A stretch of DNA of 64,000 bases from an uncultured Candidatus Rokubacteria bacterium. Its GTDB lineage: Bacteria; Methylomirabilota; Methylomirabilia; Rokubacteriales; CSP1-6. Below, piece after piece: positions 1-64,000 of the stretch. The notes beneath the pieces were generated by a model. The model saw only the letters and a list, made by a program, of their open reading frames with translations, was not told where the DNA came from and made no database searches. Made by a program: the position numbers and the translations under genes. The DNA lies in contig CAWBMV010000037.1 of NCBI GenBank assembly GCA_963789955.1, positions 224,001 to 288,000 on the forward strand, given 5' to 3'. Within the stretch, counting starts at the first letter, position 1, and each line of letters begins with the position of its first letter.

Positions 1-430
1 GGCGACGAACAACGTTTCGGGGCGCACGTAGCGGCCGTAGGCGAAGAAGCCGATGCTGGTGAGGAGCGCCACGCCGGCCACCACGCCGCCGCGAAGGCCG
101 AGCAGCCGCGCGCCGAGCCATGCGGTGGCTCCGACCGCCGCGACCGCCGCCAGCGCGGACACGGCACGCGCCGCGCCCTCGGTCGGCCCCACCAGCGCGC
201 AGACCGCCGCGATGAGGACGTAGAGGAGCGGCGGCTTGTCCACGTAGCGCACGCCGTTCAGGGTGAGCGCAAGCGGATCGCGGGAGACCGCCAGCTCCCG
301 CGCGATCTCGGCGTGCATCCCCTCGCCCGGATCGTCGAACGGCGCAGCACCGAGTCGCGCGAAGAGGAGCGGCGCCGCCACGATCATCGCGAGCGCGGCG
401 GCGAGTCCGGCCGACTTCAGGTCCGTGACA
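1..430 (-). CDS. ArnT/PMT-like (GT-C) glycosyltransferase, N-terminal part, runs off the window edge; start approximate
   Basis: Manual minus-strand translation ...LFARLGAAPFDDPGEGMHAEIAREL...LTLNGVRYVDKPPLLY... matches the ArnT-family N-terminal D-E..AREM..LNG..Y.DKPPL pattern. Confidence 0.8.
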
Positions 431-463
431 CCCGAAGCATGCCGACGCGCGGCGCGACGTCCA

Positions 464-877
464 TCACAATGCTTTGCCGATCGCCGCCAGCACGGCCTTC
501 TCGATGGTCTGATCCGTTGTCATCAACGGTTCGTCCTTGTCGATCCACAGAATCCGCTCGCGCTTGAACAGGGCGCGCTCCACCGAGACCGCGGTCTGAT
601 TCGTCCCGACCGCCTTGAATCGGATGGTCAGCCGGTGCCGCGTGCCCTGGGCGTAGACTCCGTAGTCTTCGCCGTCGACCGAGCGGGACTCTGTGTTGAT
701 CCAGCCGCCGGCCTGGTCCGACTTCTCGATGTCCCAGCCCATCTGCTTCAGCACCGAGGTGGTCACCGTCCACATCTTCTCGGGCGGAGCTCCGAACGTC
801 TGCGAGACCGGCTCGCCGGCGAGCGCCGGCATTGCCAGCCACGACAACAGCGCGATGACGCCGAGCATGCGTATCAT
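464..877 (-). CDS. Exported hypothetical protein (BamC/DUF3568-like alpha/beta pattern)
   Basis: Signal peptide MIRMLGVIALLSWLAMPALA followed by 'TFGAPPEKMW...VLKQMGWDIEKSDQAGGWINTE'; within ORF 464..940. Confidence 0.65.
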   Translation of the reverse strand: MIRMLGVIALLSWLAMPALAGEPVSQTFGAPPEKMWTVTTSVLKQMGWDIEKSDQAGGWINTESRSVDGEDYGVYAQGTRHRLTIRFKAVGTNQTAVSVERALFKRERILWIDKDEPLMTTDQTIEKAVLAAIGKAL

Positions 878-944
878 GAACGCCTCCTCATCGAAGCCGC
901 CGGCGCGCCCGCCGCCGAGCGAGCGCGCCACGGCCGACATGTTC

Positions 945-1612
<668 letters not shown>

Positions 1613-1613
<1 letters not shown>

Positions 1614-2797
1614 CAGGCGCCCCGGCGGATCGCCTCGGCGGGCGACAGGGACACGACGCGCATCGTCGCGTAGATCGCCGCCGCCGCGCCCAGCAGGATC
1701 GAGAACACGAGGGCGCCGATGATGAGGCGCGGCGAGAAATAGAAGAGCTGCTGGGCCTGCGCGAGGAAGCGGTCGATGAACCAGCCGAGCCCGCGCGCCA
1801 GACCGAGGCCGGCCAGCCCTCCGACCATCGTGACCGCGAGCGATTCGGCCAGCACCTCGCGTCCGAGCTGCAGGTCGGTGGCGCCGAGCGCGCGCTTGAC
1901 GCCGAAATCGCGGATGCGCTCGAACACGGCGGCGGCCATCGTGTTGGCCAGCGACAATCCGCCGATGACGAAGGCGAGCGCGCCGATGCCCACCAGAAGC
2001 GCGGAGAAGAACGCCGTGGAGGAGCGCAAGAGCCGGGAGAGCTCGCTCGGGAGCTGCACGTTGACGCCGGGCACGCGCTCCTTGATCCGGACCGCGACCG
2101 CGTCGGGATCGTCGCCGTCGCGCCAGCCCACCGCCGCGCCGGTGTTCAGATCGGACGCGGTGAGCGCCATGCCGCCCGAGGCCAGCACGGTTCGCAGGAG
2201 CCGGTCCTTGGCGACCCACTGGGCGCGGGCGTCGGCGATCGAGACCATGACGAAGCGGTCCGGCGCGGTGAGCATCCGGTCCAGCACGCCGACCACCTCG
2301 TAGTCCTCGTCCTCCAGGGTGACGTGCGAGCCGACCGAGAGCGAGCGCGAGGCGGCGAACGACGCGCCGACGACCGCCACCTTGTGATCGCCTTGCTGGA
2401 GAAACCGCCCGCTGCGGACGGGCAAGGTGCGGTAGTGGCGATTGGGCATCGGCACCGAGAGATCCATCCCGAGCACGAGCTCCTGCGTGACCGTCATGAA
2501 CTGTGAGGTCGACGGGTCCAGCGGGAGCATGATCTGCGCCTGGACGCCCTGCACGCCCGGCACTTCCGAGATCGCCCGGATCGTGGCCGCCGGGAGGATC
2601 CCGCCGGCGGTGAACCCCGTGCCCATGCCCATGCCCCGCCCGGCCACCGAGATCTGACCGAGCACGAAGCGGTCGCCGCCCTCGATGAAGCGGACGATGC
2701 GCTCGCTCATCGCGCCGAGCGCGACGAGCCCGGCGACGCCGATCGCGATGCCGATGACCGTGAAGAGATAGCCGTGAAGCACCCGCAGCGATCTCAT
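1613..2797 (-). CDS. ABC transporter permease (FtsX/MacB-like)
   Basis: N-terminal TM, periplasmic domain with 'GRFL', then 'NTMAAAVFERIRDFGVKRALGA' and C-terminal 'LSPAEAIR'. Confidence 0.9.
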
Positions 2798-2840
2798 CGC
2801 CGCACGACCGCCACGCTGAGGTCGGGCGATTCGGGCGCGC

Positions 2841-3902
2841 TCACGACTGCCGCCCGACCGGATTCACGACGGGCGCGAGGCTCGCTGGCTCCACGTCGAG
2901 TCGATCCTGGGAGCAGAACCACCGCACCAGCGGCGACACGAAGTCGGGCATTCGCCGCGGCGCGAAGGCCTGCAGCATCAAGAGCCCGAGCAGCACGGGC
3001 GCCGCGGCGGTCGCCTGCGCGGCCACCAGCGCGCGCCGCGGACGCGGATCGCGCCGCCACATCGCCACGCGGTTCAGCACGTGCTGGATCGCCGAGCTCC
3101 CGACGGACATCGCCCAGAGCGCGGGCGACCCCGTGTAGATCGACGCTTGCTCGAGCGTGGCCTGGTGGCGCACGCGCCGGCGCTCGCCGTAGAACGGCTT
3201 CACCAGCGCGGCGGCCAAGGTCCCGAGCTCGAGCGCCCAGCGGGCGAACACGCGACCGGACAGATACGTCCCGATCGCGACGCCGTCGCTGATCGGGCGG
3301 AAGCGGCTCCGCTCGCGCACGCGGGCGAGCGCGGCGACGGGAACCTCGTGCACGCCCCAGCCGCGCGCGACCCCGGCCACCAGCACCTCGGTCTCGAACA
3401 CGAAGCCGCCCCGGCGTACCCGGATGTCGTCGAAGAGCTCGATCGGATAGACGCGGAACCCGGACTGCGTGTCGTACAGCTTGAGCCCGCAGGCCCAGTT
3501 CATGAAGAAGCCCGCGACCCGGATCGCGTTGAGCCGGTCCGGCGGCAACGCGCCCGCATCGTCCAGCCGCCCGCCGATCACGATCGTCCGGCGCCGCCCG
3601 CGCGCCGCGTCGAGCACGAGCCCGAGATCGGACGGCCGGTGCTGCCCGTCGCCGTCGAGCGTCACCACCGCGGCCGCGCCGCGTTCGCGCGCCGCGGCGA
3701 TGCCCGTGCGCAGCGCCGCGCCCTTGCCGCGGCGCTGCGCGTGCCGGATCACCTCGGCCCCGGCGCGCCGGGCCACCTCGCCGCTGCCGTCGCGAGACCC
3801 GTCGTCGACCACCAGCACCGGACCATACTCGCGGGCGGCTTCCACGACGTGACCGACCGTCTCCGCCTCGTTGAAGACCGGAACGACGATCAGGACCGTC
3901 AT
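2841..3902 (-). CDS. Glycosyltransferase family 2 (DPM1-like) with C-terminal extension
   Basis: VPVFNEAET, VVDDGSRDGS, GKGAAL, TLDGDGQH and DTQSGFRVY motifs. Confidence 0.9.
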   Translation of the reverse strand: MTVLIVVPVFNEAETVGHVVEAAREYGPVLVVDDGSRDGSGEVARRAGAEVIRHAQRRGKGAALRTGIAAARERGAAAVVTLDGDGQHRPSDLGLVLDAARGRRRTIVIGGRLDDAGALPPDRLNAIRVAGFFMNWACGLKLYDTQSGFRVYPIELFDDIRVRRGGFVFETEVLVAGVARGWGVHEVPVAALARVRERSRFRPISDGVAIGTYLSGRVFARWALELGTLAAALVKPFYGERRRVRHQATLEQASIYTGSPALWAMSVGSSAIQHVLNRVAMWRRDPRPRRALVAAQATAAAPVLLGLLMLQAFAPRRMPDFVSPLVRWFCSQDRLDVEPASLAPVVNPVGRQS

Positions 3903-4864
3903 GCGGCGCGAGCCCGCGGGCCCGCGACGACGATCGCGATCTGATTGCCGCCGCGAGCCACCGCGTGGACCAGCGCGAGGCGATCACCGACCTCGGTCGC
4001 CGCGGTCGCGACCGAGCGAGCCGCCACGCCGCCGTGACGTCCGGCCGGCAGGCTCAGCGAGCGCTGCGGCGGCCGGTGCGGAGCCAGCGCGCGATGGAGC
4101 AGCGCGCGCTCCCATTCCTCGCGCGGACCGTCGCCGTTCGCCGAGGTGTAGACGATGCCGATCTCGGCCGGCTCGGCGCCGGCGCCGGCGAGCGCGGCGG
4201 CGATCGCCGGCGAGCGCGTGGCGCGGCCGATACCATGCGGCCGCACCGCGAGCGCGCGCCACGCCTCGCCGATGATCTCGCCGAGAATCCGCGCCCCGCG
4301 AGCGCGCGCGCCCTCGAGCGACTCGAGCACGACGAAGCCGGCGCCCTCGCCCCGTACGTCGCTGCCGGCGCCCGCTTCGCGGAACGTGTCCACCACGAAC
4401 CGCGGGGGCTCGTCGGCGCCGCCCGCCAGGCACGCGTCGATGCGACCCGCGCGTACCGCGGCGGCGCCCCGAGCGATCGCGAGCTCGCCGGCCACCGTCG
4501 GGATGTTGAGCGTCAGCGAGAGATCCTTGGCCGAGACCGCGATCGCCGTCGTGGCCGCCATCGTGTTCATGACCGTGTGCGGGAACAGGAGCGCCGAGAG
4601 GCCGGGGATCCCGCGCTGGAGGTAGTCGTCGACGAATTTGATCGTCGACACCATATCGCCGAACTCGGTGCCGACCAGCAGCGCGAGGGAGGTGCCGCCG
4701 GCGAGCCCCGCATCGGCGAGCGCCAGGCGGCCCGCCGCCACCGTCATCTGGCAGACGCGCGAGAGGCGTCGCGCCTCCGTCGCGTCGAGCAGCTGGCTCA
4801 GGACGCCGGTCGCGTGGCCGTCGACGACACCCGAGCCGGTGATGACAACGCGCCGTCCGCTCAC
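3899..4864 (-). CDS. Non-catalytic ketosynthase-like protein (chain-length-factor-like)
   Basis: KS N-terminal features (RRLSRVCQM, GTEFG, LFPHTVMN) but no catalytic Cys (TLNIPTVAGE); GTG start overlaps the upstream KS stop. Confidence 0.8.
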   Translation of the reverse strand: MSGRRVVITGSGVVDGHATGVLSQLLDATEARRLSRVCQMTVAAGRLALADAGLAGGTSLALLVGTEFGDMVSTIKFVDDYLQRGIPGLSALLFPHTVMNTMAATTAIAVSAKDLSLTLNIPTVAGELAIARGAAAVRAGRIDACLAGGADEPPRFVVDTFREAGAGSDVRGEGAGFVVLESLEGARARGARILGEIIGEAWRALAVRPHGIGRATRSPAIAAALAGAGAEPAEIGIVYTSANGDGPREEWERALLHRALAPHRPPQRSLSLPAGRHGGVAARSVATAATEVGDRLALVHAVARGGNQIAIVVAGPRARAA

Positions 4865-6039
4865 GCGCCGCGCCTGAACACGAGCGTGACGTTCTGGCCG
4901 CCGAAGCCGAACGAGTTCGAGATGGCATGCTCGACGGCGGCGTCGCGCGCGACCTGCGGCACGCAATCGAACGGGATCTCCGCGTCGGTGTTCTCGAGCC
5001 CCGCCGTCGGCGGGATGACGTCGTGGCCGAGCGCCAGAACCGTGGCGATCGCCTCGAGCGTTCCGGCCGCCGCCATCGTGTGGCCGATCATCGACTTCGT
5101 CGAGCTGACGAGGAGCCCGCCCTCGCCGAAGACCTCGCGCAGCGCGCGCGCCTCGATCCGGTCGTTCTGCGGAGTCGCGGTGCCGTGCGCGTTCGCGTAG
5201 CCGACGGACGCGGGCGCGATGCCCGCCTGCGCGAGCGCGGCGCGCATCGCGCGCACCATGCCTTCGCCGTCCGGATGCGGCGACGTGACGTGAAAGGCGT
5301 CGGTGCTCATGCCGTAGCCGGTCAGCTCCGCGTAGATTCGCGCGTCGCGAGCGCGCGCGCGCGCCGGGTCCTCCAGCACGACGAAGGCCGCGCCTTCACC
5401 GATCGACATGCCGCGGCGGTCGCGATCGAAGGGACGGCACGGCGAGGGATCGAGGAGCTTCAGCGTATTGAAGCCCATGAAGCAGATACGCGTCAGCGCG
5501 TCGACCCCGCCCGCCAGCGCGACCGAAACGACGCCGTCGCCCACCAGGTCGGCCGCCATCGCCAGCGACGCGGCGCCCGAGCTGCAGGCCGTCACGACGG
5601 TCTCGCGAGGTCCGCCGAGCCCGAGCACGCTGCCGACCACGTCCGCGTGGGCGGACGGAAAGCACGAGGCCAGCGCGCGCGGCATCGGCACCGCGACACC
5701 GCGAGACCGCTGCCAGTACCACGCCTCGGCCTCGAGCATGCCGCCGCCGACCGCGCCGATGATCAGCGCGGTGTCCGCGCGCTCGGCGCGGCCGATGCCC
5801 GCGTCGTCGAGCGCCTCGCGCGCGGCCGCGAGCGCGAATCGATCGGCCCGGGAGCGCCGGGTCGAGCCCCCGAGCGTGTCCGGCACCTCGGCGGCGATCT
5901 GGCAGCGAAAGCCGTCGGTGTCGATCAAGGTGATCGGGCGGATCGCGCAGGCGCCGCTGCTGATGCCTTCCCAGTACGCCTTGACGCCGGCGCCGAACGG
6001 GCTGACGACGCCGAGCCCCGTGACGGCGACAGGCTTCAC
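4861..6039 (-). CDS. Beta-ketoacyl-ACP synthase (FabF-like KS)
   Basis: Intact triad TACSSG / HGTAT / GHTMAAAG; C-terminal SNSFGFGGQN. Confidence 0.93.
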   Translation of the reverse strand: MKPVAVTGLGVVSPFGAGVKAYWEGISSGACAIRPITLIDTDGFRCQIAAEVPDTLGGSTRRSRADRFALAAAREALDDAGIGRAERADTALIIGAVGGGMLEAEAWYWQRSRGVAVPMPRALASCFPSAHADVVGSVLGLGGPRETVVTACSSGAASLAMAADLVGDGVVSVALAGGVDALTRICFMGFNTLKLLDPSPCRPFDRDRRGMSIGEGAAFVVLEDPARARARDARIYAELTGYGMSTDAFHVTSPHPDGEGMVRAMRAALAQAGIAPASVGYANAHGTATPQNDRIEARALREVFGEGGLLVSSTKSMIGHTMAAAGTLEAIATVLALGHDVIPPTAGLENTDAEIPFDCVPQVARDAAVEHAISNSFGFGGQNVTLVFRRGA

Positions 6040-6311
6040 GCGCCGGCGGTCCTCGACGCGATGAACCGGGACAGGGTCTCGAACGAGGTGAAGTGAGGGG
6101 CGAGGTCCGCCGACTCGTCCATCGCGATGCCGAATCGCTCCTCGATCGCGATCGACAGCTCGATGAAGTCGAGCGAGTCCAGACCGATCGAGCTCTCGAT
6201 GCCTTTGGGCAGGGTCGTCTCGAGGGTCAAGTCGACGGCGCGGCGCGGATCGAACTTGAGCCGCGTCACGAGGATCGTCTTGAGCTCGTCGAACACTTCT
6301 TTGGGTTCCAT
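6036..6311 (-). CDS. Acyl carrier protein
   Basis: MEPKEVFDELK...IGLDSLDFIELSIAIEERFGI with phosphopantetheine Ser; RBS GGAGG upstream. Confidence 0.9.
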   Translation of the reverse strand: MEPKEVFDELKTILVTRLKFDPRRAVDLTLETTLPKGIESSIGLDSLDFIELSIAIEERFGIAMDESADLAPHFTSFETLSRFIASRTAGA

Positions 6312-6318
6312 AGCCCTC

Positions 6319-7212
6319 CTAGTGCCAGTAGAGTCCGACGCGGCGGCCGCGCCATTCGCCCGTGACGCCGATCGATCCGCTCGCCGCGTCCTCGCGCCCG
6401 AGCGCCAGCGCGATGAGCGGCGCGCAGGCCAGTGTCTCGCCGGCGCGGGCACGCGCGCGCGTCTCGAGCGGCGAGGCCGCCCGCGGCGCATCGTATCGCG
6501 TGCGCAAGGTGCCGGGCACCAGCAAGGCGCACGCGGCCGCCTCGACCAGCGGGCGCCCGACGAGCCAGCGGGCGCGCGCGTAGAGCTCGGCGCAGTCCTC
6601 GAAGGTCTCGACCGCGAGCACGAGCGCGCGCTCGCAGCGACCGGCTTGCAGCAGCAGGGTCGCCTGCCAGAGCGCGTCGATCGTGGCCGCTGCGCCGCCA
6701 ATGAGGATGCCATAGGGGCCGGTCAGTCCGAACTCGATCGCCACCTCGCCGGACATGACGCTCGGCGCCGTGTACGGAAAGTGCAGCGTTCCGGCCACGG
6801 CTCCGCGCCGCTTGTCGCCCGCACGGTTGTCGGACTCGGCCGCGCGAGCGGTGTCCGCCGCGACCCACGCGTGATTCGAGGCGCCGTAGGCGCCGCCGGT
6901 CACGTAGATCAGCGCGGTCGAGCTTCCCTTCACCGCGTCGCGCGACACGTGATTCTCTCGCAGGAGCGCGTCGACTGCCGCGACGCCGAGCAGGCACTCC
7001 CGCGTGGCCCGCCGGAACCGCTCGCCCTCGAGCGCCGGCCGGCCGAGCGGAATGATCGCGCGGCCGGCCGCCGCGCCCGCCGCGTCGGGCGGGAGCGCCC
7101 CGATGCCCTCACCCCATCCGGTCAGCACCGCTACGGCTTCGACGGCTGTCCCGGTCACGCGCTTCTCGCGACGCGCCGTTTCTGCCGACCGCGGCCCCGC
7201 CGAGACGCTCAT
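6319..7212 (-). CDS. Second non-catalytic ketosynthase-like protein (CLF-like)
   Basis: RFRRATRE, FPYTAPSVMSGEVAIEFGLTGPY, no Cys at the active-site position (LIGGAAAT); start MSVSAGP overlaps the KS stop. Confidence 0.75.
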   Translation of the reverse strand: MSVSAGPRSAETARREKRVTGTAVEAVAVLTGWGEGIGALPPDAAGAAAGRAIIPLGRPALEGERFRRATRECLLGVAAVDALLRENHVSRDAVKGSSTALIYVTGGAYGASNHAWVAADTARAAESDNRAGDKRRGAVAGTLHFPYTAPSVMSGEVAIEFGLTGPYGILIGGAAATIDALWQATLLLQAGRCERALVLAVETFEDCAELYARARWLVGRPLVEAAACALLVPGTLRTRYDAPRAASPLETRARARAGETLACAPLIALALGREDAASGSIGVTGEWRGRRVGLYWH

Positions 7213-8402
7213 CGATCGACCGCCTCGAGCACGAGCGCCGCGTTGCAGCCGCCGAATCCCAGCGACGTGCTGAGGCTGATTCGCGGCCGGGCGGCGCGGG
7301 GTGACCCGATCACGTGGTCGAGCTCGCAGGCCGGATCGGGCTCCTCCAGCCCCAGGGTCTGCGGCACCACTCCCTCGCGCCCGGCCATGAGGCACATGAC
7401 GGCTTCGAGGGCCGCCGCGGCGCCCATCGTGTGGCCGATCGAGGCCTTGATCGAGTTCACCGGAGTCTCGGGCGCCCGGCGGCCGAGCACGCGTCGCAAG
7501 ACGTCGGCCTCGATGCGGTCGTTGACCAGGGTGCCGGTGCCGTGGGCGCTCACGAACTCGACGTCGGCCGGCGTCAAGCCGGCCTCGTCGAGCGCCGAGC
7601 GGATCGCCAGCTCGAGGCCGCGGCCGTTCGCGTCGGGCGCGGCCACGTGCGAGCCGTCGCTGGCGCTGGCGTGCCCGAGGAGCCGTCCGAGCCGCGGCCC
7701 GGTCGTCGCGCCTTCGCGGGTCATCAGCACGAGCCCGGCCGCCTCCCCCAGGAGCAGCCCGCTGCGCCGCTTGTCAAAGGGCCGCACGCGCTCCCGCGTG
7801 AGCGAGCGCAGGGCGTCGAAGCCGCGCATCACGAATCGGCACAGGGCATCGTAGCCCCCGGCGACCACTACGTCGACCACGTCGGCGCGCAGGAGATCGG
7901 CGCCGGTGCCGAGCGCGGTCGCGCCGGCCGCGCACGCCGCCGCGACCGTCATCACCGGTCCTCGCGCGCCGAGCCGCCGGGCGAGCGCGTGCGCCGGGCT
8001 GTCGTAGAGCGCGTCCACCGCGTGCCGCGCGCGGCCGCCGGGTGCCATGGCGCGCTCGAGCTGCTCGACGCCGCCGAGCGCCGTGCCGAGCACGACCGCG
8101 ATCCGTTCCGGCTCGGCGGAAATGGCCGAGCGCGCCAGGAGATCCTCGGCCGCCGCGAGCAAGAGCTGCGTGGCGCGACACCGCACGCGGCGCGCGCCGG
8201 GCAGCGGGCGAAGCTTCTTGATCTCGCCGCCGCGCCCGACGCGCAGATCGTCGACCGGGAAGCGCTCGATCATCGAGATCGCGTCGCCGCCCGTCACCAG
8301 CCCCGACCAGAAGGCGTCCACGTCGCCGCCGAACGGGGTCACGGCTCCGGCGGCGACCAGGCTGACGGGCTCAGCGCGCAGGCGCGTCACTCCAGGCATC
8401 AC
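7209..8402 (-). CDS. Beta-ketoacyl-ACP synthase (KS)
   Basis: AAACAAG, HGTGT, GHTMGAAA and STSLGFGGCN motifs. Confidence 0.92.
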   Translation of the reverse strand: MMPGVTRLRAEPVSLVAAGAVTPFGGDVDAFWSGLVTGGDAISMIERFPVDDLRVGRGGEIKKLRPLPGARRVRCRATQLLLAAAEDLLARSAISAEPERIAVVLGTALGGVEQLERAMAPGGRARHAVDALYDSPAHALARRLGARGPVMTVAAACAAGATALGTGADLLRADVVDVVVAGGYDALCRFVMRGFDALRSLTRERVRPFDKRRSGLLLGEAAGLVLMTREGATTGPRLGRLLGHASASDGSHVAAPDANGRGLELAIRSALDEAGLTPADVEFVSAHGTGTLVNDRIEADVLRRVLGRRAPETPVNSIKASIGHTMGAAAALEAVMCLMAGREGVVPQTLGLEEPDPACELDHVIGSPRAARPRISLSTSLGFGGCNAALVLEAVDR

Positions 8403-8417
8403 GGCTCATGAGCCGGC

Positions 8418-9215
8418 TCATAGTAGCAGTGAGTAGTACATCCGGAACGCCCGGATCGGACCGGGCTCGGTGTCGTAGAGGTTCGTCGCCCAGAACCGCC
8501 GAGCGCTCGCTTCCCAGGTCATGATACCCGGACCGTCCGGGTTGTTCGGATCCCACACGATGAACTCGACGCCGCCGTCGAACGGGCGCGATTCGTAGAC
8601 GATGACGGTGTGGTTCAGCTCCGGCTTCGGCCAATTGGTCACGAGGAGCTGAACCAAACGCCCCGCGCGCAGCTCGTCGAGGATCTGGTGCGCGACGCCC
8701 TCCTGATGCGAGCCGTCGACGGGCAGCATCACGCGCCAGTTCGTCCAGTGGACCCAGGTCCAGAATGCGCCGCCGAGCCCCTCCTTGACGGCGCTCTCCT
8801 CGTCGCGGGAGAACTCCCGGAGATTCGCGTAGCCGGGGACCACGATCCGGTCGTCGAGGGGCAACGCGGCGTCCCGGGCCGGCACCGCCACGATTTGCTT
8901 GACCCGCTCGACGTAGCCGGCGTGATCGAGCTTGGGCAAGCTCGGATCGAACCGGGCGAACTGCGTGAACTGGCGCACGCCGCGCGCCAGCACGAAGCAG
9001 TAGTGAGCGTAGATGCCGGGCTCGTTGGGGTGCCGCGCACCGATGAGGTTCGGGAACGCGAACGTGTCGTTCTCGAACGAGAATGCCGGAGTCCGGACCG
9101 TCTCCTCGAGGCCGAGCGACGATCCGCCGTTCGAATGCGGCGCGCTCGCGCACGCTGCCGTCACGACCACCAGGCTCACAAGGGCTACGAGGCGCGAGAT
9201 ACCAATGAAATTCAA
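8418..9215 (-). CDS. Lipoprotein with putative papain-like Cys-His-Asp triad
   Basis: Lipobox TAAC; HYCFV, NHTVIVY and FIVWDPNNP; stop lies ~15 bp upstream of the KS start. Confidence 0.7.
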   Translation of the reverse strand: MNFIGISRLVALVSLVVVTAACASAPHSNGGSSLGLEETVRTPAFSFENDTFAFPNLIGARHPNEPGIYAHYCFVLARGVRQFTQFARFDPSLPKLDHAGYVERVKQIVAVPARDAALPLDDRIVVPGYANLREFSRDEESAVKEGLGGAFWTWVHWTNWRVMLPVDGSHQEGVAHQILDELRAGRLVQLLVTNWPKPELNHTVIVYESRPFDGGVEFIVWDPNNPDGPGIMTWEASARRFWATNLYDTEPGPIRAFRMYYSLLL

Positions 9216-9284
9216 TGTCTTACCCTAAATGGCAGCGTCGCCATTCGTCAAGAGCGCGTGTTATCCTTCGACCCGGTCGCCCGC

Positions 9285-10272
9285 ATGAGCCGAACGATCG
9301 CGGCCCTCTACCGGTTCCTCTACGCCGCCGTCCTCTCGCACCTTCCCGAGCCGGCCGCCGTTGCGCTGGGGCAGAGTCTTCTGCGCGCTTTCCCCCTCGA
9401 CCGGCTGGGTGTGTTCCGGGCTTGACGATCCGAGGCTCGCGATCACCCTCGGCGGGATACGGCTGGCCAATCCGGTCATCCTGGCGGCGATGTACTACGA
9501 TCCGGCGATTCTCGGCCGGGCCATGGGGCTGGGCTTCGGGGCGGTCACCGCCAAGTCGATCACGATCCAGGCGCGGCCGGGCCACCCGCAGCCCAACCTC
9601 GTCCGGACGAGCACCGACGCCGGGCCGGGTCTGGTGAACTGCAACGGATTTCAGAATCCCGGCCTCGAGCGATTTCGCGCCTCGCTGGCGCCGCTCGCCC
9701 ACCGGGTGCCGCTGATCGTGAGCGTCGCCGGCGAGACGATCGGCGACTACGTGAAGCTCGTCCAGGAGCTCGGTCCCCTCGGCGAGCTCGTCGAGTTCAA
9801 CATCTCCTCGCCCAACACACGTCTCGTGTACGAGTGGAGCCGCAAGCCGGACGAGCTCGCGACCCTGCTGCGCGAAGTGCGGCGTGCGACGGAGAAGCCG
9901 CTCATCGTCAAGCTCTCCCCGGATTTCGCCGAGACGAACGAGCGCGAGATCATCCCGGCGGCGCTGGACGCGGGGGTGCGGATCGTCAACTACGGCAACA
10001 CCCGCAAGGTGGTGAACAGCCGGCTCTCGCAGGGCGAAGGCGGGCTCTCCGGCCCCGACATCTTCCCGACGACCCTGGAAAATCTCCGGCGAACGCGCCG
10101 CGTCTTCGGCAAGGACTTCGACATCATCGCGACGGGCGGCGTCGATTCACCCGACAAGGCGGCGCAGCTGCTCGACGAGGGCGCGACGGCAGTCGGCTAT
10201 TTCACCGGATTCGTCACGCGCGGGCCGATTCTCGCGCGACTGATCCTCGAGCGACTCGTCGCGAGCCGCTGA
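9285..10272 (+). CDS. pyrD: Dihydroorotate dehydrogenase (class 2-like), frameshift near 9420
   Basis: MSRTIAALYRFLY... joined to LANPVILAA, KSIT, NISSPNT, VKLSPD, GGLSG and IATGGV. Confidence 0.85.
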
Positions 10273-10307
10273 GCACGGTGCTCCGCGGCACTAAAAATGC
10301 TCACAGC

Positions 10308-10334
10308 TTATCCACTTGTCCACCACTATCCACA
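10308..10334 (+). promoter_or_regulatory. Three closely spaced DnaA-box-like 9-mers
   Basis: TTATCCACT (10308), TTGTCCACC (10316) and CTATCCACA (10326) compared with consensus TTATCCACA, all in the same orientation. Confidence 0.5.
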
Positions 10335-10497
10335 GACGACAAAATCGCACGGTCTGACGCGGGCTCACGAGCGCGCCGCCGGAAATATGACGGTCCATTC
10401 GTCCACGGAGAGCACAGCCACGTAGAATCCCGGATTCCACGCGGGTCCGACCCGCGCCGCAGCGTCGCTCACGCCTTTTTCGCGGACAAACGAGACC

Positions 10498-10527
10498 TTG
10501 ACACTGAATTCACGCCGCTCGTAAGGT
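10498..10527 (+). promoter_or_regulatory. Sigma70-like promoter for the 81-aa ORF
   Basis: TTGACA-N18-TAAGGT. Confidence 0.5.
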
Positions 10528-10606
10528 TGGCGGGCGATGTCACCTGTTCAGTTCAACGCTGCACTGCGGTCGCTTCGACCGGCGTTCTCTGGAGGTAAGG
10601 CACACG

Positions 10607-10852
10607 ATGGACGGCAGTAGCAGGAAGCCACTCGCAAAGGTGGAGGGCCGCCGACGTCTGCGGCTCAGCGGCGTGACCGTCGCCTATCGCGGCACGCCGA
10701 ATCTCGATGACTGGGTGGCGTACATCGTGAACGGAACCCGGTCCAAGAAGCTGATCCTGGCCGACCACTCGTCGGAGCGCAAAGTGAAGTCGCTCCTGTC
10801 GCGCCTGCAGACCCTGCCGAAGAAGGAAATCGAGAAGCTCGCCAAGAGCTAG
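10607..10852 (+). CDS. Small basic hypothetical protein (81 aa)
   Basis: Strong RBS GGAGG, host-like codon usage, K/R-rich sequence. Confidence 0.75.
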   Translation: MDGSSRKPLAKVEGRRRLRLSGVTVAYRGTPNLDDWVAYIVNGTRSKKLILADHSSERKVKSLLSRLQTLPKKEIEKLAKS

Positions 10853-11523
10853 ATCACGCCACGCTCGGCAAGGCTGACGAACCGTCCGCGCCCGATCACC
10901 AGGTGATCGTGGATACGCAGGTCGAGGAGGCGCGCGCACTCGACCAGCTGGCGGGTGAGCCGGATATCTTCACGGCTCGGCGTGGGGTCGCCGCTCGGAT
11001 GATTGTGGAGCAGGATCACCGACGCGGCCGACTCGAGGATCGCGGGCTTGAACACGTCCCGCGGGTGCACGAGGCTCGCCGACAACGTCCCCTGTGAGAT
11101 CACGCGGTCGTGAAGCAGACCGTTCTGCGCGTCCAGCAGCGCGATCCGGAACACTTCGCGCCTGAGATCTTCCATCAGCGGCCCGTAGGCCGCGTAGACC
11201 TCGGCCGGACCCGACAGGGTCACCCGCGCGCCCGGGACCCGCGCCCGGAGGCGCCGGGTCAGCTCGAACGCCGCGACCAGCCGCGCGGCCTTGGCGGGCC
11301 CGACGCCTGACAGCTTCGTGAGCTCCGCGACCTCGCGGCCGGCCACGTCGGCCAGCGAGCCGTAGGCGGCGAGCATCTCGCGGGCGACCTCGATCGCGCT
11401 CTTGCCCCGAACACCCGAGCCGAGCTGAATGGCGAGCAGCTCCGCGTCGGCGAGCGCCTCGGGCCCGTTCCAGTAGAGCCGCTCGCGCGGGCGGTCCGTC
11501 TCGGCCGAGCGCTCGAGAGCCAT
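10849..11523 (-). CDS. radC: RadC/UPF0758 JAB-domain protein
   Basis: RPRERL, ELLAI, GVGPAKA, VHPRDVFK, HNHPSGDPTPSRED and HDHLVIG motifs. Confidence 0.93.
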   Translation of the reverse strand: MALERSAETDRPRERLYWNGPEALADAELLAIQLGSGVRGKSAIEVAREMLAAYGSLADVAGREVAELTKLSGVGPAKAARLVAAFELTRRLRARVPGARVTLSGPAEVYAAYGPLMEDLRREVFRIALLDAQNGLLHDRVISQGTLSASLVHPRDVFKPAILESAASVILLHNHPSGDPTPSREDIRLTRQLVECARLLDLRIHDHLVIGRGRFVSLAERGVI

Positions 11524-11581
11524 GCCACTGTCGTACGCGAGGCCGCGTACGACGGTCAATGCGCGGCTTCTGATACGCCGC

Positions 11582-12004
11582 TCAGCCGCGGATCGTGATC
11601 GTCCGAGGCTCGTCGCCGACGCCGGCGATGTGCACGTGGACCGCGTCGGGCGGCAGCAGCGGCGCGAGCTTGTCGGCCCACTCGATGAGCGTCACCCCCT
11701 CGCCGCCGACCATCTCGAGAAGCCCGAGGTCCATGAGCTCGGTCATGCTATCGGTCCGGTAGGCGTCGACGTGGTGGATGGGGACGCGGCCCTTGTACTC
11801 GTTGACCAGCACGAAGGTCGGGCTGGTCGCGCGGATCGTGGCGCCGAGGCCCCGCACCAGTCCCTGCACGAAGCAGGTCTTGCCGGCGCCGAGCTCGCCG
11901 GTCAGCGCGACGACCGCGCCGGGTCCGAGCGTGCGGCCGAGGCGCTCGCCGGCGGCCTCGGTCGCCTCGGCGCTCGCGCTGACGATCTCAACCGCCGTCG
12001 CCAC
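11582..12004 (-). CDS. tsaE: tRNA t6A biosynthesis ATPase TsaE
   Basis: GELGAGKT, SPTFVLVNEY, HVDAYR and LIEWAD motifs. Confidence 0.93.
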   Translation of the reverse strand: MATAVEIVSASAEATEAAGERLGRTLGPGAVVALTGELGAGKTCFVQGLVRGLGATIRATSPTFVLVNEYKGRVPIHHVDAYRTDSMTELMDLGLLEMVGGEGVTLIEWADKLAPLLPPDAVHVHIAGVGDEPRTITIRG

Positions 12005-13551
12005 GGAGCCTCTTGAAGGCCTCGGGAAGGGCCGCGATGACGTCCCGCGCGACCAGCGACTCTTCGCCGACGCGCTCGGCGGCGATGTCACCCGCGCTCC
12101 CGTGCAGGTACACGCTCGCGCACATCGCCGCCGCGGGCTCCATGCCGCGCGCCAGGCACGCGCCGAGCACGCCGGTGAGCACGTCGCCGGTGCCGCCGCT
12201 CGCCATCCCGGGATTGCCGGTCGGATTCACGAAGACGCGTCCGTCGGGCGTGGCGATCACGCTGCGCGCGCCCTTGAGGACGATGTAGACGCGGTGGCGC
12301 GTCGCGAACTCGCGGGTGGTCTCGATCCGATCGCGCTGGATCTCGTCCACGCGCGCGCCCAGCATTCGCGCCATCTCCCCCGGGTGGGGCGTGAGACAGC
12401 GCGCGGACGGCGCATCGCGCAGCACGTCGAGGTGGCCGGCCAGCGCGCTCAGGCCGTCGGCGTCGATCACCATGGGCTGGCGGAGCTCGCGCGCCAGGCT
12501 GCGGACGACCTGCACCGTCTCGCCATCGAGGCCGATCCCCGGCCCGATCGCCACGGCGTCGCGCGAGCCGGCGAGCTCGACGATCGCCTCGCGCGCCTGT
12601 CAGGGCGAGCGTGCGCGCGGAGGTCTCCGGCAGCGGCTCGGTCATCGCTTCGAGCACGAGGCTCGCGACAATCGGCTGCTGGCTCACCGGTGTCGCCACC
12701 GTGACGAGCCCGACGCCGCTGCGCATCGCCGCCATCGCTCCGAGCGCCGCCGCACCGGTCTTGCCGAGCGAGCCCGCCACCAGGAGCAGGTGGCCGTAGG
12801 TCCCCTTGTGTCCCGCGCGCGGCCGCCGCGGGAAGTGGCGGGCGACGTCATCCGGCTCGAGCAGGAACGTCGTGACTTCGCGCGTGACCTCGTGGTCGGG
12901 GACGCCGATCGGGACCACCGTCACCCGCCCGGCCATCTCGTCGCCGGGTGACGTCACCAGCCCGCGCTTGAGCCCGGCGAACGTCAGGGTCATCGCGGCT
13001 CGAATCACCGCACCGGCGTGCGCACCGGTGTTCGCCGAGAGCCCCGAGGGAATGTCGAGGGCGACGACGGGGCGGCCGCTGGCGTTGATCAGCTCGATCG
13101 CCCGCGCGACCTTGCCTTCCGGCACGCCTCGGGATCCCGTTCCGAGGAGCGCGTCGACGACGAGGTGCGCGCGGGCGAGGACGTCGGCCGAGGCGCGGTC
13201 GCCGGTGAAGGGCCGGGGCCGGATCCCGGCGCGCCGGAGCTCCTCGAGCTTACGTCCGGCGTCGCCCCCTACATCGGCCGCCGCGGAGACCAGCAGCACC
13301 GTCGGGCGCGCGCCGTGGCGCTTGAGCCAGCGGGCCGCGACGAAGCCGTCACCGCCGTTGCCTCCCTTGCCGCAGACGATCACGACTCTCGCCCCGCGGC
13401 GCGGAGCGCCCAGCGCCGGGAGCGCGGCGACGATCGCCTCGGCGGCGCCGCGGCCGGCGTTTTCCATGAGGGTGGCGCCCGGGATGCCGAGCTCGGTGAT
13501 CGCCCGCTGATCGAGCCGCCGCATGTCCTCGGCGGTGAAGACGCCCAGCAC
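11988..13551 (-). CDS. nnr: Bifunctional NAD(P)H-hydrate epimerase/dehydratase, frameshift near 12598
   Basis: LMENAG, CGKGGNGGDG, DIPSG, HKGTYG; second fragment GPGIG, DADGL, TPHPGEM, GGTGDVL. Confidence 0.92.
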
Positions 13552-13553
13552 GG

Positions 13554-14336
13554 TTATCTCCCGGCGGGAAGCGGGACCGCCTGGACGAGGAAGTCGGCGA
13601 GGATGGCCACGTAGATCTCGCGCCAGTCGGTGCGCGCGGCCTTGGGCAGCTCGACGTGCAGCGCGCGACTCGTCACTCTCAGGATGCCGTCGCGCTTGGC
13701 GCTCGACGCGGCGTAGCGCAAGGTGTTGGCCGGCTCGACGAAGATCTCGAGGCGCGGCGCCTCCCGATTCGCGCGCAGGTGGGCATCGCGAATCAGCTCC
13801 AGGAGTGTCCGCAGCCGCAGGGCCTCGTCGCGATCGACGCCCACCGTCGCGATCTCGATCCGGTCGGCGACCTCGCGGTGGTTGTTGCCGTGGATCTCGA
13901 CGTAGAAGATCAGCGGCCCCTGAGCCACCTCACGAACCTGGTGCTCATATGCCCGGTACACCTGGCGGGCGCCTTCGCTGGCGACTTCTTCGGATGCCGG
14001 ACGGCCGGGCGTGCCCTCGAAGGGCCGGTTGACCTGATAGCGCCTGCCGGGGCTCTCGCGGGAGTCGAGCTCGAGGTTGAAGCCGGTGGCGACGACGACG
14101 CCGAACCCGGTGCGCCGCCCGAGCTCGGTCGCGATCTCGCCGGTCCGCGCGTCCGAGGTGCCGTGCGGCGCCGCGATCACCAGACCCGGCCGTCCATTCT
14201 GCGCCGAGATCTTCCCCGGCAGACCATCGAGATCCAGACGTGCGCTCCCGGAGGTCGCGCAGCCGGATACGACGAACGATCCGAGCGCCAAGCTAGTCGC
14301 CCACCAGAATCGCCTGCGCGAGCGCATAGTCACCAT
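13554..14336 (-). CDS. Lipoprotein, putative Zn-dependent amidohydrolase (FGase/poly-gamma-glutamate-hydrolase-like motifs)
   Basis: Lipobox VSGC; IAAPHG, YVEIHG and LHVELP motifs. Confidence 0.6.
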   Translation of the reverse strand: MVTMRSRRRFWWATSLALGSFVVSGCATSGSARLDLDGLPGKISAQNGRPGLVIAAPHGTSDARTGEIATELGRRTGFGVVVATGFNLELDSRESPGRRYQVNRPFEGTPGRPASEEVASEGARQVYRAYEHQVREVAQGPLIFYVEIHGNNHREVADRIEIATVGVDRDEALRLRTLLELIRDAHLRANREAPRLEIFVEPANTLRYAASSAKRDGILRVTSRALHVELPKAARTDWREIYVAILADFLVQAVPLPAGR

Positions 14337-14676
14337 CGTGGGTCAGCGAGAGCAGGATCCGGCTCCCGCCCTTGACCAGGCCGATCTCCCTGGCGCGTCC
14401 CGACAGGACGAGGGTCGGCGCTTCCTCACGCTCGCGACGCACCTCGAGCTCCCGCCAGCGCACGCCCATCTGGAGCCCGGTGCCCAGCGCCTTGAACCCC
14501 GCCTCCTTCGCGGCGAACCGTGCCGCGAAGTGAGGCGCCGGATCGCGGCGAGCACGACAGTAAATGATTTCGTCGTCCGTGAACACACGCTCGACGAAGC
14601 GGTCCTGCCAGCGATCGATCGTCGTGCGCATCCTGGGGATGCTGACGAGATCGACGCCGAGTCCGGTGATCCTCAC
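14293..14676 (-). CDS. acpS: Holo-ACP synthase
   Basis: GLGVDLV, FAARFAAKEAGFKALGTG, LSLTHD; GTG start overlaps the glmM stop. Confidence 0.93.
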   Translation of the reverse strand: MRITGLGVDLVSIPRMRTTIDRWQDRFVERVFTDDEIIYCRARRDPAPHFAARFAAKEAGFKALGTGLQMGVRWRELEVRREREEAPTLVLSGRAREIGLVKGGSRILLSLTHDGDYALAQAILVGD

Positions 14677-16025
14677 CGGTCGCCGATGTGCGTGCGGATG
14701 AGCCCGGCGAGCTCGTCGGCCATCGCCTGGATGCGAGCGCCGTCGGCGCCCTCGATCATCACCCGGGCGAGCGACTCGGTGCCGGAATACCTGATGAGGA
14801 CCCGACCCCGGCCGCTCATCTCCTGCTCGAACGCCGCCCGCCGCTCGGCGACCCCGTCGAGGGAGTCGATCGGCGGCTTGGAGCGCACGGGAACGTTGAT
14901 GAGCACCTGGGGAAACTTGGTGAGGCAGGCCGCCAGCGCCGCCAGAGGCTCGCCGGTCTCGACGGCCACGCCGAGCAGGGCGAGAGCGGAGAGGATGCCG
15001 TCCCCCGTCGGCGCGTGGTCGAGGAACAGGAGATGGCCGGACTGCTCGCCCCCGAGATTCGCACCGAGCCGCTGCATCTCCTCGGACACGTAGCGGTCGC
15101 CGACCTGCGTCTTGACCACGCGGATCCCGCCGGCCTCGAGGGCCTGGTCGAGGCCCAGGTTGGCCATGACCGTGGTCACCACGATGTTCTGCTTCAGGCG
15201 CTGGCGCGAGGCCATGTGCCGTCCGGCGATCGCGAGGGCGTAGTCGCCGTCTCGGATCTCGCCGGCGTGGTCGACCGAGATGAGCCGGTCGCCGTCGCCG
15301 TCGAACGCGAAGCCGATCGACGCGCCGCCGGCACGCACCTTCTTCTGGAGCTTCTCGGGATGGAGCGCGCCGAAGCCGGCGTTGATGTTGATGCCGTCCG
15401 GCCGCGCGCCGATGGTCAGCACCCGGGCGCCGAGCCGGCGGAACACGCGGGGCGCCACGCGGTAGGTCGCGCCGTGGGCGCAGTCGAGCGCGATCGTGAC
15501 CATGCTCAGATCGAGCGGGAAGCAGCTGCACAGGAACTCGACGTACTCGGTCTCGGCCTGGTCGTAGTCGACGAGCTCGCCGATCTTCGCGCCGCGCGCG
15601 CGGGGCGCGCGATCCGGAGCGGCGAGCCGCTGCTCGATCTCGGCCTCCCACGCGTCCGGGAACTTGGTGCCTTCCGAGGAGAACAGCTTGATGCCGTTGT
15701 CCGCGAAGGGGTTGTGCGAGGCGCTGAGCACGATGCCGCCGTGAGCCTGGAGACGCCGCGTCAGCAGCGCGATCCCTGGTGTCGGGAGCACACCGACAGA
15801 AAAGCAATCGGCACCGGAGGATAGCGCCCCGGAGATCAGGGCCGTCTCGAGGAGCGGACCCGAGCGCCGCGTGTCGCGACCGATCACGATCCGGGCGTGA
15901 CTGACGCCGTGGTCGACCTGGAGCGTCGCGACGAGCTGGCGGCCCACGCGAAACGCCAGCTCCGGGGTCAGGGGCTCTTCGTTCGCGACACCGCGGATAC
16001 CGTCCGTACCGAACAGACGCGTCAT
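14673..16025 (-). CDS. glmM: Phosphoglucosamine mutase
   Basis: MTRLFGTDGIRG, SASHNP, DGDGDR, GGEQSGH and RYSGTE motifs. Confidence 0.95.
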   Translation of the reverse strand: MTRLFGTDGIRGVANEEPLTPELAFRVGRQLVATLQVDHGVSHARIVIGRDTRRSGPLLETALISGALSSGADCFSVGVLPTPGIALLTRRLQAHGGIVLSASHNPFADNGIKLFSSEGTKFPDAWEAEIEQRLAAPDRAPRARGAKIGELVDYDQAETEYVEFLCSCFPLDLSMVTIALDCAHGATYRVAPRVFRRLGARVLTIGARPDGININAGFGALHPEKLQKKVRAGGASIGFAFDGDGDRLISVDHAGEIRDGDYALAIAGRHMASRQRLKQNIVVTTVMANLGLDQALEAGGIRVVKTQVGDRYVSEEMQRLGANLGGEQSGHLLFLDHAPTGDGILSALALLGVAVETGEPLAALAACLTKFPQVLINVPVRSKPPIDSLDGVAERRAAFEQEMSGRGRVLIRYSGTESLARVMIEGADGARIQAMADELAGLIRTHIGDR

Positions 16026-16927
16026 CGAGCGCTCATTTCCTGGACTCGCCTCACACGGTGGGACCCTCCGTCCATTATAGGGCGGCCCCTGCCCGCCGAA
16101 TGCGTTCGACGACGCGGACGGCGTCGTAGCGTTTCGGTCACGTCGTGGGCGCGGATGAGGGACGCGCCGTTCCACACCGCCACCGCGGTCGCGGCCAGCG
16201 ACGCCGCCAGCCGGTCCTCGGGTGCCGGACGGCCTATGATCGCGCCGAGAAAAGACTTTCTCGACACACCCACGCAGAGCGGGCGCCCCAGACCCTGAAG
16301 CTCGCCGAGCCCCGCCAGCACTGTCGCGTCCCATTCGTCCCATGCGATCCCTTCGTCCCTGAAGAACCCGATCCCGGGATCGAGAACGACCTGCTCGTCA
16401 GAAATCCCTGCGTCACGGGCACGTTGGAGCGCTTGGTTGAGAAGCGACTTCACCGCCGGCACGGGCGGCAAGCCGGACGGCGCACCCGTGGGAAAGGCCA
16501 TCAGGATGGCGCCGGCGCGACGCTCGCAGACCAGGGTCGCGACCTCCGGGTCGCGGAGGCCGGAGACGTCGTTGATGATGCGCGCCCCGGCGTCTAGCGC
16601 GGCACGAGCCGGTCCGGGGCGGGTCGTATCGGCCGAGATCGGCACGGGCACCTTCGCCGCCAAGGTCTCCACCGCCCGGGCCAGGCGCTCCCGCTCGTCA
16701 CGGTCGCTGACCGTCGCGGTGCCGTAGGGCGCCGTGGAGCGCGCACCGACGTCGATCAAGGTGGCGCCCGCGTCGACCATGGCGAGCGCGGCCGCGAGAA
16801 GATCCGCGCCTTCGGTGTGGACGGAACCGGGGTGAAAGGACTCGGGACTCACATTGAGGGCGCCCATGACGGCCACCGGGACACCACGACCGAGGGTCAC
16901 TCCAGCGAGGAGGGCTCGATGGGTCAT
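16022..16927 (-). CDS. folP: Dihydropteroate synthase (C-terminus probably frameshifted near 16130)
   Basis: MGALNVSPESF, INDVSG, LDPGIGF, GVSRKSF and IRAHDV motifs. Confidence 0.9.
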   Translation of the reverse strand: MTHRALLAGVTLGRGVPVAVMGALNVSPESFHPGSVHTEGADLLAAALAMVDAGATLIDVGARSTAPYGTATVSDRDERERLARAVETLAAKVPVPISADTTRPGPARAALDAGARIINDVSGLRDPEVATLVCERRAGAILMAFPTGAPSGLPPVPAVKSLLNQALQRARDAGISDEQVVLDPGIGFFRDEGIAWDEWDATVLAGLGELQGLGRPLCVGVSRKSFLGAIIGRPAPEDRLAASLAATAVAVWNGASLIRAHDVTETLRRRPRRRTHSAGRGRPIMDGGSHRVRRVQEMSAR

Positions 16928-16942
16928 CGAGCCGCGGCGCCT

Positions 16943-18762
16943 CTATGCGGGCGCGCCGGCTTCCTGAAGGGGACGCGTACGCAGGATGCGGGCGATCTCC
17001 TCACCGTCGAGGGTCTCCCGCTCCAGCAGGGCGCGCGCGAGCGCGTGCAGCTTCTCGATGTTGTCCTGGAGGATTTGCTTGGCGCGGCCCGCGGCCTCCA
17101 GGACGATCCGCTTGATCTCCGAGTCGATGACGAGGGCGGTGTCTTCGCTGTAGTCCTTCGCCCGGGCGACCTCGCGGCCGAGGAAGATGTGCTCCTCGTT
17201 CTTGCCGAAGGTCAGAGGCCCGAGCTTGTCGGACATGCCCCACTCGCAGATCATCTTGCGGGCCATCTCGGTGGCCTTTTCGAGGTCGTCGCCCGCGCCG
17301 GTGGTCTGCTGGTTCAGCACGATCTCTTCGGCGGCGCGCCCGCCGAGCAGGATCGTGATGCGGTTGACCAGGTAGTCCTTCGAGTAGTTGTACTTGTCGT
17401 CGACCGGCAGCTGCTGGGTCAGGCCGAGGGCCCGGCCGCGCGGGATGATCGTCACCTTGTGGACGGGATCGGTGCCCGGGCAGCACGTCGGCCACGAGCG
17501 TATGGCCGGCCTCGTGGTACGCGATCGTCCGCTTCTCGACGTCGCTGATGATCATCGAGCGGCGCTCGACGCCCATCAGGACCTTGTCCTTGGCGCTCTC
17601 GAAGTCGGACATCTCGACGAGCTTCTTGTTCATGCCGCGCCGCGAGGAGCGCCGCCTCGTTGACCAGGTTCGCCAGGTCCGCGCCCGAGAAGCCGGGCGT
17701 TCCGCGGGCGAGCACCTTGAGCTCGACGTTGGGCGCCAGCGGGATCCGGCGAGCGTGGACGCGGAGGATCTCCTCGCGCCCCTTCACGTCGGGCCGCGGC
17801 ACGACCACCTGACGATCGAATCGTCCGGGCCGGAGCAGCGCGGGGTCGAGCACGTCGGGCCGGTTGGTGGCGGCGATCAGGATGACGCCTTCGTTCGTCT
17901 CGAAACCGTCCATCTCGACCAGGAGCTGGTTCAGGGTCTGCTCCCGCTCGTCGTGGCCGCCGCCGAGCCCGGCGCCGCGATGGCGCCCGACCGCGTCGAT
18001 CTCGTCCATGAAGATGATGCAGGGCGCGTGCTTCTTGCCCTGCTCGAAGAGGTCGCGCACCCGGGAGGCGCCGACGCCCACGAACATCTCGACGAAGTCC
18101 GAGCCGGAGATCGAGAAGAACGGCACGTTCGCCTCGCCGGCGATGGCCTTGGCGAGCAGGGTCTTGCCGGTGCCGGGAGGCCCGACGAGCAGGACGCCCT
18201 TCGGGATCTTGCCACCGAGCTTCTGGAACTTCTGAGGATCCTTCAGGAAGTCGATGATCTCGCGGAGCTCTTCCTTGGCCTCGTCGACCCCGGCGACGTC
18301 CTGGAACGTGACCTTGTTCTGCTTCTCGGAGATCATCCGCGCCCGCGCCTTGCCGAAGGACAGCGCCTTGGCGCCGCCGCCCTGCATCTGGCGCATGAAG
18401 AAGATCCAGACCCCGATGAACAGCAGCATCGGCACCCACTGCAGGAAGATCGAGTACCAGGGGGTGGCGTCCGGCGGCTTCACCGCGATGCGGACGCCGC
18501 GATCCTTGAGCGTCTTGATCAGCTCCGGGTACTCGACGATGTAGGTGCGCTGCGTCTGCGCCGAGTCCTTGAGCGAGTAGGTGACGAGGTTGCCGCGGAT
18601 GACGACCGACTCGACCCGGCCCTGGTCGACGGCCTTGAGGAACTCCGAGAAGTTCGGCTGCTCCTGGCGCTCCTGCTGCGCGCCCTGGAACACCGTGAAC
18701 AGGAGGATGACGATGAGGCCGATCACCATCCAGAGCGCGAGGTTCTTGTAGACCTGGTTCAT
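16943..18762 (-). CDS. ftsH: ATP-dependent zinc metalloprotease FtsH, frameshifts near 17635 and 17480
   Basis: Two TM helices, [36 protein letters not shown] and GGRAAE across three ORF fragments. Confidence 0.95.
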
Positions 18763-18774
18763 ACCGGCCCGCTC

Positions 18775-18783
18775 AGTATAGCA
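18775..18783 (-). promoter_or_regulatory. Extended -10 promoter for ftsH
   Basis: Minus-strand TGcTATACT ~12 bp upstream of the ftsH ATG. Confidence 0.5.
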
Positions 18784-18808
18784 CCGGCAACGACGATGGA
18801 GCGACGCG

Positions 18809-19339
18809 TCAGATCCCGTCCAGCGTCGCGACGTACGGCAGGTTGCGGTAGAGCCCGTCGTAGTCGAGACCATAGCCCACCACGAACACGTTGGGGATCG
18901 TGAATCCGACGTAGTCGATGGAGACCTCGATCTCTCGCCGGCCGGTCTTGTCCAGGAGCACGCACGTGCGGACGCTGCGCGGCCCCCGCGCCTCGAGCGT
19001 GCGCTTGAGCGCCGCCAGGGTGTGCCCGGTGTCGACGATGTCGTCGACGATGAGCACGTGCCGGTCCGCGATGTCGATGCTCAGGTCGGTGACGAGCCGG
19101 ACCGAGCCCGACGACGTCGTCCCCGAGCCGTAGCTCGAGGTGCGCACGAAATCGACGGTGAGGTCGAGCGCCACCGCGCGCATGAGGTCGGCGACGAAGG
19201 GAATCGCGCCCTGGAGCACGCCGACCAGCACGAGATTCGTCGCGGCATAGTCGCGCGCGATCGCGCGGCCGAGCTCCGCGACGCGCGCCACGATCTCCTT
19301 TTCGGGGACCAGCGCGTGGCCCGGCCTGGGAGCCGGCAT
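18809..19339 (-). CDS. hpt: Hypoxanthine phosphoribosyltransferase
   Basis: [18 protein letters not shown] and FVVGYGLDY...YRNLP motifs. Confidence 0.93.
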
Positions 19340-19340
19340 C

Positions 19341-19980
19341 CTACCGGGCGGTGACGAACGCCGAGAGCTTGCGCTCGCTCGCGACGATCTTGTCCGCGGC
19401 CAGCTGGGCGGCGTCGCGCGTGGCGAAGGAACCGACCCGCACGCGGTAGCGCACGCTGCCGCTCGCGTCGATCTCGGCGACGTACGCGTCGTGGCCCGCG
19501 GCGACGAGCCGTGCGCGCAACGCCTCGGCCGGCTCACGCGCCTTGTAGGCGCCCACCTGGATCGTGAACGCGCCGGGGCTCGACGCCGGCGCCTGCGGCT
19601 TCGGGCAGCGCCGCGCGCTCGGGCTTCGCCGCCTCGACATTCGCCGGCTTGTCGCTCTTGTCGGCGCGCCCGGGCTTCGCGGCTTTCGCCGGCGGGGGCG
19701 CGGTGAGCGGCGCGGTCAGATCCTGATAGAAGGTCAGGGCCGGACCCGGCTCGGCGGGGCGCGCGGTCTTGTCGCCGGGACGCGTCGCTTTGTCTCCCGC
19801 GCGCGCCGGCACGCTCTCTTTCTCGGCCGTGGTGCTCTGCGCGGGCTGGGTCCGCGGCCAGAACCGCCCGGCCATGACGCCGAGCACGAACGTCGCGCCG
19901 AGGACTCCGAGGCAGCCCACCACGAACAGCATCGAGGCGAGCCGACTCGGCGCGCGCCGGCCGCGTCCGCCCCGCATCAC
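19341..19980 (-). CDS. SPOR-domain cell-division protein, frameshift near 19600
   Basis: N-terminal TM, LTFYQDL, Pro/Ala linker, FTIQVGAY...YRVRVGSF; typical position downstream of argS. Confidence 0.85.
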
Positions 19981-21663
19981 ATGCTCTCCGGCGCGCTCAC
20001 GCCCAGGAGGTCGAGGCCGTTCCGGACCACGGTCCCCACGGTGGCGCAGAGCGCCAGCCGCGCATTCATCAGGCGCGCGTCATCCTGGATCACCCGGTGG
20101 TTCTTGTACCAGGCGTGGAACTCGGACGCGAGCTGCTGCAGCCAGTAGGCGACGCGATGCGGCTCGAGCGCGCCGGTCGCGCCTCGGACGAGCTCGGGGA
20201 ACTGCAGGAGGCGCTTGATCAGCGCCAGATCCGCCGGCTCGACGAGCGGGCTCGTGTCGATGTCGGCCAGACGCGGAACGGTGATCCCCTGCTCCGCCGC
20301 CTGGCGGAAGATCGAGCGAATGCGCGCGTGCGCGTACTGCACGTAGTAGACGGGGTTGTCGCTCGACTGGCGAGTCGCCACGGCCAGGTCGAACTCCAGC
20401 GGGCTGTCGTGCCGGCGCGTGAGGAACGTGAAGCGGGCCGCGTCGCGGCCGACCTCCTCGAGCAATTCCTCCATCAGGACGAACTCGCCCCGCCGCTTCG
20501 ACATGCGCACGGGCTGGCCGTCGCGCAGCAGGGTCACCAGCTGGACGATCATCACCTCGAACGCCTCGGGCGGATGGCCGAGCGCCTGCATCGCGGCTTT
20601 CATCCGCGCGACGTATCCGTGATGGTCGGGCCCGAGCAGATTGATCAAGCGATCGGCGGCGGCGAACTTCACGTGCTCGTGATAGGCGATGTCCACCGCG
20701 AAGTAGGTCGGCTCGCCGCTCGAGCGCCGGAGCACCCGATCCTTGTCGTCGCCCACCTCTTCGCCGGACGAGCGGAACCAGAGCGCGCCGTCCTGCTCGT
20801 AGCTCAAGCCGCGCGCCGCGAACTCCCCCAGCACTTTCTCGGGCAGGTGCCGGTCGCGCACGTCGCGCTGCTCGGAGGACCAGACGTCGAACTCGACGCC
20901 GTACTCGCGCAGGATCCGGCGCTGCGCCTCGACCATGTGCGCGACCGCGTAGCGTCCGAAGTGCTCGATGCGCTCGCGCTCGGACGCACCGCTCATCACG
21001 CTCCCGCCCTCGGCGCGATAGGTCTTCGCGAGATCGACGAGATACTCACCGGGATAGCCGTTCTCGGGCAGCGCGCGCCGATTCGCCGAACTCCTGCCGC
21101 ACGCGCGCCTCGAACGAGCGCGCGAGCGCCTCGAACTGATTGCCCGCGTCGTTGACGTAAAACTCGGTCGTGACGGCGGCGCCCTGCGAGCGCAGCAGAC
21201 GCGCGAGCGCATCGCCGATCGCGGCCGCGCGCGCGTTGACGATCACGAGCGGGCCGGTCGGATTCGCGGAGACGAACTCGAGCCTGATGCGGCGACCCGC
21301 CTGGCTCTCACCGCGCCCGTAGCCGGCGCCGGCGGCGAGAATCTCGCGAAGCGCTCCGGCGCACCAGGCCGGCGCCAGAAACACGTTGAGGAAGCCGGGG
21401 CCCGCGACCTCGAGCTTCTCGACCTCGGCCATGGGCGGGAAGTTCTTCACGATGAGATCGGCGATCTGTCGGGGCGGGCGCTTCGCCGCGCGCGCGAGGA
21501 CCATCGGAGCGTTGGTGGCGTAGTCACCGTGCTCCGCCTGACGCGGAACCTCCCACGCACATTCCTCGGGCTCGGGCAGTCCGGCCTTCGCGAGGGCCGC
21601 CCGCACCCCACTCGTCAACCGATCGGTCAGTTGCACCTGCGCATCAGGGTACCCGCGTACCAC
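19977..21663 (-). CDS. argS: Arginine--tRNA ligase, frameshift near 21080
   Basis: HGDYATN, AGPGFLN, EFVSANPTGP, MSKRRG and YVQYAHARI motifs. Confidence 0.95.
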
Positions 21664-21759
21664 CGCGTCGTGATGAAGAAAAATCGGGTCGTAGCACGAG
21701 CGTCAACCACGCGCCCTTGGCAAGGCGCTCGGCGGCGTGGTATTGAGCCACGAAGCGCC

Positions 21760-22648
21760 ATGCTCAGCATCTTCAGAGTGACCTTGGGCCACTACCGGGA
21801 GCTGACCCTGGCCGGCGCGTTCGCGGCGCTGGCGGCCTGGGAAATTCTCGAGATGCTGTTGCTGGAGGGGAGCGCCAGGGCGTCGCTCTCGCTGACCCTC
21901 GTGGTGCACTCCCTTCAGGTCGCGCTCATCCTGGCGGCGACGGCCCTCGCGCTGCACGCCTGGCGGGACAAGACGGCCCGCGAGCGCGCCCTCGCCGCGC
22001 TCGTGCAGCAGGTCGTCGCCGCGCCGGGAAGACGAGCGCCGGCGCATCGCGTACGACGTCCACGACGGTGTGGCCCAGCTCGTCGTGAGCGCCAAGCAGC
22101 ACGTCGACACGGCGACGGACCTCTGGTCGACCGCGCCGGTGCGCGCCGCCGGAGAAACGGCGATTGCGGCCGACCGCCTCGGGCAAGCCATCGCGGAGAC
22201 TCGGCGGATCCTGGCCGCGCTTCGGCCGTTGGCCGTGGAGGCGGCCGGCCTGGCCGGAGCCGCGCGCCGTAGCCTCGACGACGTCGCCCGAGACACGGGG
22301 TGGACAGTGAGCCTCGTCGAGAATCTTGGAGGCGTCCGGCTGCCGCCGACCATCGAAGCCGCCGCGTTCAGGATCCTCCAGGAGGCGCTGGCAAACGCCC
22401 GCAAGCACGCGGAGACCATGCGGATCGACGTCATCCTGGCTCGCGAGGCCGACCGCTTCGACCTGGACGTGCGCGATCACGGCATAGGTCTCCCCGAGCC
22501 GGGCACAACACGAGGCTTCGGGCTCGCCAGCATGCAGGAGCGCGCACGCTTGCTCGGCGGCTCCTGCGTCATCGAGCGTGCGCCGGGTGGCGGCACCCGC
22601 GTCCACGCTCAGCTCCCACTACGCCATGGCATCTCCGCCGCGTCCTGA
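21760..22648 (+). CDS. Small membrane sensor histidine kinase (HisKA_3), frameshift near 22025
   Basis: Two TM helices, EDERRRIAYDVHDGVAQ, QEALANARKHA, DHGIG and GFGLASMQER. Confidence 0.85.
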
Positions 22649-23312
22649 TCTCGCGCCGATCCGCGTCCTGATCGTCGACGACCATCCGATGGTCCGCGAG
22701 GGACTGCGGAGCATGCTCGAGCCCGCCGGCTGCGGCGTGGTGGGCGAAGCCGCAACGGGAGAAGACGCGCTCCGAGCGGTGGCGGCGCTCGCGCCGGACG
22801 TCGTCCTGCTCGACCTCGAGCTACCCGACCTCGACGGGCTCGCAGTGCTCGAGCGGCTCAAGGCCCTGGCGCCGGGCGTCTCGGTCCTGGTGATCACGAT
22901 GCACGATGATCCAGCGCTGGTTCGCCGCGCCATTGTGAGCGGCGCGTCCGGCTATGTGCTCAAGGGCGTCGGGCGCCGCGAGCTCCTGTCCGCACTCGAG
23001 GCCGTGCGGCACGGGGGATCGGTCTTCGACCCGCCGCTGCTCCGGGCGACCCTGTCCGACACGGCGTCGGAGTCGAGAGAGGCCGCCGTCTCCAGGCCCG
23101 CCCGGACCACAACTGCCGTCGCGTTGACGCCAGTCGAGCAAGAGATGCTTCGTCTGGTCGCCCAGGGCCTGACCAACCGGGAGATCGGCGAGCGCCTTCG
23201 CTGGAGCGTGGGCACCGTGAAGAAATACCTGCAGCGCACGCTCGAGAAGCTCGACGTCTCGGACCGCACGCAGGCCGCGGTCGAGGCCGTCAAGCGCGGA
23301 CTCCTGTCCTGA
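22626..23312 (+). CDS. NarL/LuxR-family response regulator
   Basis: VLIVDDHPMVREGL, VLLDLELP, GLTNREIGERL and DRTQA motifs. Confidence 0.93.
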   Translation: MASPPRPDLAPIRVLIVDDHPMVREGLRSMLEPAGCGVVGEAATGEDALRAVAALAPDVVLLDLELPDLDGLAVLERLKALAPGVSVLVITMHDDPALVRRAIVSGASGYVLKGVGRRELLSALEAVRHGGSVFDPPLLRATLSDTASESREAAVSRPARTTTAVALTPVEQEMLRLVAQGLTNREIGERLRWSVGTVKKYLQRTLEKLDVSDRTQAAVEAVKRGLLS

Positions 23313-23333
23313 TCCCGCCGTGACGATCTCTCT

Positions 23334-25672
23334 TCAAAAGCGCACCGTGATACCGCCCCAGCCGGCGATGGGAGCCCCGGGCGCGACGAACCGCTCGACG
23401 CCGATGGGGTCGGCGAATGCGTTGAAATTCAGGGCACCCGCTGTCACGTAGTGGGCGTTGGTGACGTTGTCGACGCGTCCCCACAGCTCGACCTGCTTGA
23501 TCGGGAAGTAGCGAAAGGAAAGATTCAAGGTCGTGTACCCGTCCAGCTTGGGCTGGTCGTTGCCGTCGTCGCCGCGCAGATAGCTCCCGGACACGTGGAT
23601 GACGTTGGCGCCCGCGAAGAAGCCCTTCAGGATTTCGACCTCTGCCCCCGCCTTGAGATTCTGGGCCGGGATGCCGGGGATGTGGTCCCCGGTCCTGACT
23701 CGGACACCGCTGGGATCGGTGACGCTCGCCAGCGTCTCGTTACTCTGGTAGGTGGCATCGACGTAGGCGTAGTTCAGAAAGTACCCGATCCGCTTCCACC
23801 GCCCCTGCAAGCCAGCCTCGATGCCCTGGCGTCGCGTGTTGGCCACGTTCTGGAAGAAGCCGGCTCCTCCGGTCTCGGCCACGATGAAGAGGATGTCGTC
23901 CGTCAGGTCGGTGCGAAAAAACGAGAGGCTCCAGAGGAACGTATCACCGAGCGGCAGCTTCCCCCGTAGACCGAATTCGTAGGTGCGCGCCACGACGGGG
24001 TCGAGCGGGGGGTCCGCGACGAAAGCGTTGGGGAGCCGGCAGGGCGCGTCGGCGTCGGCGCACGTGAGCTCGGCCGGGGTCGGCGCGCGGAACCCCTCGC
24101 TGTACGAGAAGAACGTCGTCAGATTGGTGATCGGTTGGTAAGTGAGCCCGACCATCGGGCTGACGTGGTCGAAGCTGTGGTCGCCGTCGAGATCCGGATT
24201 GCCGCCCGAGCGGTCGCGGATGTCGATACTGACGTGCTGAAACCGCCCCCCCAGGGTGATGCCCAGCTGGGGAAGGATCTCGAACGTGTCGGCCACGTAC
24301 ACGCCGACGTTCTGTTGTCCGGTTTCGACGTCGACCTCGGCCTCGAAGTCCGCGGTCCGCGCCGTGCCCACGCTGTTGCCCTGGGGCACGAAGTCCGACG
24401 GCGCCTCGCTCTGGGTGAAGCGAGTAGCGTGTCCATCATAGGCGACCCCGACGGTGACCCTGTTGTGTCGGTCGAAGATTTTGCCCTGGTGCTGGAACTG
24501 CAGCGTCACGCCCCAGTCCTGCGTGCGCGTCTTGGTGCTGCGGTCCTGGCCCTCCGCTTCGAGCTCGAGGTTCCCGGCGAGAGGGTTGCCATCCGAATCG
24601 AAGAGTCCCACGGCCGAGCCTCGGCAGAGTCCCAGGTGCAGCGGGCGCCCGCTAGCCGTGAAGGCTTGCGCATCCGTGGCGTCGTTGACGCAGTTGACCT
24701 CGGCGTCGCCGTTCAACGTTTCGCGCTGGTAGTTGCGATAGAACGCGTTGCCCGACAGCAGCACGGTGTCCGTCAGCCACTGACTCGCCCGCACGATTGG
24801 CCAGGTGCATGACGTTCTTGGTCTGGTCGGGAAAGGTGTACACGGCGCTTCGATCCACGGCCAAGGTGCTCTCGGGCACGAGCCCGTTCCCGACGAGTTT
24901 GTCGTTGGCGAAGATGTAGCTCAGCTCGACGTCGGTTTGGGACGTTCGGTATCCCACCTTGGCGAACAGCTGGCGCAAATCGGTCGGCGACTCGTCCCGC
25001 CAGCCGTTCTCGCTGAGAGCATTGAAGCCCAGGAACCAGTCGAACGAGCCCCGGGAGCCGCCATAGGAGCTCTCGACGGCCCAGCGCCCCCATGAGCCGC
25101 CGGAGGCGGCGATCTCGATACCGGGAAAGTCGAAGCCACGCTTGGTGCGTAAGGAGAGCGCGCCGCCGAGCGTGTTCAACCCGAAGAGTGGATTGGAGCC
25201 GGGGATAATGTCGACCCCGGCGATCGCGAACTGGGGGATGAGATCCCAGTTGAGCGTGTCGCCGAATCCGTCGTTGAAGCGCATACCGTCCAGATAGACG
25301 GACAAGCCGATCGGGCTACCGGTCAGAGGGCCGCCGAGGAAGCCCCGATACGTGAGGCGTTCTGCCAGGGTTGCCCTGGCTGCCGATCGTGTTCACCGAG
25401 CCGAGATTGCGAAACAGCTGCTCGGGAAGATTGGGGAGGTTCTGCTTCTTGATCTCCTCCGCGGTCACTCGCTGAGCGTTGCCGGGGTATTTCTCCAGCG
25501 GAATCCCAAGGGACGGGAGCGGCGTGGTGCCGATGACCTGGACGGGCGGGAGCTGAATGGCCTCCTCGGGCTGTCCTGTCGTTCTCTCCGGGGAGGCCGG
25601 CGGCGCCTGGGCCGCCACGGGCGAGCTGACGAGCAGAGCCAGTATCACCACCTGCGGGATGACCGAACGCAT
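23334..25672 (-). CDS. TonB-dependent receptor, frameshifts near 25360-25315 and 24795
   Basis: Signal peptide MRSVIPQ...AAQA, plug 'SVYLDGMRFNDGFGDTLNWDLIP', 'PGSNPLFGLNTLGGALS', SEGFRAP and C-terminal Phe. Confidence 0.88.
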
Positions 25673-25746
25673 CGCTGTCCTCTCGCGGCCGTGGGTCGTG
25701 GCTGTGCCTAGTGTGGTAGCGGCAATCAAATAAGTCGTGCAAGGCC

Positions 25747-25770
25747 CAGATGGCCACAAATCAGATGGCC
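25747..25770. repeat. 9-bp direct repeat CAGATGGCC x2 upstream of the TonB-dependent receptor
   Basis: Copies at 25747-25755 and 25762-25770. Confidence 0.5.
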
Positions 25771-26807
25771 GCCTGGCTACGGCGACCACCACGCGCCGGA
25801 CGGTCTCGGACGAGCTCGTCACGATCAAGGATCTTCTGATCAGCGAGGCCCAAACCTTCTGCGAGAGTCCCAGAATTCGTCGTCCCCAGGTGCCCGAGGA
25901 TGAGCACGACAAGACTCACCACGACGGCCGCGCCCAGAACCCTCAAGGACCGCTCGATATCCCGGAAGACCGGCAGGTTGCCCGCTCCGAGCCGATAGGC
26001 GCCGGGCTTCTCGAGGAGCACGCCGAGCGCGCCCGCCATCGCGGACATGGTCCAGCCCGCGTTCGGGCTCGCCGTCCGACGGCGATCGCGCCGCAGCGCC
26101 GCGAAGGCGCCGCCCGCGCTCTCGCCGGCCAGGGCGGCCGCGGCGACGACGCTCAGACCGGCCAGCCGCGCCGGAATCAGATTCAGGAGGTCGTCGAGCC
26201 GCGCCGCGACCTTGCCGAAGTATTCGAGTGGGCCCACGCGATAGCCGAACATCGCGTCCGCGGTGTTGATCACGCGATAGACCGCCGCACCCGCGAGCCC
26301 TCCGGCGAGAAACCACAGCGCCGGCGCCACGAGGCTGTCGGTCAGGTTCTCGGCGACGGACTCGATGGTGGCCGAGGCGACATGCCCCTCGTCGAGCTCC
26401 TCGGTGGGGCGGCTCACCAGGTGATATCCGACCGCTCGGCGAGCGGCGACGAGATCGCCGCGGCCGAGCTCCCCGGCCACTTCACGCGCGGCGCCGGCGA
26501 GTCCGCGGAGGGAGAGCAGGCACGTGAGCGCGAGGGCCTCGACAAGCAGCCCGGCGAATCCGAGGCGAGCGGCGAGCGCCGTCACGGCCATGGCGGCGAC
26601 ACTCGCCAGGCCGGCGACACCGAGAGTGAGCGCGGCGCCGCCGGCGAGGAGCACCGCCGGCGGGCCGTGGCACAGACGGACCCGGCCCGCGGCGAGGAGC
26701 CGGCCGAGCCACGCGACGGGATGGTAGCGGTTGGGCGGATCGCCGAAGGCCAGATCGATCGCGAGAGCCAGGAGCAGAACGAGAGGCTTGGCGACTTCCG
26801 GGCTCAG
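25761..26807 (-). CDS. cbiB: Adenosylcobinamide-phosphate synthase CbiB; ends approximate
   Basis: DLAFGDP..YHPV, LVSRPT, ESVAENLTD, YRVINTADAMFGY, SPNAGW and LEKPGAY motifs. Confidence 0.9.
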   Translation of the reverse strand: MSPEVAKPLVLLLALAIDLAFGDPPNRYHPVAWLGRLLAAGRVRLCHGPPAVLLAGGAALTLGVAGLASVAAMAVTALAARLGFAGLLVEALALTCLLSLRGLAGAAREVAGELGRGDLVAARRAVGYHLVSRPTEELDEGHVASATIESVAENLTDSLVAPALWFLAGGLAGAAVYRVINTADAMFGYRVGPLEYFGKVAARLDDLLNLIPARLAGLSVVAAAALAGESAGGAFAALRRDRRRTASPNAGWTMSAMAGALGVLLEKPGAYRLGAGNLPVFRDIERSLRVLGAAVVVSLVVLILGHLGTTNSGTLAEGLGLADQKILDRDELVRDRPARGGRRSQAAI

Positions 26808-28332
26808 GACCTGGGAAATGAGAGCCCCACGAGCTTGGCCAGGGCCCCGAGGTCCACCGCGCGCGCCACGGCATCGGCGAGGAGCTCGTATCGGTCGCCG
26901 GCCGGCGTGCCCCACCGCGGATCGGCCACAATCCCCTTCCGCGCCGCCAGCGATCTCAAGAATGCGCGACGCAGCGAGTCGTTCGCGAAGAGGCCGTGAA
27001 GGTAGGTGCCGACCACGTTGCCGGCTGCGCTCACGGCGCCGTCGGCGTCGTGGACCGCGCGATTGCCCCGCTCCACGATCGTGAACGGCGTCGGCGAGCT
27101 CGCGCTCGTTCGACCCGCGTGGATCTCGTAGGCGACGACCTCGCTGCCGGCGGCTCCGGAGAACGGCCCCGACATCTCGGCCACCCGGGCTCGAACACGG
27201 ACGGTCGTCTTGCTGGGCTCGAAGGTCGTGACGACCGGCAACAATCCGAGCCCTTGCGTCGAGCGCGCGTCGGATTCGACGTGATCCGGGTCGTGCACGG
27301 CTTCGCCGAGCATCTGGTAGCCCCCGCACACGCCGACGATCGGCTGCCCGTCCGCCGCCGCGCGCCGGATCGACTGCGCCAGCCCGGTGGCGAAGAGCCA
27401 CTGCAGGTCGGCGACGGTGCCCTTGCTGCCCGGCAGCACGATGACGTCGGCGCCGCGGAGCTCGTCGGCGTCGCGCACGAAGCGCACGTGAACGCCGGGC
27501 TCCCCCGCGAGCGGCTCGAAGTCGTCGAAGTTCGAGATGAGCGGCAGGCGGACGACCGCGACGTCGAGCGCGCCGGGCGCGCCCCAGCGCGATGGCTCGT
27601 CCAGATCGAGCGAGTCCTCGGAGGGCACGAGCCCCGCTTCGAGATACGGCACGACTCCGAGCACCGGCACCCCGGCGCGCGCGCTGAGCTCGGCAAGCCC
27701 GGGGGTCAGTACGGTCGCGTCGCCCCGGAATCGGTTGACGATGAGGCCGCCGACCCGCGCGCGGTCATCGCGGATCGAGCAGACTCAGGGTGCCGAGCAG
27801 GGCGGCGAACACGCCGCCGCGATCGATGTCGCCCACGAGCAGCACCGGCGCGTCCGCCATGCGCGCGATCGTCATGTTGACGATGTCGCTGTCGCGCAGG
27901 TTGATCTCGGCCGGGCTCCCGGCGCCCTCGATGATCACCAGATCCCACGCCTGTCGAAGCCGGGCGAGACTCTCGCCGACGATCGGCAGAAGCTCCGCCT
28001 GCATGCGCCTGATACTCGCGCCAGGTGACGCTCGTGACCGCGCGGCCGCGCACGACGACCTGCGAGCGATAACCGGGCTCGGGCTTGAGGAGGATCGGGT
28101 TCATGTCGACGGTGGGCTCGATGCCGGCGGCGGCCGCCTGCGCCGCCTGCGCGCGCCCGATCTCGCCGCCCTCGCGCGTGACGGCGGCGTTCAGCGACAT
28201 GTTCTGCGACTTGAACGGCGCGACCCGGTAGCCGGCGCGCGCGAAGATCCGACAGAAGGCCGCGGCCAGCAGGCTCTTGCCGACGCCGGAGGCGGTGCCC
28301 TGGACCATGAGACACGGCGCCGCGGTACTCAT
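26804..28332 (-). CDS. cobQ: Cobyric acid synthase, frameshifts near 28005 and 27770
   Basis: [56 protein letters not shown] and GTYLHG motifs. Confidence 0.93.
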
Positions 28333-29124
28333 CGCCCGAAGCGGACGCTCAGCTCCGGCACGGAACGCGTAGTCGGGGCTCTGTCCGGCGAGGGACGTCT
28401 GCACCGCCGCGTCGAACGCGATCGTCGGGGTCAGCACGAACTGGAGACCCGCGTCGAAGCCGACGGAGCTACGTGCCCCGCGCTCGGCGGCCGAGGAGAC
28501 GAAGACTTCCGCGTACGCCGACCATCGCTCGCCGAGGTCGTGGCTGAGCGAGGCCGAGCCGAACCCCTGGGCGAGATAGCCGCTGGGACGCTGCGCCAGC
28601 GCGTTGACACCGAGATTCGCGTCCAGGCTGAATTCGCCGGGCAACGCGAAGGTCGCGAGACCGGTGAGGCCGAAATCCGGCACGTTGGTCCCGTGCGGAG
28701 CGTGGGCGGTGGGAAATGTGACGATCGGGAGCAGACCGAGCGAGGGCCACCAGCGGCCCTCGCGGCCGTCGAAGAAGCGGTACTTCGCCTCGAGGGAGAC
28801 ATCGCCCCATCCGGTGTCGTCCTGCGCGCCTCTCAGCACGACGACGGGCTCGCCGTCGAGCCTGAGCTCCAGGTGCTCCGTGATCCCGGCCCGCAAGGTG
28901 ACGTCGAGCGTGAGCTGCCGCTCGGCGGGACTGCCGCCGATGCTCGTCCGCGAATACTCGACGCCGCTCTCGATCTGAAGCGCGCCAGGCTGGACGGTAT
29001 ACGTGCTGGTCGAGACGCTGGGACGATCGGTCTGGATGCGCTCGGACTCGGCCGCCGGCGCGACGGACGCGGTCACGATCACAGCCCAGCACGCCGCGCC
29101 GAGGCTCCACGCCGCGGCCCGCAC
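28329..29124 (-). CDS. Outer-membrane beta-barrel 'transporter' (MetA-pathway/phenol-degradation-like family)
   Basis: Signal peptide, [32 protein letters not shown] and amphipathic strands; last codons frameshifted. Confidence 0.75.
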
Positions 29125-29128
29125 GAGG

Positions 29129-29644
29129 TCAGCCGCCCGCGTATCGGCGCTGGAGCTCCTGCCAGAGCTCCGTCTTCTCCCAGCGGGGCTCCCGGAGGCG
29201 CTGCCACTTCTCGTCGAAGTGGGGATTCGGGAACAGGACCGTGACCATCTGCTCGCCCCGGCCGTTCCAGAGCCGGAGGCCCCATGTCGCGGGCGCGCAC
29301 GAGCCGCCCTCGGTCTTGAAGAACGCGGCCCGGGCCACGCGCCGGATGCGCGCGAGCTCGGCGCTGCGGGTACCGCGATGATCGTTGACGCAGAGATGAA
29401 AGTGCCAGGCGCCCGTGTCGACGGTCAGATAGCCGTCGAGCATCGTGACCTTCGGCGGAGTGGCGAACTGGATCTCGTACGCCGCGCCCTCGATCAGCGG
29501 CCCGACCGTGAGCTCGGCCCAGTGCTCGGTGAAGAGCTGAACGAGCAAACGCTCGACGCTGTCGCCCTCGACGGCCATGTCGTGATACTCGGTCGTCGTT
29601 CCATCGAGGCCGTGCTCGATCGCCGGCGCCGCGTTTCGCCGCAT
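29129..29644 (-). CDS. Hypothetical protein, ChuX/HutX/HemS-like sequence pattern
   Basis: 171-aa ORF with host codon usage inside the B12 operon; [32 protein letters not shown] and C-terminal WQELQRRY. Confidence 0.75.
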
Positions 29645-29667
29645 AGGTGAGCATACTACTGCAGGTC

Positions 29668-30568
29668 TTACTGCAGGTCGAAGACCACCGGCAGACGAAC
29701 TCTCAGCAGTCGGGGCTTGAGACCGCGGGGAAACGGCTGCGGCTCGAGGCTCCTCACGGCTTCCAGCGCGGCCTCGTCGAGCAGAGGATGCGACGACGAG
29801 CCCGTGACGGAGACATCGCCGATCGCGCCATCCGACTTGATGAAGATCTCCAGGTAGACGGTGCCCGTCAGTCCTCGGCTACGCGCAGGCGGCGGATAGC
29901 GGAGCGCATCCAGGATGCGGCGTCTCACCCCGGCCAGATAGCCTCCGTACTCGGCTCCGGGCGCCCCGCCCGCCTGACCCACCCGACGCCAGGGCCGTAC
30001 CGCCACCCGCCCCGCCGGGGCCGGCTCCTGACGTACCCGGACCCGGCGCGGCTCGACCGCCACCGCCCGGCTCGGACGTCGACGCGACTCGCTCACCGAA
30101 CGCGCTGCCCGCATTCTCGCGCGGGGCGCCGGGCGACGGGCTCGGTGCGACGTCGGGCGGAACCTCACGCGCGGGCACGATGGCGACCGCGGGCTCGGGT
30201 TGACGCGCCTCCTGATTCGCCGGCTGCGCCTCTTCGCGCTCGCGCACGGGCGCCGGCTCGGGCGGCGCGGAAGGCGTGACGGGCGACGACACGGCCGGAG
30301 CGGGGGCGGGCGACCGTGCCGGCCCGGACCGGCCGCCATCGCGCCCAGCCGGGCGAGCCGACCCGGTCGAGACTCGCTTCGCCTCGCCACCGCCGCCCGC
30401 GGCAGATCCCGCCGCGGCGACTGGAGCTGCACGCTCTTCGAGCGACTCCAGGTCGACGAAGAGGACACTCGGGTGCGATTCGCCGGAGGTGAGGACAAAG
30501 AGCAGAGCGACCGCGCCGCCGTGCGCCGCGATCGAGGCGAGCAAGGTCGCCGCCGGCAGGCGCACCAT
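29668..30568 (-). CDS. tonB: Energy transducer TonB, frameshift near 29975
   Basis: TM 'LASIAAHG', Pro-rich linker, YPPPARSRGLTGTV, SSSHPLLDEAALEAV and PVVFDLQ. Confidence 0.85.
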
Positions 30569-31223
30569 CACCGATGCTCTTCCATCCAGCGCTGGATCCC
30601 GACCTGCAGCGCGTCGTGGGCCGCGCGTGCGACCACCCAGCCGAAGTCGCTGATCGGTCCGCCGAACCGGCACCGTGGCCCGCGTCCGGTGGCCGCGACG
30701 ACGACCGAGTCGGTCGACGTGCCGCTCGCCACGCGGCCGTCGTCGCACCGAAGGTCCGCCGGACGCGAGCAGCGATGCCTTGACCTCGGTGACCGTCATC
30801 ACCGCGTTGACGAGCGCCGCGGCCTCGGGATCGCCGTCCACGACGACGATCGAGTTGATCGTCGTCGGTGCCCACACGCCGACGGGCGTCCGGCCCGCCG
30901 CGATTCGGTTCGACAGACCGACCGTCACGACCGCGAGGGCGGTCAATCCCGGACCCGCTGGCTTCGGCGACGACCGCTTTCTCCGTCCACGCCGAGGTGA
31001 GCAGGCCGATCCAGGGCCCGCGGATCTCTCGCCGCTCGACGAATCGCGGTAGCAAGCCGTCCGTCTCCGCTTCCGGGATGTTCTTGCGGACGTGCAGGTT
31101 CACGATCGCGCGGGCCGTGGTGAATCCACCGCCGACGAACGCCGAGGACAGGATCGTCAACGGCTCGCGCGCCGTGACGACGACCGCCTCGCGATCGACC
31201 GCGACCTCGATTCCATCGATCAT
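30568..31223 (-). CDS. cbiZ: Adenosylcobinamide amidohydrolase CbiZ, frameshifts near 30945 and 30765
   Basis: LSSAFVGGG, IGLLTSA, VTVGLSN, TINSIV, AVMTVTEVK and (third frame) ASGTSTDSVVV. Confidence 0.82.
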
Positions 31224-31323
31224 TCGCGCTCGCACCTTCTTGCTGTCGCCATCCGGAGTCCTGGTTGCGCCGGCCGGCGGCACGCGCCCGGCGCGAGTGT
31301 CGTCCGGCCCGGCTCGGGAAAGT

Positions 31324-33290
31324 CTAGAACGACACGCGCAGCCCGGCCAGCGCGTTGATGCCGAGCGCCGGGAAGCCTCGGACCTCCGAGTAGTCGTTGT
31401 TGGTCAGGTTCTGGATGCGCGTCCACAGATCGACGCGCCTGGATGAACGCGTAGCGCTGGAAAAGTCGGTACGTGCCGCCGGCGTTCACGACCCCGTAGG
31501 CGCTGTTCCACACCCACGCCGCCGCCCGACGATCGGCTCGAACTGCTTGCTCATCCACAGCCTTCGCCGAAGAGCTCGAGCCGAGGGATCGGACGCCATG
31601 TCAGCCGGAGGTTCACGCGATCCTGCGGCTCACGCGGCAAGGGCCGGTGGGTTTGCAGATTTTCCGTGTCCGTGATAGGTGTAGTTCAGCGACGCGGTGA
31701 GATTGTCGAGGATGTCGACATCGGAGACGAACTCGATGCCTTTCGAGCGCACCTTGCCGAAGTTCACACCCATCACGAACGGCGGCGTGGCGATGGGCAC
31801 GAACCCGATCAGATTCGTGATCTCCTGGTGGAAATACGTCAGACCGAGACGGATCCGGTCCTTCCAGAGCTTCTGGTCGACGCCGAAGTCGTACCCGAAG
31901 CTGTCTTCGGGCTTCAAGTTGGGATCGGAGAACCCCGGGAAGAAGAGGTCGTTGAAGGTCGGCGCCCGGAAACCCGAGCCGGCGCCGCCGTGGATCCTGC
32001 GTGCCCCACTCGCGGATCACGTAGGCGAGCGAGCCTCGCTCCGTCCAGTGGGTGCCGTAGATGCTGTTGTCCTCGACGCGAAAGCCCGCCGACATGAACA
32101 GGCGGTCCCACAAGCGAAACGTCTGCTGGAAAAAGACCGACTTCGTATGGCTCGTGCCGTCGAACGCCGAGCTGCCCTGAGCCTCGCCGTCCTCGGTGCG
32201 GTACTCGAGCCCGATCGTGCTGGTCGACCAGGGCCCGATGTGGAAGTGGTTCAGCAGCTCCGCCTCCCAACGTTCGGTTTTGAAGCGCCCGGGAAACTCG
32301 CAGAACGGGGGAAACGGGCATTCCTCGGCCGCATCTGGTGCATCCATGAACGCCTGGTTGCTCTCGTAGCGTCCGAGGCGCAGCTCGGCCTCCCACCACT
32401 CGACGGGCTTGGTCCGGCCGTTCAGCGCCATCACCCACGTCTCGGTGAGCTGGTGGGCGTTGGAGTCGATGATCGGCTCGTTCGGCAGCGCCCCCGTGTT
32501 CGAGGTGAGGAACTTCACGGGCACGCCCGTCGCGTTCTGGTCCCAGCGCAGGGTGAATGCGATCGAGCTGTCCCACGGCAGCGAGACCCCGAGGCGCAGG
32601 TTGACCGCGTTCTTGTCCGAGCTGTCGTTCTTGAACTGGCCGTTCGATTCCAGATGGGAGATCGAGCCCGCGTAGTCGAGGAACGAGTAGGCGCCGCTGA
32701 ACCAACCCCGGCCGGTGTAGGTGTCGTAGTTGCCCGCTCCGCCCTCGACGGTCGCCGAGAACGGTCCCTTACCCTTCTTCGTGATGATGTTGACGACGCC
32801 GCCGATCGCGTCGGCCCCGTACAGCGTCGACTGCGGCCCGCGGATCACCTCGATACGTTCGATCAGGTCGGGAGAGATGTCGGAGAGGTCGGCCTGCCCC
32901 GTCGTCGCGCTCTTGACCCGGACGCCGTCGACGAGGACCTGAACCTGGTTGGCGTTGGCGCCGCGGATGCTGATGTTGGAGACCTTGCCGTAGCTCCCCG
33001 CCCGGCGGATCGTCGACGCCGGGCACGTTGCGGAGCACGTCCTCGACGGTCTCGAAGTGATACTTCTGCACGTCGTCGCCGGGGACGACCGTGACCGAGG
33101 CGCCGAGCTGCTCGGCGCGCGTCTCCAGCTTGGTGGCGGTCAGGACCACGGGATCGAGGTCACGCACCGGCGCGGGAGCCGGCGCAGGAGCCGGTACGGG
33201 CGTCGGCGCGGGAGCCGGCTCCTGCGCGGCGAGCATCCCCGCGGGAATCAGCAACACGAGTGGCAACAGCAGGCGAACGATCCAGAGCAT
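31324..33290 (-). CDS. btuB: TonB-dependent cobalamin receptor (BtuB-like), several frameshifts
   Basis: DPVVLTATK, IRGANANQVQVLVDGV, IRGPQSTLYGADAIGGVVNIIT, FRAPTFNDLF and C-terminal Phe; directly under a B12 riboswitch. Confidence 0.88.
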
Positions 33291-33337
33291 GCGGCTTCAC
33301 TCCTTCTTCCACGAAAGGGTTGGAAGCGATCGCCCGG

Positions 33338-33500
33338 AACAGGTCTCCTGACTCGTGGATCGTCGCGCCGCGCCCAGCCTTCCCGTCCGCGTCGGCGCGG
33401 ATAGTGGCAATCTCGGGCGCGTGCTCCCCACTCACAGTGGCGGGTCCGTGCCGGTCTCGGCCGCCTTCGGCCTCACCGGCTTCCCTTGATCCGGAGCGAA
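33338..33500 (-). ncRNA. Cobalamin riboswitch upstream of btuB
   Basis: Minus strand AGGGAAGCCGGTG...CCGGCACGGACCCGCCACTGTG...GCCACT...GGGAAGG...GAGTCAGGAGACCTG contains the B12-element core and B12 box. Confidence 0.93.
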
Positions 33501-33539
33501 TTCTCGAAGTGCTACCTCGTGTGGCCGACCTCCTTTCTC

Positions 33540-34367
33540 TTAGCCCCGGCGGGCTATCGGCGGGTCGACCCGCCAGGTGAGCCGCACGACGGGCCGCCGC
33601 GTCGTTTCGTTCTTGTCGACGACGACGCCGCACCCGAACACCGACGCGAGGAGCGCTTCGTCGAGCACCGCCTCGGGCGAGCCGATCGCCACCGGGCGGC
33701 CGCCGTTCAGCAGGAGGAGGCGGTCACACACCTCGGCGGCCAGATTGAGATCGTGCGACACGAGCAAGATCGTCATGCCGCGCTCGCGGTTCAGGCGCCG
33801 CAAGAGCGCGGCGGCCTCGACCTGATAGCGCAGATCGAGATGCGCCGTGGGCTCGTCGAGGACCAGCAAGCGCGGCTCCTGGGCGAGCGCGCGCGCGATC
33901 ACCGCGCGCTGACGCTCGCCGCCGCTCAGGTGCTCGAGCGGCATGTCCGCGAGCTCGAGCACGCCGGTGGCCGCCATCGCCTCGTGCGCGACCGCGCGAT
34001 CGCGCGGGCTCTCGAAGTAGCGGCCGGGATCGTGCGGGTAGCGGCCCATCAACGCGAGCTCGCCGACCGTGAACGGAAACTGCGGCAGGAGTCCCTGGGG
34101 CACGACCGCGACCCGGCGCGCCAGATCCGTCCGCGACAGTCGTCCGACCGGCACGCCCTCGAGACGGATCTCGCCGGCCGCGGGCTCGAGCACGCGCGTG
34201 AGCAGACGGATCAACGTCGTCTTCCCCGAGCTGTTCGGCCCGATCACGCCGATGATCTCGCCGGCCGAAATCTCCAGGGAGAGATCGGACAGGGCAAACG
34301 GACGCGTTCTCCGCTCGGCCGATGCGGGATACGCGAAGCTCACGTTGCGGAACTCTACGAGCGTCAT
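33540..34367 (-). CDS. Cobalamin/iron-chelate ABC ATPase (BtuD/FepC-like)
   Basis: GPNSSGKTT, LSGGERQR, LDEPTAHLD and SHDLNLA motifs. Confidence 0.9.
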   Translation of the reverse strand: MTLVEFRNVSFAYPASAERRTRPFALSDLSLEISAGEIIGVIGPNSSGKTTLIRLLTRVLEPAAGEIRLEGVPVGRLSRTDLARRVAVVPQGLLPQFPFTVGELALMGRYPHDPGRYFESPRDRAVAHEAMAATGVLELADMPLEHLSGGERQRAVIARALAQEPRLLVLDEPTAHLDLRYQVEAAALLRRLNRERGMTILLVSHDLNLAAEVCDRLLLLNGGRPVAIGSPEAVLDEALLASVFGCGVVVDKNETTRRPVVRLTWRVDPPIARRG

Positions 34368-34380
34368 TCGGACTCGGGGC

Positions 34381-34558
34381 TGGAGTCGCGGGCGCGGGGC
34401 GCCGGGTCGAGGGAGGGGTCGTTCGACCACGCGGCACGCGCTCGCTGCTCCGCGGCGGCTGGGCTCCATCCCGGCGCACGTCCTCCGTCGCTCCGTTGCG
34501 GGGAACGGGTCTCATCGACCCCTCCCTCGACCCCGGCGCCCCGCGCCCGCGCACTCCA
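34381..34558. repeat. ~41-bp near-perfect inverted repeat (REP/MITE-like palindromic element)
   Basis: 34381-34421 TGGAGTCGCGGGCGCGGGGCGCCGGGTCGAGGGAGGGGTCG pairs with 34516-34558 with two single-base indels. Confidence 0.8.
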
Positions 34559-34646
34559 CTCCAAGTCGACGCGGTCGACGAGTCCGAGGACGTCTGGATC
34601 ACCATCGCAGTCGGCGAGGTTCGCGAGCTCAGGCCGGGCGTGGGCA

Positions 34647-35664
34647 TCAGAGGTTGGCGCGGTAGCGGGTGCGGAGGAGATAGATGAAGAACGGGGCGCC
34701 GCAGAAGGCGGTGATGACGCCGACCGAGAGCTCGGCGGGGGCGACGATGCTGCGCGCCAGGGTGTCGGCGAGCAGCAGGAAGATGCCGCCGCCGACGAGC
34801 GCGGCCGGAACGAGCAACCGGTTGTCCGAGCCCAGGAGGATCCGGAGCATGTGCGGCACGATGAGGCCGACGAAGCCGATGGGGCCGACGAACGCGACGA
34901 CGCTCGCGGTGAGAAGTGCCGCGCCGAGAAAGATCGTCAGCTTCAGCCGGTCCGCGGCGACGCCGAGCTGGAGCAGCGCCTCCTCGCCGAGCGCCATCAG
35001 GTTCAGCTCGCGCGCGTGGGTCACGACGAGCGCGAAGCCGAGGGCCGACAAGACCGCGAACAGGCCCAGCGCGCCGGGCGGAATCGGCGCGAGATTGCCG
35101 AGGAGCCAGTGGACGACGCCGCCCAGGCGGTTGAAGTCGAGCAGTGAGATCACGACCGTGATCGCCGCCGAGAAGAAGATGCCGACGATGACTCCGGCCA
35201 GCAGCAACGTCTGGATCGACAGCCCGGCGCCGACCGCCGCGATGAGATACACGGCGCCGGCGGCGACGAGGGCTCCGGCGAACGCGAACGCGGTCAGGCC
35301 CACCGCCGCGCGAAGGGTCAGGCCGAGGCCGAAGCTCTGCCCGATCACGACCCCGAACGCGGCCCCGGCCGAGATGCCGAGCACCGAGGGCTCGGCGAGC
35401 GGGTTTCGCGTGAGCGCCTGGAACGCGACACCCGCGACCGCGAGCGCGCCGCCCGCGAGCAGCGCGGCGGCGATCCGGGGCAGGCGGATCGACAACGTCA
35501 CGACGCGCTCGACGGACTCCGGCGCGGCGCGGCCCGCGACCGCCGACACGACCGCGCTCGGCGAGAGCTGCGCGCTTCCAAGAAAGAGCGCGCCGGCCGC
35601 GACGAGGACCAGCACACGCCGACAAGACGCTCAGCACCAGGACCAGCCGCCGCGTCGGGTTCAC
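34647..35664 (-). CDS. Cobalamin/iron-chelate ABC permease (BtuC/FecCD), frameshift near the start
   Basis: IRLPRI, FQALTRNPLAEPSVLGISAGA, GPIGFVGLIVPH and GAPFFIYLL motifs. Confidence 0.92.
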
Positions 35665-36551
35665 CGAAACGCCTCCGGATGGATCGCGCGCGCCAGCTGC
35701 TCGAGACCGTCCACGAGGCGCGGCCCGTAGCGATGCATCAGGTCTCCGCTGACGGACAGAAGCCGCCCGGATTTGACGGCGGGAAGCGAGGCGAGGCGCT
35801 GCCACTTCTCGATCGAGACCGCGCCGGTACCGGCACCGTGGTTGGCCAGCAGGATGACCTCGGGGCTCTTGGCGACCGCGGCCTCCAGGCTGTAGCGCGG
35901 CCAGGCGTCGGCGTCGTCGGCCGTGAGCGATTGCCCGCCGGCGAGCTGGATCAGCTCGGTCACGAGCGCCTCGCGGCCCGGCACGATGAGCGGATCCGGC
36001 CACAGCACGTAGAGCACGCGGGGGCGCCCGAACGGCGCGACGGCCGTCTTCACCGCCTCGATCCGCTGCTCCAGGCGCGCCACGACCGGCCCGGCCGCCG
36101 TTTCGCGGCCGGTCAGCACACCCAGCCGTCGCATGAGCGACAGCGCATCCGCGACGTGATGGGCGGCGACGAGGTACACGGGCACTCCGACGCGCGAGAG
36201 CTGCGTGAACGTGTCCTCGCGCGTGCCCTCGGTCGTGGCGATCACCAGATCGGGACGCAGCGCGACGATCGCCTCGAGGCTCGGCGCGACCATCCCGCCG
36301 ACCTTCGGCTGGCGGCGCGCTTGCGGCGGAAAGTCGCAGAAGTCGGTCACGCCGACCAGCAAGTACTCCGCGTTGAGCGCATAGAGAATCTCCGTGACGC
36401 TCGGAACGAGCGACACGATGCGCTTGGGCGGTGCCGCGAGCGTGACGTCACGACCGAGCATGTCGCGCGTGGTGAACGCCGCGGCGGACGCGACCGTGAG
36501 GAACGTGACCGCGATGATCGCGGCGACGACCGTGACGCGCCGCCTCGTCAC
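35661..36551 (-). CDS. btuF: Periplasmic cobalamin-binding protein (BtuF-like)
   Basis: RIVSLVPSVTEILYAL, VGVTDFCDFP, EAIVALRPDLV and RYGPRLVDG motifs. Confidence 0.88.
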   Translation of the reverse strand: MTRRRVTVVAAIIAVTFLTVASAAAFTTRDMLGRDVTLAAPPKRIVSLVPSVTEILYALNAEYLLVGVTDFCDFPPQARRQPKVGGMVAPSLEAIVALRPDLVIATTEGTREDTFTQLSRVGVPVYLVAAHHVADALSLMRRLGVLTGRETAAGPVVARLEQRIEAVKTAVAPFGRPRVLYVLWPDPLIVPGREALVTELIQLAGGQSLTADDADAWPRYSLEAAVAKSPEVILLANHGAGTGAVSIEKWQRLASLPAVKSGRLLSVSGDLMHRYGPRLVDGLEQLARAIHPEAFR

Positions 36552-37615
36552 GGCCGCTCCTCGGGCGCCGATCGGCTCACTCCGGCGGTCTTGAAGGTCG
36601 CCATCTCGCTCCAGACGAGCGCGGCCGCCCGAGCCAGATGGATGAACAGCGCGGCGCCCGTCCCCTCGCCGAGGCGCAGGCCGAGGTCGAGGTAGGGATC
36701 GAGCCGGAGGTGCTCGAGTGCCAGCGCGTGACCGCGCTCGGCCGAGCGATGCGAGGCGAAGAGCGCGTGGCGCGCGGCCGGCGCGAGCGTGACGGCGAGC
36801 AGCGCCGCCGCGCCGGCGATGAACCCGTCGAGCGCCACCGGAACACGGCGCGCGGCGCCCGCGAGGATCACGCCCGTGAGGCCGGCGATCTCGAAGCCAC
36901 CGACCTTTGCCAGCACGTCCAGAGCGTCCTGAGGGTCCGGGCGGTTGACCTCCAGCGCGCGGCGCACCACCGAGACCTTGCGCGCGTAGGTCGCGTCGTC
37001 CACGCCGGTGCCACGCCCGGTCACCTGCTCGGCCGAGGCGCCGGTGATCGCCGCCGTGATCACGCTCGCGCTGGTCGTGTTGCCGATACCCATCTCGCCC
37101 GTCGCCAGGAGATCCGCGCCCGCGTCCATGGCCTCGTCGGCGAGGCGCGCCCCGGTCTCGACCCCGCGGATCGCGTGCTCCGAGGTCATGGCGGGCCCGA
37201 CGGCGATGTTCGCCGTCCCCGGCCCGATCGGACACTCGACGAGGTCTGGTGAGCGGCCGAGCGGGCTCGCGACCCCGAAATTGGCGACGACGACGCGCGC
37301 TCCGGCCTGGCGCGCGAGCACGTTCACCGCGGCGCCGCCGCGCGTGAAGTTCTCGACCATCTGCGCGGTCACGATCTGCGGATAGGCGCTGACCCCCTCG
37401 GCGACGACACCATGATCCGCGGCGAACGTGAAGATCACCGGGCGCGTGACCGCGGGCGCCCGGCCGCGCAGGATCGCGAGACGCAGCGCGATCTCCTCGA
37501 GCCGGCCGAGGCTTCCCGGCGGCTTCGTCAGGCTGTCGAGGTGGTGACGAGCCGCGGCTTCGCCGTCCCGTGCCGGCGCGGCGATCGAGCCGAGAAGCCG
37601 GGAGAGGTCGCTCAC
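36548..37615 (-). CDS. cobT: Nicotinate-nucleotide--dimethylbenzimidazole phosphoribosyltransferase
   Basis: LTKPPGSLGRLE, FAADHGV, GEMGIGNTT, VGGFEI and LRLGEGTGA motifs. Confidence 0.95.
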   Translation of the reverse strand: MSDLSRLLGSIAAPARDGEAAARHHLDSLTKPPGSLGRLEEIALRLAILRGRAPAVTRPVIFTFAADHGVVAEGVSAYPQIVTAQMVENFTRGGAAVNVLARQAGARVVVANFGVASPLGRSPDLVECPIGPGTANIAVGPAMTSEHAIRGVETGARLADEAMDAGADLLATGEMGIGNTTSASVITAAITGASAEQVTGRGTGVDDATYARKVSVVRRALEVNRPDPQDALDVLAKVGGFEIAGLTGVILAGAARRVPVALDGFIAGAAALLAVTLAPAARHALFASHRSAERGHALALEHLRLDPYLDLGLRLGEGTGAALFIHLARAAALVWSEMATFKTAGVSRSAPEERP

Positions 37616-38145
37616 GCTAGCGCGCCCGGTCCCTTCACGGTGAGCGGAATGCCGGCGACCATGAGCACGACGGTCTCGCACGCGGCGGCGACTCGCTGAT
37701 TCACGTGGCCCAGCAGGTCGCGAAACCGCAGGCCCGCCGCGGTCTCCGGGTGCACGCCTTCACCGACCTCGTTCGACACCAGGGTGATGCTCGAGCGACC
37801 GCCGCGGATCGCGCCGGCGAGCGCGTCGCCATTTTCCAGAATCGTGTCGTCGCGGTCGCCGCGGAGCAGCAGGTTCGAGACCCACAAGGTGAGGCAGTCG
37901 ACGATGATGCCGTCGCAGGTGCCGTCGAGGCCGCGCAGCCGCGACACCAGATCGAAGGGCTCCTCGACGGTCGTCCAAGGCGACGGGCGATCGGCGCGAT
38001 GGCGGGCGATGCGCTTGGCCATGTCCTCGTCGCGCGCCTCGGCGGTGGCGACGAAGACAATCCGGGTGTCGGCCGAGAACCGTTCGCTCGCGAAGCGGCT
38101 CTTGCCGCTGCGCGCGCCTCCGATGATGAAGAGCGATGCCGCCAT
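37612..38145 (-). CDS. cobU: Adenosylcobinamide kinase/guanylyltransferase
   Basis: GGARSGKS, RIARHRADR, VDCLTLWVSN, VSNEVG and FRDLLG motifs. Confidence 0.95.
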   Translation of the reverse strand: MAASLFIIGGARSGKSRFASERFSADTRIVFVATAEARDEDMAKRIARHRADRPSPWTTVEEPFDLVSRLRGLDGTCDGIIVDCLTLWVSNLLLRGDRDDTILENGDALAGAIRGGRSSITLVSNEVGEGVHPETAAGLRFRDLLGHVNQRVAAACETVVLMVAGIPLTVKGPGALA

Positions 38146-38187
38146 CTGCCCGGGTCCTCCCTCGAAGACCGGTGAACGGATCGCGCC

Positions 38188-38333
38188 CGGGCAGGTCTCC
38201 TGGCTCTCGGATCGTCCTACTCCCCGCGCCTTCCCGGCCTGACCGGCCAGTGGCACTCGCGGGTTTCGTCCCCGATTACAGTGACGGGGTCGCGGCGGCT
38301 TCTACCGCCTTCCCTGGGCCCTCGTGGGCATCC
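38188..38333 (-). ncRNA. Cobalamin riboswitch upstream of cobU
   Basis: Minus strand AGGGAAGGCGGT...CCGCCGCGACCCCGTCACTGTAA...GCCACTG...GGGAAGG...GAGCCAGGAGACCTGCC. Confidence 0.93.
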
Positions 38334-38465
38334 GCGGGCGCGAACAACGCGGGGAACCGTAGCAGAACGACCGGTCGACCGCAACACGTGCCACCATGCC
38401 GACGACCGCCTTCCGCCCCGAAACTTGACATTGCGCAGGCCGGGTGGGGAAATTGGGCAGCCCAG

Positions 38466-39060
38466 GTGAAGAATCCGAAGAATCTGAAGAATTCGCTGCC
38501 CGCGAGCGTCGCTGACGACAGGGCAGGCCGCCTCGCACTGTCAGGTCTCGACGCCTACCCTGAAGACCTGGATCCGGGAGGGGCGACTGCGCGCCTTCAA
38601 GACCCCCGGCGGCCACGCGCGGATCGCGGTCGCGGAGTTCCAGCGGTTCCTCAAGCGGCACCGGATGCCGACGTACCCGGTCCCGCCGCCGCCCACGGGC
38701 GTCCTCGTCGTCGACGACGAGCCTCAGGTCGTGGAGATGCTCGTGGAGTTCCTCACGCACCATCCGCGGGGCTTCAAGATCGAGACGGCCAGCGACGGCT
38801 ACGAGGCGCTGATCAAGCTGGGCTCGCTCCGGCCGGCGCTTCTGATTCTCGACGCGATGATGCCCAAGCTGGACGGGATCGAAGTCTGTCGCCACCTGAA
38901 GAGCAACCCGGAGACGCAGGCCATCCGGATCCTCGGCGTCACGGGCTACCCGGAGGTCGCGCCGGCGCTCCTGGCGGCGGGCGCCGATCTGGTGCTCACC
39001 AAGCCTCTGGCACTCGACGAGGTCGAGAGCTATCTGAGCGGAATCGTCGAAGATCGATGA
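38466..39060 (+). CDS. Excisionase-like HTH (HTH_17) fused to a receiver domain; start uncertain
   Basis: In frame upstream of the annotated 38665 ATG: LTTGQAASHCQVSTPTLKTWIREGRLRAFKTPGGHARI, then VLVVDDEP...LILD...KP. Confidence 0.85.
38468..38494 (+). repeat. 9-bp tandem repeat x3
   Basis: GAAGAATCC GAAGAATCT GAAGAATTC. Confidence 0.6.
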
Positions 39061-39443
39061 CGGGCCCGGCTCGGGGCGCGTCGATTCTGATCGTGGACGA
39101 CGAGCCGGAGGTGGCGTCGCTCCTGGCCGAGATCCTCGAGGACGACGCCCACCGGGTCGAGACGGCGTACAACGGTCTGGCGGAGCTCGACAAGCTCCGC
39201 GACGGGACGTACGACCTCATCATCAGCGACCTGCGCATGCCCCATCTCGACGGCCCCGGGCTCTACCGCGAGGTCGCGCGGCACCATCCGCAGATGATCC
39301 GCCGCATGATCTTCGTCACCGGCGACACCCTGGGGCCGGAGAGCGCCGAGTTCCTGCGCCGAAGCGCCGCGCCGAGGTTCGGGAAGCCCTTCGAGCCTGA
39401 CGACGTCCGGCGCGTCATCGATCAAGTCCTGCGCGCTCGCTGA
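39057..39443 (+). CDS. Stand-alone receiver-domain protein
   Basis: ILIVDDEP, IISDLRMP, VTGD and KPF; ATGA overlap with the upstream gene. Confidence 0.9.
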   Translation: MTGPARGASILIVDDEPEVASLLAEILEDDAHRVETAYNGLAELDKLRDGTYDLIISDLRMPHLDGPGLYREVARHHPQMIRRMIFVTGDTLGPESAEFLRRSAAPRFGKPFEPDDVRRVIDQVLRAR

Positions 39444-39469
39444 TCCGAGGGCGCGCCGGGCGGCGCGCC

Positions 39470-39925
39470 TCAGCCCGTCAGGTTGGTCTCGAGCTCGCGG
39501 ATGCGGCGCGTGAGATTCACGAGCATCTTCTGCGTCAGCTCCGGGACCTCTCGCAGGAGCTGCCAGAAATTCACGCGGCTGATCACCAGGACGCGCAGGT
39601 CCGTCTCGGCCTTCACGGTGGCCGAGCGCGGCTCGCCGTCGAGCAGGCTCATCTCGCCGAAGAACTCACCGGGCCGCAGACGATGGCGCTTGTGCATCGA
39701 GAGCGTCACCAGCGCCGTGCCGTCGATGATGATGAAGAACTCGTCGCCGGGCTCGCCCTGGCGCGTGAGGATCGTGCGCTCCGGAACCTCGACGACCTTC
39801 GCGATGTCCGCCACCGCGCGAAGCTGGCGCAGGCTGCAGGCCTCGAAGATGGGGACGCGCTCGAGGTACCTGATCTTCTCCTCACGGGCCGTCCGGAAGC
39901 CCTCGAAGTCGCCAATCAGTCTCAT
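39470..39925 (-). CDS. Cyclic nucleotide-binding domain protein
   Basis: VPIF, QGEPGDEFFII and FFGEMSLLDGEPRSATV motifs. Confidence 0.9.
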   Translation of the reverse strand: MRLIGDFEGFRTAREEKIRYLERVPIFEACSLRQLRAVADIAKVVEVPERTILTRQGEPGDEFFIIIDGTALVTLSMHKRHRLRPGEFFGEMSLLDGEPRSATVKAETDLRVLVISRVNFWQLLREVPELTQKMLVNLTRRIRELETNLTG

Positions 39926-40716
39926 TGCGGCTTCGTCTCCTTCGTCGCATAGCTGACCGACAGCCCCGCGCCGGCGTCCGACTGGATGCCGTAGGGCGGC
40001 ACCGGATAGCGCAGGCCGTTCCGGTCGAGCGCCGCCAGGCCTTCGAGCGCCTTCGGCAGAAAGCTCGGCGGAATCGCCATCAAGAGCTCGTCGTCCGCCA
40101 CCCCACCGTAGCGTCGCTCGGCGTAGCACGGGATCGTCAGTGCCGGCTCTCCGGTTTTCAGCGCCTTGCCCCAGGAGTCCGCGCACGCCGATTCGCCGAC
40201 CGACGTGAAGCTGAGCTTACGGTATCCCGTCCACTGAAGCCCGTTGATGAGGAAGATCATCTGGCCGGGTGTGCCGTAGACGAGGCAGATGTCCGGCGGA
40301 TCGAGCCGGCCCGAAGTGAGCGGCGCCACCGCCATCGCCTTGTAGCGCCCGTACGGCACGCAATCCATCGCGTGCTGGTGCTGGCTCGCATCCTCCACGG
40401 TCTTGAACCAGACGCCCGCCATACGCTTGCCGGAGAGCCACTCGTCGTCCTGCGGCGAGAGCCCGATGACGGCGCCGCACTGGGCGCCGATGAGATCGGC
40501 CATCGTGATGCCGACCGTCCAGCCGAGCTGGCGCGCCTGCGCAACGATCTGATCGGTCGTGTGCTTGGCGCGCGGCCGGCGGATCTTCGGGATCGCTTCC
40601 ATCGCCTCGACGGTCTCGAAGAGCTTCATGCCGATCGGAATCGAGCGCAGCCGAAGATACCGGTTCAGTCCGTCGACGATCGCGTTCCAGTCGTACGCTT
40701 GCATGACACGCTCCAC
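39922..40716 (-). CDS. DUF169-family protein
   Basis: PIGMKLF, QAR.LG, PPDICLVYGTPGQM, ESACAD and PCYAERRYG..DDEL. Confidence 0.75.
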   Translation of the reverse strand: MERVMQAYDWNAIVDGLNRYLRLRSIPIGMKLFETVEAMEAIPKIRRPRAKHTTDQIVAQARQLGWTVGITMADLIGAQCGAVIGLSPQDDEWLSGKRMAGVWFKTVEDASQHQHAMDCVPYGRYKAMAVAPLTSGRLDPPDICLVYGTPGQMIFLINGLQWTGYRKLSFTSVGESACADSWGKALKTGEPALTIPCYAERRYGGVADDELLMAIPPSFLPKALEGLAALDRNGLRYPVPPYGIQSDAGAGLSVSYATKETKPQ

Positions 40717-40783
40717 TCAGAGTTGACCAACTATAGCGCAGTGATGCGCGGCTCCGAACAACTGCCCCCGCGAACGATTCGCA

Positions 40784-41161
40784 TCAGTGTCCCCTCAGCC
40801 GCTGGATGTCGCGCCGCTGCCGCTTGGTGGGACGACCGGCGCCGGGCTCCCGCCACGGCGGCGGCGCCTGGCGCAGACGCGGCGGCTCGGGCGGCGTCAG
40901 ATCTTCGAAGAGCGCTTTCGCGATCTCGGCCGAGCCGCGCCGGTCGTCGACCGCGGCGACCTTGAGGATGCGACGGCGGCCTCGCGGCAACGTCACCCGG
41001 ACGAGATCGCCGGCGCGGACCCGACGCGCCGGCTTGGCCGCCTCGTCGTTGACGTCCACTTTGCCCCCGTCGCACGCCGCGCCGGCCAGGCTTCGCGTCT
41101 TGAACACGCGAGCGGCCCAGAGCCATTTGTCGACACGCAGCGAATCGAGCGAGGCTTGCAC
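40784..41161 (-). CDS. hslR: S4-domain ribosome-associated heat shock protein Hsp15
   Basis: RVDKWLWAARVFKTRSLA, GKVDVN and GAGRPTKRQRR motifs. Confidence 0.92.
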   Translation of the reverse strand: MQASLDSLRVDKWLWAARVFKTRSLAGAACDGGKVDVNDEAAKPARRVRAGDLVRVTLPRGRRRILKVAAVDDRRGSAEIAKALFEDLTPPEPPRLRQAPPPWREPGAGRPTKRQRRDIQRLRGH

Positions 41162-41169
41162 GCGGAGAC

Positions 41170-43795
41170 GGTACTTCCGCGATGCCCTTGCCGGAGTCGT
41201 GCACGCCGACCTCGACGTAGGGCGCGCCCGCGACCGACGTCCAGACGGTCACCTTGCGCGCCGGGGCTCCGCCGTTCGCCGCAGCCGCGATGGCGTTGGT
41301 AAGCAGGTTCAAGATCACCTGCTGGATCTGGATGATATCGCCGTAGGCGATCGGCAGGGCGGGCGCGGAGGAGAACTCGATCGTGACGGCATGCAGCAGC
41401 GCCTCGTTCGCAACGAGGCCGATCGTGTCTGCGACGAGAGCGTTGAGCGCAAGTGGCATGCTGACGACGTCGGTCTTCGTGAGTAGTCGCCGCATGCGCA
41501 GTATCACCTCGCCGGCTCGCTGGTCATCGCTGATGATGTCGGCCAGACACGCGCGCAACTCCCCGAGATCCGGCTGCGAGCGAGCCAGCAGCCGCTTCGC
41601 CGCCTGGGCGTTGATGAGCACGGCCGTCAGCGGCTGGTTCAGCTCATGCGCGAGCGATGAGGCGAGCTGGCCCATGCTGGCGACGCGGTCGAGATGGGCG
41701 ATCTGACTCAGATGGCGCCGCGCGGACGCCTCCGCCTGCCGTCGCGCCGTCACATCGAAGTGCATCACGGCCGCTCCCCCGCCGAGACGGGCCAAGCGTC
41801 GCACCCTGACTTCGAACCAGCGGTCCTCGCCGAGCCGGGAGGTCGGATATTCGACAGTGAACTCGTCCCGCTCCCCTCGAAGAACAGCTTCGATGGAGGC
41901 GTGCACTTTTCGGGCAATGTCGGGCGGCATGCCGATCGCGTTTCGGCAAGCCTCCACGTAGTTCGCGCCCACCTTCAGCGCGAATTGGGCGGCCGCTCCG
42001 CTCCGCGCCGCGGTGGCCCACGCTTCATTGGTTTGCACGATCGTGCCGGCGGAGTCGATGATCGCCGTCTCTCCCGGCAGCGCCGCGAGGACGGCGCCGG
42101 CGGTCGCGACACTGCTCTCGACCACGGCGGCGCTTCGCACGCGAATGAGCGCGGTGGAGAACGGCTCGGCCAGGGTCTGGAGCTGCTGCACGACGTGGGC
42201 GTGCCACCGGCGCTCCGCATGCAGGCTGAGGAAGACGAGGAACCCCAACAGGCGATCACCGTCGAACAACGGGATCGCGGCGAAGGACCGGACGCCCGCC
42301 GCCCGCAGACCAGCGCGCTCCGCCGACGCGTGCGGCGGAAAATCGTCGGGGCTCGAGAAGCACATGATATGGCCGGCTTCTGCGCGCTCCCGGAAGTACG
42401 GGAACGATTGCAGGTCGGCAATCACCGGGGGGGCGGGTTGGTCTTGCCGCTGCCAAACGTGCGTGAGAGACAGGACGGCGCTGTTCTCAGCGCGCTGCCA
42501 CAGACTGCCGCGATCGACACCGAGGAACATCACGACACGCTGTAGACCGTCGCGGATCCGCTCGTCGAGCTGGCCCAAGGTGGCGGTCGCACACGCCGCA
42601 ATGACCTCGCTCACGAGCGTCTCGAAGCGAAGGCCCTCGGCCAGGACCGCCTGGGCCTCGCGGCGGCGGCGACGCTGGACGAGCAGCGTGACGATGAGTG
42701 CCGCCTGCACGCAGATGAGTCCGACCACGCTCACGATATGCCAGCGGTATTCCTGCCAGAGCGGCGGCTGGCGAAAGAGAATCACGCTGCCGAGCGGCAG
42801 GCGATCCTGGCTGATATTCCACCGTCGCAGCTCCCGCCAGTCGTACCGCGGGCCCAGAGCGGGGATGATCTGGGAGGGAACTTGGAGATTGGTTCCCCGC
42901 GCAGGACCCGAATGGCGATGCGGGCCGACTCCTCGCCCTCGACTTCTGCCTGATACAAGTGGCCGCCGACGATCCCGAGACCCAGCTGGTGCTGGTAGAG
43001 GCCATTGATGGGCGCACTGGCGACCGCATGCAGACGCTGGAGCGCCTCGTCCTCGTTGTGAGTCACGCCGGCCGCATCCCGGAGAAGCAGGCCGAGGAGA
43101 ATGAAAGATCGCGGCGGCAACGTGGCCGCGAGTTCCAGCATCTGTTCGAATGTCAGGTCATTGACCCAGGTGAATTTCACGCGGTCCGTAAAAGGGGCAA
43201 AGGTCTTCTGGAACTCGATCGCCCAGTATCGTTCGAGCGGCGTCGCGCCCAGCACCACGACGATGTGGTTCGTGTCCGGCGCCAGCTCGAGAATGTCCTC
43301 CACGAGACCGGCCAGCTTGAAGTCTTCCCCGACAAAGGTGGCATTCTTGACCGACCCTGGCGGCAGCGCCCGCCGGTCCATCCCGGTGTAGATGACGGGC
43401 GTCCGCGGAAACAGACGATCACGAAACTTGTTCACGAAGCGGCCGGCCGGCGATCCGATCGGCACCACCAGATCGGGTTGCCACTTCGCGAGACGCGCGC
43501 GCAGGAACTCGACGAACGGGCCCTCCATGTCCGGCTGCGCGTAGCGCGCCATGTCCAGCGAGACTCCGTCGAGATCGACGCGGCTTCCCAGCGCCTTGGT
43601 TAGCGTGGTCTCGAACGCGGTCGAATGGGTCGTGAACGGGGGCGCCGTGCTCCCGAAGGAGTGGACGATGAGGACGCGCTTGGGCTCAGGCTCCGCCCCG
43701 GTGGAGGCACTGGCAGTGAGCGCCACGAGGAGGAGCCCGAGCGATAGCCTGCCCCAGATCGTCTCATAGCGGCAAAGGAGCCCAGACAATGACAC
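41170..43795 (-). pseudogene. Sensor histidine kinase (ABC-substrate-binding-like periplasmic domain, TM, GAF, PAS, HisKA), HATPase truncated
   Basis: ORFs 42782..43795 and 40731..42785; LAHELNQPL, QVILNLLTNA and VHDSGKGI are present, but no F/G2 boxes follow before hslR. Confidence 0.7.
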
Positions 43796-44460
43796 GGTTC
43801 GCCGTGCCGGTGATCGTGATGATGTTGACGGCCGTCGCGTGGGCCGCTGACGTCGTCGTGATCGAGGACTGGAAGGTCCAGAAGCTGGGAGCGAAGGGCA
43901 TTCCGGACGGCTGGCTCGGGGGACAGACGTGGGGGCTCCCTCAACACGACATGACCATTGAAGAGCAGGACGGTCAGCGCGTCCTGCACCTCAAGAGCAA
44001 GATCGAAAGCTCGACGATCCGGAAGGACATCAAGGGCAAGGTCAACCTCAAGGAAACACCGATCCTCGAGTGGACGTGGAAGGGCGTCGTCCTGCCGACG
44101 AACGCGGACTGCCGGAAGAAGAGCGCGGACGACCAGGCGGCGCAGCTCTACGTCGTGTGGCCGCGCTTCCCCGAGGCGGTGCGCTCACAGATCATCGGCT
44201 ACATCTGGGACACGACCGCGCCGGTCGGCACCATCGTGAAAAGTGAAAAGACGGGGACCGTCACCTACGTCGTCGTGCGGTCGGGCCCGGCCGATCTCGG
44301 CAAGTGGCTGACCGAGCGGCGCAACGTGGCCGAGGACTACCGGAAGATCTACGGGACTGCGCCGGACAATCCCGGCATCATCTCGCTGGCCATCGACTCG
44401 GACGACACGTCGTCGTCCGCGGAGTCCTTCTTCGGCTCGATCCTCTTCAAGAAGCCGTAG
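43789..44460 (+). CDS. Exported DUF3047-like protein
   Basis: Signal peptide; TPILEWTWK, DDQAAQLYV, IGYIW, GKWLTERRNV and DSDDT. Confidence 0.8.
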   Translation: MTRFAVPVIVMMLTAVAWAADVVVIEDWKVQKLGAKGIPDGWLGGQTWGLPQHDMTIEEQDGQRVLHLKSKIESSTIRKDIKGKVNLKETPILEWTWKGVVLPTNADCRKKSADDQAAQLYVVWPRFPEAVRSQIIGYIWDTTAPVGTIVKSEKTGTVTYVVVRSGPADLGKWLTERRNVAEDYRKIYGTAPDNPGIISLAIDSDDTSSSAESFFGSILFKKP

Positions 44461-44481
44461 CAGCGCGGCGACAATGTCGAT

Positions 44482-45360
44482 CTAGCGGAGATCGCCGACG
44501 AGCTGAGGCATCGCCGCCGCGAGCTCTGAGGCGGTGGCGTCGGCCGCGGCGTTGATCGCAGCCAGCAGCGCGCTGTTCATCACGCTCATGTACCACCGGC
44601 CGGCTTCGGATTCGACGAACTGCACGTACTGGTCGAGCTCATCGTCCGAAAGACCGCGATAGGCGAGGAGCATGCTCACCATGCACACGCGCCGCATGTC
44701 CTCGAGCGTCCGGTTCCGCGCCTGCGCGATCTGCTTGTCGAGCTGATCCCGGGTCAGGCCGGCCACCGCCGGCAGGCCGGGCTGGAAGGCCACGGTCAGG
44801 CTCCGCACGATCGCGACCGTGACGTCGACCGTCGTCTCCGATGCACCGCCGACCGCATCCAGCCGCTCGATCAGCTCGAGACGCCGCGCCGACGGGGGAT
44901 TCTGCTCGAGGTCGGCGACCGCCTCCGGGCCGCCGGCGGCGATGAGCGCAGCCAGCTCCTGCCCGGTGATTCGCTTGCCGAGCGGTGATTCGTACCAGGC
45001 GAGCGTCTGCTGCAGACGTCCGGGTTCGAGGTCGCGCTGGAATTCGGTCTTGATCCTCGCGTAGAGCGTGCCGGGCGCGAAACGCTCGGCCACGATCCGA
45101 TCGATCGTCAGACGGTCCTGGTTGCTCTGTCTTCGGTGGGCACGCAGGAACTGCGCGCGGATGCCGGCCGTCAGGCCATCGAGCTGAACGCTCAGTCCCG
45201 AGCTCTGCAGGAGATCGTCGAGTACTCGGGTCTCGGCCTGATGGTCCGGCGGCGCGACGACTCGGCCGCCTCGATCGCGCTCCACCGTGGCCGCCGCCGC
45301 GATTCCGCTCGATACGAGCATCGCTCCGACTACCATCGCGATCGCCGAGCCACGAGCCAT
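44482..45360 (-). CDS. Exported helical hypothetical protein (DUF2059-like motifs)
   Basis: Signal peptide; WYESPLGKRI and LSDDELDQYVQFVESEAGR. Confidence 0.7.
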   Translation of the reverse strand: MARGSAIAMVVGAMLVSSGIAAAATVERDRGGRVVAPPDHQAETRVLDDLLQSSGLSVQLDGLTAGIRAQFLRAHRRQSNQDRLTIDRIVAERFAPGTLYARIKTEFQRDLEPGRLQQTLAWYESPLGKRITGQELAALIAAGGPEAVADLEQNPPSARRLELIERLDAVGGASETTVDVTVAIVRSLTVAFQPGLPAVAGLTRDQLDKQIAQARNRTLEDMRRVCMVSMLLAYRGLSDDELDQYVQFVESEAGRWYMSVMNSALLAAINAAADATASELAAAMPQLVGDLR

Positions 45361-45405
45361 CTCAGTTTCCCCCTGGCGCGCCGAGCGCGCTCGCCAGAGG
45401 GAAAT

Positions 45406-45422
45406 TGCATAAGCGGTGCCTG
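45406..45422 (-). promoter_or_regulatory. Putative sigma54 (-24/-12) promoter
   Basis: Minus strand caGGCACcgcttATGCa has GG-N10-GC spacing, ~45 bp upstream of the 45360 ATG. Confidence 0.5.
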
Positions 45423-45518
45423 AAAATCAGGCCGCTACATCACACAGTTACGGCGGTAGGCGGTAAGACCTACCGGTCAAGAACGGCTCGGTGCGAGGGA
45501 TTTGCTCACCCCGAAGCT

Positions 45519-47137
45519 CTAGATCGCCAGCGCGTACCCGTCGCGACGAGGGTCCGCGCCGGCCATGAGCGCCCCGGATTCCGGGTCGCGGACGATACCC
45601 TGCCCCCCGCCGACGATCCATGACCAGTCGTCGATCGTATTGACCTCGTGCCCGCGCTGGACGAGCCCGGCGCGAGTCTCGGCCGAGATCCGCGACTCGG
45701 CGTCGATCAGCCGATCGCGATAGACGCGTACGCGCGGCGCCTCGATCGCCTCCTGGATGTTCATGCCGAACTCGAGCACGTTGAGCAGCATCTGGGGGGT
45801 GGTCTGGAGAATCCCGTACGAGCCGGGCGTGCCGACCGAGACATGGAAGACGCCGTCGCGGAAGACCTGGGTGGGCGACATCATGGTGCCCGCCTTCCGC
45901 CCGGGGCGGACGACGTTCGGAGACGCGGGGTCGCGGTCCATCCATTTGAGGATGTTGTTGAGCACGATCCCGGTGCCGGGCACGGCGAAGCCCGAGCCGA
46001 ACGGCACCCCGAGGGTCTGCGTCACGGACACCACGGTGCCCGAGCCATCCGCGCACGCGAAATGCGTGGTGTGCTCGTTCATGAAGCTCGCGGGATGGCC
46101 TTCCGCGATCTGGCCGTCGAGCTTCTGTGGATTGTGGCGCTCGCCCTCGCTGACCGCCGCGCGCTTGCCGTCGATGCGAGCGCGCTGGGACGCCGCGTAC
46201 TTCTTGGACAGGAGTCCGGCGATCGGCACGCCGTCGGTGTAGGCATAGGCCAGCCGGTCCGCGGAGCCGAGCTTCACTGCCTCGATCAGATGATGGAGGT
46301 AGTCGACCGAGTTGTGCCGGAAGCCCTTGAGGTCGTAGCCCTCGAGGATGTTGAGTGTCTCGAGCATCTGGAACGCCGAGAACGGCGGCGGCATCGAGAA
46401 CACCTGGCGGTCGCGATACGTGATCGTCGCGGGCTCGCGCCATTCTGGAGCGAACGCGGCCAGGTCACTGTCGCTCCAGCCACCCGCCGGCCTCCCGTAC
46501 CGCCCGAGCGATCGCGCGCGCGATGGACCCGCGGTAGAACACCTCGGCGCCGCCCTCCGCCACCTGACGGAAGGTCGACCCGAGCTCCTTGTAGGTCACG
46601 ATCCCACCCGGGCGCGGGCCCGCGTTGCCGAGATAGAGGCGCTGCGCCTCCGGAGAGCGGGCGAGTGTTTGGCGCGCTCCCTCGATGAATTCCACGCTCT
46701 TGAACGTGAGGGGGACGCCGTTCTCGGCGAGCGAGATCGCCGGCGCCAGCACGCGCGCGCGGTCCATCGAACCGAAACGCTCGAGCGCGGCGAGCCAGCC
46801 ACCCAGATTCCCGGGCGTGGCGCACGACTTCGGTCCTCCCGACCAGCTCGTCGTCCGTACAGGCGGCCGCGCTCGCGGCCGCCGGCGAGCGGCCGATGAA
46901 GTCGAGCACGTGGCGCTCGCGGCCGCGCGAGATGAGCATGAGCCCGATGCCGCCGGCGCTCGACATGAACGGCTCGACCACGTTCAGGGTCGAGCCCACG
47001 GCGACCGCGGCATCGACGGCGTTGCCGCCGGCCAGCAGCATCTGGATGCCCGCCATCGAGGCGAGCGGATGAGCCGACGTGACGACACCGCGAGCTCCCA
47101 TGACGCTCGGGCGGAACGCGTTCCGATGTGGTGGCAT
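45519..47137 (-). CDS. ggt: Gamma-glutamyltransferase family protein, frameshifts near 46840 and 46470
   Basis: [24 protein letters not shown] nucleophile, FGSG and GADPRRDG motifs. Confidence 0.9.
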
Positions 47138-47159
47138 GTGATCTCCCCCTTGGCGAGCT

Positions 47160-47774
47160 TTATAACACCGGGCGTTCGTTGAGATGGATGAGACGCCAGG
47201 TCGCGTCGATCCGCTCGAGCACCGTGAGGGCGCCGTAGTCCTGCCCCATCGAGAGCAAGCGCCCGGGCGGTAGCCCGAGCGCCCGGCAGAGCAGGGCGCG
47301 ATTCGTGCCGCCGTGCGCGACGATCGCGATCGCTTCGCCGGGGTGAGCGCCGGCGAGCGATTCGAACGCGGGCCACGCGCGCGCCTCGAGGTCCGGCACG
47401 CTCTCCCCTTCGGGAAACGGGAACTTGCCGACGTTCGCCATCCACTCGGCGAACTTCTCGGGCTCGGCCCGCTGGATCTCCGCGGCGGTCAAACCCTCCC
47501 AGCGGCCCATCGCCATCTCGCGCAGCGCCGGAACGATCGCCGGGCTGAGCGCGTGCGGCGCGCCGATGATCTCGCCGGTTCGGCGAGCGCGCGTCAGATC
47601 GCTCGAGTACAGGGCGGCCAGCTTCACCGTCGCGAGACGCCCGGCCTGCGCGGCGCTCTGACGCTCGCCGGTCGGCGAGAGCGGCACGTCGAGATGGCCG
47701 ATGAATCGCCGCGTCTCGGCGAGCACCACTTCGCCGTGGCGGAGCAGATAGATCAGCGTGCCAGATGCGACCAC
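47160..47774 (-). CDS. cobC: Histidine phosphatase, probable alpha-ribazole phosphatase
   Basis: [19 protein letters not shown] and VAHGG motifs; overlaps the cobS end. Confidence 0.8.
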
Positions 47775-48498
47775 GCCGACACGGTGAGCAGGGCCGCCAG
47801 CTCCGCGATCTCGATCGCGGCGCCCAGCACGTCCCCGGTGATCCCGGAGACTCGCCCGGCGAAGAACCGCGTGAGAACCAGCGCGCTCACGAAGGAGACG
47901 ACCACGACGACGATGCCGAGGCCGCGCAGCGCGACGATCGCGACGACCAGCGCGATCGAGAGCGCGATGGGCGCGGCCAGTGCGCCGACCCCCGCGCCGA
48001 ACGCCGCGCCGAGCCCTTCCGGTTTCGCAGGCGGAGAACAGGCGCGCCAGCAGGGGCGGCGTGGCGCGCGCGACGGTCGGCGCGACCAGGAGCGCGCGCA
48101 CGCGCACGCTCGGGGGCATCTCGGTGACGGCCGCGATCTCCAGCAGCAGAAGAAGGATGAGGCCGAGCGCGCCGAACGCGCCGATCCGGCTGTCGTGCAT
48201 GATCGCCAGCCGGTGCTCGGCGTCGCGCCCGCCGAGACCGTCGAGGCAATCGGCGAGCCCGTCGAGGTGAAGGCCGCCGGTGAGCAGCTTCCACACGGTT
48301 ACGGTAATCAACCCGGCCAGGAGTAAGGGGAAAATCACCTGAGTCACACGGTCGGTGGCCGCGAGCAGTCACGCCGATCCCGAGGCCGATTACTGGAAAC
48401 CAGGGGGCGGAGCGGCCGAGCGCGTCGGCGCTCAACCGTACTCGACCGGGCAGCGGCACGATCGTCAGGTACCGCGCGGCGACGACGAGGCCCGTCAC
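47753..48498 (-). CDS. cobS: Adenosylcobinamide-GDP ribazoletransferase, two frameshifts
   Basis: YLTIVP, WFPVIG, LTGGLHLDGLADCLDG, IMHDSRIGAFG and GITGDVLGA motifs. Confidence 0.9.
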
Positions 48499-48593
48499 GG
48501 CGCGAATGCTAGCACGTTCTGCTTGACGGCCCCGGCAGAGCGAGGAGACAATTTCTCAGAAGCGACCCACCTCCGAGCGCAAGAAAGGCCGTC

Positions 48594-50336
48594 ATGAGCG
48601 TGACCAGCGTGGCCCAGAAGTGGGTATCCGAGGCCGCCGGCCTGACGCAACCGTCGCGCGTGGTCTGGTGTGACGGGTCCAAGGCCGAGTACGACTCCCT
48701 GATCGAGGCCATGCTGCAGGACGGCACGCTCCTGCCGTTGAACCCGAAGACGTATCCGAACTGCTACCTGCACCGCAGCCACCCCTCGGACGTCGCGCGC
48801 ACGGAGCAGCTCACGTTCATCTGCTCGCGCGAGAAGGATTCCGCCGGTCCCACCAACAACTGGATCTCGCCGATCGAGGCGAAGTCGACCGCCGGGGCCT
48901 TGTTCCGGGGCAGCATGCGCGGCCGGACGATGTGGGTCATTCCGTATCTCATGGGCCCGGCCGGCTCGCCGATGAGCCGAACCGGCCTGATGGTCACCGA
49001 TAGCGCCTACGTCGTGGCGAGCATGCACCTGATGACTCGCGTGGGGCAGGTCGCGATCCAGCACATGCGGCGCGACGACGACTTCATCGCCGGGCTCCAC
49101 TCGATGGGTGACCTCTCGCCCGAGCGACGCCTGATCCTGCACTTCCCTGAAGAAAAGCTCATCTGGAGCGTGGGATCCGGCTACGGCGGCAACGCGCTGC
49201 TCGGCAAGAAATGCCACGCGCTGCGGATCGCGTCCTGGCAGGCCCGCCAGGAGGGCTGGCTCGCGGAGCACATGCTGATCATCGGCGTCGAAGATCCCGA
49301 GGGTCGGATCACGTATCTGGCGGCCGCGATGCCGAGCGCCTCGGGTAAGACGAATCTCGCGATGGCGGTCTCGCAGCTTCCGGGCTGGCGCGTGTGGACG
49401 GTCGGCGACGACATCGCGTGGATGTGGGTCGACGCGAACGGCCAGCTGCGCGCCGTCAACCCCGAGCGCGGCTTCTTCGGCGTCGCGCCCAACACGAGCC
49501 CCAAGACGAACCCGAACGCGACCGCGATGGTCCGCTCGAACACGATCTTCACCAACGTCGCGCTGACGCCGTCGCAGGAGCCGTGGTGGGAAGGGCTCAC
49601 GCCGACGGCGCCGGCCGGGCTCACCGACTGGCAGGGACGGCCGTGGCAGCCGGGCGCCGGCGCGGCGGCTCACCCGAACTCGCGCTTCACGGTGCTCGCC
49701 GAGCAATGTCCGTCGATCGCGCCGAACTGGGAAGAGCCGCAGGGCGTGCCGATCTCCGGCGTCATCTTCGGCTCGCGCCGCACCGGCGTGATCCCGCTGG
49801 TGTTCGAGGCATTCGACTGGTCGCACGGCGTGTTCCTGGGCTCGGCCATGAGCACCGAGACGACCGCCGCGATCACCGGCAAGGTCGGCGTCGTACGCCG
49901 CGATCCGATGGCGATGATCCCGTTCTGCGGCTACAACATGGGCGACTACTTCGCCCACTGGCTCGCGACCGGGCCGCGCCTCACCAACCCGCCGCGCATC
50001 TTCCGGGTGAACTGGTTCCGCCGCGACGCCGAGGGCCGCTTCCTGTGGCCGGGCTACGGCGAGAACGTGCGCGTGCTCAAGTGGATGGTCGAGCGAATCC
50101 GCGGCACGGGTCGGGCGGACGAGACGCCGATCGGCTGGGTTCCGGCGGCGGGCGCGCTCGACACCGGCGGGCTCGAGGTCGACCCCGCGCAGCTCCGTGA
50201 GGCGCTGAAGTGCGACGCCGGAGAGTGGCTGCAGGCCCTCGAGGAGCTCGACGAGTTCTACAAGCAGTTCGGCCCGCGGCTTCCGCAGCCGATCGCCGAC
50301 ACGCTCGCGACGACGCGCCGCCGCTTCGGCGCCTGA
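48594..50336 (+). CDS. pckG: Phosphoenolpyruvate carboxykinase (GTP)
   Basis: GSGYGGNALLGKKCHALR, PSASGKTNLAM, VGDDIAW and AAHPNSRF; upstream TTGACG-N18-GACAAT. Confidence 0.95.
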   Translation: MSVTSVAQKWVSEAAGLTQPSRVVWCDGSKAEYDSLIEAMLQDGTLLPLNPKTYPNCYLHRSHPSDVARTEQLTFICSREKDSAGPTNNWISPIEAKSTAGALFRGSMRGRTMWVIPYLMGPAGSPMSRTGLMVTDSAYVVASMHLMTRVGQVAIQHMRRDDDFIAGLHSMGDLSPERRLILHFPEEKLIWSVGSGYGGNALLGKKCHALRIASWQARQEGWLAEHMLIIGVEDPEGRITYLAAAMPSASGKTNLAMAVSQLPGWRVWTVGDDIAWMWVDANGQLRAVNPERGFFGVAPNTSPKTNPNATAMVRSNTIFTNVALTPSQEPWWEGLTPTAPAGLTDWQGRPWQPGAGAAAHPNSRFTVLAEQCPSIAPNWEEPQGVPISGVIFGSRRTGVIPLVFEAFDWSHGVFLGSAMSTETTAAITGKVGVVRRDPMAMIPFCGYNMGDYFAHWLATGPRLTNPPRIFRVNWFRRDAEGRFLWPGYGENVRVLKWMVERIRGTGRADETPIGWVPAAGALDTGGLEVDPAQLREALKCDAGEWLQALEELDEFYKQFGPRLPQPIADTLATTRRRFGA

Positions 50337-50354
50337 GCGCGACGTCCGCTCGGT

Positions 50355-53148
50355 CTACGACGCGCGCCGGTTGCCGCCGGCGACGAGCTGGATCACCCGC
50401 CGCACTTCGCCGCGATCGAAGGGCTTGCTCAGCCCCGGCACTCCGGTCTGCTCGAGGAACGTCTGGATCTCCGCGCTCAGGACGTCGCCGGTCATGAGCA
50501 CGAAGCGCCGGCAGAGGTCCGGAAGCCGGCGCTCGAGCGCGCGATAGAGCCCGGGACCGTCGAGGTACGGCATCCGCACGTCGCTGAGGATCAAATCGTA
50601 CGACGCCCGCCGGAGCTGCTCGAGCGCCTGTGTCCCATCCGCCACCGTGTCGACCGTGTGGTGATCGGCGCCGAGCATCTCGCCGAGCAGCTGGGTCACC
50701 AGGCGCTCGTCGTCGACGACGAGGATGCGCTTGCCCTTCACGACCGGCGGCGCGTCCGTCGCGCGCTTCCCGGAGGTCACCGGGGGCGCCACCACCGGGA
50801 GCTCCACCCGGAAGATCGCGCCGTGTCCCGCCTCGCTCACGAGCGACAGCGTGCCGCCGTGACCTTCGACGATCCCGTGGCAGAGCGAGAGACCGAGACC
50901 CGTCCCCTGCCCGACGGGCTTCGTCGTGAAGAACGGCTCGAAGATGCGGTCGCGGATCTCGGCGGAGATCCCGGGGCCGGTGTCCTCGACGTCGAGCGAG
51001 ACGCGGCCGCGCACCGCGTCGGCCCGCGTGCGCAGGGTCAGCCGGCGCGGCTCCGGCGCCTTGCGCAGCTCGTCGCGGGCATTGGTGATCAAGTTCACCA
51101 CGACCTGGTGGAGCTGATGCGGGTCGGCCCACAGCACCGGGAGACCGTCGGTCAGATCGAGCCCGACCTCGATGCGGTCGACGCGCAGGTGATACGCGAG
51201 CAGCTCGGCCGCGTCGCGCGCGATGTCGTTCAAGCGCACGAGCTGCCGCTCCGGCGGATGGCGCCGCGCGAGCGCCAGGAAGTTGCGCACGATCGAGGCG
51301 CAGCGATCGGCCGCGTGCGCGATGGCCTCCGCGCGCGTCGCCGACGGCGTACCCGCCAGCTCCTGACGGAGCAAGTTCGCGTAGCCGGTCACCGCGGTCA
51401 GCGGATTGTTCAGCTCGTGTGCGACCCCGGCGAGGACCGTGCCCATCGTCGCGAGCTTCTCGGTCTGGTACAGCGCCTCGCGCTGACGGCGAAGCTCGGC
51501 GTCGATTCGCTTGCGCTCGGTCATGTCGCGCACGATCGCCGAAAGGAACTCGATGGATCCGTCGGCGCCGCGATGGGCGACGGCGACCACCGACACCGGC
51601 ACCTCGCGCCCGTCGCGCGCCAGGAGCACCGCCTCGCCCGTCCAGAGACCGTCCCGGATCAGCGCCGGCCAGATCTCGTCGTGGACGACCGGACGCAGCC
51701 GTTCCGGCGCCAGGCCCGCGATCGGATGCCCGAGCGCGTCGTGCGGCCGCGAGGCCGAGCAGGGCTTGGCCCGCGGCGTTGAGGTATTGCAGGCGCCCTG
51801 ACAGATCGGCGATCGCCACCAGATCGGTCGTGGCTTCGAGGATCGCGGTGAGCCGCTCGCGCGCCTCGAGCTCGAGCCGCAGGCGGCGGTAGAGGCGCGC
51901 GTTCTCGACGGCGACGGCGGCGTGGTCGGCCAGCGCCAGCAGCAGCCGCTCCTCGATCGTCGTGAACTCGCGCGGCCGCGGGCTGCCGACGGCCAGCACG
52001 GCGACCAGCCCTTCGGGGCCGACGAACGACGCGGATAGCGTCTGGCCGGCCGGGCCGAAGACCGCGGTGAGATCCGGGCCGCCGGCCTGAGCCAGGAGGT
52101 GGCGCAGCGAGATCTTCCGCTCGTGCGCGAGCCGCTCGGCGAGGTTCGGCGTCACCTGGAACCGGAGCGGCTCGGCCGCGCGGTCCTCGATGCCTTCCCA
52201 CGCCACCGGCCACAGCACGCCGGTCTCGAAGAGCCACAGCACGCTCGCCTCCGCCTTGATCAGCTCGCGGGCCGCGTTCACGACCCGGCGCAGCACCTCG
52301 TCGAGGTCCTTGGTCGTGACGAGCGACTTCGCCAGATCGTTGAGGACGGTGAGACCGTCCTTCTCGTCGGCCAGCCGGCGGTGCGCGAGGACGTTCTCGA
52401 TCGTCGACGGCAGCTTGGCGAGATACCCCTCGCGCTTGATCAGGTAGTCCGCGACGCCGAGCTTGAACGCCTGGACCGCCGAGTCCTCGTCGCCTTCCCC
52501 GGCGACCATGACGACCGGGATGCGGATGCCGACGGCCTGCAGCTCCTTGAGCACCTCGATCCCCGAGAGATCCGGCATCCGGTTGTCGAGCAGCAGGACG
52601 TCGTAGTGAACGGTCTTCAGCTTGGCGAGCGCGTCCCGGGCGCGGGTGACCGTCTCGACGCGCGCGCGCCGGTCGTGCTCCTCGAAGGCGCGCAACGTCA
52701 ACGCCATGTCCTCCGGATGATGCTCGGCATAGAGCACACGGATCGGCGCGTGCCGGCGCTCGGTCGCGGTGCGAAACCAGCGGTACGCGCTCTCGAGCAC
52801 GACCGGCAAGGTGGCCAGATACTCCGGACGCTTCACCAGATAGTCGGCGGCTCCGGCCTTGAGCAGCCGGACCGTGGTGTCGGCGTCGCCCGCGGCGGTC
52901 ACGAGGACCACCGGCACTTCGAGCCCGCGCGACTTGACGGCGTCCAGCAGATCGAGACCGGTCCCGTCGGGGAGGCGATAGTCCGCGAGCATCACATCCA
53001 TGTCGCCGATCGTGACGCGCTCGACCGCCTCGGCCACCGTCTCCACGACGGTGAGCTTGATGTGGGGCGCGTGACGGACGAGGTGACGGTGGGTCGCCTC
53101 TTGATCGGCGGGATCGCCTTCGACGTAGAGCACGCGGATGGAGTCCAT
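50355..53148 (-). CDS. Cytoplasmic hybrid histidine kinase REC-REC-GAF-PAS-HisKA-HATPase-REC, frameshift near 51750
   Basis: Two N-terminal receivers ([16 protein letters not shown]), [23 protein letters not shown] and a C-terminal receiver. Confidence 0.9.
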
Positions 53149-53155
53149 GTCGTCT

Positions 53156-53773
53156 TCAGCCCTCTCGTCCCGTGAGGGAGTGGGAGACCGCGTTCACTGA
53201 GAGCAACCGCTTGATCTCGTGGCACACCTGGTCCAGGTCCAGTGGCTTGGTCACGCACGCGTCCGCCCCGGCGCCGAGCAGCACGGGCACCATGGACGGA
53301 TGTCCGGTCATACCGAGAATCCGCACCTCTCGCGTCTCCGGCAGTCGCCGGAGACACCGGCACGCCTCGATACCGTCGAGGCCGGCGAGCACGACGTCGA
53401 GAATGATCAGCGCCGGACGGAACGTCCCGACCTTGACGAGCGCCTCGTAGCCGTCGGTCGCCGTCTCGATCACGAACCCGTCGGCCAGCAAGTCGTGCAG
53501 CAGCTGGACCACGAGCGGCTCGTCGTCGACGAGCAGCACGCGAGGTCTCGCTCCCGAGGCGACCGGATAGGCCGGCCGGCCCTGAGCGCGCAAGAAGCGC
53601 TGGAACTCGTGCAGGTCGATGCGGCGGTGGCCGCCGGGCGTCAGATGAGCGCCGAGGTCCCCGGCCCTGATCCAGCGCCGGAGTGTGGGGATCGAGACGC
53701 GGCAGTGAGACGCCGCCTGCCGGGTCGTGAGGTATTCTCGACCCTCGGCGGACGGTCGTTTCACTTTTTGCAC
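53156..53773 (-). CDS. Excisionase-like HTH fused to a receiver domain
   Basis: YLTTRQAASHCRVSIPTLRRWIRAG...TPGGHRRI followed by VLLVDDEP...IILD...KP. Confidence 0.9.
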   Translation of the reverse strand: MQKVKRPSAEGREYLTTRQAASHCRVSIPTLRRWIRAGDLGAHLTPGGHRRIDLHEFQRFLRAQGRPAYPVASGARPRVLLVDDEPLVVQLLHDLLADGFVIETATDGYEALVKVGTFRPALIILDVVLAGLDGIEACRCLRRLPETREVRILGMTGHPSMVPVLLGAGADACVTKPLDLDQVCHEIKRLLSVNAVSHSLTGREG

Positions 53774-53888
53774 ATTTGATTCCTAGCACGGCGATTCGCC
53801 AAGTCCGCACGAAATAGTGCAATCCGGGCGGCGGGACGTTGCGGGACGGGGCGCGGGGAGCGGCGGAGGCGGCGGGAGCCGCCGCGTT

Positions 53889-55418
53889 TCAGACGGGGTA
53901 GACGCCGTTCCGGCGAGACGGGAACTCGTGCACTTTGGACTGCGCGAACGCCAGGCGCTTGATCAGCTCGTCGCGCAGGGCGCCGCCCGGCACGATGTCG
54001 TCGATCAGCATCTCGGAGGCGAGCTTGTAGGTGTCGACGTCCTTCACGTACTCGTCGCGCTTCTGCTTGACCCAGGCCGCGCGCTCGCTCTCGGGCAGCT
54101 CCATGATCTTGTTGTAGTAGACCGCGTTCACCGCGGGCTCCGGACCCATGATCGCGATCTGCCCCTGCGGCAGCGCGATCGACGCGTCGGGCTCGAAGGC
54201 CGGGCCGCACATCGCGTAGAGCCCGGCGCCGTAGCACTTGCGCACGATCACCGAGATCTTCGGCACCGTCGCCTGCGCGGTCGCGAAGACCATCTTGGCG
54301 CCGTGGCGGATGATCCCCTGCTGCTCGACCTTGGTGCCGACCATGAAGCCGGCGATGTCGGCGAGGTAGACGAGCGGGAGATTGAACGCGTTGCAGAGCC
54401 AGATGAAGCGCGCCGCCTTGTCGGACGAGTCGACCATCAGCACGCCGCCCTTCACCTTCGGCTGGTTGGCGACGATACCGACCGCGCGGCCGCCCAGACG
54501 CGCGAAGCCGACGATGACCTCCTGCGCGAAGAGCCGCTTGATCTCGAACCAGGAGCCGGCGTCGATCAGACGATCGATGACCTCGTACATGTCGAAGTAC
54601 TTCCGCTGGTCGTACGGGACGATCTCATCGACGGAGCGGCCCGGCTTCGGCTCGGCGGCCGGCGCCATCGCCGGCACATCGCGGTACGACTGCGGCATGT
54701 AGGTCAGATAGCGGCGGGCCAGCGCGATCGCGTCCTCGTCCGAGGCGGCGAGCATGTCGCCGCAACCGGAGACCTTGCAGTGCATGAGCGCGCCGCCGAG
54801 CTCCTCCAGGGTCGTCTTCTCGCCGATGGCCATCTCGACCATGCGCGGGCTCCCGACGTAGAGAGACGCCTTGCCCTCCACCATGATCACCACGTCGGTC
54901 AGCGCGGGCAGATAGGCCGAGCCCGCCGGCGACGGCCCGAACAGGATGCAGACCTGGGGCACGACACCGGAGAGCTGCACCTCGTTGTAGAAGATGCGTC
55001 CGGCGTGGAATCGCCCGGGAAAGATCTTGATCTGCTCGGAGATGCGCCCGCCGGCGGCGTCCACCATATAGATGAGGGGCAGCCGCAGCCGCGCGGCCTT
55101 CTCCTGGATTCGAATGATCTTCTGGATGGTCTTCTCGCCCCACGAGCCGGCCTTGACCGTGTAGTCGTTGGCCATGACGCACACGGGACGCCCGCCCACC
55201 ATGCCGACGCCGGTGACGACGCCGTCGGCCGGTGTGTCGGGCTCGTTGGACCGCGCGAAGAGCCAGTCCTCCTGGAACTCGGAGCCCGGATCGAGAAGGA
55301 GCTTGAGCCGATCGCGGACGAAGAGCTTGCCTTCCTCGCGGAGCTTGTCGCGGTACTTCGTGTGACCCTGCTCGATCCGCGCGCGCTCCTGGAAGTAGCG
55401 TTCTTCGCCCGAGCTCAC
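53889..55418 (-). CDS. Acyl-CoA carboxylase carboxyltransferase (beta) subunit
   Basis: PADGVVTG, VDAAGGRI, GIVANQP, GIIRHGAKMV and RKCYGAG motifs. Confidence 0.92.
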   Translation of the reverse strand: MSSGEERYFQERARIEQGHTKYRDKLREEGKLFVRDRLKLLLDPGSEFQEDWLFARSNEPDTPADGVVTGVGMVGGRPVCVMANDYTVKAGSWGEKTIQKIIRIQEKAARLRLPLIYMVDAAGGRISEQIKIFPGRFHAGRIFYNEVQLSGVVPQVCILFGPSPAGSAYLPALTDVVIMVEGKASLYVGSPRMVEMAIGEKTTLEELGGALMHCKVSGCGDMLAASDEDAIALARRYLTYMPQSYRDVPAMAPAAEPKPGRSVDEIVPYDQRKYFDMYEVIDRLIDAGSWFEIKRLFAQEVIVGFARLGGRAVGIVANQPKVKGGVLMVDSSDKAARFIWLCNAFNLPLVYLADIAGFMVGTKVEQQGIIRHGAKMVFATAQATVPKISVIVRKCYGAGLYAMCGPAFEPDASIALPQGQIAIMGPEPAVNAVYYNKIMELPESERAAWVKQKRDEYVKDVDTYKLASEMLIDDIVPGGALRDELIKRLAFAQSKVHEFPSRRNGVYPV

Positions 55419-55431
55419 CGTCGCCTGCCGA

Positions 55432-56455
55432 TCACGGAGTGGGGTTGGTCCACAGGATGATGATGAGGGTGCCGGAGCCGTGCTTGGGACCGCCGATCAC
55501 CGCCGGATTGCCCGATTGGGCCTGAATGTTCGTCGACAGCTCGGTCATGCTGCCGCGCAGGAGCCGCATGTTGAACGTCACCGCGGCGCCACGCACGCTC
55601 TGCGGCGTGACCTCCAGCCGCCGATCGCCCGGCACCGGCCACTTCTGGGTCGTTCCCACCGGGACCTCGGCGCGGTAGCGCGCGAGTGAGGTGTAGTTGT
55701 TGTAGCGGAAGAGCTGGCGGAGCTTCGGCAGAAACGCCTCGAGGCGCTCGTCGGGCGGCTCCGGCGCCTTGGTCGACGCGTTCGGCGGCGGGCCGTCGCT
55801 GGCCAGGACGATTCGCGTGCCGAACCGGACAATGGTCTGCGCCTGCGCGATCGCGGCCAGCGCAAGGGTCAGCATCACGGCCAGGATCAGCAACCAGGAG
55901 CGGTCCGAGGGCGTCCCGTAGACGCCGGCGGGCGTTGTGCAGCCGCGACATCACGGTCCCCATCGGTATGTTCAGCACCTCCGCGATCTCGCGGTACGAG
56001 AGACCCTCGAGATCACTCAACATGATAATGGCCCGATGCGGCTCGGACAAAGTGGCGAGCGCGCGGCCGATTCGCTCGCGCTCCTCGACCTGCTTGGCGT
56101 GGGTGTCGGGCGCGGTCCCCTGATCGACCAGGACCCGGTCCCAGTCCTGCTCGTCGACGCGCTCGGTACCGAACGCGCGCCCGCGCGCCGCGTGCTGTCG
56201 CGCGCGGTCCCGCGCGACGTTCATCACGATCCGAAAGAGCCAGGTGTAGAACGCGGAGTCGCCCCGGAACGACGGCAGCGCCTGAAAGGCGCGGATGAAG
56301 GCATCCTGGGCGACGTCCCAGGCCTCTTCCGGGTCGCGAAGGACGTTGTAGGCGAGTCGATAGACGCGCTGCCGGTACTTCTCGACCAGGGGCTCGAACG
56401 CCGCGAGATCGCCGGCACGGCATCGCTCGATCAGGGCTGCTTCGTCCGTGTCCAC
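55432..56455 (-). CDS. ECF sigma factor, probably continuous with a TM helix and exported domain via a 1-nt frameshift near 55894
   Basis: DVAQDAFIRAF, FYTWLFRIVMN and LSYREIAEVLNIPMGTVMSRLHNAR; removing one G gives ...DALGPLLLLILAVMLTLALAAIAQAQ... Confidence 0.8.
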
Positions 56456-56511
56456 CGGGATTCACTCGCTCGCCCCCCGTCGTCGTTAGACGACGAGATG
56501 GCGGTCGCGAT

Positions 56512-56965
56512 TCACCGTCGCCGAGTCGTTCGGCGCGAATCCGCCGTGAGAGCGTCGAGGCCCAGCAGATAGCTCTGTGGGCCGAATCCCACGATCTGAC
56601 CGCGCGCAACGGCGGCGATCACCGAGTGGCGCCGGAACTCCTCGCGCCCGTGCACGTTCGACAGGTGGACCTCCACGACCGGCAGCTTGATCGCGGCCAC
56701 CGCGTCGCGCAGGGCGATCGAGTAGTGCGTGAACGCGCCCGGGTTGAAGACGACGCCGGCGAACCGCTCACCCTGGGCGGCCTGGAGCCAGTCGACGAGC
56801 TGTCCCTCGTGATTCGACTGCCGGCACTCGACCGAGTGACCGCGGCGGCGGGCGTGCTCGCGAAGCATACGATCGACTTCGGCGAGCGTGATCGCGACCG
56901 TAGACTCCCGGCTCGCGGGTGCCCAGGAGATTCAGGTTCGGGCCGTGCAGGATCAGGATCTTCAC
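56512..56965 (-). CDS. aroQ: Type II 3-dehydroquinate dehydratase, frameshift near 56890
   Basis: [39 protein letters not shown] and EVHLSNV..REEFR motifs. Confidence 0.93.
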
Positions 56966-57006
56966 GACAGCGCGGGAGCTTAGCATCAGCGGGCTGTCCG
57001 GGCGGA

Positions 57007-57519
57007 TCAGAAGAACGTGGCGGGGTCTCGAATCTTGTCGCGGAGCAGAGGGGGCACGCTGGGCTCCTTCCACCACGCGTCCCAAAGCTCATCGCCCGTG
57101 ACTTGCCCCATCGTGATGTTGAGCATCACCATCGTCCAGATGAACTTGTTCGGCGACAGCTTGACGCCGTTCAGGACCCGGTCGACGACGCCGTCGACGA
57201 GGACGGGTCGACCGACGTTGTGCAGGTGCTGCTGGAACGCAATGATCCAGTGCGCGGTGATGTCACCGTAGACTCCGTCGACCTTCATCGTCGGAAACTT
57301 CTTGGGTGGGTGGAACGGGTTTTTGAACTTCGTCGGATTCTGGGCGACGATCTTGAGGAAATGCTGGACCAGCATCACGTCGTCCGTCTGGTTCCTGGAT
57401 CCACGATGGTTCCCCGGAACGTTCGGCGCACCAACGAAGCCGTCCGTGTTGTAGAACAGATTGTCCCGGTGCTTCGGCAGCTTGTCCACGAAGTCTTTCG
57501 CAACGTCTCGGAAGGCCAT
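57007..57519 (-). CDS. Hypothetical protein with a peptidoglycan-binding (PG_binding_1-like) motif
   Basis: [21 protein letters not shown]...[18 protein letters not shown]...VDGVV. Confidence 0.7.
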
Positions 57520-57569
57520 CGGTCCTCCTCCGTTCTGTCGATCAAGCGGATTTTCATCGAGAAAGGCGA

Positions 57570-58313
57570 TCAGTGCGCGCCGAGCGGCGACACGAGCCAG
57601 TCGGCGACCGCGAACAGCACGAGCCCGGCGAAGACCGTCCAGCCGAGGGCCGGACCACCTTCGCGATTCACTTCGGGAATGAGATCCGACGCCGCGACGT
57701 AGATGGTGACTCCGGCCGAGAGCGCCAGCGCGTAGCCGACGTGATGAGCGGCCAGGAAGTGCGTCGCCGCCGCGCCCGCGAGCGTGAGCACGCCGAGCAG
57801 CGCGCCCGCGCCCACCGCGGCCCTGGGCGACTGGCCGCCGGCGAGCATGATCGACGCGATCGTGACCCCCTCGGGTACCTTGTGCAGGCACACCGCGATG
57901 GACAGGAGCACGCCGAGCGACGGGGCGATCATGAAGCCCGCGGCGATGGCGACGCCGTCGAAGAGCGTGTGGACGCCGAGGCCGAGGAGCGCCAGGTAGC
58001 CGGCCGAGGGGCGCAGCAGCGCCTCCGGGTGGATCTCTTCGCCGAAGTGGAAGTGCGGCGCGACCGTGTGCTCGAAGAGGTGCACGCCGAAGTAGCCGAT
58101 CAGGACGAAGAGGAACGCGTGCGGGACCTGCGCGCTCTCGGGCAGCATACGCACGAACGCGGCGGCCAGCATGAACCCGGCGCCGCCCGCGACGAAATAT
58201 CGCAGCGGCGCCAATCCCTTCTGATGCACCGTGGTCACGAGCAAGGCACCGGCGAGATCGGCGACCGCCGCAGCGGCCACAAAGGCCAGGTATGCTAACA
58301 TCGTCGGGAGCAT
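57570..58313 (-). CDS. ZIP-family metal transporter
   Basis: HFHFGEE loop, HTLFDGVAI, LHKVPEG and YVAASDLIPE motifs. Confidence 0.9.
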   Translation of the reverse strand: MLPTMLAYLAFVAAAAVADLAGALLVTTVHQKGLAPLRYFVAGGAGFMLAAAFVRMLPESAQVPHAFLFVLIGYFGVHLFEHTVAPHFHFGEEIHPEALLRPSAGYLALLGLGVHTLFDGVAIAAGFMIAPSLGVLLSIAVCLHKVPEGVTIASIMLAGGQSPRAAVGAGALLGVLTLAGAAATHFLAAHHVGYALALSAGVTIYVAASDLIPEVNREGGPALGWTVFAGLVLFAVADWLVSPLGAH

Positions 58314-58316
58314 AGC

Positions 58317-60011
58317 ATGGGCATCACAGGGCTTTTCCGCAGGCTCGGTGAGATCCTGGTTCGCGAGCGGCTGACCACCCCCGACGTCGTGGAGCAGGCG
58401 CTCGTCCGCGCCCGCACGACGGGCGAACGGGTCGGCGAGGCGCTCGTGTCCCTGGGCGCCGTGAAGGACGACGACGTGCTCCGAGCCCTCGCGCAGCAGC
58501 AGAACCTCGCGTATCTCAACCGCGATGAGCTGCCGGCGCCCCTGCCGATCGTCAAGAATCTCTCGCCGAAGTATCTGCGCCAGTACGCGGTGTGCCCGGT
58601 GAGCGTCGAAGGCAACGTGCTGACCATCGCGACGGCCGATCCGCTGAATCCGATCATCGTCGACGATCTCGCGCAGTCGACCGGCCTCACCGTGAAGGTC
58701 TGCGTCTCGTCGGCCGACGCGATCGTCGAGGCGATCGACCGGACCTATGACGGCGTGGCGACACCGCTGCAGCGCATCGTCGAGGGCATGGACGACGATC
58801 GCGGCGGCGAGGGCGACGAGGACGTCAACCAGCTGCGCGACATGGCGTTCGAGGCGCCGGTCGTCCGGCTCGTGAATCTGCTCATCGAGAACGCCATCAC
58901 GTCCGAGGCCTCCGACATCCACATCGAGCCGTTCGAGGACACGCTGCGCATCCGGTACCGCATCGACGGCATGCTCTTCGACCAGGAGGCGCCGCCGCGG
59001 CGCCTGCAGGCCGCGGTGACCTCGCGCGTGAAGCTGATGGCCGAGATGAACATCGCGGAGCGGCGGCTCCCCCAGGACGGCCGCATCCGGGTCACGCTCC
59101 ACAATCGCCGCGTCGACATCCGCACCTCGACGATTCCGACGGTGCACGGCGAGTCGATCGTCATGCGGCTGCTCGACCGGCAGAGCGTCTTCCTGGCCCT
59201 CGAGAAGCTCGGCTTCTCGCCGGGGATGCTCCCCCGCTTCGAAGGGTTGATCAAGCGGCCCCACGGCATCGTCCTGGTCACGGGACCGACCGGATCGGGC
59301 AAGACCACGACGCTCTACGGCGCGCTCGACAAGATCAACTCGCCGGACCGCAAGATCATCACCGTCGAGGACCCGGTCGAGTACCAGCTGAAGGGCGTCA
59401 ACCAGATCGCGGTCAAGCCGAAGATCGGTCTGACCTTCGCCACCGGGCTCCGGCACATCGTCCGCCAGGACCCCGACGTGATCCTGATCGGCGAGATCCG
59501 CGACCTCGAGACGGCGGAGATCGCGATCCAGGCCTCGCTCACCGGTCACCTCGTCTTCTCGACCCTGCACACCAACGACGCGCCGGGCGCGATCACGCGG
59601 CTCCAGGACATGGGCGTCGAGCCCTACCTGGTGGCCTCCGTGCTCGAAGGCGTGCTCGCGCAGCGGCTCGTCCGGCGGATCTGCGCGACGTGCCGCGTCT
59701 CCGACACGCCGTCGCCGGCCGACCTGGGCGCCCTCGGCATCGCCGGCGCCGACGGCACGCGCCTCTATCGCGGCCGCGGCTGCGACGAGTGTCGCGGCAC
59801 CGGCTACCGAGGCCGGACCGGGATCTACGAGCTGTTCCCGATCACGGAAGAGGCGCGCAGCCTCATCCTCCGCCGAGCGCCGACCCGCGACATCCGCCGT
59901 GTCGCGATGGAAGCCGGCATGGTCACGTTGCGGCTCGACGGCTGGGCCAAGGCGTGCGCCGGGGTCACCACCGTCGAGGAAGTGCTCCGAGTCACGCAGG
60001 AAGACGCCTAG
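58317..60011 (+). CDS. gspE: Type II secretion ATPase
   Basis: N-terminal RLGEIL (MshEN-like), ASDIHIEP, GPTGSGKTTTL, LSTLHTN-like FSTLHTND and two CxxC motifs. Confidence 0.93.
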   Translation: MGITGLFRRLGEILVRERLTTPDVVEQALVRARTTGERVGEALVSLGAVKDDDVLRALAQQQNLAYLNRDELPAPLPIVKNLSPKYLRQYAVCPVSVEGNVLTIATADPLNPIIVDDLAQSTGLTVKVCVSSADAIVEAIDRTYDGVATPLQRIVEGMDDDRGGEGDEDVNQLRDMAFEAPVVRLVNLLIENAITSEASDIHIEPFEDTLRIRYRIDGMLFDQEAPPRRLQAAVTSRVKLMAEMNIAERRLPQDGRIRVTLHNRRVDIRTSTIPTVHGESIVMRLLDRQSVFLALEKLGFSPGMLPRFEGLIKRPHGIVLVTGPTGSGKTTTLYGALDKINSPDRKIITVEDPVEYQLKGVNQIAVKPKIGLTFATGLRHIVRQDPDVILIGEIRDLETAEIAIQASLTGHLVFSTLHTNDAPGAITRLQDMGVEPYLVASVLEGVLAQRLVRRICATCRVSDTPSPADLGALGIAGADGTRLYRGRGCDECRGTGYRGRTGIYELFPITEEARSLILRRAPTRDIRRVAMEAGMVTLRLDGWAKACAGVTTVEEVLRVTQEDA

Positions 60012-60017
60012 TCCGCC

Positions 60018-61230
60018 ATGCCCGTTTTTGTGTATCGGGCGGCCGACCGGCGCGGCCAGACGATCGATGGCGTGATGGAAGCGCCCGACGCGCGCTCCGT
60101 CGTCGAGCGGCTGCAGCGCGATTCGTACTTCCCGATCCGCGTCTCGCCGCACGCCGACCGGCAAAGCTGGCTGTCGCTCGGCGGATCGGGTCGCATCAGC
60201 CAGGGCGACATCCTCGCGTTCACCCAGCAGCTCGCGACCCTGTTCGAGGCCACCCTGCCGCTCGACCGCGCGCTGGCCATTCTCGAAGAGCTGGCGCCGA
60301 ACGGGCGCGTCAAGGCGATCGTGTCCGATCTGCTGGTGAGCGTTCGCGGCGGCGCCTCGCTGAGTGAGGCGCTCGCCAAGCATCATCCCCGGCCGTTCTC
60401 CCGGCTCTACATCAACATGATCCGCGCCGGCGAGCGGGGCGGCGTGCTCGAGGTCACCTTGCGCCGGCTCTCCGAATTCCTCGAAGCGCGCGCCGCGTTC
60501 AGCGAGGCCGTCATCACGGCGGTCGCCTACCCGGCCGTGGTCTTCACGTTCGGGATCGGCGCCATCATCTTTCTCATGACCTTCGTGATCCCGCGGTTCG
60601 CGACGATCTTCGCCGACCTCGGACAGACGATCCCGCTCCCGACCCAGATCCTCCTCACGGTGAGCGCGATCTTCTCGTCCTACTGGTGGGTCGGTGTCCT
60701 CCTGGCGCTCGGCGCGATGCTGGCCTGGCGCATGTGGACCGGCAGCCCGCAGGGGCGGCTCCAGTGGGATCAGACCATCCTCGGCCTTCCCATCGTCGGA
60801 CCGCTCGTCATGAAGATCGAGACCGCGCGCTTCGCCCGGACGCTCGGCACCATGCTCAAGAGCGGCGTGCCGGTCATGAGCGCGCTCGCCGTCGTCGGCG
60901 ACACGATGACGAATCAGGCGATCGGGCAGGCGCGTCGCGCGGCTCTCCGATGGCGTGAAGCGCGGCGGCACCCTCGCGACGGGGATGCAGGAGCAGGCGC
61001 CGTTTCCTGTGCTGGCGATCCACATGGTGCGAGTCGGCGAGGAGACGGGCCGGCTCGAGGACATGCTCATCAAGGTCGCCGAGACGTTCGAGACCGAGGT
61101 CGGGACCGATCTCAAGCGCGCGCTCCGGCTGCTCGAGCCCGTGATCATCTTCGGCATGGGGGTACTTGTGGCTTTCATCGTCGTCGCTATGATGCTGGCT
61201 ATTTTCTCTATCAACGAGATACCGCTGTGA
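60018..61230 (+). CDS. gspF: Type II secretion inner-membrane platform protein, frameshift near 60930
   Basis: FTQQLATL, YINMIRAGERGG, LPTQIL, GEETGRL and LLEPVII motifs. Confidence 0.92.
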
Positions 61231-61232
61231 GG

Positions 61233-61387
61233 CGGGCGGGGCGGGCCGAGCGGGGGCGGGGGAGCCCCTGCGCGACGACGACTGCTCTCATGGACTTCCC
61301 GTCAAAGAGATTACTCGGCGGCGTCCGCGCGCTGACTACACGCGTCGCGCAGGGGCTCCCCCGCCCCCGCTCGGCCCGCCCCGCCCG
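61233..61387. repeat. Perfect 45-bp inverted repeat with a 65-bp spacer (REP/MITE-like)
   Basis: 61233-61277 CGGGCGGGGCGGGCCGAGCGGGGGCGGGGGAGCCCCTGCGCGACG is the exact reverse complement of 61343-61387. Confidence 0.9.
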
Positions 61388-61421
61388 GTCTCGGTTTCTC
61401 GTTCTTGAGAATTGCCGCTCG

Positions 61422-61868
61422 ATGCGTCGAGCTGCATGCCGGAGGTTCTTAGATCAGCGGGGGTTTACGTTGATCGAGCTGCTCGTGGTCATCATCGTGC
61501 TGGGGTTGCTGGTTGGGTTGGTGGGGCCGCGGCTGTTTGGTCGAGTCGGTCAGTCGAAGATGGCTGCGGCGCGGGCGCAGATCGAGCTGCTCGGGGCGGC
61601 CCTGGACCAATATCGCCTGGACATCGGCAGCTATCCCAACGCCGGCCAGGGTCTCGACGCGCTGAATCGGAATCCGAATGTAAACAACTGGAACGGTCCC
61701 TACCTCAAAAAGGCTGTGCCCAAGGATCCGTGGGGCAACCAGTACAAGTATCGCTGCTGTCCGGGCCAGAACGGGGAGTACGACCTCTGGTCCGAGGGTG
61801 CCGATGGGGCCCCGGGTGGCGAAGGCGAGAACACGGATATTACGTCATGGGACAGCAGCCAAAAGTAG
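61422..61868 (+). CDS. gspG: Major pseudopilin
   Basis: QRG/FTLIELLVV, ALDQYRLDIGSYP, WNGPYL, DPWG and GADGAPGGEGENTDI motifs. Confidence 0.95.
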   Translation: MRRAACRRFLDQRGFTLIELLVVIIVLGLLVGLVGPRLFGRVGQSKMAAARAQIELLGAALDQYRLDIGSYPNAGQGLDALNRNPNVNNWNGPYLKKAVPKDPWGNQYKYRCCPGQNGEYDLWSEGADGAPGGEGENTDITSWDSSQK

Positions 61869-62296
61869 ATGCCCGGGGCTTCACGCTCCTCGAGCTGATC
61901 GTCACCTTGGTGGTCGTCGCGGTCGCGGTGGGCCTCGTGGCCCCGGCGATCGGACGGAGCACCGAAACCTTGCGCGCCCGGGCCGAGGTCGCCGGATTCT
62001 CGGCCACGTTCCGGCACGCGCGCGAGCAGGCGATCACCACGAGACAGGCGTTCACCGTCTTGGTCAATCCGACGAGCCATCTGCTGACGGTCACGACCGG
62101 CGAGGACGAAGTCCGCTGGACCCGCGCGCTCTCGAAGCGCGTCGAGATCCGGGCCGACACGCCGAACTCGCTGGCGGTTCGCTTCGAGCCGCAGGGAACG
62201 TCCAGCGGCGGAGACTTTCATCTCGTCTCGGGCAAGATCGCCTATCGCGTCACGGTCGACGCCGTGACCGGACGCGTGCGGAACCAGCGCGAATGA
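61847..62296 (+). CDS. gspH: Minor pseudopilin (GspH/FimT-like)
   Basis: RG/FTLLELIV, FEPQGTSSGG and VDAVTGRV motifs. Confidence 0.82.
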   Translation: MGQQPKVDARGFTLLELIVTLVVVAVAVGLVAPAIGRSTETLRARAEVAGFSATFRHAREQAITTRQAFTVLVNPTSHLLTVTTGEDEVRWTRALSKRVEIRADTPNSLAVRFEPQGTSSGGDFHLVSGKIAYRVTVDAVTGRVRNQRE

Positions 62297-62697
62297 GGCG
62301 CCGGAGCCAGGCCGGCTTCACGCTCCTCGAGGTCCTCATCGCGTTCGCGATCCTGAGCGTCGCCGTGGTCGCCGTGATCCAGGGCTTCGCGCAGGGGCTG
62401 CGGCTCTTGAAAGTCGCGGGTGACCACCAGCAGGCCGTGCTCCTCGCCGATCAGAAGACCCGCGAGATGGTCGTCCCGGTGGAAGGGCGCGACCAGGGCA
62501 AGGAAGGCAACTTCGACTGGGAGCGCGTCGTCACCGTCGTGCCCGCGCCCGATCTCACCCGGACGGCGGCGACCGCCAAATGGCACGTCTACCGGATCGA
62601 CGTGAAGGTCAGCTGGGGCGACAAGCGCGGCGTCGAGATCGTGAGCATGCGGACGGCCGCCGACGCGGCGCCGCTGCCGGGAGTTCGTTCGCGGTGA
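62293..62697 (+). CDS. gspI: Minor pseudopilin (GspI-like)
   Basis: MRRRSQAG/FTLLEVLIAFAIL and IDVKVSW. Confidence 0.8.
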   Translation: MRRRSQAGFTLLEVLIAFAILSVAVVAVIQGFAQGLRLLKVAGDHQQAVLLADQKTREMVVPVEGRDQGKEGNFDWERVVTVVPAPDLTRTAATAKWHVYRIDVKVSWGDKRGVEIVSMRTAADAAPLPGVRSR

Positions 62698-63317
62698 GAC
62701 GCGACCAGCGCGGCTTCACCTTGATCGAGCTCCTGATGGCGCTCGCCATCGTCGGCGCGCTGGTGGTGATCGCCTTCGGCGGCGTCCGGATCGCGCTGGG
62801 CTCGTGGCGGCAGGGCGAGGAGCGCGCGGAGGCATACCAGCATCTGCGCGGGATCGCGCTGACCCTGGGCCGCTCGGTCGGCGCGGCCTATCCGTTCAAC
62901 GGCCCTCGCAGCGACATGCCGACCGCGGTGCTGCTCTTCGCCGGCACCGCGTCGAGCCTCGAGTTCGTGACGCAGACCGCCCCCTTCCCGACGTCGATCC
63001 CCGTCGCCTTCACCGCGGTCGTGATCGAGCTCGGAACCACGGGCGAGCAGCGCGGCCTGGTCATCCGGCAGCGCGTCTTGCCGAACCGCAACCCGTTCAC
63101 GGACGCGGTGGTCGTCTTCAACGACCCCACCCTGACGGAGCTCTCATTCGGCTTTCTCGACGACTCCGGCGCCTGGCAGGACACGTGGGACGTCGAGACC
63201 CAGAAGCGCCTGCCGAAGGCGATCCGCGTCAGCGTGGGCGGCACGCTCAACGGCCGCGCGCAGACCCTCTTGCCCTTGACCGTGCCGCTCCGCGTGGGCA
63301 CCGAGCAGCAGCAGTGA
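62694..63317 (+). CDS. gspJ: Minor pseudopilin (GspJ-like)
   Basis: QRG/FTLIELLMALAI and WQDTWD...LPKAIRV. Confidence 0.8.
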   Translation: MRRDQRGFTLIELLMALAIVGALVVIAFGGVRIALGSWRQGEERAEAYQHLRGIALTLGRSVGAAYPFNGPRSDMPTAVLLFAGTASSLEFVTQTAPFPTSIPVAFTAVVIELGTTGEQRGLVIRQRVLPNRNPFTDAVVVFNDPTLTELSFGFLDDSGAWQDTWDVETQKRLPKAIRVSVGGTLNGRAQTLLPLTVPLRVGTEQQQ

Positions 63318-63331
63318 TGCGCGATCGAGCC

Positions 63332-64000
63332 GTGAGACGCCCGCACGACGAGCGCGGATTCGCGCTGCTGGTGGTCCTGCTCGTGCTGGCGCTGATCGCC
63401 GTGGTCGGCGCCGAGTTCTCGTACTCGATGCGGCTCGAGGCCTCGGCGGTACGCGCCTACAAGAACGGGATCATCGGCAATCATCTCGCCGAGACGGCGC
63501 TCGAGCAGGCGATCCGCGAGATCGTGGCCGACGCGCCGCTCGTCGCCGAGGACGACGACGGTCTCCTCACGTTCTATACGCGTCGATCGGCGCGCACTGC
63601 CGCGGCTGCGCCGCGCGAAGGCCGAGCTGCTCGGCGGCCAGTACTCGTACCGCATCGCCGACGAGGAGGCTCTCCTCAACATCAACACGTCGGCGCCCGA
63701 CCGCATCGACCGCCTGCTCGCGACGCTCGGGATCGACAAGGAAGTCCGCGACATGATCGGCGACTCGATCCAGGACTGGCGCGATCCGAACGACGAGCAC
63801 CGCGCCAACGGCGCCGAGAGCGACGACTACTACTTGAAGCTGCCGATACCGTATCGGGCGCACAACGCGAACCTCGAGTCGATCACCGAGCTCCTGCAGA
63901 TCAAGGGGGTCACGCCGGCCATCTACAACGGCAGCAAGGACCATCCGGGGCTGGCCAGTCTCGTCACCGTTCGCAGCACGGGCACCGTGAACATGAACAC
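63332..64000 (+). CDS. gspK: GspK-like pseudopilin, frameshift near 63585, runs off the window
   Basis: RG/FALLVVLLVL (no Glu5), DEEALLNINT, DSIQDWRD, GAESDDYY and ELLQIKGVT. Confidence 0.85.
   Translation, partial: MRRPHDERGFALLVVLLVLALIAVVGAEFSYSMRLEASAVRAYKNGIIGNHLAETALEQAIREIVADAPLVAEDDDGLLTFYTRRSARTAAAAPREGRAARRPVLVPHRRRGGSPQHQHVGARPHRPPARDARDRQGSPRHDRRLDPGLARSERRAPRQRRRERRLLLEAADTVSGAQREPRVDHRAPADQGGHAGHLQRQQGPSGAGQSRHRSQHGHREHEH

Follow-up and report, generated by a model that had tools for sequence, protein, structure and literature searches.

The locus raises two matters that are poorly known in bacteria, namely what receives vitamin B12 in the cytoplasm behind the importer and how cobalt is shared between corrin and non-corrin enzymes. 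Within the window, the whole stretch of 64,000 nucleotides analysed here, an open reading frame (ORF) at 29129..29644 (minus strand) encodes a DUF7676 protein of 171 aa with a predicted ChuX/HutX/HemS fold and a candidate cobalt/corrinoid site comprised of Glu57, Asp70, His81, His83, and Cys85. The host is a Rokubacteriales bacterium, its close database relatives being named Candidatus Rokubacteria. The protein scored 191.7 bits against Pfam DUF7676 (PF24724; gathering cut-off 27) over model positions 4-166 of 166, and no NCBIfam model matched it. The gene is single-copy in the host genome (87% complete), and a copy in a genome of the same genus shares 91% identity over all 171 aa, with the ORF intact in one frame. 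A total of 1508 relatives were obtained at E<=0.001 among 1742 candidates. The original prediction described a soluble ORF of this length with a particular residue pattern, lying between tonB and the barrel and cobQ genes; ORF and pattern were present exactly as given, no membrane segment or signal-like N-terminus was detected in the protein (maximum 19-residue hydropathy 0.97), and the placement was confirmed, with cbiB next after cobQ. Its statement that no corrinoid role had been characterised agrees with a literature search (most subscription journals lying outside it) that found no paper naming DUF7676 or PF24724.

All genes of the surrounding B12 locus are encoded on the minus strand, and two cobalamin riboswitches (Rfam RF00174) lie upstream of the ORF on the same strand, in line with the B12 control originally proposed. 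Riboswitch 1 (38173..38376, 93.1 bits) heads cobU-cobT-btuFCD, which comprises genes for a cobinamide kinase/guanylyltransferase (cobU, 37612..38145; PF02283, E 1.6e-54, and PRK05800 over cut-off), a DMB phosphoribosyltransferase (cobT, 36548..37615; TIGR03160 over cut-off), a btuF-like periplasmic binding protein (35661..36551; PF01497), a btuC-like permease (34647..35615; PF01032, with BtuC as the best NCBIfam rows, below cut-off), and a btuD-like ABC ATPase (33540..34367; PF00005). Riboswitch 2 (33321..33509, 77 bits) heads btuB-cbiZ-tonB-DUF7676-barrel-cobQ-cbiB, that is, a btuB-like TonB-dependent receptor (31327..33290), an adenosylcobinamide amidohydrolase (cbiZ, 30572..31223; PF01955 in two frames, three frames by tblastn), tonB (29668..30568; PF03544), the DUF7676 ORF, a MetA-pathway-type beta-barrel protein (28354..29124; PF13557, one frame), cobyric acid synthase (cobQ, 26804..28332; TIGR00313 in two pieces), and adenosylcobinamide-phosphate synthase (cbiB/cobD, 25926..26819 as the range matched by tblastn; TIGR00380 over cut-off). 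The DUF7676 ORF starts 23 nt past the tonB stop and the barrel ORF begins 4 nt after it; the gene thus follows an RF00174 element in the same orientation and with little space to its neighbours. From this arrangement, the 171-aa ORF is a predicted member of the cobalamin-riboswitch regulon. Terminator-like sites were at chance level (9 versus 5.6 +/- 2.4 expected), and one of them lies inside tonB. The MetA-pathway-type barrel (PF13557) also follows DUF7676 in many Rokubacteriales B12 operons. A second TonB-dependent receptor (23334..25672), found after cbiB and seen in few relatives (L049), is possibly inside the riboswitch-controlled unit.

In the assembly, btuB, cbiZ, tonB, cobQ, and the second receptor are frameshifted. 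Since btuB, cbiZ, tonB, and cobQ are whole in same-genus genomes, these breaks are most likely sequencing errors. Single-frame breaks are frequent across 23334-33290 and elsewhere in the window (ftsH, argS), a pattern typical of long-read assembly errors.

The gene inventory of the host genome was examined at its 87% completeness. No CbiX, CobN, CobH, CbiE, CobF, or CobW was found by tblastn and no CbiM by HMM search, so the window operon has no evident cobalt-ion client or importer. Eleven matches to the B12-binding domain, QueG, PduO, and a frame-broken NicO-family match were present, together with a cobalt-type nitrile hydratase and its accessory gene on another contig (C11:60888-62553), a locus lacking a DUF7676 copy. 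From this inventory (no chelatases or CbiM, B12 users, cobalt-type nitrile hydratase), the host is predicted to be a corrinoid salvager that also needs ionic cobalt. A third cobalamin riboswitch occurs in two genera (host C22:560599-560771 and L290:11821-11985). By eye, the genes under it resemble those for a flavin monooxygenase, a cyclopropane-fatty-acid-synthase-like methyltransferase, and a desaturase, which perhaps represent a B12-independent lipid modification route.

The distribution of the family is patchy. DUF7676 was over the cut-off in 116 of 251 genomes of the host's phylum, in 5/401 Pseudomonadota, and in 1/301 and 1/201 genomes of two other phyla (centre genomes included), suggesting that most B12 importers do without it. 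Within the host's order it was found in 115 of 179 other genomes versus 0/71 elsewhere in the phylum, and nthA, encoding the nitrile hydratase alpha subunit, in 141/179 versus 2/71, these genomes being kin and not independent. Many members of the order have nthA without DUF7676, as in one family of 21 genomes (f2) with nthA in 19 and DUF7676 in 6.

To establish the genomic context of the family, 260 DUF7676 loci were gathered, of which 140 with at least 4.5 kb upstream were counted and 120 were too short. They comprised Rokubacteriales regions picked for long contigs or genus coverage, GTDB loci (the best 80 of at least 562 confirmed matches to an alphaproteobacterial query), plasmid loci (9 of 15 records matching the DUF7676 domain), metagenome loci (80 top-ranked out of 104 matches; a nitrile-hydratase-accessory fusion led the query, which biases this set to that context), and five loci from 400 Pseudomonadota drawn evenly. 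Riboswitches were detected with Rfam and a profile built from 20 found, two Rfam-only cyanobacterial hits being added by hand. A cobalamin riboswitch lay within 9.5 kb on the same strand in 107 of the 140 loci, which include the best-80 GTDB and metagenome sets and are not independent, compared to a chance rate of ~0.002 in the host genome; the count of homologues under such riboswitches, suggested as a check on the original prediction, therefore came out in its favour. By set, the values were 23/41 for Rokubacteriales, 53/62 for GTDB (from the best 80 of at least 562), 19/23 for metagenomes (from the best 80 of 104), 7/9 for plasmids, and 5/5 for the even draw, all five of the latter having the order riboswitch-receptor-DUF7676. 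Six other loci were nitrile-hydratase-linked and 26 were neither. The riboswitch link occurs in both halves of the DUF7676 family tree, and ties to a B12 gene or riboswitch extend across Rokubacteriales, Alpha- and Betaproteobacteria, cyanobacteria, and one Rhodococcus record.

Riboswitch-linked copies mostly stand directly after btuB, the usual gene orders being btuB-DUF7676-ABC transporter and btuB-DUF7676-190-aa membrane protein. Among the 75 GTDB loci with a called gene (from the best 80 of at least 562), a TonB-dependent receptor precedes in 51 and the 190-aa membrane protein follows in 61; one such receptor scored best against the B12 receptor model (E 4e-89 versus 2e-54 for hemin). PduO was found in 23 of the 80 GTDB loci (best 80 of at least 562). 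A heme-operon context was rejected, as no ChuS, ChuX, ChuW, or ChuY homologue was detected in the 260 loci (2.9 Mb), with a control that found ChuS in 23/24 HemS loci. CbiZ and CobQ, proposed originally as the clients of the protein, were likewise rejected as fixed partners, since the commonest orders outside Rokubacteriales (riboswitch-btuB-DUF7676-S-component and btuB-DUF7676-ABC transporter) have neither, and since cbiZ is kept in five of the six B12-operon regions without DUF7676 (from five genomes of three Rokubacteriales genera). DUF6925 is a candidate B12-linked unknown: at L057:9021-9977, L060, and L278, all of them B12 uptake operons with a riboswitch at the head, it neighbours DUF7676 or the receptor. 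A 200-aa protein without a Pfam match (motif HCLEGA) adjoins DUF7676 outside B12 operons in genera g7, g11, and g21 (L012, L016, L251, L280, L281, L040).

The 190-aa membrane family was observed at L054:4879-5445 and in 60 other GTDB loci (best 80 of at least 562), after btuB-DUF7676 under cobalamin riboswitches, and a host copy lies outside any B12 operon (C36, near 129640-130190). It gave nothing significant in Pfam, NCBIfam, PDB sequence, or Foldseek searches. In a wide structural search its model matched the ECF S-component fold, with BtuM first (Z 11.9), followed by RibU (11.3, 11.1) and CbiM (10.7); BtuM is within 1 Z unit of the riboflavin carriers, a tie. The protein has an invariant Cys and lacks the N-terminal Met-His motif that is a feature of CbiM. 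On this modelled fold, the family is a candidate for a new solitary B12 transporter.

An orthologue of DUF7676 may already lie within a studied operon. In the available part of a report on Anabaena PCC 7120, the unit riboswitch-alr4027-btuB2-alr4030-btuFCD is induced ~100-fold by cobalt starvation, the btuB2 transcript is absent once cobalamin is added, and a btuB2 mutant has 50-fold lower uptake of labelled cyanocobalamin (PMC10878165). In the same part of that text, alr4030 is described just as resembling ferredoxins and an alr4030 mutant does not appear (PMC10878165). The published primers for btuB2 and btuF flank a DUF7676-ferredoxin gene of Trichormus variabilis (1 and 0 mismatches); as they match either side of this gene, alr4030 is by position inferred to be a DUF7676 orthologue fused to a ferredoxin. 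Alr4030 is presumably the CfrX named in a 2003 comparative-genomics paper on the B12 regulon. In titles and the beginnings of abstracts, most subscription journals lying outside the search, no paper was found on cfrX with cobalamin or linking the ChuX/HemS fold to corrinoids.

The likeness to ChuX/HutX/HemS that had been noted by eye held in predicted structure and did not hold in direct sequence or profile comparison. An AlphaFold2 model built from 65 sequences had high confidence (pLDDT 94.2, pTM 0.90), and Foldseek against the PDB gave HutX, the LFE_1968-like 3na2, and ChuX as top matches (E 2e-4 to 7e-4, TM 0.5-0.6), followed by two structural-genomics homologues, AVA_4353, then ChuS/HemS/PhuS, and then a drop to noise. 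An independent wide structural search (48,161 chains) gave Z-scores of 10.5, 10.3, 10.0, 9.7, and 8.8 for five superfamily members versus 4.7 for the next fold, the alignments to the five covering 118-130 residues at rmsd 3.0-3.4. Furthermore, Atlas clusters mix DUF7676, LFE_1968-like, and ChuX_HutX proteins at 0.90-0.91. By sequence, none of 71 DUF7676 members scored against the PF06228 or HemS family models at E<=0.1, PDB sequence searches with the 171-aa protein and two family alignments found no relative, and comparing profiles against an in-house ChuX/HemS alignment of just 25 rows gave a probability under 3%. The LFE_1968-like model (PF22684) was matched weakly by 22/71 members (best E 2e-5) and at 17.3 bits by the 171-aa protein, below the cut-off of 27. 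That family was not found in the host or the 251 phylum genomes, where no positive control matched either, and among the papers searched none was found on LFE_1968 or PF22684 or giving a function for them. A tandem repeat form was not seen among the 6 longer DUF7676 forms found, a search that is weak evidence of absence. As judged from the model, DUF7676 is a member of the ChuX/HutX/HemS structural superfamily, yet a separate family by sequence; since it shares the fold and has no sequence score, it may be likened to ChuX/HutX in its working without being a member of that family.

The extra His and Cys residues pointed out in the original prediction proved near-invariant. Among 229 genome-derived DUF7676 sequences of at least 130 aa (close kin included), His81 and His83 are present in all 229, and Glu57, Asp70, and Cys85 in 228, conservation being the same whatever the gene context. 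In a 70%-filtered set of 90 sequences that includes noisier database proteins, the values for the five residues were 97, 98, 98, 89, and 90%. His81, His83, and Cys85 alternate along one strand (81-85) of the model, so their side chains should point toward one common side. Mapped by eye to ChuX, Glu57 corresponds to Glu72, Gly71-Tyr72 to Gly85-Tyr86, His83 to His98, and Asn127-Gly128 to Asn126-Gly129; ChuX His65 has no counterpart, and His81 and Cys85 are additions of DUF7676. We take ChuX His65 and His98 to be the heme-binding residues.

The family is also tied to cobalt outside B12 operons, an unexpected link that the original prediction did not include. Of the genus g11 genomes, 20 have DUF7676, and in every one the gene is ~1.3 kb away from nthA; the order is DUF7676-nthB-nthA-(ferredoxin-accessory fusion), as it is in genus g21. 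In a separate clade, the nitrile hydratase accessory domain (TIGR03889) is followed by DUF7676 within one fused protein. This fusion was seen in 8 metagenome loci (among the best 80 of 104 matches), and nthA and nthB were present in 5 of them. All 18 nitrile hydratase alpha subunits found carry CTLCSC, which we take to be the cobalt-type motif. A single origin of the nitrile-hydratase-linked copies was rejected (p-AU 1.9e-6, 11 rows versus 30) on a quick tree of 41 rows hand-picked from 229, with groups set by context. On the evidence of this tree, DUF7676 was recruited independently at least two times to cobalt-type nitrile hydratase. The B12 operon of genera g11, g20, and g12 occupies the same position and lacks DUF7676, and in g11 all genomes tested (3/3) carry two riboswitches as well as a btuB-like gene. 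According to the available part of one source, cobalt transporters occur in B12 operons or beside nitrile hydratase genes, and the cobalt of nitrile hydratase is non-corrin (PMC7689651), so both a corrinoid and a cobalt ion were kept in play as cargo.

Gene fusions extend these links. DUF7676, CbiX, and a ferredoxin occur in one frame in a cluster of nine members (3 full-length fused, 5 split-gene, 1 partial), and longer forms include CbiE-DUF7676, CobH-DUF7676, and QueG-DUF7676, the last a single ORF in 2 loci. Some of these may be read-throughs, and the adjacency is observed regardless. The apparent fusions P0273 (TonB-DUF7676) and P0277 were read as frameshift artefacts and set aside; P0272 (ATP pyrophosphatase-like) and P0275 (CobH) are each represented by one sequence and might stem from read-through between neighbouring genes. 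A thioredoxin-like 2Fe-2S ferredoxin is a recurring fusion partner or neighbour in several lineages. A Cys-rich thioredoxin-like ferredoxin is fused ahead of the nitrile hydratase accessory domain at L040:7184-8023, L253, L255, and L282, and the same type stands alone in B12 operons L047, L252, and L254. On a Gloeocapsopsis plasmid (L132, 3905-16375), receptor-DUF7676-ferredoxin has no Rfam riboswitch and is surrounded by thrS, folE, hisI, cysS, and GTP-binding genes, a set that presumably resembles a zinc/metal-starvation cluster.

Taken as a whole, DUF7676 very probably handles cobalt in some form. The reading preferred here, tentatively and with rather less than an even chance of being right, is that of a cytoplasmic corrinoid receiver, the counterpart by analogy of the heme receivers HutX and PhuS, as it best fits the majority context and the host. 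A pure corrinoid carrier, however, has no obvious job in nitrile hydratase operons, five near-invariant potential ligands would fit an ion or catalytic site better than one axial ligand, DUF7676 also occurs joined to CbiX, a cobalt chelatase, neither a B12 nor a nitrile hydratase context was seen in 26 of 140 loci, and the protein is dispensable or absent in most B12 importers; the tied S-component match and the incompleteness of the host genome (87%) also weaken it. The nitrile hydratase and CbiX links are best fitted by a free Co(II) metallochaperone or buffer, whose Glu/Asp/His/His/Cys cluster would deliver the ion to CbiX or to the nitrile hydratase accessory protein and for which B12 riboswitches would act as cobalt-starvation sensors. 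Consistent with this are the two independent recruitments to CTLCSC-type enzymes, the one-frame DUF7676-CbiX-ferredoxin, the joins to CbiE and CobH, the retention of the same residues in every context, and the Gloeocapsopsis copy standing without an Rfam riboswitch amid thrS, folE, cysS, and GTP-binding genes. It is nevertheless a doubtful, if serious, possibility, given that the commonest operons hold corrinoid importers only, that the host has no chelatases or CbiM, that its own nitrile hydratase locus has no DUF7676 copy, and that a tetrapyrrole-carrier fold would be retained needlessly.

A corrinoid cobalt-releasing enzyme, which by analogy with the freeing of heme iron by ChuS/HemS would use ferredoxin electrons to open the ring or strip the cobalt and so feed nitrile hydratase or new corrin synthesis, is the sole reading that covers all contexts, with an importer upstream and ion-using clients downstream. 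In the available part of one source, ChuS, HemS, and PhuS degrade heme in vitro (PMC12670364). Genomes with a nitrile-hydratase-linked copy still import B12 (3/3 g11 tested), and DUF7676 and nthA are both common in the host's order and all but missing elsewhere in the phylum. Such an enzyme is unlikely here, as we are aware of no precedent for taking cobalt out of a corrin enzymatically, the host operon salvages corrinoids for many B12 enzymes and destroying them would seem a waste, mapping by eye shows no clear equivalent of the proximal heme histidine of ChuS, and many members of the order have nthA without DUF7676. BtuM, which removes cyanide from B12 by means of a cysteine, offers a parallel for another cobalt-chemistry job instead of cargo transfer, for instance the use of a thiol to remove or handle the cyanide ligand, a redox step, or regulation; an invariant Cys85 beside two histidines, a BtuM-like neighbour that also has an invariant cysteine, and the 26 loci outside both contexts would suit it, but the CbiX, CbiE, and CobH links would be left unexplained and it is rated improbable. 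Least credible, at a very slim chance, is an ordinary heme carrier in B12 operons that mops up, for example, heme entering via the B12 importer: all five clear structural matches are heme-utilisation-fold proteins and His83 maps by eye to ChuX His98, but none of the 260 loci has a ChuS/ChuX/ChuW/ChuY partner, none of 71 members scores against PF06228 or HemS at E<=0.1, B12 is the regulating signal, and heme plays no part in nitrile hydratase.

In the corrinoid receiver scheme, a B12 shortage would turn the operon on, as in print for Anabaena and as the two riboswitches suggest here, and a corrinoid would enter via BtuB/TonB and BtuFCD, a route with import shown in Anabaena and presumed elsewhere, or via the BtuM-like S-component. 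From fold and conservation, the ChuX-type cleft would take the incoming corrinoid and bind its cobalt centre through the His81/His83/Cys85 strand, with Glu57 and Asp70 assisting. The corrinoid would be held, probably while the thioredoxin-like 2Fe-2S ferredoxin reduces the cobalt and the upper ligand exchanges, and adjacency and fusion suggest that it would then pass to remodelling, adenosylating, or user enzymes, e.g. PduO and QueG. The same site would have been co-opted at least two times, as genome context indicates, for the cobalt supply of nitrile hydratase, tying B12 uptake to maturation of that enzyme through two independent recruitments. DUF7676 is thereby a small, soluble candidate for which a residue cluster can be named, an analogous fold has been solved, and a genetically tractable orthologue exists (Anabaena alr4030; also Methylocystis and Azospirillum copies), and it probably extends the ChuX/HemS fold, by analogy, from iron and heme to cobalt and corrinoids, a role so far undescribed for this fold. 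Were cobalt release to prove true, the protein would be the first enzyme to free cobalt from corrinoids that a cell has imported, doing for B12 what ChuS/HemS do in degrading heme, and soil bacteria (such as Rokubacteriales and cyanobacteria) would draw on B12 for the cobalt needed by nitrile hydratase or by their own corrin synthesis.

Compared to known systems, DUF7676 has in common with the cobalt chaperone CobW (COG0523) and the nitrile hydratase accessory protein (TIGR03889) the link to cobalt insertion, although their folds are unrelated and it lacks a GTPase domain. Alr4030 of Anabaena PCC 7120 belongs, by position, to the same family, with DUF7676 and a C-terminal thioredoxin-like ferredoxin between btuB2 and btuF; the window protein is without the ferredoxin. 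The best structural match is to the LFE_1968-like family (PF22684; PDB 3na2) and Anabaena AVA_4353 (3fm2) at Z 10.5, the former being the only known family with a sequence signal to DUF7676, although the 171-aa protein itself is below cut-off. ChuX/HutX (PF06228; PDB 2ovi, 6u9j, 5exv), a homodimer, is of the same size and likewise a single domain (for HutX, Z 10.0 and rmsd 3.3 over 128 residues); it too is cytoplasmic, and its gene accompanies those for a TonB-dependent receptor and an ABC transporter. It differs in identity (13-18%, with no family score) and in being under iron control instead of a B12 riboswitch, and DUF7676 lacks the ChuW/ChuY/ChuS partners. HemS/ChuS/PhuS (PF05171; PDB 4cdp, 2j0p, 4mf9) is a tandem domain pair of ~340 aa, unlike the single domain of 171 aa, and DUF7676 has no evident proximal heme histidine and a context of cobalt, not iron; one of the two repeated domains nonetheless matches it (Z 8.8). 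In the available part of the source, HutX and PhuS deliver heme from the importer to client enzymes (PMC12670364), and the gene order receptor-carrier-ABC transporter of chuA-chuS is paralleled by btuB-DUF7676-btuFCD.

Follow-up and report, generated by a model that had tools for sequence, protein, structure and literature searches.

Among the devices by which bacteria relay signals from the envelope to their genes, ECF sigma factors form the largest class, and to our knowledge nearly all known members are held by an anti-sigma domain. In PMC8999054, the only fused case given as experimentally characterised is the Pseudomonas putida protein IutY (ECF243), which joins a sigma factor to an anti-sigma part and is freed by Prc and RseP, and ECF48, ECF52 and ECF53 are predicted to work in the same way. 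Two further reported precedents concern the proteolytic steps. In the RsiV/sigmaV and RsiP/sigmaP systems of Bacillota, signal peptidase acts as the site-1 protease (PMC4183432, PMC6066255, PMC8844934), cutting a single-pass protein at the outer end of its helix in a cue-dependent manner before a site-2 cut follows. In Bacillus subtilis, the site-2-type intramembrane protease SpoIVFB acts on a sigma factor precursor, pro-sigmaK (PMC6242693, PMC12632252).

The gene described here, from an uncultured Rokubacterial genome, resembles IutY in that the sigma part, one membrane span and a periplasmic part lie in a single polypeptide with no separate anti-sigma gene; IutY is activated by regulated intramembrane proteolysis (PMC8999054, as far as accessible), and by analogy we propose the same for the Rokubacterial fusion. 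However, IutY has a FecR-like anti-sigma domain between its sigma part and the membrane and serves FecI-type iron signalling with an outer-membrane transducer, whereas the Rokubacterial core is sigmaE/SigW-like and its periplasmic domain is unrelated and belongs to an unnamed family. With ECF48, ECF52 (SCO4117) and ECF53, as they appear in the accessible parts of PMC8999054 and of the Casas-Pastor 2021 supplement, the fusion shares the build of its C-terminal extension, in which one or two membrane helices lead to a domain outside, the lack of a nearby anti-sigma gene and, for SCO4117, a proline-rich outside stretch; those groups, which are confined to Actinobacteria, differ in that a zinc-finger anti-sigma domain precedes their membrane helix and their outside domains bind carbohydrates, whereas in this lineage of Methylomirabilota the membrane segment follows immediately on the sigma-4 helix. 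In the Bacillota systems the cleaved protein, RsiV or RsiP, is an anti-sigma factor distinct from the sigma factor that it binds, whereas here the cleavable anchor would be on the sigma factor itself, and pro-sigmaK is a group-3 sigma with a short N-terminal membrane-associated pro-sequence, whereas the Rokubacterial anchor is a C-terminal TM segment followed by an exported domain. An ECF sigma factor with a membrane-spanning extension is thus already known; one joined directly to a signal-peptide-like anchor without an anti-sigma domain is different. A literature search that covered mainly openly available journals returned no description of this fused Rokubacterial family.

The window, as we call the 64,000-nucleotide stretch analysed, carries the gene on its minus strand (Table 1). 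The sigma frame runs from 56455 to 55415 (346 aa, GTG start), reads ...RRRLRDALGPLLVADPGRD... and has no stop near its natural end, as the initial annotation had noted. A second minus-strand frame is open from about 55955, its earliest start codon being a TTG at 55893, and reads MLILAVMLTLALAAIAQAQTIVRFG... as far as the TGA at 55434..55432 (153 aa, 55893..55432); inspection by eye found no Shine-Dalgarno-like purine-rich stretch ahead of this TTG, in agreement with the earlier observation that the second ORF lacks an RBS. Read as one, the intact protein has about 340 aa and consists of a sigma core, a hydrophobic stretch and a 134-aa domain, which we call domain X. Downstream, a carboxyltransferase gene begins 13 nt past the stop of the sigma gene, and it holds the same position in the related loci L002, L016, L020, L021 and L026. 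The upstream aroQ of the window was read by eye and aligned to relatives; the Pfam scan covered five relatives' loci and found DHquinase_II in the same position in each (L016, L020, L021, L023 and L026).

Table 1. Coordinates of the features of the locus within the window.
Feature	Position	Strand	Evidence
ECF-type promoter-like motif TGAATC-N16-CGTCTAA	56486..56514	-	strict-motif match upstream of relatives' genes
ECF sigma core (sigma-2 + sigma-4), 187 aa, GTG at 56455	55894..56455	-	Pfam, NCBIfam, solved chains
Extra base splitting the gene into two frames	55891		missing from relatives and near-identical contigs
Signal-peptide-like membrane segment (…GPLL/LILAVMLTLALAAIAQA)	55840..55905	-	AF2 model, -3/-1 motif, uncharged core
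Exported C-terminal domain X, 134 aa; stop codon 55432-55434	55435..55836	-	AF2 model; 627 cluster representatives
Acyl-CoA carboxyltransferase, downstream neighbour	53889..55418	-	Pfam Carboxyl_trans 1.7e-152
aroQ (type II 3-dehydroquinate dehydratase), upstream neighbour	56512..57000	-	two ORF frames by eye and alignment to relatives

The one-base shift that had been suspected between the two frames proved to be an insertion private to the window: one surplus base at 55891, a C in plus-strand terms, gives the minus-strand sequence CTGGTTGCTGATC, where L002, the closest relative, has CTGGTTCTGATC. The base is missing from L002, L005 and L009 in the alignment and from all 29 relatives read. 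An inspection of reads at 55890-55897 had been suggested, and the contigs from 4/4 runs (four soil studies) leave the base out as well; these contigs are ~98.8% identical to the window (15 substitutions in 1301 bases) and derive from similar, non-identical populations. The aroQ of the window is also broken, by extra bases at about 56892 and 56971 relative to L002. A GC3 frame switch occurs inside another gene at about 51.78 kb. Because the neighbouring aroQ carries similar one-base insertions, and because neither the relatives nor the near-identical contigs have the base, the split at 55891 is most likely an assembly error. If the frameshift were instead real in this strain, the gene would be a decaying copy or one that has lost its regulation, giving a free sigma factor with a ~160-aa nonsense tail and perhaps an exported domain with a start of its own. 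The extra base is present in the window as assembled, the populations compared are not identical to it, and the second frame does have a TTG in the right place; yet this TTG comes without an RBS, the base is absent from 4/4 near-identical contigs and 29/29 relatives, and the same stretch of assembly holds the two aroQ insertions and the frame switch at about 51.78 kb, so that we regard a real frameshift as very improbable.

A candidate conserved internal start, which would give a separate exported protein, was rejected when the GTG/ATG codons in the membrane segment of the window were found not to be kept in relatives.

Among the relatives, full-length homologues of the corrected protein were found. 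Each of 29 related loci in Methylomirabilota/Rokubacteria, from genus to order, encodes one protein of 330-420 aa, with sigma and domain in one frame at all 19 genus- and family-level loci and at all 10 order-level loci. The domain is present in 56/61 related genomes, in 49 of these 56 within an open frame of at least 333 aa without a stop, and among the exported-domain database matches listed, 120/120 carry sigma-70 Pfam domains. Sigma core, membrane helix and outside part thus occur in one polypeptide, as the initial annotation had proposed for the fusion of a sigma factor to a TM segment and exported domain. Judged from these alignments, the sigma-domain fusion is real and conserved, and the two ORFs of the assembly are to be read as one gene.

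The sigma core itself is readily recognised. Residues 1-187 match Pfam Sigma70_r2 (5.7e-19, 68.1 bits), Sigma70_r4_2 (1.4e-17, 63.5 bits) and Sigma70_ECF (47.5 bits), and the NCBIfam model TIGR02937 (cut-off 42.9) gives 122.3 bits; with only sigma-2 and sigma-4 regions and a score above the family threshold, the protein falls among the ECF (group 4) sigma-70 factors. Over its whole length the core aligned with positions 8-190 of the 190-position RpoE model, and it therefore ends exactly at ...GPLL. The RpoE/AlgU equivalog TIGR02939 (ECF02-like) gave 152.8 bits against a cut-off of 236.15, and every other NCBIfam equivalog model also stayed under its cut-off for the sigma core. The nearest solved chains are those of sigmaE/SigW-type sigma factors: E. 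coli sigmaE (1or7_A, 2.5e-31) aligns over its residues 11-191 of 194 with core residues 6-186, reaching the very end of the solved sigmaE, and the best-scoring chain, 6in7_B, is recorded only as 'RNA polymerase sigma-H factor' and is one which we take to be AlgU. By these sequence comparisons the core is that of an RpoE/SigW-like ECF, a sigma factor of the stress type. These proteins may belong to an existing ECF group of the Casas-Pastor 2021 classification; the words 'Rokubacteria' and 'NC10' have 0 occurrences in its main text and the accessible part of its supplement.

No partner that would hold this sigma factor was found. Searches with Pfam and NCBIfam found only sigma domains and no anti-sigma domain in the protein, nor a zinc-finger or FecR-like anti-sigma domain between sigma-4 and the membrane helix. 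Pfam also found no anti-sigma family among 30 neighbour proteins from 7 representative loci, where the neighbours are aroQ, the carboxyltransferase and others, in line with the earlier remark that no anti-sigma gene is adjacent. Directly downstream, where an RseA/MucA-type gene was looked for, none is present, and the carboxyltransferase stands there in the window and in 5/7 representative loci. A search of this genome (87% complete) with the anti-sigma factor of Desulfonema gave no match at E<=0.01. The RpoE-RseA-RseB system of E. coli and the AlgU-MucA-MucB system of Pseudomonas are among the nearest by their solved sigma cores; the Rokubacterial fusion differs from them in having no RseA-like partner and in scoring under the RpoE equivalog cut-off.

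A short connection leads from the sigma core to the membrane. In 34 aligned proteins, only L-G-P and one or two further residues, about 4-5 in all, separate the sigma-4 helix from the hydrophobic stretch, and the AF2 model of an intact orthologue has one continuous helix, residues 165-205, running from the recognition helix into the membrane segment, with moderate confidence (pLDDT 70-84 in the stretch; full-model pTM 0.39). Between the recognition helix and the hydrophobic stretch there is a nearly invariant G, followed in most sequences by P, and this conserved G-P could serve as a hinge. The hydrophobic segment ends in A-Q-A before a Q, with A-Q-A at 55840-55848 and the predicted cut between 55840 and 55839. 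A small-x-small motif followed by Q or E is found in 34/34 aligned proteins and in 118/120 database proteins among the matches listed; position -3 is A, T, V, S or L and position -1 is A or G in all 34, the small residues of RsiV/RsiP-type sites. In the order-level relatives a variable proline-rich insert comes after the -3/-1 motif, and since the motif is kept in 34/34 proteins, these relatives included, the motif itself, besides the fold, is under selection. The hydrophobic helix with a signal-peptidase-like A-x-A site that had been recognised in the window does resemble a signal peptide, and the stand-alone homologues of the domain start with one. The two are not alike in length: the uncharged core has a median of 22 residues in the fusions (range 17-25, n=34) versus 17 in the stand-alone signal peptides (range 12-21, n=21). 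Longer hydrophobic cores favour uncleaved signal anchors. The longer core of the fusions weighs against easy cleavage and is compatible with, while not proof of, restrained cleavage. Both candidate enzymes are encoded in the genome, signal peptidase I at 174.7 bits and a site-2 protease of the M50 type at 238.6 bits.

The beta-rich domain of ~135 aa that had been expected beyond the membrane segment was modelled by AF2 as eight strands and one helix over 134 aa (pLDDT 86.7, pTM 0.78). The only part with low confidence is the loop after strand 1 (residues 20-25 below pLDDT 50), a loop that is expanded by tens of proline-rich residues in the order-level relatives. Domain X has no match in Pfam (E<=1) or NCBIfam and no detectable similarity to RseB. 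At E<=1e-3 it is matched by 627 cluster representatives, which include many stand-alone proteins of ~150 aa with a signal peptide, and all 17 of the stand-alone homologues read begin with signal peptides. The nearest clusters in the protein atlas are unnamed hypothetical proteins (score 0.95), among whose few members with a record Myxococcota or Verrucomicrobiota is the commonest phylum. In VIA-align, secretins took ranks 1-11 with Z 8.1-6.2 over 100-106 of 134 residues (rmsd 4.0-5.0), a best Z of 7-8 being typical for models without a clear match, and the best Foldseek match was XcpQ (E 4.2e-3, TM 0.34). The profile comparisons gave little: hhalign against a Rokubacterial mini-secretin family aligned 25-26 columns only, around '...G.P.viGG', with probabilities of 49% and 12.5%, the Secretin profile (PF00263) matched 0/21 stand-alone members at E<=10 and was not among Pfam matches of the window's domain at E<=1, and a profile search of PDB sequences with domain X found no secretin. 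The predicted fold is thus weakly nearest to secretin cores. Rows naming a 'pilus assembly protein' for domain X were weak (E 0.3-1) and were disregarded. A two-copy complex prediction (score 0.01, mark 0.42) speaks for neither outcome.

In Desulfobacterales, domain X is a separate signal-peptide protein within cassettes of an ECF sigma factor and a zinc-finger anti-sigma factor, where it occupies the place that RseB or MucB would have. This is the layout that had been named as the one that would speak against a fusion, in which the sigma frame stops after region 4 and the exported protein and an anti-sigma factor have genes of their own; it occurs only in Desulfobacterales, in a distant phylum, the Rokubacterial fusion stands, and the cassette is an indication of where the fusion came from and not a refutation of it. 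In an ancestral cassette of the order sigma / exported protein / anti-sigma, the fusion would have joined the sigma gene to the exported-protein gene next to it. In this genome, the sigma factor of the Desulfobacterales cassette matches another ECF best (2.2e-28) and the fused one less well (4.4e-26).

We estimate at roughly 0.6 the probability that the gene encodes an ECF sigma factor in one piece, whose own membrane anchor probably keeps it inactive and which proteolysis would release. In such a mechanism the sigma core would be in the cytoplasm and domain X in the periplasm, and sigma-4, held within a few residues of the membrane, could make no contact with RNA polymerase and the -35 element. 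The first cut would be permitted by a periplasmic cue that acts on domain X and would be made most likely by signal peptidase I at the A-x-A site before Q, as in RsiV and RsiP, and less likely in the proline-rich loops; an RseP-type site-2 protease would next cut within the membrane, and the freed sigma factor would drive its own TGAATC-N16-CGTCTAA promoter and a small regulon. Of the one-component, membrane-tethered sigma factor put forward in the initial annotation, the one-piece architecture is upheld by the single frame in 29/29 loci; its proposed release, in which a site-2 protease would follow signal peptidase, is plausible.

The place of the first cut can be argued differently. An exposed, variable proline-rich loop, either the one that leads from the membrane segment to strand 1 or the one that joins strand 1 to helix 1, might be cut in place of the A-x-A site, by a DegS/DegP-, Prc/CtpA- or PrsW-like protease or autoproteolytically as in SEA-like RsgI domains, with the site-2 protease acting afterwards. 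SigmaE/AlgU/SigW-type systems use such periplasmic proteases and are the nearest relatives of the sigma core, and the post-strand-1 loop is both the only low-confidence part of the model and expanded in order-level relatives; a precedent is the autoproteolysis of the SEAL domain in RsgI anti-sigma factors (PMC10556640, accessible in part). Nevertheless, these loops are conserved in neither sequence nor length, unlike the A-x-A site, and no linked protease gene was found among the neighbour proteins scanned, and we think a first cut there unlikely. Alternatively, the protein could simply be a secretory precursor, whose domain signal peptidase always frees and whose remnant the site-2 protease clears, so that the sigma output would report synthesis and export capacity and not a periplasmic ligand. 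The site-2 protease degrades spent signal peptides, the membrane segment is homologous in position to the cleaved signal peptides of stand-alone members, the motif at -3/-1 has been kept, the genome encodes both a signal peptidase I and an M50 protease, and the gene has its own autoregulatory-looking promoter. What makes constitutive processing rather improbable to us is that the longer hydrophobic core argues against efficient cleavage, that an always-released, autoregulated sigma factor would run away unless otherwise restrained, and that in Desulfobacterales a true anti-sigma factor accompanies the domain, suggesting that the domain takes part in regulation and is not passive.

Release might also be dispensed with altogether, if the sigma factor worked while anchored, like ToxR, CadC or TcpP, recruiting RNA polymerase and target promoters to the membrane, with the uncut domain tuning it by conformation or clustering. 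With its median of 22 residues, the hydrophobic core has the length that a stable anchor needs, the nearly invariant G, mostly with P behind it, offers a possible hinge, and no dedicated protease gene was found nearby among the neighbour proteins scanned. Yet ToxR-class membrane-bound activators have long cytoplasmic linkers and here only about 4-5 residues lie between recognition helix and hydrophobic stretch, an uncut protein would have no reason to retain the A-x-A site in 34/34 proteins, and we know of no sigma factor that acts while membrane-anchored. IutY, moreover, needs proteolysis (PMC8999054, accessible part). The chance of an anchored, active sigma factor is in our judgement small.

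Returning to proteolytic release, a more specific and tentative version of it, in our view somewhat doubtful, is that the anchor is a captured signal peptide: the sigma factor would be the cytoplasmic 'n-region' of a secretory precursor, freed by export, cleavage and site-2 clearance, and would have arisen by gene fusion within the cassette. If true, transcription would be wired directly to secretion and signal-peptide processing without an anti-sigma factor, with a secretin-like periplasmic protein exported, a route of ECF control so far undescribed. More generally, the fusion represents an order-wide family, in an abundant, uncultured soil phylum, of sigma factors without an anti-sigma domain or partner gene, and it ties an unnamed family of exported domains (627 cluster representatives) to ECF signalling in two phyla. 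If the sigma factor were turned off by nothing but its tether and turned on by signal-peptide processing, no transmembrane sigma switch so far would be simpler, and it would also make a compact part for synthetic biology.

The upstream region offers a testable element in the promoter motif TGAATC-N16-CGTCTAA, which is inferred from sequence to work as a promoter. Upstream of the gene, 27/29 related loci carry a strict form of the motif, TGAAT-N17/18-GTCT[AG]A, which has 0 other matches in the 125 kb of those loci. SigmaE and AlgU recognise a -10 element of the type TCTGA/TCTAA. The Rokubacterial -10 element, GTCT(A/G)A, resembles this type, and by sequence the motif is sigmaE-like and conserved upstream of the gene. 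A relaxed motif gave 3 sites versus 1 in the control, too few to define a regulon, whereas the sole match of the strict motif in the 6.77-Mb genome is the gene's own upstream site (control pattern, 0). The TGA of the promoter-like motif is the stop codon of aroQ.

The ECF sigma frame has no stop near its natural end and encodes arginine-rich nonsense after ...RRRLRDALGPLL; the second frame, offset from it by one base and open from about 55955, reads MLILAVMLTLALAAIAQAQTIVRFG... from its TTG onward. Residues 1-187 of the sigma frame match Pfam Sigma70_r2 (5.7e-19), Sigma70_r4_2 (1.4e-17) and Sigma70_ECF. The sigma core scores 122.3 bits against TIGR02937, the ECF superfamily model (cut-off 42.9), and aligns at positions 8-190 of a 190-position RpoE model with a score of 152.8, below the equivalog cut-off of 236.15. 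Among solved structures, sigmaE/SigW-type sigma factors come closest, with residues 6-186 corresponding to residues 11-191 of E. coli sigmaE (1or7_A, 2.5e-31). Because the alignments to the RpoE model and to sigmaE run to their ends, the sigma core ends exactly at the frame break. The second-frame product has no match in Pfam or NCBIfam. The initial annotation, which had described an open sigma frame leading through a one-base shift into a second ORF, with no anti-sigma gene adjacent, was right on every point that could be checked.

Features of the sigma fusion locus and related sites (window positions unless a locus or contig is named; G000 is the window's own genome)
Feature	Position	Strand	Remarks
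ECF sigma frame	56455 to 55415	minus	GTG start; 346 aa; no stop within
Second frame	TTG 55893 to TGA 55434-55432	minus	153 aa
Strict promoter-like motif	56486-56514
aroQ (type II 3-dehydroquinate dehydratase)	56512-57000	minus	split over two frames
Response-regulator/GAF/histidine-kinase gene (by eye)	50077-53148	minus	turns into arginine-rich nonsense
Segment absent from L002 and L009	56995-57566		about 570 bp; GC 0.58, about 0.69 around
ORF in that segment	57007-57528	minus	173 aa; no Pfam match
GspE/PilB-type ATPase-like gene (by eye)	58317-60011
Full-size secretin gene	G000:C37:292939-293481
Mini-secretin of the window's genome	L061:276-929 (G000:C1:639275-639928)
Relaxed-pattern site L073	G000:C6:343583-343611		30-50 nt before gene start
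Relaxed-pattern site L074	G000:C34:79302-79329		30-50 nt before gene start
Upstream neighbour, type II dehydroquinase	L016, L020, L021, L023, L026		Pfam
Downstream neighbour, acyl-CoA carboxyltransferase	5 of 7 loci and window		Pfam

At the junction the window reads CTGGTTGCTGATC and L002, its closest relative (94% DNA identity), reads CTGGTTCTGATC, which amounts to one extra base at window position 55891. Contigs of four soil or rhizosphere runs from four studies, which represent similar populations and not the source sample, show 15 substitutions across 55300-56600, and all four omit one base exactly at 55891. Just upstream, aroQ has two further single-base insertions relative to L002, at about 56892 and 56971, an error of the same kind. 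These comparisons indicate that the split at 55891 is most likely an assembly error; a real, strain-specific frameshift that truly splits the gene in this strain is very improbable. Elsewhere in the window, the GC3 track moves to another frame within a long kinase-like gene, at about 51.78 kb, probably another one-base assembly error.

The one-piece protein is widespread among relatives. Its C-terminal domain was matched in 56 of the 61 related genomes searched (the five without a match are 68-88% complete), and 49 of the 56 carry it in an uninterrupted open frame of 333 aa or longer. The seven exceptions are the window's own genome, three with one stop inside the match (G013, G021 and G030) and three with shorter open frames (G019, G054 and G055). 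Full-length homologues of the frame-corrected protein, with sigma core, hydrophobic segment and domain in one frame, are present in all 19 best loci of the same genus and family (340-403 codons) and in all 10 further loci chosen from the order-level matches. The order-level proteins, about 400-440 aa, follow the same plan, with proline-rich inserts that follow the membrane segment and strand 1 of the domain. When the C-terminal part was searched against databases, sigma-70 Pfam domains were found in 120/120 of the matches listed, out of 511, and these 120 are mostly 337-343 aa long. Among the matches listed, source names, where given, are Rokubacteria, Methylomirabilota or NC10, and the only annotations are 'sigma-70 family RNA polymerase sigma factor' and 'hypothetical'.

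A profile of the domain alone matched 627 cluster representatives at E<=1e-3, 142 of them at E<=1e-10. Many are about 150 aa long, with an N-terminal stretch of 25-50 residues before the domain; some short entries are truncated calls of fusions, as the window's own ORF would be (for example the database protein P0125, clustered with a 337-aa sigma fusion). Stand-alone homologues begin with an ordinary signal peptide in 17/17 read, and none of 25 contains a Pfam family. The hydrophobic stretch of the fusions ends with A, T, V, S or L at -3 and A or G at -1, followed by Q or E, in all 34 aligned proteins and in 118 of 120 database proteins, the remaining two lacking the sigma-4 landmark. Order-level relatives keep this motif although a variable proline-rich insert, not the first strand, comes next, which argues that the motif itself is under selection. 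Core length, however, points the opposite way from the motif: the uncharged core has a median of 22 residues in the fusions (range 17-25, n=34) but of 17 in stand-alone signal peptides (range 12-21, n=21), and a longer hydrophobic core favors a stable anchor rather than efficient cleavage. The anchor resembles a signal peptide that has been captured.

Pfam scans of the neighbors in seven representative loci detected no anti-sigma family; the genes other than those tabulated include a ZIP transporter, ABC transporter parts and a PIN/RHH pair; aroQ in the window and in L002 was identified by eye and alignment. Within the protein, the hydrophobic stretch begins just L-G-P plus one or two residues beyond the sigma-4 recognition helix in 34/34 aligned sequences. 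ECF sigma factors with membrane-spanning regulatory extensions are a known kind, with IutY the one proven case in the literature covered; IutY carries a FecR-like anti-sigma domain (PMC8999054). As far as the published descriptions were covered, a zinc-finger anti-sigma domain precedes the helix in ECF48, ECF52 and ECF53, the extension of ECF57 comprises about two helices plus WD40 repeats, that of ECF263 includes five or seven helices, and ECF220, a Polyangiaceae group, has variable extensions (Casas-Pastor 2021; PMC8999054). The short junction of the rokubacterial fusion is unlike all of these, and the family stands apart in four respects: no anti-sigma domain, a retained signal peptide as anchor, a new exported domain family linked elsewhere to ECF cassettes, and a different lineage. 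We found no paper on this fusion family in the literature searched, which included part of the Casas-Pastor 2021 supplement.

Close relatives of one stand-alone subfamily occur on metagenome contigs and in Desulfobacterales genomes, including that of the cultured Desulfonema magnum 4be13. In 10 of the 11 loci examined the domain gene forms a cassette with genes for an ECF sigma factor and a zinc-finger anti-sigma factor, ordered sigma/domain/anti-sigma in eight and sigma/anti-sigma/domain in two (L042 and L044); the remaining locus, L037, is truncated by the contig start and retains domain and anti-sigma only. The sigma and zf-HC2 assignments were confirmed with Pfam in L034 and L036 and made by eye in the rest (H-x3-C-x2-C motif and likeness to those two). 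Across 187 residues the cassette sigma shares 36% identity with the fused sigma core, but its best match in the window's genome is another ECF, so the two are at most candidate orthologues. A search of the window's genome with the anti-sigma factor of Desulfonema gave no match, but as the assembly is 87% complete such a gene may lie in the missing part. The simplest history is that the first two genes of such a cassette were joined and the third lost, in which case the n-region of the signal peptide would have given way to the basic end of sigma-4. Seven of these cassettes (L034, L036, L040 and L042-L045) also keep a small exported protein of about 115-145 aa that has a G-x-x-x-G-rich stretch and no Pfam match, together with a class III cytochrome c and, in some, an OmpA-family glycine-zipper lipoprotein and DUF3108.

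We propose, with a probability of about 0.6, a one-piece sigma factor that is silent by tether and freed by two cuts. The protein would lie N-in/C-out, and the tethered form would be inactive because sigma-4 is pinned to the membrane; a predicted model of the intact L002 orthologue (34-sequence alignment; mean pLDDT 75.7, pTM 0.39) has one helix that starts in the recognition helix and continues across the membrane segment (residues 165-205). On a periplasmic cue, signal peptidase would most likely make the first cut at A-x-A|Q, by analogy with RsiV and RsiP as described in the sources covered, and a site-2 protease would make the second; the window's genome encodes an M50 site-2 protease and signal peptidase I. 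The freed sigma may then regulate its own gene. An initial cut in the proline-rich loops is unlikely. Slightly less probable again is constitutive processing that couples sigma release to export, to which the conserved motif and the long hydrophobic core speak in opposite senses, and we give equally little weight to a sigma that is active while tethered, as a stable anchor would permit and the short sigma-4 linker would not favor.

Upstream of the fusion gene, TGAAT(C/G)-N16-(C/G)GTCT(A/G)A, with elements that we take to resemble sigmaE/AlgU-type promoters, is present in 27 of 29 related loci, with no further strict match in 125 kb of those loci; it occurs once in the window's genome (reversed control pattern, 0). 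Its TGA doubles as the aroQ stop codon, so conservation of the -35 partly reflects that constraint as well; the -10 part is non-coding. A relaxed pattern, GAATS-N15-17-SGTCTRA, adds two sites versus 1 in the control. The genes behind them encode a MOSC-like protein (by eye) and a small membrane protein, about 90 aa long; as possible regulon members they are too few to define a regulon.

The model of the domain alone (window sequence, 23-sequence alignment; pLDDT 86.7, pTM 0.78) predicts a long first strand, a disordered loop, one helix and seven more strands. Foldseek against the PDB returned nothing at E<=1e-3, the best row being the secretin XcpQ (4.2e-3). In an independent structure search, ranks 1 to 11 were all secretins (GspD, InvG, RcpA, pIV, XcpQ, ExeD, PilQ, PulD and others), at Z 8.1-6.2; the alignments cover 100-106 of the 134 residues at 12-23% identity. 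Models that have no true match commonly reach a best Z of 7-8. Sequence profiles of the domain do not reach secretins, and hhalign against a small rokubacterial secretin-like family aligned just 25-26 columns around '...G.P.viGG' (probability 49% and 12.5%). With secretins ranked by structure at modest Z and missed by sequence profiles, we label the predicted fold secretin-core-like, unconfirmed. Exported 'mini-secretins' of about 217 aa occur once per genome in the genus (L061-L069), matching Pfam Secretin above cut-off at positions 16/17-128 only.

Beyond aroQ, the window has a low-GC segment where the aroQ-ZIP transporter gap is <=25 bp in L002 and L009; it has the look of a small gene inserted recently. 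The full-size secretin gene lies about 5 kb past the window end and about 13 kb from the sigma fusion, with the ATPase-like gene between them. At least 11 relatives from two families (G001, G004, G005, G006, G007, G013, G014, G015, G041, G044 and G046) likewise have a secretin gene on the fusion's contig, about as far away; this may be mere conserved gene order, yet the fused domain is itself secretin-like in its predicted fold.
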